Part shown: positions 1-64,000 of the stretch, piece after piece | How positions within the stretch are numbered: the stretch's first letter is position 1 | How the letters are laid out: each line of letters begins with the position of its first letter | Origin: Haliotis cracherodii | Lineage: Eukaryota | NCBI RefSeq assembly: GCF_022045235.1 | Contig: NW_027266297.1 | Location: forward strand, 37,324,001-37,388,000 | Length of the DNA: 64,000 bases | Direction of reading: 5' to 3' | The notes under the pieces: generated by a model | Database searches by the model: none | What the model saw: the letters and a program-made list of their open reading frames with translations, nothing else | Told to the model about the DNA's origin: nothing | Position numbers and translations under genes: made by a program

Positions 1-233
1 ACAAGGTAACGTCAAAGGGACTGGTCCTGAAGTTTTTCAGGCTCCTGTTAACAACACAACACAAATCCCTAGAAAACATTAAAAGGACTGGGACTTCATT
101 CTCAAGCTGTTAACCAAAGAGTATATACTGACTTGGTAACCTCATCTTTTCCATTTTCGAGTTTGGAATCTTTACTTTGAGAACACTCAATGCAGGACAT
201 GCAGGATGACTGACCATGCATGATTATATCACG

Positions 234-953
234 ACATCCCTCGCCTCAGTGACGACACCGGCATTGTCCCCCTTACCTGCTGACCTGTAGCTTAACAGTG
301 GTGGACGGCATCACTCGCCTCAGTGACGACACCGGCATTGTTCCCCCTTACCTGCGGACCTGTAGCTTAACATTGGTGGACGGCATCTCTCGCCTCAGTG
401 ACGACACCGGCATTGTTCCCCCTTACCTGCGGACCTGCAGCTTAACAGTGGTGGACGGCATCACTCGCCTCAGTGACGACACCGGCATTGTTCCCCCTTA
501 CTTGGGGACCTGTAGCTTAACAGAAGTGGACGGCATCCCACCCACCCTCAGTGACGACACCGGCATTGTTCCCCCTTACCTGCTGACCTGTAGCTTAACA
601 GTGGTGGACGGCATCCCTCGCCTCAGTGACGACACCGGCATTGTCCCCCTTACCTGCTGACCTGTAGCTTAACAGTGGTGGACGGCATCCCTCGCCTCAG
701 TGACGACACCGGCATTGTTCCCCCTTACCTGCTGACCTGTAGCTTAACAGTGGTGGACGGCATCCCTCGCCTCAGTGCGGACCTGTAGCTTAACAGTGGT
801 GGATGGCATCCCTCGCCTCAGTGACGACACCGGCATTGTTCCCCCTTACCTGCGGACCTGTAGCTTAACAGTGGTGGATGGCATCCCTCGCCTCAGTGAC
901 GACACCGGCATTGTTCCCCCTTACCTGCGGACCTGCAGCTTAACAGTGGTGGA
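234..953. repeat. 75-bp minisatellite, about 9.5 copies, made of the CC2D2A exon 3' end, its donor and the intron start
   Basis: Unit starts recur at 298, 373, 448. On the minus strand the unit contains TCCACCACTGTTAAGCTGCAGGTCCGCAG|GTAAG, matching the end of exon 1065-925. Confidence 0.95.
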
Positions 954-3900
954 TGTAAACTTCTGGAACTCTCTCTGTTTCTTCACCTCCTTCCAAGTGT
1001 TGATGATGCTCTTCAGAAGCTGCCGGTCGGTAAGCTCCTCGCGGTCCCGCATCACACGGGTTTGTCTGAGATTAAGGAAAGTGACAAGTGTATGTACAGT
1101 AATACTATCCAAGCTTAATACTTGTCAGGACATAAATACAGACGAACATAATGAACATATTTCTCATACGAATTCTAAATTTAAGTTGACATTAACAATA
1201 TCCAGAACAATTTTGACAGAAAATAATATTTTCTGATATATGAGCTAACTTGTAAAGATTATTCTTGTGGATAATCTCTTGCAACACAGCCATGACTTTA
1301 TATTTGAATCTTATCAGATAGATAGCAACAAAACAGTCAAGGAGAGGAGCTTTCATTTAGTGATTATAGTGGAAACCTTACAAAGGCTGATGTAGCTCGA
1401 CATTTTGACAATGAAATATGACCACATTCTACTTTTCTCACTCCACAAGCAGGACAAGTAAGATCATGAAGATGTGCATGTTTTCCAAGAAAGTATCCCT
1501 CCCCTCTCCATTAACTGTGACTTGTTCGTACTCTCTTGGTCTTAGTTATATATATCAGCAAATTGATCAGTTAACTGAAGAGGGTGTTTTAGTTTATTGT
1601 AACAAACGTTTGATGTATTAATGATTTATGGATAAATTATTGAAATCTTTATTAAAAATGTACCATTACTATGTTCCTGTTGTGTTGAAATTTCACTCTG
1701 TGGCTGTAATAATGTCATGTTAGAAGTATAGCATAGCGTTCCACACAAAAACAGGAAACAGTCTTTTGGGATAAGTGGCCAACTACATATAGAGACACCT
1801 TTGTCCCATGATTAGATTAATGAGGGTGGACTGTACGGAAGTGAACTAACCTTATTTCATACTTGTAGTCCACCAGCCTCCTCTCGTAGTTTGCTCTGTC
1901 CGCTACACTCATCTCTCCCTATTGAAACAATGTTATTTTAGGCAACAGGAATCCAGATCAGGAACCGATACTATATGACCAGAATTTGAAGACAACATGA
2001 CCAGTGTCAAAGCTCTCTGTGAAGGTTTGTTTGTTTGTTTGTTGTTTAACGCCGCACTCAGCAATATTCCAGCTTTATGATGGCCAGACCAGACAATCCA
2101 GTGATTGACATCGTGAGCATTAGTCTATGCAATTGGGATGCAATGATATACATCAACAAAATCAGCAAGCCTTACCATCCAATTCTGTTAGTCGCCTCTT
2201 ACGACAAGCATATCGCCTCTTACGTCAGGCATGGGTTGCTAAAGACTTATTCTACCCGGGATCTTCACGGCACAGAATGAGCCGCTCAATGACTGACAGA
2301 CACTTAACAAAATAGATTGTTGTTCACAATATCAACCACTGTTTTTTGAATGATCCAGATTGGAATATTTACAGGCCAGTCAAACTTATTTCTTATACTT
2401 GTCTTTTGAATAGAAAAGGTGGATCATTACATTGCTATCAAACATTAGTTTGACTTGATTACTTGATGCCGCGATTGTCACCGGGTCAGAAAACCAGTGT
2501 AGTCACTCACAATCTAGTGACTGGCTCTAGCGGCTAAATCACATGACTAATTTGAGTCAGAGAACATTATCCTGATACAAGGTTTGAAATATATATTATG
2601 AATCATACAAAACTGAATGTCTATCAACACATCCACATCATGTCGTACAAACCTTGTGTGACAAGATATGATCCTTCAAATGGAGGGCCGAGTTCTTCAG
2701 AGCTCTCAGCTGAAAGTACACAAAAGGACCCAGATGTATTCAGTGGGTTTTCCAATTAAACATGTGTAAAAAGGGAAAGGAGTTTTAGTATATCAATGCT
2801 ATAAAAATGAAATGTCAATTATAACCGATTTTATAGAAAGAACTTTGATCATATTCTTGTATGGTTATCTACATGATCACGGGTAAACTAGTCTAAGTCA
2901 TCTTCCCACGGCAGGGGAGTTAACTGACTGTAAAAGTCCAGTTTCCACCCTTGCCGAACTAGGCCGGAAGTCTGGGTTCGATCAAAGCCCCACCAGTGAC
3001 TATTACGAGTTATATCACTTTATGTTCCTCCTATTGACCAATCAGGTTCCACCTCTGATATCACTTGCATTTGCTTCAAACAAAATGGTGGTGCCCAGTG
3101 AAGCCAATCTGATCGATAATCAAAATCCATATTGTAATAAAACGGGTCTTACTTCATGAAGTCCATCAAGTCACGTGAGCACCTTGACTAAAAACATTAA
3201 AACATTGGGAAAATATCTGTTGATGCTATGTTGCAAATCCTGCAATCAACCGAAACCTGCACGACAGTTTACGAACCGGATGTTGATTTTGTTCTTGTTT
3301 GTTGATTTTGACTGGACTATGCATAGACTCCTTAATTCACCCCAAAATAACTCCATAATTCCAGCCTAGTTCGGCAAGGGTGGAAAGTGGACTTTTATAG
3401 TCAGTTAACTCCCTTGCCTCTAGAAGATGGTTTAAGTGAGAATGGTAAATGTTGGTCATGAAACATCTGACAAAATGACACCAGCTACTGCACCAACTGC
3501 CAATACATATAAATCAGTCAGGATGACCTCTGCCCTTCTGAGGGGTCAATTTCCATTACTCTGTGTTGGACTAACATTTCAGTTCTTGTATTTTTTGACA
3601 GTATAATATAAACATTAATGATTTATTGCTCTAACTGAAATCAATAATCACAGAATACGGCACATACGAAGTGTCTCAATATATATCTCGTATATTATCA
3701 TAGCTTAGTCGTAAAATATGCTTAACTATACAACTTGATGGTTACAAATTTTCAAGAAATACACATAAGCATTAACAAATGATTATTCAAACCTTCTCGA
3801 TGAGGAATTCTGTGATATTTTTTTTCTTTCTGACAAGATACAGCCGGTTGAGCTCTGTCAGTCGTTGAGACAGGACATGTTCCTTGCTGAACAGATGATG

Positions 3901-6900
3901 ATGAGTGAAGCTGATGGAGTTGATGTCGACGTCAAGCTGGTACCGCCCTGAGCCGTCAATAGCCCCATCTATGTAGCGGCAGTCAAACTCGCGCATGATC
4001 GCCTGTATGGTATAAGGCTACTTTAAACCTCAGTCATAGGAAATCAAATGATCAGTTAAACTTAAATACATGCACATTGTACTGTCTACGTGTTCTGGAA
4101 CATAGGGGGCGGTCGGGTAGCCTAGTGGTTAAAGCGTTCGCTCGTCACGCAGAAGACCCGGGTTCGATTCCTGACATGGGTACAATGTGTGAAGCCCATT
4201 TCTGGTGTCCCCCGCCGTGATATTGCTGGAATATTGCTAAAAGTGGCGTATAACCATACACACTCACTCACTCACTCACTCTAAAACATAGCAAGCACAT
4301 GTTCCAAGGTTGACCACACATGGCAAGCTTGACTCCAGTTTCTAGACCACTCGTCCTGCCCCACACCCACTCAGCAGCAACTGGGTACTCGGCAGAGTCT
4401 GCTTAGGTTAAATACTCCCAAAGGAGCTGAGAATAAAATTTGAATGCACACTCATCCATTTTTTCAAATACAGTAAACTACGGTCATAATGAATTCAAAG
4501 GGACCATTAATTTTAGTTCATTACAAACATATATCAACATATATACAGCAATGGACGGGACCGAAAAACAGTTCTTTACATCTGTTAGTTTGTTATAAGA
4601 GTATTCTTTATAAACATAGTTTACTGTAATAATGTCAAGACTTTGAGCATGCCTTCTAATTACTTGAGTCTTGTGATATATACTTGCTGCTGCAATATTA
4701 TTTTTATTTAGATATATGACAAAGCGACGCGAAAATGTCACATATTTGTCAACAACAAGAGGGCAATGAAACGAGTAGACTATGAAGCTGTTCCTCACCT
4801 TCCGAAACACCGTTTCCAGGTATGGCTCCACCTCCTCGGGTACGATTGGCCGTGAGGGGGTAGACCTCAGCGGGTCCGGCAATGCTATGATCTGTCCGTC
4901 TTCACCAAACCAACGTCTTCCCTACAACACATCAAGATCTGCAGATGACACTTTCCTAAAAACTGCCTCATTCAACAGCGATATATTACATAACAACGCA
5001 TCATGACATATCTTCAAGGAATAAAACCATTAAGGTCAAAATTCACACAGGAAACAGATTAAGTCTGAATTTTTATTTGGGCTCAATGAAATTATCGTTA
5101 TTATATTAATTTCAATGAAAGTAAAATTAAAAATAGATTGGGTACCTTGTCTGGCTCGTGCAGCAGCCTGTTCTCCATCTTGTTTTGGTTGCGGGTGGGG
5201 ATGAGGGGTCGTGTGCCGACATACAGACCCTCCTCCTCCAAGAACCGGGGGGCCAGGTCCTGCCCTACCTTCTCAGATGTGGGCACTGATACAACAAGAT
5301 GCACATTACAGGAAGCCATCAAGCATACATTCCAAGCCTGCATTTTTTCATCTGTAATTTGTTATGAACTTGAAGAAATATGGCCCCATACATCAAACTT
5401 CCCCTGCACATTTTTGTCAACTTTGCCATTTTGTGGCTGCTATGTAAACAACTCATGTGTAAGGCTATAAAAGTAATAGTCTTGGGTTCTCAGGCACCGC
5501 CCGTATCATCATAAAGTCCGCCGCACGTTTAGTTTTTATTTTGTACCCTCCTTCGTCTCACCTTGAACTGGATTTACAATCAGCTCGAGTGTGGGCTTTG
5601 CGCACCAAAACAATTGGATACACTATGTTTAGTTGAAAAATATGTTTGCTTTCCTAATACAAGGCAGGCATTATCAGTGAAGGGTACTGGCCTGACTTTC
5701 GTATTATAATTTATTGCAATAATGATTCATGTACTGCAATACATGCCACAATAAATTGCATGTATTTTTCATCTGTAATTTGAATTAAGATGGCCCCATA
5801 CATCAAACTTCTCCTGCATATTTTTGTCAACTTCGTTTGCAATTTTGTTGCTGCTATGGTCACAACTCATGCGTAAGGCAAAAAAAAAGAAGTCTTGGTC
5901 CTCAGGCACCAGCATCATCATCATCATCATAAAGTCTGCTGCATGTTTCATTTTTATTATTTTACTCTATATTTTCAATAGCCATTGCCTGAGAACCAAT
6001 TCTTTTATTTATTTAAGCCTAAAAGACACATTAATTCTATACAGGAAGGTGGTCGAGAAGACCGTACCCTCTCTCGTCTCACCTTGAACTGAATTTACAA
6101 TCAGCTCGAGTGTGGGCTTTGCGCACACTATGTTTAGTTGAAAAATATGTTTGCTTTCCGTTAAGTGTTGTACAGTTAAAAAACACTGGTGCCTTGTGCA
6201 AAAGGGGAATTCCATGGTCCCAATGTGAAGTATACAGGTTACATGTTACCATGGTTACTTCAGGTCGTAAGGTATCTACTTCGAAAAACTTTGTGGTGAG
6301 TGAGTATGGTTTTATGCTGCTTTTAGCAGTATTCCAGCAATATCACGACAGGGGAAACCAGAAATGAGCTTCAAACTTTGTACCCATGTCGGGAATCGAA
6401 CCTGGGTCTCCGGTGTGACATGCGAACACTTTAACCAGTAGGCTACCCGACCTCCCCAAATCATGATGGTAAAATGATCAACTTATTTTGATTTTTGAAG
6501 TATGTTGACAATTATGCATTGTTAAACAACAAACAAACAAACAAACTTACGGCTGATGAGTGACGGGATGTATAATAATTTCTCTTCTTTCTCTCGCAGC
6601 TTATCAGGGGCAGTAACTTCGGCTCGGCCCACAGTGGTCTGACCATACCCTCCTTCGTCTCCCTCCACACCAAAGTCTTCTAGAAGGGGCTTCTCATCTG
6701 TGCAGAGATCAGAAACATCCTCAAACAGATGCATAACCATATTACAGATATATAACAGTATAACAGATATATTACACCATAAGGAATATACAACAGTATA
6801 ACAGATATATAACACCATAATGAATACCTAACAGTATAACAGATATATTACACCATAATGAATATGTAACAGTATAACAGATATATAACACCATAATGAA

Positions 6901-9900
6901 TATATAACAGTATAACAGATATGTACAACAAAATAACAGATATGACATCACAAATTATATGACAATATAACAGATATATACCATCACAATGACATATGGT
7001 ATATAATATACATAACAGTAAATGTATGCTTAACACAATGGATATATAACATCATAAAAGATATAAATATTACAGTATAACAGATATATAACAGTATAAC
7101 AGATATATCACATCATAACATATGATATCTTACAAATTCTGGTGAAGCTCAGGATACACTCTTGCTCACTGAGCACAGAGCACTCAACAGAGCACTCACT
7201 GACACACTCAACCTCCTTGGATCAGGTGAGCGAGTGAATTATTTTCTATTTTGTTTTGAACCCAACCCCTATTCATTCACATCATGCAGTGTCAGCTTAA
7301 TGTGGGAGGAAAGCCCAAATGGATGCATGTCTTTGATGTTGATCACTTTGGTAAACCCTGGAACATGGGAATGGTGTTAACAAACCAAGAGATCTGGACC
7401 CATCTAGAATTTGAACACACAATATGATCCTGGCGTGACTAAGGGAAGCAACTCTGCACAGTGAAGTTGGTGTCTCAAATGACCATGATGACACAGCAAC
7501 CCTTGCTCCCACTGAATGAGTGACATGGATGTTAATAACCCTTACTCACCAAAAACCAATGGTGTGTCGAGTAAATGTAGGAGGAAAGCCCATCGCAATG
7601 CGTGTTGATAAATTCTTACAAATTTTCCAAGTAACAACTGCTCAAATGTGCTTAGAACCTCATTGATCTAGTCTAAGGCTGTCTTGAAGAGACAGGTTTT
7701 AAATTTGTCTTTCTAAAGTTTGTCAGATTTTCTGTTTCTCGGATTTATTGTGGCAGACTGTTCCATAGCAATGAGCCAGCATGTTGAAATGACCTGTCAC
7801 CATGTGTGTCGGTACGTGACTTTGGCACCAATAGCTGAAGTTGATCTTTTGATCGGAGAGAAAGTGCAGGCCTGTATGGTACTATGGTAAACCAGAATTA
7901 CTAGATTCAGATGGTGCTGACAAACCAAGAATCAACAAACACGGTGCTTACAGTGCTTCCTAGTGTGATATATCTGCCAATAAAGACAATATGACATGTG
8001 GGATAAAAAAGGATTCTTCTTGGCCCAAGTGTGCCCAAATCCCAATTCTAGTACTTTGATGTCTAGAGACAGTTGGGTATGCAAAGTTTTGCAAAAGTTA
8101 CCTTCTGGTTTGTCATCTTTCTTTTTATCTCCTTCCTGAAAAAAAAGGGAAACAATTATCTTTCATTGTTTTCTCCTACTTTCTAAGGCTCTTCTCTGTG
8201 TGAAACTAATAAATGAAACTACATCTCAGGACCCAACAACATCAACTTCAGCCCTCTGGTTTAAGTCAAGGTTTAACCATCCTAGAAATCAATGGGTGAC
8301 TTTGATTTTGCCCATTCTTTAACATAATCTCACTTAAAGCAAACCTATTTTAGAAAACATTCCAATATCTAGAGGAATGACTGTCCCCACCTCTCCTTCT
8401 CCCTCCTCCTTCTCCTCGCTTGTCCCTTCCTTTGGCTCCGTCTCCTCCTTCTTCTCCTCGGGTTTTGTTTCTCCTTCTTTCTTCTCCTCCACTTCCGGTT
8501 CAGGTTCATACTCCCGAGTGAAGAAGTCGAACGCCTCTTCTGCAGTTGGCATTCCCATTTCCTGTAACGTATCACATCACACATTATCTGCTTGAAAAAG
8601 TATACAAAATAATTCTTGTAAACATGTTAAAAGAATTATACAATACAAAGAAAGTAGAAGATAATTTGTTTTGAGGTGAAAATACATCAATGTCTGGCTA
8701 TGAAAGTAAGTGATTCATATGGCAATAACATGTCCGAAAAAAAAAAGCACCTCCCAAACACAACATTGTGACAGTCATGAAACATGTGACCTCGGACACC
8801 TCAAAGACACTTATTTAACACATTAGTGATGTTGGCTGCAAAATGTAAATTTGGAATTTGATATTCCGACCACTTTCACGACCTAGTGTGTCACCATCTC
8901 ATCACGTCCATTAAAATATGATCGCCTACTCTCCTGCAGATAGGATCAAATCATTTCCATTTTCCAATACCAAATAGATCAGAAGACATTGTTTTGATGA
9001 TTTTTAACATCCCCTACACTTTTGTCAAAGTATATTATACAAAGGCAATAACATATCTTTCAAGTTGTGTTTTTGTAAAACACTTTGGGAAAATGAATAG
9101 AGAAAGACTGGCTGTCAATGGGAAACATGGTAAATACATGCGTCTTACCTTATCAGACTTTGGCCCTTTCTTCTTCCAGCGCAACTTCAGTTTCTGAGCT
9201 TGAAGTTTTTCTTCCATTTCCTCCTCAGTGATCTGAAAAACATGTGCAGGATTATATTTACGAGAGCTCCAGAAGTGAAGGTAAAACATTTTTGAGGCTT
9301 CTCCTGCCTATGTCCTGCTGTGTGACTGTGTCAAACCATGTCCTCACCATGTCCTGCCTGATGTCCCACTGTCTGACTCACCTCTGTGTCAAACCGTGTC
9401 CTTGTCTTCTCTTGGCTGATGTCTCGCTGTGTGACTCACCTCTGTGTCAAACCATGTCCTCACCTTCTCCTGCCTGATGTCCTGCTGTGTGACTCACCTC
9501 TGTGTTGAACCGTGTCCTCGCCTTCTCTTGCCTGATGTCCTGCTGTCTGACTCACCTCTGTGTTGAACCGTGTCCTCACCTTCTCCTGCCTGATGTCTCG
9601 CTGTCTGGCTCACCTCTGTGTTGAACCGTGTCCTCGTCTTCTCCTGCCTGATGTCCTGCTGTGTGACTCACCTCTGTGTCGAACCGTGTCCTCGCCTTCT
9701 CCTGCCTGATGTACCGCTGTCTGGCTCACCTCTGTGTTGAACCGTGTCCTCACCTTCTCCTGCCTGATGTCCTGCTGTGTGACTCACCTCTGTGTCGAAC
9801 CGTGTCCTCGCCTTCTCCTGCCTGATGTACCGCTGTCTGGCTCACCTCTGTGTTGAACCGTGTCCTCGTCTTCTCCTGCCTGATGTCCTGCTGTGTGACT

Positions 9901-12900
9901 CACCTCTGTGTCGAACCGTGTCCTCGCCTTCTCCTGCCTGATGTCTCGCTGTCTGACTCTCCTGTGTCGAACCGTGTCCTCGCCTTCTCCTGCCTGATGT
10001 CCTGCTGTGTGACTCACCTCTGTGTCGAACCGTGTCCTTGCCTTCTCTTGCCTGATGTCCTGCTGTGTGACTCACCTCTGTGTCGAACCGTGTCCTTGCC
10101 TTCTCTTGCCCGATGTACCGCTGTGTGACTCACCTCTGTGTTGAACCGTGTCCTCACCTTCTCTTGCCCGATGTACCGCTGTGTGACTCACCTCTGTGTC
10201 AAACCGTGTCCTCGCCTTCTCTTGGCTGATGTCTCGCTGCCTGACTCACCTCTGTGTTGAACCGTGTCCTCGTCTTCTCCTGCCTGATGTACCGCTGTCT
10301 GACTCACCTCTGTGTCGAACCGTGTCCTTGCCTTCTCTTGCCTGATGTCCTGCTGTGTGACTCACCTCTGTGTCGAACCGTGTCCTCGCCTTCTCCTGCC
10401 TGATGTACCGCTGTCTGACTCACCTGTGTTGAACCGTGTCCTCACCTTCTCCTGCCTGATGTCCTGCTGTGTGACTCACCTCTGTGTCGAACCGTGTCCT
10501 CGCCTTCTCCTGCCTGATGTACCGCTGTCTGACTCACCTCTGTGTTGAACCGTGTCCTCACCTTCTCCTGCCTGATGTCCTGCTGTGTGACTCACCTCTG
10601 TGTCCAACCGTGTCCTCGCCTTCTCCTGCCTGATGTACCGCTGTCTGACAGACCTCTGTGTCAAACCGTGTCCTCGCCTTCTCCTGCCTGATGTACCGCT
10701 GTCTGACAGACCTCTGTGTCGAACCGTGTCCTCGCCTTCTCCTGCCTGATGTACCGCTGTCTGACTCACCTCTGTGTTGAACCGTGTCCTCGCCTTCTCT
10801 TGCCTGATGTCCTGCTGTGTGACTCACCTCTGTGTCGACCGTGTCCTCGCCTTCTCCTGCCTGATGTCCTGCTGTGTGACTCATCTCTGTGTTGAACCGT
10901 GTCCTCGCCTTCTCCTGCCCGATGTACCGCTGTCTGACTCACCTCTGTGTCGAACCGTGTCCTCGCCTTCTCCTGCCTGATGTCTCGCTGTCTGGCACGC
11001 TCCTCTCTAGCCTCCTCTCTCATCTCATCTTCAGCTTGTTCCTGCAACAAACAAAATTAAGTAAAAAAACAAATGTTTGTTTGTTGAAAAATCTGCACCC
11101 AGTAATATTCCAACAAATAAAGGCGGTATGTTAATTATCAAATCTGGACCAGACAATTCAGTGATTGATATTATGAGCACTAATCCACTTCATCTGGGTA
11201 CAGTGTCACCGAGGCTGACCACCCCATCCATATAGTTTGCTTCTGAACAAAAAACGCTTCCTCTCACCCTAGCTTTCTCAAGAACCTTCTTCATCTTGGC
11301 TCGGAGAGATGATCCTCGTGGAGCTTTTGTTGTTGTCTCCGTCGACTCTGTTGTAACTGTAGCCATGGTGATCTCGCCTGTGTCTGGTGGTGCTGTCTCC
11401 ATAGTGGTGTCCGGCATGGAGACTGTCACAACAACACAAACATGCTAACACTTCATGATGGTAAAAGGTTGCTTATCAAAATGTGACACGTTGTGTGTTA
11501 ACTTGACATTGCTAATAAACTGACCACACCCACAGTCATTTAAGTGACCACACCCACCTTCCCCTGTAGGCGTGGTCTCTTCCTCCGACCCCTCCCCTAT
11601 TGCTTCTAAACTTACCACACCAACAGGCAGTCAAGTGACCACACCCACCTTCCCCTGTAGGCGTGGTCTCTTCCTCCGACCCCTCCCCTATTGCTAATAA
11701 TGACCACATCAACAGGCAGTCAAATGACCACACTTACCTTCCCCTGTAGGCATGGTCTCTTCCTCTGGTTTGATTGTCTCTGTCGCCTCCTCTTCTGCTG
11801 GCATGGGGATTGTCCCATCTTCTGTCTCCAGCGGCTGGGGCGCCTCAGCCTCCCTTGCGGACTCCTCTGCCTCGGCAGCGGCAATGGCTGCAGCGAGCTC
11901 CTCCTCCCTGGCCGTCTCCTCCTCAATCTTCTTGCGACTCTTCATCTTCATCGTCTTCAGCTCCCCGCTCACATCATCTTTAGGTGTCACCAGTTGGGAC
12001 AACTAGAATTGTATCAAAATGTTTAATGCAGTATGGCACTCTTCAGCAATATTAAACTCACCTAATCAGTTATGAGTCGTAAGAAGAATTTTAAAAAGTT
12101 TTTTTTTTTACCTCAATTCATGTTAAATTACCAATCTCATTCAAATCAGATCTGAAGACATCCCATTACGTCTGAATGAACTTTCATCTGACCAATCAGA
12201 GTGTCGCTTACCAGGTCAGGAAAGTGACAGTCAGAATGTGTTTTCTAATCATGAACCTCCAAATGTTTAACATAGAGTTTTCTAATCAACAGTCCATTAT
12301 TCATCAAATAAATTGTCCATCTGTTGCTTCAGTTGGATAAACATTTGAATGAAAGAGATTTTGCATTGCATGTGTAAAGTACTGAAATACAATCTAGGCC
12401 ATCTATTAAACATTGCAGTATGTTCAGTTTTCAATTTTTGAATTGAGATCTCTGTGAAACTATTTTTCAAAGCGTAGTTGCCAGTTTGAATCATAGCTCG
12501 ACGAAGATGCTTTCTGATTGGCTAATATCAACTTCTTGTTAGTCATTTCATTGGTCAGTCAAAGTTCAAAAAGGTCGTTCTGACATGACCCATAATGGGA
12601 TGTCCTCTTTGTTTAGCTGTAGAGAGAACATAGATCTGATCTTAATGACAGTTTAATGTTTAAATACAGACATAATATTGTGAATTTATTGGTCACATAG
12701 ACCTCATGATGTTACCTCCCTCTGCCGCCGTTTGTGCCGTGTCTTCACATCCTTCACCAGGGAATGGGCCTGCTCCACTTCCTCTCTAGCCTACAGTCCA
12801 CCAATACACTTCAGTCAGTATCATAACATACGTACACACACAATATCTTCGCTCACCTATTTTGAATATGTTGGCCATCTAGAGTGAGTGAGTGAGTGTG

Positions 12901-14777
12901 TTGTGTTTAACGCCGCTTTAAACAGTATTCCAGTCATATCACGGCGTGTCAGCTTAATGTGGGAGGAAAGCCCGAAGTGATGCAGGTCTCAGACGTTTAC
13001 CACTTCGGTGAAACCCAAGAGCATGGGTATGGTGCTGACAAACCTAGAAACATAATCGGGGTGAACCGGGATTCCAACCCACAATCATAGGTTTCTGGCG
13101 TGCCCAAGGGACGCAACTCTGCACAGCAAATTGCGGCGCCTTAGACGACTGGGCCACCCGTGCCCCCTGGCCATTTAGAAGAAATATTTGGCTAACTGAT
13201 ACTACAAAGTATTTTACTCTTGACTATAATCATTTACAATATTGACCAAGGTACCGTGTTGGAAAATAAGAGGGGTCCTGAAGTCCAAAAAGTTTTCTCC
13301 TATATTATTTGAATCCAGAGCTGCAGGGCTTATGACAAAGACCCCTTGACTTTCTGGCTTAATTTCGAACACTGTACAACTACAAGGATATAACATACTC
13401 TGATAACACCTTTTACAGATCCACATAATCAAAACCAGGCTTTCAGGAATCACCTGGCTGACCTTTGTTTATGGATTTGGGAATTTCTTTCACATACATG
13501 ATAGATGAGGGTTTAATGATAAGTCTGTTCATAATGCACTGAATTCCACTCAGTGAATTCTCATAGCCATACATTAGTATTAACCTGGTCAATGTATCAG
13601 TGCACACTTGAATTTCATTCTCAGCTCCCTAGGGAGTATACAACCCATGCTGCTTGTGAGGCGGTATTAGGTCAACATTGGTCAATGGTCACATTACAAT
13701 CTCATCCTATCTGGTACCCATTCACTGCAAGGTGTACAGAGGCATATTTCGGACAGTCATTTGCCTAAGGACAGACCACATGTTACATGTGTTTCAGTGT
13801 GTGGCAGGACCGAAGCCCGAGAAATTCTACGAAGACACCCATCACTATTCTTCGTGATAGTGACCTGTGTGCTGTGCACAGGACCACGTGCCACCAATGT
13901 GACCATGTACTAGTAAGAACAATAATTATTATGATGATAACATACACTGAGTTCAGCAGCTGACGACTCCCCCTCCCTCTGGGAGAAGGCCTGGTACGCT
14001 GCCTCTGTGTCGGAGTCCTACAGCAACAAGAAATCATCATTTGTCACTAATTTAGAATTCTTAATGTCACTACAGGCAGAGCTCCAGATAACTTTTTGAG
14101 CAATTGAGTTTTTACTTTAATTGGGTTATTACATTTTTCATTGGGGAATCAATATTTTTTCACTCATCTATTCATCACTCTATTGGGTTTTTCCCAAACT
14201 TAGTGAACATTTCATAATTTAAAAAAAATGAAATAATGTTCTAAATATATAGGCTTAACTCTGAAAGTAAACATGGTAAATTAGCTCGTAATTGTATTTC
14301 GGAAATTAGCTCCTTTGTACGCTTGCTGAAAAAGCTTCATAGGGTATTTACTCTAGCTGTTATTATTCATTTTAGTTTTTCATTTAATGCATGCGTTTCT
14401 GTACGCAAGTAAATTGAAAGTAATTGGGGTTTGAATATTTTTTTGGGGGTGGGGGGGGATTTTATGCAAATATGCTGCTTATCTATTAGCTCTGTACAGG
14501 GCTTGAAAGAAAAAATTCATTTCCCTTTCCTATCTCCTTACCATGCTTACCCTAGTATTTTTCTTCAGGAATCAAACAATTAATTGGATCGGAGATACTT
14601 CAAAGTTATATAACAATAATATTTGAACTCAAAACAGGTGAATTCGTGTTTCAAGTGATAAAACAAAGATTTGACAAAAGTACTCACAATTCCTGCATTG
14701 ACCAGACCCTCCTCTTCTCCATCTTTGGAACTGAGTAGTTTCTGTTTCCGACGTTTTACCTTTGGTTTGTCAGCCAT
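925..14777 (-). CDS. CC2D2A: Coiled-coil and C2 domain-containing protein 2A (ciliary transition zone, MKS module), 5' portion; gene continues beyond the window start
   Basis: Frame-consistent GT-AG exon chain (minus): 14777-14688, 14017-13946, 12790-12716, 12002-11738, (optional 11687-11649, 11596-11558), 11422-11268, 11041-10943, 9232-9149, 8561-8391, 8135-8102, 6697-6551, 5285-5146, 4921-4799, 4002-3793, 2709-2653, 1918-1851, 1065-925. Family motifs recognised: AEEAFDFFT, PRFLEEEGLYVGTRP..NQNKMENRLL, WFGEDGQIIALPDP, YQLDVDINSISFTHHHLFSKEHVL, LLKSIINTWKEVKKQREFQKFTST. The low-complexity N-terminal exons are less certain. Confidence 0.9.
2026..2270 (-). mobile_element. SINE family C (V-domain-like, CCATGC..GTAAGAGGCGACTAA core)
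   Basis: Homologous copies at 18585-18780(+), 24590-24810(+), 32803-33046(-), 40822-41062(-), 46653-46866(-), 61938-62186(+), 63572-63835(+). (CAAA)n tail. Confidence 0.8.
2893..3436. mobile_element. MITE / non-autonomous DNA transposon with about 70-bp terminal inverted repeats
   Basis: gggagttaactgactgtaaaagtccagtttccacccttgccgaactaggc is inverted at about 3363-3412 as gcctagttcggcaagggtggaaagtggacttttatagtcagttaactccc. Confidence 0.75.
4105..4281 (+). mobile_element. tRNA-derived SINE family A (about 175 bp)
   Basis: A box TAGCCTAGTGG, B box GGTTCGATTCC, (CTCA)n tail; more than 10 copies in the window. Confidence 0.9.
5340..6158. repeat. Diverged local duplication (about 5340-5655 vs 5764-6158)
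   Basis: Shared blocks tttttcatctgtaatttg, atggccccatacatcaaactt, tcgtctcaccttgaactg.atttacaatcagctcgagtgtgggctttgcgcac. Confidence 0.8.
6296..6457 (-). mobile_element. SINE family A copy
   Basis: Reverse complement of the 4105-4281 element. Confidence 0.85.
6740..7125. repeat. AT-rich degenerate minisatellite (acagtataacagatatat...caccataatg)
   Basis: Motif acagtataacagatat recurs many times. Confidence 0.85.
7684..7880 (-). mobile_element. L2/CR1-group LINE ORF2 C-terminal fragment
   Basis: Minus strand translates PYRPALSLRSKDQLQLLVPKSRTDTHGDRSFQHAGSLLWNSLP, followed by a FKT.LF-like segment, typical of the L2/CR1 RT C-terminus. Confidence 0.75.
9296..10993. repeat. 58-bp minisatellite, about 29 copies, derived from the 3' end and donor of CC2D2A exon 11041-10943
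   Basis: Unit tgtgtcgaaccgtgtcctcgccttctcctgcctgatgtaccgctgtctgactcacctc (period 58, e.g. 9791 and 9849). The minus strand carries GAG|GTGAGT in most units. Confidence 0.95.
11509..11765. repeat. Tandem repeat of about 90 bp creating two identical 39-nt candidate micro-exons (11687-11649, 11596-11558)
   Basis: Minus: tag|GGGAGGGGTCGGAGGAAGAGACCACGCCTACAGGGGAAG|gtggg occurs twice and resembles the end of exon 12002-11738. Confidence 0.85.
12135..12650. mobile_element. Degenerate MITE-like element
   Basis: Inverted blocks atcagatct / agatctgat, gacatcccatta / taatgggatgtc, gaacttt..ctgaccaat / attggtcag..aaagttc. Confidence 0.55.
12881..13168 (-). mobile_element. SINE family D (tRNA-like head GGGGCACGGGTGGCCCAGTCGTCTAAGGCG)
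   Basis: Copies at 7287-7510, 39605-39853, 47528-47792, fragment 23966-24030; same 3' tail as families A and C. Confidence 0.75.
13560..13930 (-). mobile_element. SINE-like interspersed repeat (CORE-like); interrupted copies at about 28090-29050 and 30544-31504
   Basis: Shared cctggtcaatg.atcagtg..cttgaatt..tctcag.tccct.gggagtatac and ttgcctaa..ccacatgt.ac.tgtttcagtgtg.gg.aggacc.aagccc.aga. Confidence 0.65.
14077..14494. mobile_element. MITE with CAGAGCT termini and a 6-bp flanking direct repeat
   Basis: cagagctccagataa ... ttatctattagctctg, flanked by tacagg at 14071-14076 and 14495-14500. Confidence 0.65.
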
Positions 14778-17703
14778 CTTTGCTCCAACTGTAACTTAAT
14801 CACTACAATAAAAAAAAATACTGTTATTATTTGTATATGCATCAATACTATTGAAGGCCGAAGAATTGATATGAAATACACACTAAGTTCAAATAAATGT
14901 TGTACTAGCACAAGATGCACCTAGGCGAAATTATGATTACAGAGTAATAATTCCTTTGTTCATGTTGTTAAAACTAAGAGTATTGAAACCAGAGCAATTG
15001 TCCCTGGACCAAATTTTCATAACTTGAATAAATCCATAGCACATACTGTATGTGACGTAATAAGCGCCCTGCTCTTAGAAGCGCCCACGGCGATATTTGC
15101 TAATATATTGGCTAGTGAACAATCCCAATTAGCACCACTTGCGATTGATCAATGTACACAAGACTTGTTTTTTTCGCGTATAATACACACTTATGTGTTA
15201 TATGCATCCTTAATTATGGGCAATTTATTTCTGAAAAAATATATCTGTCATACATAAACATTTCAGGCTGTCAGGTATATAAGTTTATGTCTTCTGGAAT
15301 AATTTTAAAGAATAAAACATTTGAATGTTATACCAGAGACAGCTAAAAATGTAACTGAATAGGTTTGTGTGATCACATGGCACATGCTGCTTAGACAATG
15401 ATACAAACTGGTACAGTTAGTCGACAGTTGTCACATTTGCTCATACTTTCACAAAATTCAAAGTTATTGGTACAGTCAACTTTATACAGAGGATATTTCA
15501 GAAATAACAATAAAATAAATGTGATAACTGGCGGTGGCCAGTACCTTTCAATGTAGCCGTGAGCCTCGATGGAGTCCTAGTCAAGACTTGATGTAGGGCA
15601 CAGGACCATGTATCTAATAACAGTGAAAAAACTAGCCAAAAAATCGTAGATGAGGCCGAGTTTGTTTGTTAATATATTATTAGTTACATGGCCTGTGTGT
15701 AGGGTCATATCTTGACTGTAGAACCCAAACGCGGCTCTAGGCTACATTCAGTGAATCATTGCACTTGACAATTGTACTTCTCACACTGAACCATTATACA
15801 TGACATCATAATATATATTCAGTGAAACGATGCTGAATATACTGAGTCAACTTTTACCCTCATAATACTCAGTGTAAGAAGACATATTATGATACCGTCT
15901 CCGTTTGACATATCATATTCTGTGTCTACACTGAGCTAGCAGAACACATACATTGATACACCGCTATATATTTAGTATATTAACTTTGTCTAATGCACGA
16001 TGGAAAACCTCTTTTAAAATACAAACTAAGACTTTACAAACTTATTGTTTTACATTTGTGTGAAGTTTCGGTCGGCGATAACTGCTTGAACATTCATAAA
16101 CAAATATCCAAAACCTGAAGCACAATCTCGCAGTCAAGAACAGAGCCAGAGATGTTTCCGTCAGTGTCAACTGTCGTCTCTGATCAGCAATGCTTATAGT
16201 CTAAATGTTTGTTTCTGTTGAATGATGTTTGGGTAAATGACAAACAAAATGAGTTTACCGGTAAGTTTGATCTATTGTCAGATGAGGTATCCCATTTTCA
16301 ACAGTCAAAACAGTTAACAGTACATGCAACAACTTGTCAAAGCACCCGCTGCAGAAGAATGTAGTTGAAAGTCAGACTGGGTATTTAAAACGGAATACAC
16401 GCATATTTGAATTTTATACTAAAGAGAATGACATCATAAATGTACTTTGTATGCTTTAATAATTATGTTGTAGTGCCATTTTAGTAGTTCCCGTATACAA
16501 ATATATTTATTACTATCATTACAAAAGATGAGTCATAATTCGGTTTGGGGATTTAGTTACAACCTTTGCTTAATAACAGGTGCGAGAAGCGCCTATATAA
16601 TATCAAAACATTGTATTTTGTGGAGGCAGCTGATAACCACATCTCGCTTTAATGGAAATTAATCATTAAGAGATGATATCGCTACCAGTATATTCGTGTT
16701 TTGTACTTTGTTATCATTATTACGTCGATGTTTTTTTGGGAAAAGATAATTCGTGAAAAATATGAAATCTTATTAGAATCTAGATATCTATGCTCCAGTG
16801 TTGAGAAAAAGGAAGAAATTGCTTGCCACAAACATTACATTGTTGCAACGTGTTTGCCTTGAAAATAATTCAGACTCATTGTTGTCATCTGGTGTTGTAG
16901 CGGTAGCTGACATTATTGTCACGAACTTAATTATGACTATAAGGCCAGCTGTTCCCCTTAAATGGTTATTTTACCTAGAAATTAAGGTTTAAGATTTCAG
17001 TCATTTGCAATATCTGCTTAAAACACATGTGAAAACCCGAAAAGTCAGGATCACTGGTTTGAATGTTTGTGAAATTTGTTCCGAATCGATGTTTTAATAT
17101 GGATCGAGTTGTCAATTTATTACGTGTACGTGTTAGGCTAGTGGTGTCTTGAATATCCTGGTGCAGAAATGTGTTTTCATTAAAAAAAACCAACACATTG
17201 CATGTGCACAACCACCACTAAAATCTATGTGTAGTTCATTCTGAGACTTAGATTAAGACTATTCGTTTCAATGACAACAATTCAAAACTTCAACAGCCAT
17301 TATCTCAATACTGTAGTAGTGGGAGTTACATATGGATTTCAGGCAACCATTTGTTTGTGCATTTGAGACGTACGTTGCATTGATTAAGGGAACTCAACGC
17401 ACCAATTATATTATAAATGCTAGTCGGAAAAGGGACCAGAATCATAATCCCATTAAAAAACCGCATTAACGTAGTCATATAGAGACATATAATCTTTGAA
17501 AGAAATGTTTTCAGTAGGCGTGTTTTGTTTATTTTCCAAACATTTTCGTAATCACACTGAAAAACTGAATATTATTTGTTTCCAATATTGCTTTTCATAA
17601 AACATAGTTCACCACCGGAAACTTCAGTATGAGGGCGAGGTAGATACAACACATGTGTGCAGTAAATGTTAGTTAAAGAAAACAATAATACAAAAATAAA
17701 ATG

Positions 17704-17919
17704 GTAAACAAACACAACACTATAACAAATCCGAAGCATTTTCCTTCATATGGGTCTTGGGTGTCTTCTACTACGTCCGCGCGGTGGCCATAGATATGAC
17801 GTAATAACGTCTACGTCATGTTTGTTCAGTGCTACAAACTGTCAGTATCATATAAACATGATAAACTCGCAAACATGCCAAACAGTCCATCACCAAAGAC
17901 GAACTCATTCTTTCTCTAG
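17704..17919 (+). pseudogene. Decayed paralogue of the H1/protamine-like gene (promoter plus N-terminus only)
   Basis: Colinear with 20274-20450: gtaaacaaacacaa, tgtcttct..acgtccgcgcg.tg, tgttcagtg, then ATG 17875 MPNSPSPKTNSFFL* versus MPSPS. Confidence 0.6.
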
Positions 17920-20273
17920 AAATCCATTGTCACGCTCAGGGTTAGAAATAAACATTAGCCCGCTAGAACGGGGCCAGTACAAATTCAAGCAGGATATAGA
18001 ACTAAGGAAATTTATATTATACTGAATAACGCTCTCCGCTTCTGACCCCAAACCAGTAAGTCGTCTGTGGCAAAAGAAAGGACAATATGCTCGCATATCA
18101 GTCTTGCACTTATGATCGTGTGTTAGTTTTTCAAAGAGATGGCTATCCTCAGTTTCACCATTGCCATGCGGATATACTTGATCGAGACAAAACGAACGCA
18201 GTTTCCACATGTTCTGAAACGCACCTTTCTTAAACATGATAACATGTATCTTAGATATCATACACCTCATCATCTAAACTAACCAGCATCGGTATAAAAA
18301 GGAACGTAATATTTCGGGAGATATTATAAGATCATAATTAGATTAAATTAATCATAACTTCACCCGCTTAGCGATATCTGGGGACTGACTCAAACATGAT
18401 ATAGGACAAACAACAGGAGGTTTGTCATAATGTTTTTTCTACATTTTCAAATAAAATATTAAAAAATGAGGTGCCTACAAATGCCAACAGGAATTCATTT
18501 AAATAAACTACTTATTTTTCTGCGAGCACCAAACACCTTTCCGTCTAATTATTTGGTACATATTTTTTGTATGTTTTTGAAATGGTCTTCAGCAACCCAT
18601 GCTTACCGTAAAAGGCGACTAACGGGATCGGGTAGTCAGGCTCGCTGACTTGGTTGATGCAATTGCGTGGATCGATGCTCATGATATTAATCACTGGATT
18701 GCCTGGTCCAGACTCGATTATTTACAGACCGCCGTCATATAGCTGGAATATTGCTGAGTGTGGCGTAAAACAACAACCCAAACTTAAATGAAAAATGGTT
18801 AAAAAATATATATGGAAATACAAATCTAGATATCTTGATACAGATCATTAGCATGTATTATAACATCTAACCCAAACCATTCTGTATTCCTTTATCATAA
18901 GGACACTGTAATATTTAGAAAAGAATTTATTTCTCTCAATATTTGGATTAGATCATTAATGAAGATTTGTATCTATGGAGCATATTTAGCATATATTTCA
19001 TTAATAGTTCAACGAAATTGCATGTACATATATTTTGATTTATATTCTGATATATGGAATGATGCCTTTATTATAGAACCTCAAATGATTGTACAAGCAT
19101 TTGATGAACAATATATAAAGTCTATAGATAACAACATTAATTATATCCATGTTTTTGAATGAATATCATTGGCTTGATCCATGGGTTTATTCACTGTATA
19201 AACATACTATATTTGACAATGACATACTGAACATTCTAGTATTCATAATTTCCTTTACCATGTTTACACGTACACAGTCTACATGTTTTACCGAAAACGA
19301 TCGGGAAAATACTGGCTTAGATCTATGTTGGTAACATTTCACTGCTTCATATTTCATCTCAACACACCGAAATTATTGTAAGATTTTATCTATTTCTCAA
19401 AATAATTTGGTTAAAATATTAAGAAGATCTGGTGTTTATGAAATAGATTCTTTGAAAGCAATAGCAAAATACATAATTGATCAGTGTGCACAATCGCACG
19501 TACGTCTCTAATAACATTTAGTAGAACATTTTTCGTATTTTTTTCATAGGCCATATAATACTTTTGCCGGAAACCTGTGTTAATATTTTGTATATTTGTT
19601 TGATTTTTAAAATTATTTTGTACTGGAGATAAGAAGTATTTAAGGTAACAGCTGGGCTTCATAAGGGATACATGACGGAAGTGCGTACAAGCATTGGAAT
19701 TAGTGGGAAAATGTCACAACATATGGGCACGAAAGAGGACCAATAATGTAGATCGTTTTCTGTTTAATTCGGGTCATAAACTGAGTTGAGAAGAATTAGT
19801 GAAACTAGAAAGTGAGGTTCGGGTCGTACTGTACATATATAACTTTACAGAGTGGCAAAAGCGTTCAAGTATTGTCAAAACCCAAGTTGAAATGCATTCA
19901 AAATGGACGATTTTCTGTCGTTGTTGTGTTTTTGAGCTAACATTTAACATAAAAATTGAGCTGTCTAACTGATTTGTACTGCTATGTATGATACATCTAT
20001 TGAATCAGAACCATGACATGTTTAACATGAACGTAATTTTGAGCTTATGTTTTGCAAGATGTTTTTGGTTAAGCCAATTTTTTAATGTGGAACGTTGTTT
20101 TTAAAAACATTTCTCTTTATAGTTCACTGTAAAACCCACAATAGCGTAGCAACACCAAATTCCTGCAGGAATTGATGTGGATCCCCGGAATCACTAGAAC
20201 ATATGCTGCTGAATGGTACCATTTTTGTTTAACCAATATGAACGAAGTAAAAGGAAATATCATAATGACATTG

Positions 20274-20385
20274 GTAAACAAACACAATTTGCAGTAAATC
20301 GCTAAGCCTATTTACATTTCGTGCGAATATGTGTTGATTGTCTTCTCTCACGTCCGCGCGTTGCCTATAAGAGCGACGTCACGTC
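20274..20385 (+). promoter_or_regulatory. H1-type promoter: AAACACA H1-box-like motif, GC-rich element, TATA (cctataaga, about 20365-20373) and gacgtca
   Basis: Motif order upstream of ATG 20437; conserved in the paralogous relic at 17704-17830. Confidence 0.6.
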
Positions 20386-20436
20386 GGTTGAAGGCATTCC
20401 TGTTCAGTGTACCTGTCAAGAATACATCTAATAATC

Positions 20437-21042
20437 ATGCCAAGTCCATCTTGTTCCGGATCCCAATCGCCTGCTAGGCCTGCAGTGCTTACCTTTCCTG
20501 CTAAAAGCCTAAAGAAGGCCGTGGGTAATCGCAAGCCATCGGGTCGCCCAACTGTCGTGAATATGATAGTTGCGGCAATTGGTGCCCTGAAGGACAAGAA
20601 AGGCTCTTCAGTGCAGGCCATCAAAAGCTACATCATGGCCACCTACCCTGGAATTCCTCTTACTTTGTTGCCAAGTTTGCTCAAACGTGGCTTTCATAAA
20701 GGTCTACAGACGGGAGCCCTGGTTCGCCCCAAGGGATCTCTCGCCAATGGAGCGTCAGGCCGTTTCCGCGTAGGAACAGTTTCCACAAAGAAGCCCGCCA
20801 AGAAGGCCAAGAAGACCGCCGGCAAGAAGAAGTCGGCAGGCAAAGGCAAAGTACGAAGGCGTTCCATGGGAAAGGCAAAGAAGGCAAGGAAGCCTGCAAG
20901 GAAATCGGCGACCAAGAAACGACCAAAGAAAATGCTCAAGAAAGCTATCAGAAAGGCCAAGCCAAGCAAGAGGCCAACAAAGAAAATCGTCAAGCCTGGA
21001 TCGAAGAAGGTGAAAATCAGTAAGAGAGCCAGCGTCAAGTAG
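20437..21042 (+). CDS. Histone H1-like / sperm-specific protamine-like (PL-I / phi-2B type) protein, 201 aa, intronless
   Basis: Winged-helix H15 domain PTVVNMIVAAIGALKDKKGSSVQAIKSYI...GLQTGALVRPKG..GASGRFRVG, Lys/Arg-rich tail, MPSPS start as in mussel PL proteins; histone stem-loop downstream. Confidence 0.9.
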   Translation: MPSPSCSGSQSPARPAVLTFPAKSLKKAVGNRKPSGRPTVVNMIVAAIGALKDKKGSSVQAIKSYIMATYPGIPLTLLPSLLKRGFHKGLQTGALVRPKGSLANGASGRFRVGTVSTKKPAKKAKKTAGKKKSAGKGKVRRRSMGKAKKARKPARKSATKKRPKKMLKKAIRKAKPSKRPTKKIVKPGSKKVKISKRASVK

Positions 21043-21079
21043 AAAACTTGCTTGTTACAATTTTAGGACACTGTCCACA

Positions 21080-21118
21080 GGCCCTTTTCAGGGCCACCCA
21101 AATCATTACGAAAGAACT
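21080..21118 (+). terminator. Replication-dependent histone mRNA 3' stem-loop and purine-rich downstream element
   Basis: GGCCCT-TTTC-AGGGCC (21080-21095), then ACCCA, then GAAAGAACT at 21110. Confidence 0.95.
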
Positions 21119-21339
21119 TTTATATTGCCTAACAACCAATTTAATGTACTGCTGTTTCGTATGTGAAACAAGTCGCTTGCATTGGACATGCATTTATTCA
21201 GTATAAACTATTACTAAGACCTTGGGAAATGATTGAAATGCAATTCAAGTAATGTTTTTTCACATGATCGATTCATGAAAACCTTTTTAAAGGTTGTTTG
21301 AAAAAATAACTAGCTAGGCCCTAATTCGAAACTGGATGA

Positions 21340-21435
21340 TGGGTACAATGTGTGAAGCCCATTTCTGGTGTCCCCCCGCCTTGATATTGCTTGAATATTG
21401 CTAAAAGCGGCATAAAACCATACGCACTCTCACTC
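21340..21435 (+). mobile_element. 5'-truncated SINE A with a 14-bp target-site duplication
   Basis: tcgaaactggatga on both sides. Confidence 0.8.
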
Positions 21436-23420
21436 GAAACTGGATGAGCTATTCGAATGTTTGGTGCCTTTTGTACAAACATCACTTAAAATGATATTTG
21501 ATAAAAATATATTTAGATCTTATTGATTTTGTATCAAACAATAGCTTTAAGATTAACTTCCTTTGTACTTAGAAGGTTTAGCAAACAAATATAAAGCTGT
21601 ATAGTTTCTTATCTTGCATGACCTAGAAATCAAGTCGGAGGATCTTGTCCCCCCCAATTACACCACAGTAAACAAAAATCAGTTTTGCATATACAATTTG
21701 TCCTCTCGATATCGTATATCAAATACGTACTGTCGTATTATGAACGCTTTTTTATTGTTCCATGTCAGAATAAAAACGCTGACAGTCAAGTAACGTAAAG
21801 TAAACAGCTGGAAACAAAAATAGTCTGAACAGTTAGATCACGTGCTGCGCGTGACCATCGCTAGATCTACTTGCTTGGAGACTGCTGGATTATCTGTTGC
21901 TGAAATTTCTCTGGTATTACACGCCGCAGAGATCACGGTAAGCAGACAATTTCTTTTGGAAACGTGTGATTGCTTAATCTATTTGACTAAGTGTAAATGA
22001 TAAATACCAGATAACAATTCCGACCTATGACATTGACCCAGAACACAATCTAGGTCACTATAGGTAAACATGTTCGCCATGTTAACAACGCTTTTTACGT
22101 CTTATCACTTCTTTAGCGTGAGTGTGTATTATAAAATGTTTTTTTTCCCCAGGTTAGTATGTCTTTTTCAATAAATGTGACACAATGCATGAATATACAC
22201 ATCACGGTTTGTTAAGTTGGATAAACACCCTTGCTTAACATCAACCCGGAAGTATTTTTTTATACAGTTTTTAACATCAAACTGCCAAATGTAAAGACTT
22301 TTTGACAGTACAGTACCATGTTTGTAGGTTCTAGTTAAGAGTTAAAAAAAACAAAAAAAACTATAGTTTTATACTGTTACAAGAATATGTTGCTACTTGA
22401 TGGTATTATTTTTTCGTCAGTGTTATAAATACCCATCACGAGTGAATCATGTGTGAATTGACACTCTCAAGCATTTAAAATATCTGATTTTTAGACATTT
22501 ATCTAACTTGTAAATATTAGCAATATTATGCGAGAGGGGGTTGGGTTCACAAAGATTTTCTTTGGGTTAATGACAATAAATAATTTTAAAAAATTACCCA
22601 TTTCCCCAATTAAAACATCACATAACCATAAATATGGGTGAGCATGTTTCTAAAACTAATGCTCGTGTACCATCTGACTCAGGTCAAAGTTAAATGATTA
22701 TTAAATGATATGGTACAGTAATTACCAAAAGCACATGGTTGTCAAAACTATGACCCTTCAAATGAACATGGATGTACAGAGTAGAATTATATTTGCATGT
22801 ATCTTGTCCTTTATGGAAGTTTGTGATGAGAAGTAAATTATCAACTAGTTACTGAAATATATTCCATATTAGAATAACAAGTTGTAGGTTTTCTTTATTT
22901 TGTAAATAAAGTTTAAGGATGAAATAAAATACATTTATTTACCAAGAATGAACATTAGGCTATAATAAACCAAGTACCAGCCTCCCCCACCCTCTCACTA
23001 GCCTCATATCAACACATTGTCACCGAGTACTTGCTACATGTGTTCCCTTTTGTCATCACTTGATTAAATACACTACTGCTATATGCATAGACCTATCAAA
23101 CATTCATGCTTCATGTGAATAACATCTGTTGACGTTAAAGGAAACAGAGGCCTTGAACACAGTGAATACTGTAAATCTTGAAATTAATGCGTCTCCAAAC
23201 TGCTGACCCCTAGCTAGCCAATGCGACGCAAAATCAATTCGACACTCTCTCTCTTTGTTTATTGTGGCATCATGTAATCCTGTGTTTGAGTTACATTTCC
23301 AAATACTTGTATTTAAAATAGTTTTGAATACCAGTTGACACAACTGACAGAATTTATGTTTTTTAATTTTTGTTAGTTTTAGATTGTTTATGAGTTGAAA
23401 ATATAGCATTGGTTTACAGA

Positions 23421-25326
23421 ATGGCTGAACTTGAAAAAGAATCCCTGTCAGTCCAATGCACTGAGACCAACTGCCATTCAGGCAAGGATGTCCTGGCTGC
23501 CATTGCTGGGCTGACTGACCATCAGATCCTCCCCGAGGAGGTCCAGAATCTGTATGATGATGTCCAAGAACTTGTCCAGAAGAGCTGTGTGAAGGACGAG
23601 TACGTCAATGACCTGAACCTGAAGATAAATCGTCTGGAGAAAGAAAACAAGGATCTGAGACAGACCGTGAACAGCTTCAGTCAGAGTCCAGGGAACATCA
23701 GAAGCATGGGGTCAGGTTGTGATAATGTTGATGAAGATAATCGGGTGGATCAGGACATCATCCAGAGCCTGCTCCTGAAGCTGGGGAATTTGGGTAATGA
23801 GAACAAGGAGCTGCGTGAGATGTATCTGAGAGTGGTGGAGAAGAATGATGTGATGGAGGGAGTTGCCCGGCAGTGTGCTGATCTACAGGAGTTGAACTCC
23901 CAGCTTCAGCAGGAGGTTGAAAAGGTTTGTGTTATACTCTTGGTTTTGGGGTGATCCAGGAATGAGGGGCACTGGTGGCCTAGTAATCTAAGGCACCGCA
24001 ATTCACTGTGCAGAGTTGGGTCCTTTGGACAGAGTGTAGAAAAAACTTTGGGTATACATGCATTATACCAGACAACAATCAGCCATGTTTGTTTGATGCT
24101 ACTAATAAAGTATTTTGTATCTACTTTGGTAATTAAACATTTCATTTGCTTACAAAAACATTTAATTCAGGCCGTTGTGTGGGGGCAAGCCCCCAAACCC
24201 ACTGTTATAGCGAGGCAACAAAAATGGCGTCTGAAAAATAGAGAAACCATTACTAAGGAATAAGCTCGTGCACATCCCTTTTTGAAAGTAAAATTTGATT
24301 GAATAATTGAATTGGCTTTAATGATATGTTTGCTTGAGACTCTCAGTGCACATTGTGTCCACACTCAATTTTTTTGCTCTGGCATTGTGAATGATACATG
24401 TATGTACATATGTATAAATAGTTGGCAGATATGGTTTTGAGAGTAACATACTATGGACATTGTCTTGGAGTTTGTGAGTTTGTGACAGCCATGTTTTGCT
24501 GTAAGAGATCTCACCTCATTTTCTTTTCCTTTCGGGTATTGACTGAGCTCCTTGCTTATTACATCCCTCTGAAGATTGGAATTGGTCTTCACAATCCATG
24601 CTTGTCTTAAGAGGCGACTAATGTGATTTAGAGGTCAGATTTTCTGACTTGGTTGATGTATGTCATTGTACCCCAATTTTGTAGAACTATGCTCATTGAT
24701 GTCAATTATTGGATTGTCTGGTCCAGTGTCACTCCAGATTAATGTTTACAGACCACTGTCATACAACTGGAATATTGCTGAGTGTGGCGTTAAATGGCAA
24801 ACAAACAAATAAACTTAAAACATACACTTGTTGCCTTCAGCTGCGGTGGGTGGAGACTCTGTACGACCAGAAGGAGAGGGAGTGGGAACTCAGCCAGAAG
24901 AAGACACAGGAGCTGCAGCGACTCCTCAACATCCTCAAGGACAACACCCAGAGATCCTTCAACACTCCCCAGTCTCCTCTCACAGAAGAGGACTACCCTT
25001 ATGATTCTAGTATTCATCTCCAGGAACAGGCCATGCGTCCTTCAAAACGTGGCCGATTTGTGATGGAGAAGAGTTGTCCATACGAGTGTTCCAAGTGCTC
25101 CAAGTTCTTCCCATCCAAGGAGGTTTCCGAGGAGTCCACGTGTTGCTACCACCACATGAAGCCTGTGAAGGCCATCCTGCGACGTGGAAGTGGCACTGTC
25201 GATCCTGTTAGTTCCCCTGACTGGTTTTGGCCATGTTGTCAGAAGATTGGAAGAAATGCGGTAAAATGTGTTCAAAACACCAGTCACAGGTTCAACGTTG
25301 ATAGTGGTAAAAATCCAGAGAGGTAA
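23421..25326 (+). CDS. Uncharacterised 329-aa coiled-coil protein with a C-terminal Cys/His zinc-binding motif (CHORD/Btk/REXO1-like)
   Basis: Exons 23421-23924 (acceptor ttacag before 23420, donor AAG|gtttgt, phase 0) and 24841-25326 (ttgccttcag|). GC-richer coding-like composition. Probable non-coding first exon ending 21937 (ACG|gtaagc). Confidence 0.8.
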
Positions 25327-27710
25327 AATTAATTTTGGATAATTAGATGACGATCAGCTCCTTGAAGCTGCTGCTGAATCTGCTACACATTATGTAAGGC
25401 TGTCTCAGTGTGACATTTACCACTTTACATATACATGTCCGTATCAGCTGAAGGTGATGTATACATGTACCTATTGATTGTCAAATACACACATGTACAG
25501 AATGTACACGATCTACAGCTACCAATCAACTGGAAAGTACAAATTATCATGTTATTATAAGTCATGAGTCCAGATTCACAAAGGGATTGTAGCGCTATGA
25601 CTGTTTAAACTTACTATGGGAGTTAAAACGGCAATTCCTTGCCAAAAAATAACATGCCAAGCAGAAGCAAGTTTTATTTGCCAGTCCTGAAAATTTAGGC
25701 AAGATTATCAATCCCTAATCATATGTTATTGATCATGGGTAAATAAAACAGTTCAGTGACAATATTTATGTCATAGTTACAAACCTGCCATAGAGTGATT
25801 TTATACTAGTTCAAATCAAACCAAATCCAAATGTGATAAAGTTTATCGTTTTTATATTTGTTGCCAAAGTAAGACAAACACACTTTCTGCATGTATGTGC
25901 CTTTCTAGGATGGTGCTGTGATAGCTAGAGCTGTTTACACATACTGAAGTAGATCCAAGTCTTTAACCATACATGTTGCAAAATACAGTCTAACACCGTT
26001 ATGTCGAACTTTGATGTGTCCAACTTACGGTTTTGTGACATGAAGGGACTCTGTGACAAGTGAAATCTTGACACTTTCATATATTTGAATCTTATTCTAT
26101 CATCAAAAGTCAATCACAACTTTTTTAGGTAAAGTGAAATCAAACTAACAATGGCCTTAGTTAGAACTGTTGAACTACGTACAGTTCGAAAGTAGTCTTT
26201 TACCATTTATTCTCATACCATGTGTGTACATCCATTTTACACATTCTTAGGTCACAGCACCGAGTTTGTTATTTTGATCCTGGTGTACAACAATGGTATC
26301 CCGATAGATACTTCTACAAAGACACTTATGAAACAGTGCTGCTCGATCTCTGACAACAAATTTAAACTTGTTGTGTATGTTTTTCATAAGCGTCCCCCAT
26401 TGTCGTTTTTCTAAGCACCCAGGCGCTTTATACAAGATAAGGTAAATGATAAATAAATTTTGGAACTATCATGGCAGATTCCAGGGATTTATCTGGAACT
26501 GCTAAGGGGCTGATATTCTGCCCAATTCTACAGCTAATGTCACTAACATTCCGAAATTGGAATTAAAAATTTCCCATTTCATGTTATCATTATGAACATG
26601 ACAACTGCAGTAACAGTTTTGTGGAGTCACATGCTTGTTACTGATTACAGGACCCGTACATGATGAAGAGGCTTGAATGCTTAGTTATACCTTATTGAAC
26701 TGAATGGAATGAATAGTAAACAACAATGTTAATCACCCCTTCATTTAAGAAAATAAAAACTTCAAAATATCCCAATTTTGAAAAAAAAAAAATTTCTCCC
26801 CAATTTACCTCCTAAGAATATGTTTTCATATGAATAACATTTGAAACTTGAAAGATTGAGAAAACGCATGAAAATTATCAATGAGATATGCCTATTGCAA
26901 GCCTGTTCAGCAATGATTTTATGAAGATCATTGCTCCCAGTAAGCTGAATACAGCGAGTCCCTGCTGTCCCACCTCCATGTTGAACCACACCTTAGTTTT
27001 CCTGTATCATGTTGTTGTGAAGATGGAACCAAGGTCAGTTTGGTCCTCTTGTATAATATTACATTTACATCATTGTTATGTGTGCGTGTTATTCTCTTAT
27101 TAATGCTTATGTAGTATGTGTGTGTTATTTTAGGCATTGATGGAGATTTAATTTTTACTTAAACCAAGTCATATCGGTTGTTATTTTAGTTAAGCTTTGA
27201 TGGAGGCAGGGCTATAGATATTTTCCTCCACATTGAGACAAGTCTGATAAACAATAATTGTAAATGAATACTCAAACATGGGTGTATTTCTAGATACATA
27301 CCAACATATATACTCTTGCCTGTTTGTATGCGCACAAATTTCCACATAGTTGTCACAGAAATAAACTCACAATAATCATAACTCCCAATAATAAGTACAT
27401 TTTGGGGGTTCAAAATATTGAGTTAATCCTTACACTGCTCGCATTGTCAGGAGGCACCAAGAATGAGCTTACTCCACTGTGCCCATGTGGGGAATTGAAC
27501 TCAGATCATAGATTTGATCAGCCAATACATTATCCACTGCCCCTGAAGACAGCATATACATTAACAGCGTATATTGGGATGAGGGTATAAATATCTACTC
27601 AAAGTGGTAAACATCCTTGATTGTCTGGTGTATAAAATCTTCATTCTGTTAACATGATTAAGACCCTGGAGCCATCAGCTACCATAGTTTTTACCATAGC
27701 CCCATTCGTA

Positions 27711-30700
27711 TAGCACAAAACTTGAAATAATTGTCCAGTTAAATTGATCTCACAAGTGAGAAATCATCTGCGTTGACTTCAGGTAGGAGTGATGGAGGTG
27801 GCTACATCTATTCTGAAATGAAGCCTTCGTAGCTAGTGTCTTCATGGTATTGATCACTATAGAGTTGATGAGGATGAGAGGTAGAGTGAATATCTAAGGC
27901 TCAACATACTAACTTAGTACTGCTCACTTGGACAAGATACTATTAAATTGTTTACAACTTTGCATGCGATGCAATCATGACAATAGATTGTTTTTGTTTA
28001 TTGACAATGACAATCACAAAGTTTTAAAACTATTTATTTTCTTAGCCAAACGAGATTGTGCCAACTCCCTTTTTGTGACGTAATAATGTACATATTTATA
28101 GTGCGCCAGATCAACACCCTAAAGCATGCTCAAAGTACTCCATTATTACCCTGGTCAATGGATCAGTGTGAACTTGAATTACTTTCTCAGTTCCCTGGGG
28201 AGTATACTGTTAGTTAGGGTGTCTTTAGTTTCAGTATACGGTGTCATATTAGGTTAGCAGAAAAATATTGAGTGAGGTGTCCATCGAGCCCAATATTTTT
28301 CTGCTAACCTAATATGACACTGTATATGGAAACTAAAGACACCATAACAAATTTATTATGCTGGAAAGTTAACACTTTTTGTTATCTTTGTCGCACGTCA
28401 TGTCAAAACTTAAAACTCAAAACTTTACACTTACAACCTAAGACGTTAAGGGTTTTCAAACCTCAAGAGGCCAAACCTTGTTGATAATTTTAACTTTATA
28501 TAATCTTTATTGAAGTCACGAACGTGATCCAATAAAACATTAATGTCCTTGAACATCAAAATTAATGATACAAAACACAAAACAGTGTCGAATAACAAAA
28601 TTTATGTACCTGAATTTTCATGTGAAATTTTTGAGGTGGATGTTAGAAAATCCAAAATGGCTGTTACTGATGGTATACAGTCTCATATTAGGTCTGTAAC
28701 AACCATCTTGGATATTTACTGATGGCATACAGGCTCATTGGTTTAGTAGTTCTGCTCTCTGATTGGTCAAACTCACTTTGAGGCATAATAAAACCTAACC
28801 TGCCTTTTAAGGCGCTGTAATACTGTCACGGTCTTCATTGGATGAACAGAGACATATTTTGTACAGTCTCTTGCCTAACTAGACACCACATGTAACGTGT
28901 TTCAGTGTGGGGTAGGACCAAAGCCCTAGACACTCTCAGGAGTCAAGCTTGCTAAACACGGTCACCCATTCACATACTCTCTGCAACCAATATTGCTTGA
29001 CTGCCTGATTTGTGGTCTGTGTGCTGTACATGGCACAACAATTATGTAATTATTTTTTTTTTATCCATGATTTTTTCTTCTGCTTGAATGTTGCAATAGA
29101 TGCTCAAATGTTGTACACTTATAAAATGTTCCCATTGGATGACAAGTTGTGATGGTGCTTGGTTCAGAAGTCCTTGTGTATGCTTTCATCAAATGCAAAT
29201 TATTTGTTACTCACATGTACAATTATTTATGTTTGATTTTGTTTTTTACATTCAATATTACAAATATGCTAAGTAGCATTTCCATTCTTTGCATAATAGT
29301 AATATATATATGAAAAATCCCTTTTCATTCATATTTCACAAGGTGCTTCATTTTGCATAGAAAGTGGTAATGATGTGTTGTTAAGATATATCCATTGATA
29401 TATTCTGTATATGGCAATTAGTACTGTCAACTTATTTTGTTCAGTAATATTAATGTACATTTTACCCTGCATTTTAAGTTTTCAATGATTATTTATCAGA
29501 TGGATGACATTTCGCTCTTTTCTCAATAATTGTTATTTTATCATGTGCATACAAAAGACAGTATTTTGTTTGAAAGAAATGGTTTTGAAGTTTTCCCTCA
29601 CAAAGACTTTTTAAAGAGCCATTGTAGATACATGTACTTACAAGCTTTATTTTTGACCATATGTTACTTTTTACGTTTGATGAATAAATTTAGTTTTAAA
29701 ATAAAACTGTTCCGAGTCATGAATAGAAAATGAAACCTGCTATTTATGCCTTCAGTACACATGCAAGTGTGTTTGTTTCATGAACATAAATTCAGACTTG
29801 AAAAATGACTTTAAAACATGGATAGGCATATCTTGTGCCATACACTCTCGTAAGAGTCTTTTCACAACATGTAACAGTCTCCCTGTTCCATTCTACCACA
29901 GAATTGTACAGGGAAGAACTATCAGTGGCCTGGCTTGAAAGACAAAGAAAAGACCTGTTTAGTGTTTGTAGTAGGTTTATTTGGTGTTTGGTATTCATCA
30001 CAGCAAATACAATAAACATTAATCTCCCAGTCAATCATCATTCACATCTTCCAATACACCGACTGGCAGTGAAGAAACACATTCATCAGACAAAATAGTG
30101 TACAAGCAGAGTTAGCTTCATAACCAACCTAATGGAACTGATACAGCATATAGTTCAGCAGAGTTAGCACAAAACTTGAAATAATTGTCCAGTTAAATTG
30201 ATCTCACAAGTGAGAAATCATCTGCGTTGACTTCAGGTAGGAGTGATGGAGGTGGCTACATCTATTCTGAAATGAAGCCTTCGTAGCTAGTGTCTTCATG
30301 GTATTGATCACTATAGAGTTGATGAGGATGAGAGGTAGAGTGAATATCTAAGGCTCAACATACTAACTTAGTACTGCTCACTTGGACAAGATACTATTAA
30401 ATTGTTTACAACTTTGCATGCGATGCAATCATGACAATAGATTGTTTTTGTTTATTGACAATGACAATCACAAAGTTTTAAAACTATTTATTTTCTTAGC
30501 CAAACGAGATTGTGCCAACTCCCTTTTTGTGACGTAATAATGTACATATTTATAGTGCGCCAGATCAACACCCTAAAGCATGCTCAAAGTACTCCATTAT
30601 TACCCTGGTCAATGGATCAGTGTGAACTTGAATTACTTTCTCAGTTCCCTGGGGAGTATACTGTTAGTTAGGGTGTCTTTAGTTTCAGTATACGGTGTCA

Positions 30701-32621
30701 TATTAGGTTAGCAGAAAAATATTGAGTGAGGTGTCCATCGAGCCCAATATTTTTCTGCTAACCTAATATGACACTGTATATGGAAACTAAAGACACCATA
30801 ACAAATTTATTATGCTGGAAAGTTAACACTTTTTGTTATCTTTGTCGCACGTCATGTCAAAACTTAAAACTCAAAACTTTACACTTACAACCTAAGACGT
30901 TAAGGGTTTTCAAACCTCAAGAGGCCAAACCTTGTTGATAATTTTAACTTTATATAATCTTTATTGAAGTCACGAACGTGATCCAATAAAACATTAATGT
31001 CCTTGAACATCAAAATTAATGATACAAAACACAAAACAGTGTCGAATAACAAAATTTATGTACCTGAATTTTCATGTGAAATTTTTGAGGTGGATGTTAG
31101 AAAATCCAAAATGGCTGTTACTGATGGTATACAGTCTCATATTAGGTCTGTAACAACCATCTTGGATATTTACTGATGGCATACAGGCTCATTGGTTTAG
31201 TAGTTCTGCTCTCTGATTGGTCAAACTCACTTTGAGGCATAATAAAACCTAACCTGCCTTTTAAGGCGCTGTAATACTGTCACGGTCTTCATTGGATGAA
31301 CAGAGACATATTTTGTACAGTCTCTTGCCTAACTAGACACCACATGTAACGTGTTTCAGTGTGGGGTAGGACCAAAGCCCTAGACACTCTCAGGAGTCAA
31401 GCTTGCTAAACACGGTCACCCATTCACATACTCTCTGCAACCAATATTGCTTGACTGCCTGATTTGTGGTCTGTGTGCTGTACATGGCACAACAATTATG
31501 TAATTATTTTTTTTTTATCCATGATTTTTTCTTCTGCTTGAATGTTGCAATAGATGCTCAAATGTTGTACACTTATAAAATGTTCCCATTGGATGACAAG
31601 TTGTGATGGTGCTTGGTTCAGAAGTCCTTGTGTATGCTTTCATCAAATGCAAATTATTTGTTACTCACATGTACAATTATTTATGTTTGATTTTGTTTTT
31701 TACATTCAATATTACAAATATGCTAAGTAGCATTTCCATTCTTTGCATAATAGTAATATATATATGAAAAATCCCTTTTCATTCATATTTCACAAGGTGC
31801 TTCATTTTGCATAGAAAGTGGTAATGATGTGTTGTTAAGATATATCCATTGATATATTCTGTATATGGCAATTAGTACTGTCAACTTATTTTGTTCAGTA
31901 ATATTAATGTACATTTTACCCTGCATTTTAAGTTTTCAATGATTATTTATCAGATGGATGACATTTCGCTCTTTTCTCAATAATTGTTATTTTATCATGT
32001 GCATACAAAAGACAGTATTTTGTTTGAAAGAAATGGTTTTGAAGTTTTCCCTCACAAAGACTTTTTAAAGAGCCATTGTAGATACATGTACTTACAAGCT
32101 TTATTTTTGACCATATGTTACTTTTTACGTTTGATGAATAAATTTAGTTTTAAAATAAAACTGTTCCGAGTCATGAATAGAAAATGAAACCTGCTATTTA
32201 TGCCTTCAGTACACATGCAAGTGTGTTTGTTTCATGAACATAAATTCAGACTTGAAAAATGACTTTAAAACATGGATAGGCATATCTTGTGCCATACACT
32301 CTCGTAAGAGTCTTTTCACAACATGTAACAGTCTCCCTGTTCCATTCTACCACAGAATTGTACAGGGAAGAACTATCAGTGGCCTGGCTTGAAAGACAAA
32401 GAAAAGACCTGTTTAGTGTTTGTAGTAGGTTTATTTGGTGTTTGGTATTCATCACAGCAAATACAATAAACATTAATCTCCCAGTCAATCATCATTCACA
32501 TCTTCCAATACACCGACTGGCAGTGAAGAAACACATTCATCAGACAAAATAGTGTACAAGCAGAGTTAGCTTCATAACCAACCTAATGGAACTGATACAG
32601 CATATAGTTCAGCAGAGTTAG
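27711..32621. repeat. Apparently exact 2454-bp head-to-tail tandem duplication
   Basis: 27711-30167 matches 30165-32621; identical ORFs offset by 2454 (29530/31984, 29792/32246); 3-bp TAG overlap at the junction. Confidence 0.95.
28208..28792. mobile_element. Hairpin-bearing element inserted in a SINE (second copy about 30662-31246)
   Basis: About 53-bp inverted arms 28218-28270 / 28291-28343; the host SINE sequence resumes at about 28795. Confidence 0.65.
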
Positions 32622-35600
32622 TGGGTGTTTTATGTTGCTTGAAGCGTATTCCAACAGCCACAGCAAACCAAGATTAAGCTCCATGAAACTGTGCGTAGCC
32701 CATGTGGTGCATGAAACCCGGGGGGTCTGCGGCATGGCAAGCAGTGGGTGGGGAAGGGGTAAGATATTACACCTGTTTAACCAGTACTGCAGAAAATCAT
32801 GATGTTTGGTTTGGTTTGTTTGTTGTTTAACGCCGCACTCAGCAATATTCCAACTATATGATGGCAGTCTGTAAATAAACGAGTCTGGACCAGACAATCC
32901 AGTGATTGACATCATGAGCATCGGTCCACGCAATTGGGATACAATGACATGCATCAACCAAGCCAGCGAGCCTGACCACCCGATTCCGTCAGTCGCCTCT
33001 TACGACAAGCATAGTCGCCTTTTAGGGCCCCGGATCTTCACGGGTCAAAATGGACACTAAGAATAAGATTTACTTATCGTAGAGGATGCCAACCCTCTTA
33101 ACTGGTATTCTGGATGCAGTATGCAGGATACCATGCAATGTTGATCTGGTATGCAGATGCCAATATTTTAATGCTGAAATATATTATTTGCGTCTTATTT
33201 CTTGCAAAGAGTGACAAATCAACAGTCTTTAACCCTAAGATTATAAGTACACATGACCATGCATTCTATGTGAAAATCCCAGTCTAATATAACAATACCC
33301 ACAGTATACTGATAAGACTTAAGAATTCTTAAGTTGCATGCCAAATCGTATTGTACCCACGTGGGGAAGGGGACCTGGCCTGCATGATCAATAAATACTT
33401 TTAACCATAAAGCTAAGTAAGTAATCCACATTAATGTTTCTAGCTCCAGCTAAATAGCTATTGATAGGCTAAACAATGTCTGCTTGGATACATAGAAACT
33501 TGATTCCTATCATAATTGTCCAATAGACTCCAGCTACATATTGTTAACAGTTAATATTCACATGCAAAATAAACACAGATCATGGTTCCTGTATGTGGAA
33601 AGAGTGAATGTGCCCAGTGAATTATTAATATTATTCTGTCATATACTCTAATAAAGTGTGGAACTTTCAAGAAATTTATTATAATGCTGTTTTAACTGAT
33701 GGAATGTATGGTATTGCTAGCTTATTCCAAGTTGATCTACGTACCATCAATAATAGTAATAGCAGGGTGTTAATAATGAGGAATTTGTATTTAACTACTC
33801 TGTGAATGCCATTCAGAAGATAGCAACGAGGTAATTGGTGACATGGCATTGCAAGGTTTTATATGACAACTGAACAAAAAACATATGGGGAATGCTTCAA
33901 ACATTATTGGTCCTATGCCTTGGCTACAAGTACTATTCACAAGGGTAGTGTTGTTCTTCACATACACATACGGGATCTAAAGGACCTCAAACAATATCTC
34001 ATTTACATTCTGGTTGTCAGTTTGGATAGAGGGGTAAGAGAGACCAAGTGAAACTAACTGCAGATGTTCCCCAAAACACAAGCGAGCCCTGATGCTGACA
34101 AATCAAGCAGCACAACTGGATTGTGGTACCCAAGGGACACAACTCTGCAGAACAAACTACAGTGCATGATACAAAGAAGGAAGATACGTGCGTTTGTGAG
34201 TGAGAGTGGGAATCAGGGTCAACACTATTTATAACAATATATTAGTCCTATCATGGTGGTCCATTTTAGTGCTCATACAGGTCATTTGGTCGCTTTGACA
34301 CACCAATGATGAAAACAGCCTAACCTGATATCAATGTGACACAACTAGTACACCAGACTTTGTCCCTTTGGACCACTAGGCAACTCAAGTTCCCATAAGG
34401 AATATTGTTAAGTAATCATGAAAACTTTCAAAGATATCACTACCTTCCACTATTTGAAATAACTTGTTGGACAATATTTTTGGTTTTCTTAGCAACATTT
34501 AAGACCATTTTAAAGTAGGATGAGGACATTGCAGGACAGCATTATGATGATTAATATGGCACTGGCAACTAAGAGAGCTGTTAGACTAAGGGAGGTAACT
34601 GTTAATGTTACAGCTATTTTAGCCCATACTTACTAGGTCAGGATGAGACCATACCAGTGGACCTCCATGTCAAGCAAGGGGAACTGTCAACTCTTATGTT
34701 GAATCCATACAAGGCGCATTAGGAGTAGTGGTATGCAATGATAACTGACAACAAAAGCAGGACTTTTGACTGGATCAAAGACGGAGAGAGCTACAATTGT
34801 TGCAGATAGAGTGAGCCATTCTGTCATTTAGAATAAAGGTAATAGCCTTGACATAATGAAGTGGGGACAACAAGATGCATATTCTTTGTACTAAATTCCT
34901 TAATGGAAGCAAAATATATCAGACTTTTCTTACCAGAACATGTTGATATTCTAGCATGATCACAATGGAATATGTTCTGTCCAGAACAGACACAAACTTG
35001 TTGATAAACGAACCCGAACATGTGCGAAGTGAGTGAGAACTTACGGATACACCTTCTGATACACCTAACCAAACTTGTTCCAACTGTGTGGGTCTATATG
35101 TGTTCACTGATCCAAGTTAACCTTCCCTGGCACTGTATGGCCATATGCTAGAGCTTTGCCGTCTCAGTCACTAACTCCCAGACAATCACACAGAGAAAAA
35201 GAGGGCCAGAAGAAGGCGAAACAAGCCAACAGCTGAAAATCTGAAAACATGTCTCTAAAGTGATCACTAAATTGCTACTCTTTCCAGAGTGAGTGAATTT
35301 TCCTCTATGCTGCATTAACCTTTATGCAGCCACATACATTCATGGACAGGTCAATAATGATATGGTGTTGATTAACAAGTGCAGATAGTCATCAATAACA
35401 TGCACAGTTGGCACCAATGGTGCTTCTCCCCAACCAGAAATGTCTACAGGAACTGTATGGACCGCTGACTCAGTAAGTCATTGATGCAGGAACTTGTGGT
35501 GACCTAGTGTAGATGTGAATACACGTTTTGTAACTTATGGTTTAGGTAGAGTAGTAAATGAAATATCACTGTGACATATCACTGTGACATATTCTGTCTT

Positions 35601-36718
35601 ATCACTGGGGCCCGGATGACAACTGTCTGGCTCTTGACATTTGTACATACAACCATGGCTTCCATTCAAATAACATTAAGGCAATCACTGGACTCTATGG
35701 TATTGAAATCATTTTACAATAACCTTAAGTACAAAATAAGAGTCATGTTAAATAACATGTTAGTATGTCATCTTTCATTAGCTTTGCCAATCAATGTAAA
35801 ACATTGTTTCAGTTATGGGTGTTAAAATGCAAGGCTTCAACTCAACTTTCTCAATAACTGATGACCTTTGCACAAAGTGTTCATCATTTATTCTACCATG
35901 AATTTGGAAAATACTCGATTTTGAATGGTCGATCAGAGGTTTCAAATCACAATGACACCCTCTGATTGAAACAGCCAATTTGATGTCTGCATCACCATGG
36001 AAGCAGATATTTTTAGAATAGTACTGCTTTTACAGTTACTTTTTACTCGATTATTTATAGGCTGCAGTCATATGGCTGTAATATTGCTGACTATGGTATA
36101 AAATAACTAATTAGAAGGTAAAGGTTATGTGTTTTCAGTGTAGGGATAGGTTACCTGTAGATATAACTGCGCTAAATTTAACATTTGAAACCTCATGCTG
36201 TACATTCATTTCCACGTTCAATTTAGCGAGGTTACATCTCTAGGTAACCTCTCTTGTAAGTAAACATACTCAACTTCAGTGTTTGAAATAATTCTGAAAC
36301 TCAACAAGACAGTCGGGCAGGGGGCTTATAAGTGTTGCCTGCCCATCTCCACAGTGACCTGCTCTCATTCAGACATTATAAATACTGAAATATCGCGAAA
36401 AATAAGAGACAAATTATGTCTTGTTTCAGTTAAAGTAATGCAAACAACTACTTCAGTATCTACAAAGAGTTATAATAAAACTGAATACGTAATCTTATAA
36501 TTATCTGCTAAACAGTCGGACAGGTGGAGGAAAATGTTACTAGCCACGGGCAGGGGGGCAGACAGTTATTTTTATCACTGCTCAACATACAGGAAATCCT
36601 ACTTCACATTTCTGTTCAAGGAGAAGCACGATTGATATTGAGGTGGAAATGTTGACAATGTAAGTGGACAAGTGATATCAAACAGTTCAAGACATGATAA
36701 TTTACTTTAAGCATGTTC

Positions 36719-37386
36719 AGGCCTTATGTTTTTATTAGTTGGTTTACAACAATTTCGGCATAAAATCAATGTAGGTGGTAAAAAAAAATCCTTCCAAATT
36801 AATACAGCCACTATTGCTTGAAAAACAAACAAGAGTTAACGTATTCGACTCAAAATTAGAATTAGGGGGCTCTTATTAGAATATTATTTTGGTAAAAAAA
36901 AAAAAACAGAGTTATAAAATAGTAAATTTCATGGTTTATGCTGACAGCCTGAAATGCTTATATACGACATATATTTTTCCAGAATTTAATTGCCCTTGAT
37001 TAAGGGTGCATATAACACACAAGTGCGTATTATACACAAATAAATAAGCCTTGTGTACATTAATCGATGGGAAGGGGTGCTAATTGGGATTGTTCACTAG
37101 GCAATATATTAACAAATATCGCCGTGGGCGCTTATTACGTCGAATATACGGTAATATGGCAAGATACTGAAATATAATTAATCAAGACTTTTGGGTTAGA
37201 ACATAGATTTTTAGACATTTTATTCAACATTTGTATGAACAGAGGTGATAAAATATTGCGTTTTTTTTTTCATTTTACCTAATCACTAGTAGTAAAACAA
37301 AGTGGGCCTGAAATGTTTTGGGTGAAAAGTAATTTGTTTTTCTTGTCGGTCGGTCTTGTAAACCAACTAAAAAAGATATAAGGCCT
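36719..37386. mobile_element. MITE with about 30-bp TIRs, containing a nested repeat related to 15045-15215
   Basis: aggccttatgtttttattagttggtttacaa ... ttgtaaaccaactaaaaaagatataaggcct. Confidence 0.7.
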
Positions 37387-37820
37387 AAATATATATACAA
37401 TATTCAGCATCATTCGGGTTGTGCTATGCATATGCAAATATTACAAATATACAGTTCCAACTGGACTACAGATACTAGCTTCATTCAGATATACGCTCAT
37501 ATGTGACTTTATTACAGAACAATTTGATTACTTGAACTATGTAAATAGACCATAAGTCAAAATAATAACAAACACTTTATTTATAAGTTATCTCTAACAT
37601 GTATAAATACAAATTAAGAAATATTCACAGACATACTACCCTTCATAAAGATCTTATCTTTCTTAAAAAGAAATTATGACCATAACATCGTTTTCTTTGG
37701 TATGTACATAATAATCAACAGACGAGAGCTTCAGTCTGGTCTCAGTACTTAATCTTCAGTTTACAAATGTTTTGTGACAAGTCTCTGAATAATGGCTGAT
37801 ATCCTATAGTACTCAGAAGC

Positions 37821-37990
37821 TGAGCGAGTGAGTGAGTTTGGTTTTACGCCGCTTTTAGCAATATTCCAGCAATATCACGGCGGGGGACACCACAAATGAG
37901 CTTCACACAATGTACCCATGTCGGTATTCGAACCCAGGTCTTCGGCGTGACGAGCGAACGCTTTAACCACTAGGCTACCTGACCGCCCCC
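37821..37990 (-). mobile_element. SINE family A, full length, TSD agaagctga
   Basis: Near-consensus copy with a flanking direct repeat. Confidence 0.9.
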
Positions 37991-38897
37991 AGAAGCTGAC
38001 ATCAGTTTAATTTAATTTCTGCAAGGGTCAAAGACCTGGACATTGTGAGACATTGTGAGAATTAACCAATTAATAAAATATTTGTTATCTTATGTGCTTG
38101 TTCAAACCAGATTTGAAATTCACAAATATTGAATTGTGAAAACAGCTGAGTACATAATTTATAAAAACAATCTCAAAATTAATAATATATAAAAAAAATA
38201 ATCTGTTTTCTGACAACATTTCAGTATTAGTGTTCTTCAAAAGATTTTGATTCATAATTCTTTTTTGATTTATGTATCTTGCTTCAAGAAACATTCACAC
38301 ATAACAGCTGTACATCCCTATCTTGTGAGAACTACCTCAGCCTTGTTCCAAAAAAGAAAGGGAGATGAATGCAGCGGGCATGTCTTCGACAAGCGACTGC
38401 TGAAAGAACAAGCTCTAACCCACATCTAGCAATCACAACCCAAATGAACCAGTCCAGCTAGTTTCAGGGTCTTAGCCTTGATTGGTAGATGATGGGGAAC
38501 AAGTATTACAATCTGGTCATCATCTTGAGACAATGATGTGCTAGGTGAAACACAGTCTATCTACAGCATACATATATTAGTTCACACAATCAATGCTGTG
38601 TAATTACCCACTGAAATGTGGCCCTACTGTGTGCTATGTGATATGTCCAAGTTTAAAAACTATGCTCCAAGCACCAGTATAACATGTCTGCATCGGAATC
38701 TCCATACAGACACAACCCACACACCCATGGGCCTCGTATCTGTACACTATATCACAAGTCTCCAGAGTACAATTGCAATCCATTCAGTGTGTGAGCCAGT
38801 TTGTTAAAATCACTTCATCCAGGGTCTGTTCCAATGGCATTCATCATTTGAGCTCAAATTGGAGTTCATATTATGATACGATTCTGTGGACCAATCA

Positions 38898-41800
38898 CTA
38901 GCTGAGTTCGAATCCTGAGTCGGACTCCACAGCGTACAGTAGCTTTGTCCTAAGCATCCCCTCTTCCTCCACCTCCGGCAGTTTGAGCAGGTTCATGCAG
39001 GTGCTTGCTGTCGGCAGTCGTTCTGGATCCTTTCCCGCGTTGTGAATACAGAAGGCTGGGTACAAGTCCTACAATACATTAAACAGATTTGACCATGAAC
39101 ACATCATAACATATGTGTGAGTCTTTAAAAGTATTCCTTGTTATTATATGGTATTTATAGTTCAGGACAGTGGTTTTATGAACAAATATGGGTTCATCTC
39201 AGCAACAGTAGGATCACATACAGACAGACTGTAAGATCTTGAAATGTTGTTGGCGGTATGTACTAAAAGTTCTTTAGCGGTAGGCTGTTAATTTAATTAA
39301 GCAGGGTTGGTAACTCTGCATTGCTCATAAACACATGTGCTCTTCAATATTGGATGTCGCACAATGTTCATTCGCTGAAGATGTATGTAGCATTGCACGA
39401 GCATATAAAACGGCATGTAGAATACAAAAATTTACAAATACTACTTCATAACACTGTAATGCAAGGATATTTCTAACCTACATTTATCAATGGTGTTTAA
39501 AGACTGGTAAATCATCAGTTTAAGACCTTTCCTAATTGTTCATACCTTATACAACAGCATGCGACTTTAGCATGATTAGGGAGTGATTCAAAATGGACTA
39601 TGTGTGAGCGAGTGAGTGAATTGGGTTTAACACTGATGTGAACAGTATTCTAGTTATATCACAGCGCGTCAGCCTGATGTGGGAAGAAAGCCCAGAGTGA
39701 TGCAGGTCACAGATGAAATCCACAAGCATGGGTATAGTGCTGACAAACCTAAAAACATAATCGGGGCAAACTGAGATTCGATCATATGCCCAAGGGACAC
39801 AACCATGCACAGCAAACTGCAGTGACTGAGACGACTTGGCCACCTGTGTCCCCACTAACACAGTTCAGTCTCATTACTTAATGAAGAACAATCACATGTC
39901 TACCCTTTGACACCTAATATTTCAGCTGATCCCGGGGATGAGTCTCCTCAACAATCTGCCTACCTTGAAACCCAGCAGCGGAGGCCGAGAACAGCTAGTG
40001 ACAAACTTCAGGAGTTGTCGTTTCTGCTGATCAGTGAAGGTTGCCACAGCATTCCAGAACATCTTGATGACATTGTGGTCTTCAGTGTAACCACCTGGAA
40101 CAGAGCAACACTACCTGAACAAATCTTTCACTCTTCGTGGTTTACAATACATGCTGGTTGCTGTTTCGGTCAAATCAACATTTAAACACAACTTAAATGA
40201 TAGATGTATATGTGATTGAACAGTTCCCTTGTTATGATCCTATTTCAGAATGATGACATCAGTAGTTGGGCAATGTTATATTTTTACCATGCTTATAACT
40301 GATCAGGGACATATGAACTATATGAATGCATATCCATGAAATCAATGACATCATCAAATGATCAAATGTCAGACAACTTGCAAAGTCAGCCATGGGACCA
40401 GAAAACCAATGACCAATAGTCTGATGATTGTTGTAATGACAGGATGAGAAGCTAAGCTATGCAAATATGAATCCAAATTTGAGCTACCCCTAGGTAGGGC
40501 TGTATATCTAGATAGTAAGATACGATACACAGTATGATGCATGGAAACTTGATACTTGATATGCTAAGGAAACATTTTCATTATGGAAGGAAAGGACAGT
40601 TGATAATTGCCCAACTTATACATATTTTGTAGATTTGAGCTAATAAATAATACACTGGCTTGAGATCTCATACAAGCAGTAAATACCACTTTACAGTTTA
40701 TATTCCTCCTATTCTACCTGTCACCCTTACCTATACTTGGATTGCCTTGTTTTGAGACTGGAAATACCGATACAAACATTAGCTGACTTGTTACACCCCA
40801 ACATTAAGGTTGAGCAAGGGTATTGTTTGTTTGTTGTTTATCGCAGTTCTAAGCAATATTCCAGCTATAAAATTCAGTCTGTAAACAATCGAGTCTGGAC
40901 CAGACAATCCAGTGATTGACATCATGAGCATGGATCTAAGTAACTGGGATACGATGATATGCATCAACCAAGTCAGTGAGTCTGACCAGTCGATACTGTT
41001 AGACGCCTATAACAACAAGCATGGGTTGCTGATGACCAATTGTAATCTTGATCTTCATAGGGGAGTAAGAGGTTGGGGTGGTTGGAAGCAAGGGTATTAG
41101 ATGCCTATTTTGCATAAACATTATGGAAACCCTACTAAAGATTCTATGTGTAATTCACTACAATGCGTCCTACCGGAGTAGTTGGTGTGGCGCCGAAGGT
41201 CATCAATGTCTATGGGGACGGTTGCCCCGGAGATCAGGACCTGCAACTCCGTGGGATCAAACATCTGAAGCCACTCAATGGAGATGACATCAGCCATTCC
41301 TTGTCGAAATGCAGTACAGTGGGTGCGGATCTGCGGGCAGGACAAAATGATTACTTAAACTTTCAAAGTTAACTTCTTATCCATTTTGATAATACTTACC
41401 TACTGAAGTATGAACAATATCTCTATATGTGATCCAATGCAACTGCTCTTAATGCCTACAAAGGTAAACGTTGTGATTTTGATCAGATGAATTTTCTTGT
41501 ATTTCAATATGACAATAGGTCAATAGAATATTTTGTATTATTATCAGTATGATCGGGATCACTGTACTTGTCTATGACAGATCCCATGACGTGTACCTGT
41601 TTATTGATCTTGTAGTCCGCCATGAGGTGTATATACTCGATCCTGTTGTTGGCTGTCACAGCAATGTTCTTCCCACCAGCTTTCAACTCTTCCAACTGCG
41701 TTGAGAAGAAAGTGACACACTATAAACCTTGCCTGACTGTAATATGATGATCAATGCAAACTCTCACCATTTAATTAACAAACGGCTAATAAACTAACCA

Positions 41801-44800
41801 GTTACAAATGTGTTAGATATATGCTTTGCTGAGGTAACTCAGACCAAAACACAGCATAGGTGAAGTGAAATTGGGTTTAATGTCACGTCCAAGATTATTG
41901 TACTTATATAGCGACATGCATGCCTTCATTTGTGCGTGTGGCTGCTTGTATTAGACCGGACTGATGCCGATTTATAGTGCTAGCCCACTGAGATACCATG
42001 AAACAGTTTAACATGAATACCCCACTCAGACACAGTATACTGACTCCGAGCTGACCAGTCCTTGTTTTAGCCCCTTAATGCAGAGTGCCAGACAGGGTAA
42101 CAACAAGTACCATCTTCTAACGTCTTTTGGTATGACGCGGCCGGGGATCTATCCCCGGAGCTTCTGCTCTCTGGGAGAACACTGTATAGACAGGCTATAT
42201 AATCTAGCATATGATTTTTAAGGTTTCTGCAGATGGGGGTCACATTATAGACACTGATATACAGTATTTGAAACAAAGAACTGAATCTAAAAAATTGCTT
42301 TGATCAAGATGATCAAGTTTAGGTTCTCAGAATGCATACAAAGCAGATTCAGAATATTCTTTTGAAAGTCAGATTATTTCTGTTGTTATCACTGGTTGTA
42401 TTGGTTTGTAAACTCGTCTGTAACTCACTGCTCACATTAGCAACTGGCACTATGCAATGCTGTCATATTGATAAAAACTCACCACAGTCTCTCCAAATTC
42501 ACTGTTTACTACTGTAAAGTCCAGACCCAGATCAGACACATCCCCATCATATGTCTTTAAGAATAAAAGGTTCCTACAAATCATGAAAAAAAGTAAATTA
42601 GTAAAATCTAAATATTTTTTACATTTGTATACACCCACATATTAACACACAAACAAGTGAAAGTAATATGCAAGAAATACATCACCCATCGCAGACGTAA
42701 TTAAGTGTGGTAGGAGAAGCTAACCACCAATTTAAACAAAAGGCTGGAGAGCCAAGGGAAGACACATCCTTTCTGGTCGGCGACAAGCGGTATATTATTT
42801 GATGTGATGTCACATCTGGTCACACGACAGTGGCAATGGCCCTACAAAAAGCGGGACTTGAGATGGAAACATCCTTTTCTCTTTCACCCAGGACCATTGC
42901 TAGGCGCTGTCTCTTCTAGTCGTAAGGTAAGCAGTAAATGCATTGAGGATTAATGCAGGATAAGTAAAAAATTTGATTAATGACTTAATATTAATTACAG
43001 AAATAAAGTTGTTATTCAGAAACACTTATAAGGGCAGACTGTGGTCGGCGGATCTGTAAACCGAGGGAAAAAATGTAAGACCTAAAAACTGGTGATATAT
43101 CCGAAGAACTCACTTGTACATGACAGGATCCATAGACTGCAGATGATGGATGTCAAGATTGGCACTATGTCGACTCAACATCTTTGCCAGAAAGAAGCTG
43201 GCAAAAGGAAGCTCCACCAGCATGTTTTCATAGATCGCCTGACAAGGAGAGAGGCACACATAAGCAATAGGAGTAACAAAGGCACAATTCCAAATAACAA
43301 GCAACAACTGTAGGCATGTAGCAGTGAACCCTGCAGAGTTCCCAGGGCCAGCAATCATAGGTTGAGTTAGCCGCAGTTCGAGAAGGCAGATACTGGACCA
43401 TGGTGATAATACAGATTCATTATATAAATACAGGGTAGAGATAATGGAGTTTCACTACCATGCATGATGGCTAAGGGACACAACTCTGGATATTATCATG
43501 CTATATATACGACTGGGCCAACTGGGCCCCTATAGATATGGTGCTATTTAGGATTACTCTAGCAAGCAACATGATGGGAGAGTGAATACAAGTGTTTTAG
43601 AAGGAAGTCGGCAACAGTCCAGCTGTATCACAGCACCATGAACATGATCTGGTCTGGTCAACGCAAACCTGTGGTTCACACCATGAGAAATGGTCCATGT
43701 CATCAACATCATACTACACAGTAGAAGTTAGAGAACACCCAAATTTCCTATGACGTGAGTGATTATCTCTAGTCATACTAAAACCAGGGTGTTATTTAAT
43801 TATTTTTATATATGATGAAAGCAACATGAACGCAGCAATCAGGACAATTTCACACGAACAGGACCTAACAAGATCTTTAAGTTGATCGAGCAGTTGTCCT
43901 ACCTTGCCAAGCATGCGACCGAGGAAGAAGTAGTGTTTGGTGTAGTCCTCCACAAGCACCTGCGCCTGTGGGTTGGGGTACAGCAGTCTGTCCACTGTAT
44001 ACTTGAAGAAGCCTCTGTTAGGATCAAAGCCAGTCTTGAGAAGTTCGGACAGGAATTCTCGAAAGATACCACCACCGTCGATGCCAGCCTCGTCCAGACC
44101 TGCTGCGTTTATAAGCTGTATCCTCATCTTCAGTTTCATGTTGGGCTCTTAATGGAAGTAGAAATAGAGACATGATAAACACTGACTTAACTGACACATG
44201 CTTTTCACTTGCAAAAACACACAAACATGATGTGGACACTTGTAAATTTCAAAGCAAAGATCATGAAACACATACTATCAAAGATAATAGTATTAATAGT
44301 CATACAACTTGTAACTTGATGGATGTAGCTGATCAAAAGTTTAATATACATTTATCTAAATGAAATATGATCGCTTACCATTTTCTGGAGAAAGTTTGTC
44401 AAAAGCATCCTCGTATATGTAGTTTCTCCTGATCATGACATTGATTGACGGCCCCATCATGAAGTTGGACATATCACCCTGAGATTCCTCCTTGTCAGCA
44501 TTTATCAAGCGCTGCAGGATCTGTTGAGAAGCACCATCATGTATAGGATCAACATGTTATAGTGAGTGAGTGAGTAAGTGACTAAGGTTTTACGCCACTT
44601 TTAGCAATATTCCAGCAATATCACAGCGGAGAACACCAGAAATGGCTTCACATATTGTACCCATGTCAGGAATCGAAACCGCGTCTTCGGCGTGACAAGC
44701 TAATGCTTTAACCACTAGGCTACCCGACCGCCCCTCAACATGTTATAGAGCATATATTATAGAATGTTGTGTTATGTTATAGAGTGTTACACATGTATAA

Positions 44801-47800
44801 TACATAGCAACCTGACCTGAGTGTCTTCTGAGATCTATGGCAGAAAGATTAGTCATTTGATTGTGATGTCATGGTAACAGGTGATGTAATGCAACCTAAT
44901 TGTAGCCCCAAAGTGATATCTCCTGTGTAAGCCAGTTCTGGATGATAAATAGAGAATCTCACCCGAGTGCCTTTTGATATCAAATATATCAACACGAGTT
45001 GATAAAAGTGGAAAAATTCCGAGGCTTGCCAAGGATTTTTGCCACTTTTATCAACGAGTGTTGATATATTTGATATCAAAAGACACGAGGGTGAGATTTT
45101 ATTTATCATCCAACATCATTCTTCCAACTTTTTCAATTTGTAGACAGTAATGAACAGTGTCTTCAGTGTAAAAAGTACTGCTATCAGCTTCAGTAGCAGA
45201 GCCATTAGTGATGTCATTTGATTGTGACATCATGGTAACCACTGACGTCACAATGGTCTGCAAAGCATTGTGATGTAATTTCATTGCAGCGATATCTACA
45301 GTGTAGATATCGCTTGATCTAATCCAAGCGATATCTCCTGTGGGAGCCAGTTTTGGATGATAAATATCTAATCCAAAATGACCTCATTGACTGAGTAAAA
45401 AAAAAAGTAACATAAAAAAAATCATTCTACTGCCAAACAATGAGGCCTACCAAGAGGCTGACACTGGACCTAAAGTCTGTCACAAATGTCACGGCCACAT
45501 TTTCAAATCATTAGCTCTGGGTAATCCAACCCATACAGTGTTGGATCAAGCTAATACCATGGGGGCCTTATACACTGTTATCATTGAATTATATTACTAG
45601 TAATTGTACATGAAGATTTTCTAAAATATATCTTGAGAATGCAAAATTGAATTGCTCTCGAATTCAGTTGGTCCAATTACCCTCACAGTTATCCATTACC
45701 AAAACATGTCTAATTTCAGCAACACCAACCAAATGAAAATAGAATTTCTTGCAAGTTGGATAACATGGAATACTTTGACGTTTGACAAGGGCTCACTTTA
45801 ACTCTGTCGAAGAAGGACACAACGAATGGCAGCTCAGTAAGAATGACTAGATTCCTCACATCCCGATTGGCCAATGGTGGTCCATCATCTTCTGCAAGTA
45901 GTGAATGACAGAAATAATAAAACGGTAACTGGTAATTATGTACTTAAAATAGCAGGTATTCTATGTTAGATATGGTCAACAAGCTTTAAGTCAAAATTAA
46001 TATTCTCGAAATGGTTTGAAATGTCTTTTTCTCCCATTTATTGAACTTCCAAAACAACTTACCAAAGTTGGTCTTTGTGAGAGTCCTGAGAACACCAAAT
46101 GGCCTCCTCACAAACACAGCATTCTGGGCCCGATAAATCTGCGAGGGCTGAAAACAGATTATCACAGCCTAAGTATTTCTTATTTCTTATTGTAGAACCA
46201 ATACATTCCTCACAAGAATTCAGTTTTGTATTAGATTTATTTTGTATAGCTTTTTACACGATTATTTAAAAAAATTCACGAAAGGTTTATGATACATACC
46301 AGTTCTCATACTAGAATCATTCTATTATGAAGTTTTAAATTAACTGAATTATTATCATCAAGTGCTCATAAACTTCTCTGTTTTTACCTTGTCTGCATTA
46401 ATCTGTATGTGGTCTGCCAACCAATGACCAAATGAACAATATGGCCTCCTGGAATTCCTGGTATGTAACTGGCGAACTAAATTGGAAATAACCTACAACA
46501 AAATAAAGTTAATCTTGAAAAGATTTATTAACAAAGATTAATATCTCAAAGGACATTTTTACTGATGATGCCGCCAGAAACTGATCGAATGCAACATATA
46601 ACTCTAATCATTTTACACCAAATTCTAATTTAGCTTAGCATAAACATTGAGTGTTTGTTAGTTGTTTAACGCCACTCTCAGATATGATGGTGGTCTGTAA
46701 ATAATCGAGTCTGGACCAGACCGCACTGATCGATATCATGAGCATCAATCCACCTAATTGAGATACGATGACATGCATCAACCAAGTGGCCTCTCATGAC
46801 AAGCGTAGTCACCTTTTATGGCAAGCATGGGGTGCTGTAGACCTATTCTAACCCGGAACTTCATAGGTATAGAGTGCATAATGAGATATATGAAGATATC
46901 GAATCACAAAAGTGACTCATCACTGTAGATATGGTCACTATTTCCCTTATCCTGTTCTTGTTTACGGGAGGGACTCATTTATCATCACCTTAAACAGGTA
47001 CGCCCACTGGCGTGTCTCCTCTTCCTCCTCCTCTCCCACCATCTCCCTGTTCCTGATCCCCGTCTTCTGTAATGCTAGTCGGTAATCATCATTCACAGCT
47101 CGCTTGGCGTCCGGGTGGGCCAGTTCAATGATGCCGAGACAGGCATCTCTCAGTGCTCGACTCATCGGAACCAGCTCATCTATTCTAAATGGCATACTTG
47201 TGCTTTGCTCTGGAGAGAAAACCGTGTCACTCATGAACAAACAGGAAATAATACTTGCATCATGACTTGGATGACAGACACTTTGCTTCTTGTTTTCATG
47301 AAATAGAAACCACATATAAAACAAGGTAACTATCAAATCTAATGTAACAAGTAAAGAAAATATGGGTCTTCGTTTTGTTCACTTGATTAGAAACTTTCAT
47401 GTCAGTGTTTGTCTATTGTTACTGCTGAAATTTAGACATGTTAGAGCTGTATGATGACGGACAGAAGTTTGAGTGACATGTGATGGGATTAGTATCCTTG
47501 GAAGTGTATCTACATCTCTGTTTAATGTGAGTGAGTGAGTTGTGTTTAACTCCCGCTTTTAACAGTATTCCAGTTATATCACAGCGTGCCAGCTTAATGT
47601 GGGAGGAAAACCCGAAGTGATGCAGGTCTTAGATGTTTACCACTTGGGTGAAACCCACGAGCACGGGTATGGTGCTGACAAGCCTAGAAACATAATCGGG
47701 GCAAAAACCAAGATTCAAACCCACAATCATAGGTTTCTGGCATGCCCAAGGGATGCAACTCTGCACAGTGAATTGAGCCACCTGTGGCCCCCTGTTTAAT

Positions 47801-50800
47801 GTGGGAAGATGAGGTGAGGTGAAATCGGGTGCAATGTTGTGTTCAAGACTGTTGCACTTATATAGTGACATGCATGCATGTGTGTGTAATTGGCTGCTTG
47901 TGTGCTAGCCAACTGAGATACATGCCGCAGTTTAATATGAATACCCTATTTAGACACAATATACTGACTACGATCCGACCAGTCCTTGTTTTAGCCCTTT
48001 ATTGCTGAGGGTCGGGCAGGATAACAACAAGTACTATTTTGTAACGTCTTTTGGTATGAGGCAGCAGGGGATCGACCCCCAACCTTCAGCTCTCCGGGCA
48101 GACGCTCTATCACTAGACCACGGAGGCGGTCTAATGTGGGAAGAATGCCCAAAGTGACACAGGTTGAAGATGATTACCACTTTGGAGAAATCCACAAGGA
48201 AAGGTATTGGGCTGAAGGCCAAGGATTAAATTCAAGGTAAATCTGGTATTTTGAACCAGCCATTCCTCAGATACCCTTCAAAGATGTTAAAATGTAAAGC
48301 ATGGTTTACCTTGATTATCACCATAGAAGTCCGCATCGTGTAGCGTCAGGAGAGAGTGACTGAACATGGAGCAGAATACAGACAGGAGCGGCACAATACG
48401 GTTCACATCCGTCTTCAACATCGGTAAACCTCGAGCTAACATCAGAATCAAGGAGGTGCTTGAACTGCAACCAAAACATATTTTGTTAACCATCGAAGAT
48501 TTGATACAAGATGTTACATGTGCATGAATTATTGATTATGTTGTGATGATGGTTGTTTATATGCTGTAAATAATTTAGAACGTGTGACACTATAATAAAC
48601 TGCTTCAGACAGACAACAAGACACCTTGCACTACAATATTATATAGAAAACGAAACAAGTATTACCAATTTTATGACACTAGTGAATTGTTCTGGTATCT
48701 GACTGACTGACTGACTGAGTATGGTTTTATGCCGCTTTTAGCAATATTCCAGCAATATCACGGCAGGGGACACCAGAAATGGGCTTCACACATTGTACCC
48801 ATGTGGGGAATCAACCCGGGTCTTCGGCGTGACGAGCGAACGCTTTAACCACTAGGCTACCCCACTGCCCCTGTTATGGTATCTGACGAGTTTCATAAAA
48901 TTGGTATTACACAAGAGAGAGTTTTGCATGTTTAGTATTTTATTTATTACTTTCATATTAAACTGTCGTGTGTAAATGGGCGGCAGACCCAGCATAATCC
49001 AGTTTAAATATTACAGAATAATACTTCAAACACATTAATAGCTGAAACATAATTATTTAATACCAAACAATTGCCTACCTTTGAATTCAGTGTTCCGTTC
49101 CACAAAGCCATCGTTGCACTCAGGTGATCGTAACACCTATATTTTAACATAGACATTCGACTGTCGTTGCGCTACGATCACTTTCATGAACGGGGCCCTT
49201 AATCACAATACCCTGTGACGTAATTTGTGAAATTTTGTTGCAAGATACACCGGCGAAACAATGGCATGTGACGTCAGCATAGTAACAGGGTTGCTGGTGT
49301 CATCAAGTGAACATAAGCTCCTCTCAGTGATCAATCATCTCTAAACATAATGTCATTGAACGAGTCCAGCGATGTTGAGAGTTTTCAATATTTGTTAGTG
49401 AATCTAATTCCCACAGTACACAAGCACGCGCCTTGGTATGAAACACTGTAATACCAGCTTATTGTCATTAAACAGTGGTATCTTCAACAGGCGAGTAACA
49501 AAGCAAGATACCAGACACAGGTGTGTTCCTTCACTCTCTGTTTACAATCAAACAGGTACATGCTAGAATGATGACAGTCAGGTGGCAGTCTGTACTCACC
49601 CAGTGACAGTCGGTGTGGACACTGAGGCACACGTGTACCAGAGGTTGCGTATCACTTTAGTGTTGAATGCCAGACTGTACAGTAACCTACAAGATAAAAG
49701 CAGTGGCAAATGAATATTTGACAAATAACCAAACAAACTGATTGATGTCAGTTTAAATATGTATAACTATGTACCTATGTCCATACAGTACATGTGTAAT
49801 GATCTGCAGATGTAGTGTTGTACAGTAATCAAAACAGTCAAAGGGCATTGAGGGCGATACTCTAATATGTTCACAATTGAAAAACAACAACAAGCAGTTA
49901 GTCAAATTAGATATAACTAAGATAATGATAGGTTACTCCCAAGGTAACACTATTAATATGGTTAAGTGAAGATGAGCTAATTTGGCCCCACGGGTGTCAT
50001 GCATAATGAGTCAATGATCAAGGGGAGATAATCTGGGTAATCTGAACCCAGTTGATAAAAAAATGTATTAAAAAAATTCATTAACTCAATCTGTGCACAT
50101 GTAGTGAGTTACACCTTCAAACAGAAAGGAGTAATGAGAATTAAGATCTTTAATGTCAAAGAGGAAAATACAACCTCACATAAAACATGCATAATTGCCA
50201 TGGAGGACATAGTCCTACTGGTCAAGGGGAGATAATCTGTGATGACTACAGTTGCCATACCTCAGCCTGTGTACTGACAGCCTCTGCTGAGACAGTAGTG
50301 TGTGGCAGATGACAGACACGGCCTCCAGCAGCTGGCTATCAGAGTTCCGCTGAAGACAGTTGAACATACAATGAAGGTGCCCGGGAGAGTCTAGCAATCG
50401 GATACATTCCTCGCGAAGGTCAGACAGACTGGCAAATCCATAGTCCTGAAACCAACAACAAATCATCCAGGTTCATGTCACAAAATTAAAATTAAAATAA
50501 AGTTCTTGAAGCTTTCATCACAAACTGAGCGTAAACCAAGTGTGTCAGCAACATTCCTACCTCATCAACTGCCATATCTTCCTCCTCTGAGTCGTCATCC
50601 ATGTCAATATTTTTAGGTTTGGGAAGCTGCGGCAGTAAGTGCTGGAGCAGCTGCATGTAAGCATAGCTGTTTGCAGATGTCAGGTCACCTATGCGATCAG
50701 AAACAATAAAACATTTCAAACATCAACTCGATTTGACTTCATTCAAAAGTTTCATTCCCCTAAAAATATTTAAGTAAATTTGACAAATTTGAACTTACAA

Positions 50801-53800
50801 CATCATGATTATCATAATTATCTGCACATTAACAATTCAACAAACAAATGAAAATAACCCCCAAAAAACAAACATTTATTCATCACTTAACAAAGTTAAA
50901 AAATTTGAATAATTATGCCATTTCTTTCCAGAAAGTCTATTCCCCTAAAGAGTTTATATCCTGATTACCAGAATTTCATGACATTACACTTTACCAACAT
51001 AGCATTCAGTGTAGAAAGTCCCAGACATGACTTACCGATATACTTGTCTGCCAGAGTGAGAACTGCCGCAAGGAGCCAGGGACTTGGCTTCAGCTCTGGC
51101 TCCAGATGCCGTCGTTTGCTGGAACCGTTCTGGGACGTATGAGAGATCAGGCCTTGGATCAACTCCACGAACGGGAACGGGTATTTCCCATATGCCATTG
51201 CTGGTAGGAGGAACTGACTGATTTGATCCGTGTACCTCGGACACAGGAAGATGCGACATACACACTGCAGGACATAGTGGCTGAAGGAAAGAAAAGTGGC
51301 GACAAATATAACAGGATTCAAAATTACAAATTCCATCTTTAATTTGTGTGTGAATGATTTTACTTATATGTTTGACATTACTAAAATGCTGTCACAACTA
51401 GTCAGTAGAGTATATATTTACTTGTTACGATATCCTTTCACTATGATTCCTACACCAAGCTTCAAACTAGAATAATTGCCTACATTTTTAAACCTGATGA
51501 CAAATCTTTCTCTCCTGTGACGTATTTGTAAACTCCATTATCAGTATCAGAATGTGGTTCAAATGACAGGTGTTAATGCTATGACCTTTGGTTGTCATAT
51601 CGTCTAATGATTTATTATTCTCATATGTTGGCTGGTGTGATCTGAATCTGACATAAACTGTTACCTAAACGTCTTGTCAGTTGCTGATGCAGCAAAGCTT
51701 AATGGATTCATGATGAGTTCAAAGATGCTGGAGGCTGCTGGGGTTGGAGGGATGGTAGTCTTTTCAATACTAGAGGGAACTTTCTCTGTCAGCAATGTGT
51801 ACATACACTCAAAATAACCTGCAAACACAATGTGGCAATATCTAAATATCATTCATACTGTCATCCATAAAAGTATGTGACAAACAAACAACAACAATTC
51901 TCCATACCTTGTCACTTCCAAAATTACAAAGTTGTACTTATGAAATATAAAAAGAAAAAATATTATCTTCCCACAACAGTTGTCATCAGTGCCTCAGTTC
52001 ACATAAAAAGTGTACTCCCAGGACCCTGTTCCAAAAAGAAAACATAGCACTACGACTGTCGTAAGTCTATGTTAAAGTATAGGATTTACAATCACCAAAG
52101 CACTACGATCGCTTTGTGGAACAGGACCCAGGAATGAAAAGAACTCTTCATGGTAATAGCTGATGTACATCATTCACTAGATTAGGAGTTTGAAATAAAG
52201 GGGGGGCTTGCTGCTTGCTTTTAAATGTATTGAACCCCTTAACCTATATTTCTTTACATTAGGACTCCTCGACTTTGATGCCTAATTCCGAACACTGAGA
52301 TTGCATTCTAGATGGAATGAGTTTCCAAGTCTAACCTCTCTGAACTAGATAGCTGAGTATCTGGCGTGTCAGCTGTGCCTCCGTCTGACCTGAGAGTCCC
52401 TTTATACACACAAATGTCTTGGATGAGGTAAACAATTCTAACATTCTCATTGGCACAGCAACGGGAGATGAAGTAGAGGCAATGCTATTCAGGTATCTGC
52501 AAAGAAAAAGATGATGATATATATCAGGCAGTTTAAGATCATGTGACACATATTATCCAGTGGTTCAACTGTCTATAATTCCAGGGACAGTCGGGTAGCC
52601 TAGTGGTTAAAGCGTTAGCTTGTCACGCCAAAGGCCTGGGTTCGATTCTCCACATGGGTACAATGTGTGAAGCCCATTTCTGGTGTCCCCTGCCGTGATA
52701 TTGTTAGAATATTGCTACAAGCAACGTAATACCACACTCACTCAAGCTATAATTTCCATGTTCTGTTTGATGAGGACTTACATTCAAGCCTCAATCCAAA
52801 TCACATTAACTTGCAACCATGCAATTAGCAGATTAGTAACCCTATGCATTGACTCCACCTATATATTTTCAGGCTTTCACCATATTTGTAATGTTCAGCT
52901 TCCTTTTGGAATAAACCCTCATTAAAACAATAATTTTGAGTATATTTCACTGGATTGTTCACCAAGTTTAGTAGTACTAGCAGAAAACACAGTTTTTAAC
53001 ACAGATGATGAAATGTGATATTGCACCCAATAACTGTGGTTCAGATATCAGCATGGATATACAACTGCTGTTTTAGTTAGTATGGTTTTACGTTGCTTTT
53101 AGCAATATTCCAGCAATATCATGGAATGGGACACCAGAAATGGGCTTCACACATTGTATCCATGTGGGGAATTGACCCTGTCTTCAGCGTGTCAAGCGAA
53201 CACCTAACCACTAGCCCACCCCACTGCAACTCCTATTGTGTCAGCCTGGGAGAGTGAGTCTTATGACGCTTTTACCAATACTCAAACAATAACACTCCAG
53301 GGGACACCAGAAATGGGCCCATGTGGGGAATGAAACTGGGCCTTCGGCGTGACGAGCGAACGCTTTAACCATATAGCTACCCCACTGCCCTTTTAGCCTG
53401 GGTGTATTTGCTGACCTAAACATAATGAGTGGGGATATTGCTACACTACCTTACACACAGCACAAGAAGATGTTTGAGCTGCTGCAAATTCTTATTGGAG
53501 TGAGCCAAGGTCTGAAGATAGGCCTCCTTCTGCTTGATGATCTGCTGGCACACTGACACCTGTAACCATGACAACAGTTATGTGTGGAGTCTCAAATAAC
53601 ATACAAGCTAGGATAGGGAACAATTTCTCTGTGGATATCCATGCAATTTGGATTCTCTCTACCACATCTTCAGGTGTCATTATCTACTTGCTACGGGCAA
53701 CAGGTAGGGATGTCATCGTATACATCATATGTTGATACTATATTGACACAAATCTATTAATAACGATAACTTAATTAATAATTCACTTCCACAGAAATGT

Positions 53801-56800
53801 TTACATGTATTAAGATTACCATGCATAAGATGGATCAGCCTAGTTCATATTTAGCATTAAATTTGCAGGTCTACATAGGTAATTTGTATCAATACACATA
53901 CAGAATAATTAATCTTATTATTGTTCCAGATACAGATACATTGTGATACTTCTTAGTCCATATATTGATGCTAAAACTTTCAATCAATGACACCCCTAGC
54001 CACAGGTGGTGGTGAAATGGGGTTTAACGTTGTGTCCAAGATTATTGCACCTATATAGCGACGTGCATGTACGTGTGTGTGTGCATGTGTGCGTGCGTGC
54101 GTGTGTGCGTGCGTGCGTGTGTGCGTGCGTGCGTGTGGCTGCTTGTACTAGTCCCGACTGATGCCGATTTATAGTGCTAGCCCACTGAGATACCATGCCG
54201 CAGTTTAACATGAATACCCCACTCAGACACAGTATACTGACCAGTCCTTGTTTTAGCCCCTTAATGCCGAGCGCCAGACAGGGTAACAACAAGTACCATC
54301 TTTTAACGTCTTTTGGAATGACGCGGCCGGGGATCGAACCCCGGACCTTCCGCTCTCCGGGCGGACGCTCTACCACAAGACCACGGAGGCAGTCCCTAGC
54401 CACAGGGTTAATGAATACTGCAGGTCATCTCTGACAGTTTTGAAACGGTAATGAAAGATATTGTGAAGTACAAAGTGTTCCTGTCTACTTGACTCAACAA
54501 CAAATTATAATTAATCTCCGAAAAAGAAATGTCTATGTCAACGTTATCAATATGGTAAAAGTCAGTCAACATGTGTTCACACATAAACATATCAAATGAT
54601 GTGCACTGCTGTGAACAGCTGCAAACTTGCTGAAACAACATAAACCCATCCTCCATGCTCACTGCCTCCTCACCAGCCTCTGTCCATCTCTGCCTGGTCT
54701 ACAGAAGAACGCCAGTCTCTGTGTGAGTGTGATGATAACTGGGATATCCACAACATTGTCCTTGCTGACTGGCTGTAACTTCTGGTCAAAATCGGCACGC
54801 AAGGTTTCACTCTGCACACATGGAAAATGGATAAGTTACATGACAGTCCATACCATAAGCATGTTGAAATCTTTTGAATATCTGAGTTACATAAACAAAA
54901 CACAATCAATAATATTCTTAGAGCAGAAACAAAATGTTTTATTATGCAGGGGAGTATCATTCATGTGGGCATGCAGGGGTAGATTTAACAACAAATTTGT
55001 AAGTAGCCGGCTGGGCTTGCTCCTAATAAAAGTGACTGGCCCTTCTCCAAACTAAATGGTCTACAACAAAATCGTGGAGGCCGCTAAGTGAATGAACCTG
55101 TGGTTGCGTAGCTGTAAGCAAGGATTATATCCTACCTAAATATTATTCCAGGGGAAGTTTTACTCTAGATAATAGCAAAAATGGATAGTGAGTGCCTGAG
55201 TATGGTTTTATGCCATTTTTAGCAATATTCCAGCAATACTAAAATGGATAGAATTATCATTAAACCGCACGCATGCTATCAGAAATCAGCGGGCCACTGT
55301 AACTTAATAGTGCCCTCATATTGTTTGATGACGGGCCATTATCGGCACGTTGTTAGGTGACGTCATAGGATAGGGATAGGTGACGTCATCTGGTTTGTTC
55401 TATGACGCTTCCATACTTGTAAAAGTGGGTCAGTGACATTCGTGTTGATTGCAGTAAATGTTTCAAAACCGATATTGTTGTTTCTTTTTATTTGATAACA
55501 TCCATTTTAGCTATAATAACGGTATTGCTGTTTAATAACGGTATTGCACTTTTTCAGGGCATTATCATTTGCAGAAGCCCTTGGTCTTTTCAACTGCCCT
55601 CCTTCGTCGGGCAGTTAATGTAAGACCTCAGGCTTCAGCAAATGATAATGCACTGAAAAACAGCGTTACCCTTATAGTATAGTATAGGATAGGATTAAAC
55701 ACACTAGTACTGGTATGGGTTCAATTCACTAGGGAGAATCATCCTGACACTAGAGAATTTCATCCCTGGGATAAAAAATACGGTAGGATAATATTCACTC
55801 TTACATAGCCATCTAGCAAGGATCTGAAAATTGTAGAATTCTTCACCACTAAAACATGGTTTCCTACACTCTGAGAGTGGACTATTCTACTTGGCTTTCA
55901 TTTGCCTCATTTCACAGGTAAAGATTTCAGTATCTTTCCATTTGAGACAAAGCTTATCTTCATCAACAATGATTAATACTTACCAGTTTCTTCCTGGATG
56001 TAAATCCTCGAAAGAATGCTTGTATTTTACATGCACTCAGATTTCTCTGTCGATTTCCCTACAAATACAAGCCAAAAGAACCCTCAACATATGATAAAGT
56101 GGACTATTCTACTCCACAACATGATGAATGAGTCAAAGGGTAAAAAAGTTAAACATGTTACAGGGTAATATGTTACTATAATCATGGCAGAATAATTATT
56201 AGGCAAAGCTGCTGCTAGATGACGCATGGAAGAGTCAGGTTCACTAGAACCTTCAAAGAGATCACGATCCCCGTTCCTGGAATATCAGGACCTTCTTGGT
56301 CAACCAAGGGTGTAGTGGACCTAGCACAACTCTCTGACAATAAACTATATATCATTCATTTGGCATCGTGCCAAATTAGTTTCAAATTACCTTATCTTTA
56401 TATAGTTACTAGCAAGTCCCCTTTTCCTCGATCTAAAGATTCCATTTGGATTAATGTTAAAAATGTTAATGTTTCCCAAGACAACACCTCGACCTATCCC
56501 TCTGTTCATTGATTACCGCACTCTTCCTTCCTAATGCGATCCTCAATCTAACATTAAGTTCATCGGTCAGACACGAAATAGAAAGGAAAACAGGTATTAT
56601 GGCATTGGTCAAAGTTAATTATCTACATTCTGACCATATACTTTATCTCCTTAACATTTTTCTGACCATGCAAGTAATTATTCCCCTCTCCCAAAAATTT
56701 GAATTTCTCATGATATACTCTCACTGGTCTTGATACAAGATTCAATCATCCTTCCTATTTCCATTTAATAATTTACCCAACCACTTTGTAAGATTTCATA

Positions 56801-58966
56801 AAATGTTCATATTAGAACTCTAATCCAAAATACCCTGGTAACAGTACAACCAACAAGGTGATCAGCATTTGAGATAAGTGTATACTTGTAAACATGGTAA
56901 AGCTGTGGCTGGTAATATATCAGTGGCCAAGCAGAAAAAATTTGTTTGTTTCACATCCCACCTGTCTGGGGTTTTTTATTCACCAAATGTCGTGAAATGC
57001 TGAATATATTAATTGTCACCCCAATTATCATGTTTGTCACAACAGGTACTTAACCATATTCACTGTATCAGTGCTTTGCTCCAAAAAGTGACCCTTTACC
57101 AATTTGCAGACCAATCTGCAAGTAATGTATCTGTATCTTTTTGTGCATATTACTTTTTAAAAAAAAGGTAAACACAGCAGTGTAGAAGGGGTATATGATT
57201 GCAGAGAAACTGCGAAACTTGTATTCTAAAAAATGATTTAGTCTCATTGACGTTTGAACTGAGTTTGTTTTCTACTGCTTGATCTCTGACAACATATTCA
57301 ACTTGGTTATTGCGGTAATATTTGTTGGCAAGATTAACAGACCTTTGCTGCAGGACTGTTATTAACATGATCATGTACTACTGAAGACCTATAAATCTAC
57401 TTGACCAGTTAGTGAGTTAAGATCTGCGCGCCTTCCCGCCCTAGCTAAGTAACAGTGATGTCACATTAATAAAGGATAGCGGTACACTTCAACATGTTGA
57501 ATTAGCATGATCTTTAGGAGAGCAGAACAAGAATGTAAAATAAGCTGTATGTGAACACGGTAAAGATTAATTTCATTTTTTCTTAGCAATTCCGGATATT
57601 TATGAAAAACATAGGACATGAAAAAACAATCATTTATCAATCTCATGGCAAATCTGAACTTGCAATCTTTATAAGTTATATAAATATGAATACATTTAAC
57701 ATCCATTTAGTCTTCCATAGGTCAACAATGATAAAACTAATTGGATTATACTTTCTACCACTGTACCAGCACAAGATAATTACCTCTCTCTTTTGCCTTT
57801 CTTCTTGTGCTCTCTTCAGCAGTGATTCTTTCTGTTCCTACAACATGTAAAATGGCAAAGTTCTTCATGACTTTGATCAGGACATCATCCAAATACTTAA
57901 CAATGACAGTATCAGAATGACTTGAATGTTTATCATGCTTATGGGGTAAGTGACATTTGGAAATGATGGGCTTGGTTTCAGGAATATGTTCATGTAGGTA
58001 GTCTGAATGTAGAAGGCCATATTTGCTTTACTCAAGCTGAAGCACTGAATGAGGGAGTTGGGTTTTATGCCGGTTATAGCAATATTCCAGCAATACCATG
58101 GCGGGGACACTAGATAGGGGCTACACACACTGTACCAATGTGTCGAATCGAAACAAGGTCTTTGGCATGGCAAGTGAACACTTTGCCCACCACCCCTGAA
58201 GAACTGAGACAAGACAACAAAAGGTCCCAATTTTTGATTGCCATACTAAAATTGATAATGACCATGATGGCAACAAACAAATCAAACATAGGCTAAGATG
58301 TCTAATCACAGACTCAATGATATCAATTATTATGCAGAATACATATTATGAAACATGGAGATTACAGTAAACAGAGAATATTGATTCCAAGCAACCTTTG
58401 CTTGTCATAAGAGATAACTAAATGGAGTGGGCAGTTAGGCTCGTCAAACAAACAAATAACAAACAGTGATGTACACACTGACATTGACACTGACACAAAT
58501 TCCATCATTATAATCCACAGTGCATCACTGTTGAAATATCGGTTATAATTTGAATTTTAGAAAGAGCTAACAACATATCTGTAATTAAATTGGGCCTAAT
58601 TAATGTGTAAGCTTTTGACCCAGTAGGATTACAATCAAAATTACTGAATTGGGCCTAGATTACAATTTTGGATTAGACTACAAAATGATGGGTCATTATG
58701 ATCAACTACGCAGAAATACCAAGTCGCAATAATTATTCGTGTAGAGTCTTCAAACGAACAATAGAAATATATGAGGTGGGCCGCCTTCGTCTCCATGTTA
58801 AAAAAACTATAATTGTCTCAATGTTTAGACTGAAAACCAAAACAGCTGATTGAAGATTAGTTTCGCTTGACCAAAAGAAGTAATCGCCAGATCATAATAC
58901 CTTTTTACTTGCACCCCTCAAGGACTGAACGGGCTTTCTTCTGAAATCTCCTTCAAAACTGTACAT
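38898..58966 (-). CDS. UBE3C: Ubiquitin-protein ligase E3C (IQ motif plus HECT domain), complete, 24 exons, 1074 aa
   Basis: Exons (minus): 58966-58901, 57837-57784, 56058-55984, 54811-54674, 53559-53450, 52496-52336, 51818-51665, 51280-51036, 50688-50561, 50445-50261, 49686-49600, 48464-48310, 47209-46989, 46492-46388, 46147-46063, 45891-45797, 44520-44379, 44147-43903, 43238-43114, 42573-42483, 41695-41597, 41330-41174, 40094-39964, 39068-38898 (3225 nt, all GT-AG, in frame). Motifs [60 protein letters not shown]. Confidence 0.96.
41859..42185 (-). mobile_element. SINE family B (Meta/MESC-domain-like) copy
   Basis: Homologous to 63088-63440. Confidence 0.8.
44561..44734 (-). mobile_element. 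SINE family A, TSD tcaacatgttatag
   Basis: 14-bp direct repeat flanks the element. Confidence 0.9.
44850..45365. mobile_element. Hairpin element: about 80-bp inverted arms plus terminal direct repeats
   Basis: Palindrome 44939-45112 centred on cgaggcttgccaag; direct repeat gatatctcctgtg..agccagtt.tggatgataaat at 44915 and 45330. Confidence 0.75.
47811..48131 (-). mobile_element. SINE family B copy adjacent to SINE D (47528-47792)
   Basis: Homology to 63088-63440. Confidence 0.8.
48699..48871 (-). mobile_element. SINE family A, TSD tgtt(c/a)tggtatctgac
   Basis: Near-consensus copy; lies inside a short inverted-repeat element (accaattttatga / tcataaaattggt). Confidence 0.9.
52021..52128. mobile_element. 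Short MITE; related copy about 49093-49198
   Basis: cctgttcca ... tggaacagg termini; internal gcactacga repeats shared with the second copy. Confidence 0.6.
52583..53391. mobile_element. Cluster of three SINE A copies (52583-52745 +, 53078-53226 -, 53252-53391 -)
   Basis: Homology to 4105-4281. Confidence 0.8.
54005..54392 (-). mobile_element. SINE family B with internal (GTGC)n microsatellite; TSD ccctagccacagg
   Basis: tRNA-like head, TCATTCCAAAAGACGTTAAAAGATGGTAC..CCCTGTCTGGCGCTCGGCATTAAG central domain, 13-bp TSD. Confidence 0.9.
58047..58197 (-). mobile_element. Diverged SINE A copy
   Basis: tagcaatattccagcaata..ggcggggacac..tgtacc. Confidence 0.7.
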
Positions 58967-59241
58967 TTTGTGGATTAATGTGATCTCAGTACTTTCCAAT
59001 ATCTAAATATTTTCTAGAATCTTTGTTGAATGACAAATCAACTCTCCTCTCTTCTGTTTAACCGGAAACTAATGTACGAAGGCGTCTAGTATAAACATTA
59101 TGATTGGTTCCTGAATTTCATTACATCCAATCAAATGTAACAGTACATACAACCAACTATAGCAGAAAACAACTTCCTGTCATTAGGACATGTGCTTGTT
59201 ATTTCTGAGACGGTGTTTTGATTGAAATTAGTACTTTAATC
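58967..59241. promoter_or_regulatory. Bidirectional promoter region between UBE3C and DPH5
   Basis: Start codons 275 bp apart, divergent; CCAAT boxes in both orientations (gattgg 59102, ccaatc 59128) and ETS-like ccggaa (59062) and acttcct (59172). Confidence 0.75.
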
Positions 59242-62200
59242 ATGTTTTATCTGGTTGGTTTGGGGTTGGGGGATGTAAAAGATATAACTGTGAAAGGCCT
59301 AGAAGTTGTTAAGAATGCTGAAAGGGTTTACCTTGAAGCGTACACATCAATCCTGACAGTTGGCAAGGAAGCATTGGTAAATAATGTGTGGATATTTTAC
59401 TAAATATGTGATCGTTATTAGTCACTTTTCGTGATTTTCCGAAATATTAAAACAGATTATAATAATCAAGATCATGACAATATTCCATTTATTTCACTTG
59501 TTTCCTTCTTGAAATGTTTTCGTGAAACAAGATGGTAACACCAAATAATTGTCACTGAAGCCTACAATCTACGGTGTTGACTCAGTCCCCAGCTGGCTCA
59601 GTACTTATCCACTAGGCCCTATAGGTTATAAAATAATAAGGAAGAGAATATCCACCTGGTGAAGCAGTTAGCATATGCTCCGAAACGTTGTGTTCCTCAT
59701 AATAAAGAAGTTGACATCCATATATTCTCTTCCTGCACCTGATGAAGGAGTAAGCATATACTCCGAAACGTTGTGTTCCTCATAATAAAGAAGTTGACAT
59801 CCCTATATTCTCTTCCTTATGTTAATCACTTCTAAATGTCTTCCAAAGACCTAATAAAATAATAGACTAAAATAATGAACAGAATGATATTTTTTCAGGA
59901 GGAGTACTATGGACGAAAAGTAATTCTTGCTGATAGAGACATGGTTGAGCAACAATCAGGTACATTTCAAGGTTCATGTTCCACAAGAAATAGAGTTTCT
60001 GTTTCCACATATTGGTCATAATATTGAAAGTAGTTATTCCAGATAGTGAATTGTGTAGTTTTGACATGAACCCTGCTGGGGTTAACTAGAGATCGAGGTT
60101 ATAATATGCTAACCCAAGTATTATTTTCTCATATAACTGTTCGGAAATAGGGTAAGCGAGGATGTATGAGAATATATCATTTGGAAATATCGCCAAGTTT
60201 TAGCAATTAGTGCAGTTGCTTTTTAATCCTTTTACGATATCAGTCAGTGTATTATGTTACAGTATACAAGAAAGGAGGCATTGACAAATGCAGCCATGTT
60301 CTGCTGTGTTTTTCATGGCTGAATTAGGATCTCAGATCGTATAGCAATGTTCACTTCATCCTCATGTGTCTCTGGTGAATAGCAAAGATTAGTTGATTCA
60401 CTAATTCACCACTCATCATGATGCATCACGTTTCCATAAGACTTTCGGGACGTTCGGGTAGCCTTGTGATTAAAGCGTTCGCTCGTCACGTCGAAGACCC
60501 GGGTTAGATTCCTGACATGGGTACAATGTGTGAAGCCCATTTCTGGTGTCCCCCACTGTGATATTGCTGCAATATTGCTAAAAGCGGCGTAAAACCATAC
60601 TCACTCACTCACTCACCATAAGACTTTCATGTCGTAAGTTGGCATATGAATACTAAACGATGGGTTACATATTTATTAGTATCTTACCCATATTGTCATT
60701 GTGTCTGTAAATAGAAATTGTTTTTTAGAGCATCGCCAAATTGTCCTAGTTTGAGAATTATGTACACAACAAGTCTGATTGGTCTTTTTTGCTCATGTAT
60801 TGACCTCACTGTCACTTTGTGGATGATACACACAGTTGAAGCAACACATTTTGAGATTTGGTATCTCTAATTACAGATGAGTTGTTGGATGGTGCAGACA
60901 AGTCAGATGTGGCGTTTCTGGTAGTTGGAGATCCTCTTGGGTAATTTATATGATGCACTGTCACTGTGGATAGACGATCATGTGGCAATGTATTAGATAC
61001 TCATTTGTCTCAGACTCAATTATTTATATGCCACTGTGATGCTCACTCTATCAGTCACTGCATATGAGAACAAGAAGGAATTAATAAATCCACTTTAAGT
61101 TTTGTATTTCACAAACAGAATATTTTTGTTGTATGATCCAAACTTGACTGGAACAGTTGACTAAAACTTCCAACGGTCTTGCATCTTGAGCAAGAATGAA
61201 GTTGAAAATATGTTCAGGCAAAAGATTCAAAACAGTTTCAGTGGCTGGTGTGCATTGTCTGACGTCATGCATATTTTCACTTCCCTTAGATCTATAGCTG
61301 AGATTCTATACACTGATGCATCTAAGTATAACCACATTCATCATCTATAGTTCAATATGTTTAAATTAAGAATTTGTTATGATTGTTTTTAGAATTATTA
61401 AGAAAGCTTGTCTGTATAAAACAATAATTGTGGTGTAATAGTGTTTCATTGTTGACAGAGCGACAACCCACACTGACCTGATCCTACGAGCTGTTGAGAA
61501 GGGAATACAGTACCGAGTGGTCCACAATGCCTCCATCATGAATGCTGTAGGTTGCTGTGGCTTGCAGGTGGGTGGTTATGTGAGATGTTAAAGATACACT
61601 GGTCTCTACCATCTGGTGTCATGTCCCACTGAGGTCTTTTTGTAATTAGTGATTTTATTACATTGAGACGGGCTCAAATTCAGATATATTACAATCAACA
61701 GGAATAGTGGCAAAATTGCAGATTCGTCATTAAGCAGTAATCACCAGCTACCATGGCTACTGTGTTTGAAATTAAGCATGAAAGCCAAGTCCTTGTCATT
61801 GCTGGTGTGTTAATGTTAAAGATTTAGGTTGTCCCTTGATTCAATCCTACAGACACAAACTTAAAAAGTACCTCCCAAAACTTGGAACACTGCTCGATTA
61901 CAATGTAGCAAGTATGTCACAGTCACATGTCTTTAAGGACCCGTGAAGATTCCGGGGTAGAATAGGTCTTCAGCAACCCATGCCTGCCGTAAAAGGCGAC
62001 TGTGCTTGTCGTAAAAGGCGACTAACGGGATTGGGTGGTCAGGGGCTCGCTGACTTGGTTGATACATGTCATCGATCCCAATGTCAATCACTGGATTGTC
62101 TGGTCCAGACTCCATTATTTTACAGACCGCCGTCATATAGCTGGAATATTGCTGAGTGCGGCGTTAAACAACAAACCAAACCAAACCACATGTCTTTAAG

Positions 62201-62547
62201 AAAGTCTGGAGTCTGGAAGCAATAACTTCCTCATAAGAACAATTACACACAATCACCACCTTTTTAAATATTTTTTTGACTAGAAAGTATTTTTGATATA
62301 ATGCTATACCCAGTCTCCATTGTTTTCTTTTCAAACTTGTGGTTTGCTCACTTTGGAATCAGCTGTATCCATACCGTAGGTATGTCTTTCTTGCAATTCT
62401 GATGGAAGAGATATTGTGATTTTCAGTTATACAACTATGGTGAGGCAGTGTCTATTGTGTTCTGGACAGACACCTGGAGACCAGACAGCTTCTTTGACAA
62501 GATAGCAGTCAACAGGGACAGGGGGATGCACACCTTGTGTCTACTAG
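59242..62547 (+). CDS. DPH5: Diphthine methyl ester synthase, first five coding exons; continues beyond the window
   Basis: Exons 59242-59376, 59899-59959, 60877-60940, 61459-61567, 62427-62547, encoding [21 protein letters not shown]..., [49 protein letters not shown]. Confidence 0.96.
59636..59820 (+). mobile_element. Penelope-like pseudo-LTR relic: 83-bp tandem dimer bounded by a 16-bp inverted repeat
   Basis: Units 59653-59734 and 59736-59817, each with aataaa; ataaggaagagaatat / atattctcttccttat. Confidence 0.6.
59735..59776 (+). ncRNA. Candidate minimal type I hammerhead ribozyme (Penelope-like element type); mutated second copy at 59653-59693
   Basis: gcac-CTGATGA-a-GGAGTA[agcata]TACTCC-GAAA-CGTT-gtgt: conserved core, perfect 6-bp stem II, palindromic AACGTT stem III, 4-bp stem I. 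Confidence 0.6.
60447..60615 (+). mobile_element. SINE family A, TSD ccataagactttc
   Basis: 13-bp direct repeat flanks the element. Confidence 0.9.
61938..62186 (+). mobile_element. SINE family C, TSD cacatgtctttaag
   Basis: 14-bp direct repeat; V-domain-like core. Confidence 0.88.
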
Positions 62548-63087
62548 GTACTGTACACAAGTTCAGAAGTTATCTTCTGGAAAAAATAATGAAATAGTAA
62601 AAATAAATATTTGTCTCATATTTGATCAAAGTGTTGCAGAAGGATGAACATCTTGATAGATTGAATGGTCATGGGAAGGATTGATTTGCACGGGACACAC
62701 AATGCCATGTCATGTTAATGTGTGTTACAGGTTTTTTTAAGCAAGACATTTGTCTGTAATAGCCAGCAGTCTATTTTAATTGTTGGCTGTATCTGTAAGG
62801 CAGGTGTCTATGGTACATCATTTCTTCACCAAATACCACAAATCAATAAAGCCTGAATTGAATTATGTCCAGTGTTTCCCATTTTTTCATAACAATTCTT
62901 TTTATGCTTTTATTTCTTGACATGGTGAATCCCTGTTTATTATTCTACAAGCTTGTGCTCGATACTTCAGAGTGAGCTGACAATACTGTGTTCTAAGGGA
63001 CACAACTCTTACAGGTTTCAAGCAGTGACTCTCTCTGCTGTCTGAATCACCCATCTGTTTTATTACTATTACTTCAAAAACTTGTTG

Positions 63088-63440
63088 GACCGCCTCCGTG
63101 GTCAAGTGGTAGAGCGTCCGCCCGGAGAGCGGAAGGTTCGGGGTTAGATCCCCGGCAGCGTCATACCAAAAGATGTTAAAAGATGGTAATTGTTGTTACC
63201 CTGTCTGGTGCTCGGCAATAAGGGGCTAAAACAAGGACTGGTTGGCTCTGAGTCAGTATACTGTGTCTGAGTGGGGTACTCATGTTAAACTGCGGCATGG
63301 TATCTCTGTGGGCTAGCACTATAAATCGGCATCAGTCCGGACTAGTACAAGCAGCCACACAAACGCACATGTGCATGCACGTTGCTGTATAAGTGCAATT
63401 ATCTTGGATGCGACGTAAACCCCATTTCACCTCACCACCT
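63088..63440 (+). mobile_element. SINE family B, full length, TSD tcaaaaacttg
   Basis: tRNA-like head GACCGCCTCCGTGGTCAAGTGGTAGAGCGTCCG, Meta-like central domain. Confidence 0.88.
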
Positions 63441-64000
63441 CAAAAACTTGAGTGTTTGAAACTAGCTGTCATGTTCACCCAACTTCTAAATGCCTATCAA
63501 AGACTTAACTGTTTATGTTTTATTTTGACCCCATAACTACCATCACCTTCGGCTTTATCTAAAAGGTAGGTGACTCGTGAAGATCAGGCTACAGAATAGG
63601 TCTTCAGCAACCCATGCTTGCCATAAGAGGTGACTATGCTTGTAGTAAAAGGCGACTAATTGGATCGGTTAGTCAGGTTGGTTGGTTGATGCATGTCATC
63701 ATGTCCAAATTGTGTAGATCGAAGCTCGTGATGTCAATCACAGGATTGTGAGGTCCAATCTCGATTATCTACAGACCGCTGTCATATAGCTGGAATATTT
63801 CTGAGAGCAGCATGAAATAACAAACAAAAAAACAACCTGTAAAAAGCAGGTATCTATGGTACAATGTACAACGCTTCTTCACCAGTTTGCATGGAATGTT
63901 AAAGCCTGAATAATTATTGATGGTGTTTCCCATATTTTTTATAAGAATTCTTTTTATACTTTTTATTTCATGACGTGTTATTGTAGAACAGTGGTGAATC

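What the first reader, a model, noticed from the sequence alone, without database searches (positions are those of the whole stretch)
59636..59820. Tandem minimal hammerhead ribozyme motifs in the sense strand of DPH5 intron 1
Seen: an 83-bp dimer. Copy 2 has CTGATGA(A), stem II GGAGTA/TACTCC, GAAA, palindromic AACGTT, a GUU triplet (predicted cut after 59772) and stem I gcac/gtgt. Copy 1 has CTGGTGA and a broken stem II. A perfect 16-bp inverted repeat brackets the dimer, and each unit has AATAAA. Established: minimal type I hammerheads with a palindromic stem III occur in Penelope-like element pseudo-LTRs and retrozymes and cleave as dimers. Inference: the two palindromes could pair so that an intact core cleaves DPH5 pre-mRNA roughly 130-210 nt upstream of exon 2; otherwise this is a relic of a small ribozyme-bearing retroelement family.
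Basis: partly seen in the sequence, partly recalled or inferred. Interest (0 to 1): 0.75.

Follow-up and report, generated by a model that had tools for sequence, protein, structure and literature searches.

The report
Penelope-like retroelement relic with hammerhead motif
The 83-bp dimer in the first intron of the diphthine synthase gene is the tail end of a common Penelope-like jumping gene that carries that family's usual minimal hammerhead ribozyme motif, so it is an ordinary relic rather than a newly evolved regulator.

Summary
Window 59653-59817 holds two 83-bp units. Unit 2 has a complete minimal type-I hammerhead (59735-59776). Unit 1 has CUGGUGA and a broken helix II. A 16-nt perfect inverted repeat brackets them.

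It is one insertion, 59639-59853, flanked by an 11-bp target duplication (ATAAAATAATA). Its layout is inverted 13-nt stub, two 5'-truncated 3' ends, then a 36-nt tail. That is the published Penelope-like element (PLE) insertion signature.

Longer copies in the same genome run upstream through a ~330-375-nt 3' UTR into a GIY-YIG-like domain and RT-homologous sequence. The exact 40-nt hammerhead occurs 178 times genome-wide.

The motif matches the 2014 'min-HHR' description feature by feature. A second, unrelated PLE family here carries the same architecture with different helices.

Genomic copies decay neutrally, with no within-family covariation. Rfam misses both families.

One spliced contig shows that intron 1 can be removed; no RNA ends were seen at the predicted sites. 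Cleavage of DPH5 pre-mRNA is unsupported.

This scan already holds 76 'hammerhead' notes for this genome. Known kind; low interest.

The parts
59628..59638 (.). left copy of the 11-bp target-site duplication ATAAAATAATA
   Evidence: longest shared string between the two flanks; sequence
59639..59651 (-). inverted 5'-truncated stub: reverse complement of the last 13 nt of a unit (AGGAAGAGAATAT)
   Evidence: the repeat finder I2; head-to-head inverted partners in 9 of 30 family loci
59653..59734 (+). unit 1: degenerate min-HHR (CUGGUGA at 59656-62, helix II 4 of 6 pairs, nominal site after 59689) plus about 45 nt of 3' sequence with AATAAA
   Evidence: differs from unit 2 at 59659, 59665, 59669, 59677, 59720
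59735..59776 (+). unit 2 minimal type-I hammerhead motif: helix I 4 bp, CUGAUGA, extra A, helix II 6 bp, GAAA, palindromic ACGU, U17, site after 59772
   Evidence: descriptor hit; the 40-nt core stretch 59736-59775 occurs 178 times exactly in the genome, reversed control 0
59777..59817 (+). rest of unit 2 up to the short-form 3' end ...CUCUUCCU (contains AATAAA)
   Evidence: 37 of 83 family unit HSPs end here
59818..59853 (+). PLE-type 'tail' extension (about 33-36 nt, TATGTTAATCAC...CAAAGACCTA)
   Evidence: 33 of 83 family unit HSPs carry this extension; alignment; a 30-40-bp tail is described for PLEs in PMC8557442
59854..59864 (.). right copy of the 11-bp target-site duplication
59242..59376 (+). 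DPH5 exon 1 (ATG at 59242)
   Evidence: PF00590 33.6 bits above cut-off 27.8; TIGR00522 positions 1-41, E 4.7e-14; spliced contig
59377..59898 (+). DPH5 intron 1 (GT..AG, 522 nt), host of the insertion
   Evidence: X1 contig joint 59375/59898 with cut +1
59899..59959 (+). DPH5 exon 2
   Evidence: TIGR00522 positions 47-67; X1 record 1 covers 59898-59959

Best explanation

Only the element's 3' end was copied, in the arrangement PLEs typically leave: a 13-nt inverted stub, two 5'-truncated 3' ends in tandem, and a 33-36-nt tail, all inside an 11-bp target-site duplication.

Each 83-nt unit is the last part of the element's 3' UTR (pseudo-LTR). In this family that part carries a minimal type-I hammerhead: no helix III loop, a palindromic ACGU, an extra A after A9, a 6-bp helix II and a 3-4-bp helix I.

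In the element's own tandem transcripts, two such motifs are thought to pair through the palindrome and cleave, weakly and perhaps only with the element's protein. This step is taken from the literature and was not shown here.

At this locus unit 2 still has the family's exact motif. Unit 1 has lost A6 and two helix II pairs.

The insertion most likely has no host function, although intron removal rests on a single spliced contig.
For: Shown here.

1. Layout and TSD.

2. Family behaviour in the same genome:
- Variable 5' truncation with a common 3' end.
- Direct tandems in 3 of 30 loci and head-to-head inverted partners in 9 of 30.
- Tail present in 33 of 83 unit HSPs and absent in 37.
- These are the PLE hallmarks listed in PMC8557442 (passages).

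3. Coding sequence upstream of the unit:
- L094 holds linker, GIY-YIG-like domain, 3' UTR, unit and tail contiguously.
- L064 adds an RT-homologous stretch (tblastn to L093 ORF aa 159-349, E 2e-43).
- The related intact 608-aa ORF L093:389-2212 has RVT_1 at 32.5 bits, above the 29.6 cut-off. Its C-terminal domain is 48% identical to the one upstream of our unit (E 4e-35).
- That domain aligns to PF01541-positive PLE endonucleases by hhalign (73%, E 3e-5).
- RT-region and EN-region matches lie collinearly at many genomic places. One RT match (C12:54701764-54702299) lies about 1 kb upstream of an exact HHR (C12:54703327).

4. [quoted passage not shown]

5. Independent family A: its ORF has GIY-YIG above cut-off and RVT_1 at E 1.4e-4. 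It carries CUGAUGA-G-ACUCGUAC/GUACGAGU-U-GAAA-GCGC-UA|GCC about 125 nt after its stop. It shares the geometry of cut site about 56 nt from the 3' end plus a 32-33-nt tail.

6. One spliced exon1-exon2 contig in run X1.
Against: - No Rfam hammerhead model matches, even at E<=10 on 201 nt. RF00163 finds nothing over its cut-off in the whole genome. The same models also miss the family A motif beside a PLE ORF, so this weighs little.
- Within the family there is no covariation: 92.1% of cells paired against 91.9 +/- 0.2 in shuffles (142 of 500 shuffles reach it), with one compensated cell.
- Only 29 of 51 near-complete units keep the core, and 17 of 51 fit the full descriptor.
- The lower non-CpG divergence of the core (3.6% against 6.6%, p 0.006) is inflated by two subfamily-marker columns and by non-independent rows.
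- Pfam GIY-YIG does not hit this family's C-terminal domain. BLASTP to the family A ORF is not significant.
- RT in this family is shown only by homology to a 48%-related ORF. Pfam finds nothing in the two decayed L064 pieces.
- Helix I is only 3 bp in most copies.
- Catalysis was not tested.
Confidence: 0.85

Rival explanations
1. The motif is a true PLE feature but not a working ribozyme. It is kept in the source elements for another reason, such as binding of the RT or priming, and never cleaves.
For: - Min-HHRs showed low or no cleavage in vitro (PMC4209133).
- The Anolis PLE hammerhead cleaved only with protein, catalytic mutants did not affect insertion, and no RNA-seq ends were found at its site (PMC11167929 passages).
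- Here the whole 3' module (unit plus tail) is about as conserved as the core. For example, nine copies are 77-81% identical to L015 in the 5' part but 83-94% in the 3' unit.
- Helix I is only 3 bp, and the active fold is about 15 kcal/mol above the MFE.
Against: - Two unrelated PLE families in this genome keep the same core and architecture with entirely different helix II, helix III and helix I sequences. This is what selection on the fold predicts.
- Core mutants abolished, and a compensatory double mutant partly restored, cleavage in the Anolis element.
Confidence: 0.2
2. A domesticated intronic ribozyme. The intact core of unit 2, paired through ACGU with unit 1, cleaves DPH5 pre-mRNA and tunes its expression.
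For: - The element is in the sense orientation in the intron, and unit 2 has the family's exact intact motif.
- A tandem partner supplies the palindrome.
- Intronic hammerheads derived from retroelements are known in amniotes (PMC6155905 passages).
- A contig of a second, differently labelled run (X15, kind unrecorded; taken as DNA from its even intron coverage) spans the left junction, so the insertion is not private to this assembly.
Against: - Unit 1 is decayed at A6 and helix II, as expected without selection.
- The motif is one of at least 178 identical copies.
- A spliced contig shows the intron can be removed. No ends or loose ends appear at 59689 or 59772, but the only raw reads were miRNA-seq, with 0 and 5 reads laid.
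- In X1 the intron's unique parts have zero depth, so neither retention nor cleavage products are visible.
- The fold is unfavourable.
Confidence: 0.04
3. A MITE or fold-back DNA transposon, with the 16-bp inverted repeat as its terminal inverted repeat.
For: A perfect 16-nt inverted repeat plus a target duplication. Many family loci show long inverted pairs.
Against: - Copies share a 3' end and are truncated at variable 5' positions.
- Longer copies are collinear with RT- and EN-like coding sequence.
- Inverted partners are of variable length and always head-to-head.
- The optional tail sits at one end only.
Confidence: 0.03
4. A non-LTR retrozyme: an 83-nt tandem that yields a tiny circular RNA.
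For: Tandem units with type-I hammerheads. Tandem arrays exist elsewhere (L002 with 4 units, L003 with 3). Five exact motifs lie within 1.2 kb at G000:C1:67136433-67137653.
Against: - Only one of the two units here has a complete motif. [quoted passage not shown]
- Most copies are single 3' ends attached to PLE sequence.
- The one 'goes back 81' joint in X1 contigs can come from genomic tandems.
Confidence: 0.03

Closest known systems
Minimal hammerheads (min-HHR) of metazoan Penelope-like elements (Cervera & De la Pena 2014, PMC4209133; parts 1-2 of 4 read)
   Same: CUGAUGA...GAAA core; no helix III loop; palindromic 15.2/16.2; an unpaired nucleotide between A9 and G10.1; G10.1-C11.1; long helix II; short helix I. 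Located at the PLE 3' end or pLTR. Mostly found as single motifs on truncated copies, sometimes close together on opposite strands.
   Different: A different sequence family. Helix I is 3 bp in most copies (4-5 bp reported for Schistosoma) and helix II is 6 bp (7-8 there). Whether this species' family is already in that paper's supplementary alignments could not be checked, because supplements are closed.
Family A PLE of the same genome (L034, L054 and others)
   Same: RT plus C-terminal endonuclease ORF, then a min-HHR in the 3' UTR. The cut site lies about 50-56 nt before the short-form 3' end, followed by an optional 32-36-nt tail.
   Different: No nucleotide similarity to this element. Helix II is 8-9 bp, the palindrome is GCGC and H17 is A. 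It inserts in (TA)n. Its endonuclease passes Pfam GIY-YIG, whereas this family's does not.
Poseidon PLE of Anolis carolinensis (PMC11167929; passages only)
   Same: A PLE hammerhead lacking helix III, a 'tail' signature and tandem organisation.
   Different: There the hammerhead overlaps the ORF start, and cleavage was shown to be protein-assisted. Nothing was assayed here.
Non-LTR retrozymes of animals (preprint 10.64898/2026.07.22.740005, part 1 of 5 read)
   Same: Tandem units with type-I hammerheads; argued there to derive from PLE pLTRs.
   Different: Here the unit is 83 nt, only one unit is complete, and the family is mostly attached to PLE coding sequence. That preprint reports retrozymes as excluded from introns, based on its analysis of two Xenopus species.
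Intronic hammerheads of amniotes, HH9/HH10 (PMC6155905 passages)
   Same: A type-I hammerhead in the sense strand of an intron, thought to descend from retroelement motifs.
   Different: Those are canonical, with tertiary contacts, and are conserved across classes of vertebrates. This one is a minimal motif in a decaying repeat copy.

Membership tests
PLE min-HHR (Cervera & De la Pena 2014) | Catalytic boxes C3UGANGA9 and G12AAA15.1, then U16.1 H17 | tested here: met
   Unit 2: 59739-45, 59765-68, 59771-72. Unit 1 fails (A6 to G at 59659).
PLE min-HHR (Cervera & De la Pena 2014) | [quoted passage not shown] | tested here: met
   A at 59746; G59747-C59764. Bulge column changed in 1 of 51 units; that pair counted as GC 41, GU 6 of 51 distinct rows.
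PLE min-HHR (Cervera & De la Pena 2014) | No helix III loop; positions 15.2/16.2 palindromic so that two copies can pair | tested here: met
   A-CG-U at 59768-71 and 59685-88. The CG is a CpG and is changed in 12 of 102 cells among copies.
PLE min-HHR (Cervera & De la Pena 2014) | Long helix II and short helix I | tested here: met
   Helix II 6 bp. Helix I 4 bp including G-U in unit 2 and 3 bp in the family majority.
PLE min-HHR (Cervera & De la Pena 2014) | [quoted passage not shown] | tested here: inconclusive
   Within this family none beyond shuffles. Between family A and this family all three helices differ while the architecture is kept.
PLE min-HHR (Cervera & De la Pena 2014) | Lies in the flanking repeat or 3' end of a PLE | tested here: met
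   Unit lies about 330-375 nt after the end of an EN-like ORF in longer copies. RT-homologous sequence lies further upstream.
PLE min-HHR (Cervera & De la Pena 2014) | Self-cleavage as a dimer | not testable with these tools
   Only a fold estimate: double-hammerhead structure -28.9 against MFE -43.7 kcal/mol. No informative RNA ends.
Rfam Hammerhead_1 RF00163 and other Rfam hammerhead models | Score at or above the gathering threshold | tested here: not met
   No hammerhead family listed at E<=10 nor at gathering. Best RF00163 hit in the genome is 24.5 bits against 34. Control: the family A motif is also missed.
Penelope-like element | Reverse transcriptase ORF | tested here: met
   Related intact ORF L093 has RVT_1 at 32.5 bits above 29.6. 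L064 of this family aligns to its RT part, E 2e-43. 95 candidate places for that RT stretch. Pfam itself finds nothing in the decayed L064 pieces. PLE-specific RT motifs were not tested.
Penelope-like element | GIY-YIG endonuclease | tested here: inconclusive
   PF01541 not found at E<=0.1. BLASTP to family A not significant. hhalign to PF01541-positive PLE endonucleases gives 73% probability, E 3e-5, over the GxxY...YxGxT...R...H stretch.
Penelope-like element | High 5' truncation, partial tandems, adjacent inverted 5'-truncated copy, 30-40-bp tail at one end (PMC8557442) | tested here: met
   The window copy shows stub, tandem and tail inside an 11-bp TSD.
Non-LTR retrozyme | Consecutive tandem units each with a complete type-I hammerhead | tested here: not met
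   Unit 1 lacks A6 and two helix II pairs.
MITE / DNA transposon | Fixed terminal inverted repeats at both ends of all copies; no 5' truncation series | tested here: not met
   Variable inverted partners and a 5' truncation series.

The most novel reading that the evidence does not exclude
The half-dead dimer still works. The intact core of unit 2, paired through ACGU with unit 1, cuts nascent DPH5 pre-mRNA after 59689, perhaps helped by PLE protein. A retroelement relic would then set a ceiling on diphthine synthase mRNA output, as an invertebrate counterpart of the amniote intronic hammerheads.
Probability: 0.04. Interest if true: 0.6.

Novelty: new member of a known kind. Interest (0 to 1): 0.17.

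Why it matters
It matters little for biology at large. PLE minimal hammerheads and their mass occurrence as truncated copies in animal genomes were described in 2014, and this is one more copy of one more family.

It is useful for the scan. It shows how to recognise these hits: an inverted stub, tandem 3' ends and a 33-36-nt tail inside a TSD. Rfam will not flag them. The same genome holds at least 178 exact copies of this motif.

Two family-level points may interest specialists:
- Two unrelated PLE families share the geometry of cut site about 50-56 nt from the 3' end plus a tail of about 33 nt.
- The two units of this single insertion carry different subfamily markers, which hints at two templates or two insertion events.

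Tried and rejected
Rfam
- cmscan at gathering on the whole window, and at E<=10 on 1501 and 201 nt, gave no hammerhead.
- I first read this as evidence against the motif. I dropped that after the control on a PLE-linked min-HHR also failed.
- RF00163 over the whole genome gave nothing over the cut-off.

Autonomous partner
- 30 GIY-YIG (PF01541) loci gave family A and a second family, but no similarity to this element.
- The link came instead from walking 5' along longer copies.

Dead ends
- L092, picked for a 592-aa open frame, turned out to be a translated minisatellite fused to an EN remnant.
- ARAGORN found no tRNA-like head in 10 loci, so the element is not a tRNA-derived SINE.
- Pfam on the EN-like piece and on two RT pieces of L064 gave nothing.
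- Within-family covariation: none.
- The per-site conservation test is suggestive but confounded.
- Small-RNA raw reads: 0 reads laid in X21 and 5 in X22. Such libraries would not capture 5'-OH or cyclic-phosphate ends anyway (my knowledge).
- Earlier scan notes gave no coordinates.

Not pursued
- A full-length copy between two exact motifs 2.1 kb apart (G000:C1:69867551 / 69869663) could not be fetched.
- Organism identity was not pursued.
- The supplements of PMC4209133, which hold per-species min-HHR alignments, could not be seen. They may already list this family.
Full report
**1. The observation**

- TRF reports 59653-59817, period 83, 2.0 copies, 93% matches.
- The repeat finder gives two 82-nt copies that are 94% alike. 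It also gives a perfect 16-nt inverted repeat (59636-51 / 59805-20) and a 13-nt one (59639-51 / 59722-34).

Unit 2 reads gCAC-CUGAUGA-A-GGAGUA-agcaua-UACUCC-GAAA-CG-UU|GUGU (59735-59776). Unit 1 has CUGGUGA, and only 4 of its 6 helix II positions can pair.

A descriptor I wrote hits the 64-kb window once on both strands. It hit no place in 60 first-order Markov simulations. The descriptor requires:
- the core boxes;
- 0-1 extra nucleotide;
- helix II of at least 4 bp starting G-C;
- a loop of at most 8 nt;
- a palindromic 0-4-nt inner helix III;
- U-H;
- helix I of at least 3 bp.

**2. Gene context**

- The ORF piece with exon 1 matches PF00590 above its cut-off.
- Three pieces match TIGR00522 (diphthine synthase) collinearly at profile positions 1-41, 47-67 and 67-88, each below the whole-protein cut-off.
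- A contig of run X1 joins 59376 to 59899 across a GT..AG intron of 522 nt.

The element sits in intron 1 in the sense orientation. The nominal sites after 59772 and 59689 lie 126 and 209 nt upstream of exon 2.

**3. What it belongs to**

The dimer has at least 360 candidate relatives in the same 1.18-Gb genome, of which 40 were scored. In the 30 loci fetched:
- the unit occurs alone in most;
- it forms direct tandems in 3 (L001, L002, L003);
- it has a head-to-head inverted partner in 9 (L004, L006, L008, L012, L019, L021, L022, L024, L028).

Alignments of flanks show a common 3' end and variable 5' truncation. After ...CUCUUCCU, 33 of 83 unit HSPs continue into a further ~33-36-nt extension, 37 stop, and 13 are other fragments.

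Craig et al. 2021 list exactly these traits for Penelope-like elements: high 5' truncation, partial tandems, an adjacent inverted 5'-truncated copy, and a 30-40-bp tail at one end (PMC8557442, passages).

The window copy shows all of them inside an 11-bp target duplication, ATAAAATAATA, at 59628-38 and 59854-64. Its parts are:
- inverted 13-nt stub (59639-51);
- unit 1;
- unit 2;
- tail (59818-53).

**4. The link to a PLE**

Searching the genome with the 5' part of the longest copy gave at least 1149 candidates, of which 40 were scored. Several of these copies run further upstream into coding sequence.

That sequence contains a domain with G-C-I-Y-Q-I-P-C-x-C-G-H-x-Y-I-G-E-T...R-L-K-E-H and ends ...A-I-D-I-R-R-H-Q-P-A-M-N-R-D-Q-G. 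Tests of this domain:
- Pfam does not call it GIY-YIG.
- BLASTP to the family A ORF is not significant.
- A two-row profile of it aligns to a two-row profile of PF01541-positive PLE endonucleases over the motif (hhalign 73%, E 3e-5).

A related intact 608-aa ORF (L093:389-2212) has RVT_1 above its cut-off. Its C-terminus carries the same domain at 48% identity (E 4e-35).

Copies of this family:
- L064 is collinear with that ORF from aa 159 to 602. It then runs through the 3' UTR, interrupted by a nested insertion, to the hammerhead unit.
- L094 holds linker, EN-like domain, ~375-nt 3' UTR, unit and tail without interruption.
- The RT-coding stretch of L064 has 95 candidate places, of which 40 were scored. 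Many lie at the expected ~330-470 nt upstream of EN-like matches.
- One RT match, C12:54701764-54702299, lies about 1 kb upstream of an exact hammerhead at C12:54703327.
- The nearest Atlas clusters of the L093 ORF are animal RT proteins, some with GIY-YIG (a lead only).

**5. Is the hammerhead motif real?**

Cervera & De la Pena 2014 (PMC4209133, parts 1-2 of 4 read) defined min-HHRs of metazoan PLEs. They named four features not imposed by their descriptor:
- a conserved G10.1-C11.1 pair;
- palindromic 15.2/16.2;
- consensus families with covariation.

They also described a long helix II and a short helix I. Unit 2 shows the first three features and both helix traits.

The exact 40-nt motif occurs 95 + 83 = 178 times in the genome, against 0 for the reversed control.

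A second, unrelated PLE family gives independent support. Its ORF has GIY-YIG at 27.5 bits, above the 22.6 cut-off, and RVT_1 at E 1.4e-4, below cut-off. About 125 nt after its stop it carries ggc-CUGAUGA-G-ACUCGUAC-gug-GUACGAGU-U-GAAA-GCGC-UA|GCC. The stricter scan found this motif in 15 of 30 GIY-YIG loci, and the relaxed scan found it on the ORF strand in 14.

This is the same architecture with different sequences in all three helices. The geometry also matches: the cut site is about 56 nt before the 3' end, with an optional 32-33-nt tail. In our family the figures are about 45-50 nt and 33-36 nt.

Rfam finds neither motif, so its silence is uninformative here.

**6. Results against a selected structure in the copies**

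On 55 units (51 distinct rows), the nine helix I and II pairs are 92.1% paired against 91.9 +/- 0.2 in shuffles. Of 500 shuffles, 142 reach that value, and there is a single compensated cell.

Of 51 near-complete units, 29 keep the core and 17 fit the whole descriptor. Losses cluster at the two CpGs (C11.1-G12 and C15.2-G16.2), as expected for neutral decay.

Non-CpG divergence is 3.6% in the core and 6.6% downstream (Fisher p 0.006 for all 51; p 0.08 for the 16 units ascertained without the motif). Two subfamily-marker columns and shared ancestry inflate that contrast, so I do not lean on it.

Constraint appears only at the level of source elements. Copies that are 77-81% identical to L015 in the 5' part are 83-94% identical in the 3' unit. 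That covers the whole 3' module, not the core alone.

**7. Function at this locus**

Min-HHRs cannot form helix III alone. Two copies pair through the palindrome (Forster et al. 1988 as cited there, not read).

Following the strands through that dimer, the core of one unit faces the cleavage site of the other. This is my inference from connectivity. Its consequences are:
- the intact core of unit 2 would cut after 59689;
- the site after 59772 depends on the defective core of unit 1.

A structure containing the double hammerhead reaches -28.9 kcal/mol, against an MFE of -43.7 kcal/mol. In the MFE the stub pairs with the end of unit 1, and unit 2 forms an extended rod.

Published activity is weak:
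- Min-HHRs cleaved weakly as dimers or trimers.
- The Anolis PLE hammerhead cleaved only with its protein, and catalytic mutants did not affect insertion in vitro.

Read evidence:
- X1 contains the spliced exon1-exon2 contig and no depth on the unique intron parts.
- No joint or end was listed at either site.
- The two raw-read runs are miRNA-seq, with 0 and 5 reads laid.
- X15 (kind unrecorded; taken as DNA from its even coverage of the whole intron) has a 773-nt contig spanning 59200-59697 with 12 differences and a 4-nt deletion. The insertion is therefore shared with that sample.

None of this tests cleavage directly.

**8. Verdict**

This is an ordinary, decaying insertion of a PLE 3' end that carries the family's known kind of minimal hammerhead. 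The regulatory reading is unsupported, and its predicted site is mis-assigned for the dimer.

The scan has 76 notes holding 'hammerhead' for this genome. One describes tandem plus inverted units within an 11-bp TSD.

Noticed in passing
window 59653-59817 (59677 and 59720 against 59760 and 59803): The two units carry different subfamily markers. Unit 1 has G (UGCUCC) and A; unit 2 has A and C. In the 51-unit alignment the G state (10 rows) always goes with A, and the C state (about 15 rows) always goes with A at the first site. The dimer may stem from two templates or two events, not one duplicated template.
   Followed up: partly
G000:C1:67136433-67137653 (+): Five exact 40-nt hammerhead motifs on one strand, spaced 319, 408, 362 and 92 nt. 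This is a retrozyme-like array with intact motifs.
   Followed up: no
G000:C1:69867551 and 69869663 (-): Two exact motifs 2112 nt apart in direct orientation. This is a candidate hammerhead-ORF-hammerhead full-length copy. It was not fetched.
   Followed up: no
L063, L064, L078, L086 (also L069, L071): Four copies have a 5'-truncated, (GTAA)n-tailed LINE-like sequence inserted within about 10-20 nt of the same spot, just 5' of the hammerhead, with its own duplications. Two others have a tRNA-derived SINE there. This looks like an insertion hot spot next to a TATATA run.
   Followed up: partly
L034, L040, L042, L044, L045, L047, L051, L053, L054, L055, L057, L061: A second PLE family (RT plus Pfam-positive GIY-YIG) has its own min-HHR, inserts into (TA)n, and has an optional 32-33-nt tail.
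   Followed up: yes
L093:2216-3001: The related intact 608-aa RT/EN ORF has no CUGANGA...GAAA motif in the 786 nt after its stop.
   Followed up: partly
L092:294-2009: This 571-aa 'ORF' is a translated minisatellite (HEETGEVT-type repeats) running into an EN-like remnant. It is not a gene.
   Followed up: yes
window 21075-21120 and 52589-52660: Histone 3' stem-loop (RF00032, 37.6 bits) and a tRNA-like hit (29.8 bits, just over the cut-off).
   Followed up: no
window 59659-59847, runs X1 and X15: Summed contig depth on the repeat is thousands-fold above the DPH5 exons (up to 10804 against 2.1 in X1). X1 holds RNA, as the spliced contig shows, so family sequence may be abundant in transcripts. 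One X1 contig 'goes back 81' (59771 to 59691), which is either a tandem or a circle.
   Followed up: no
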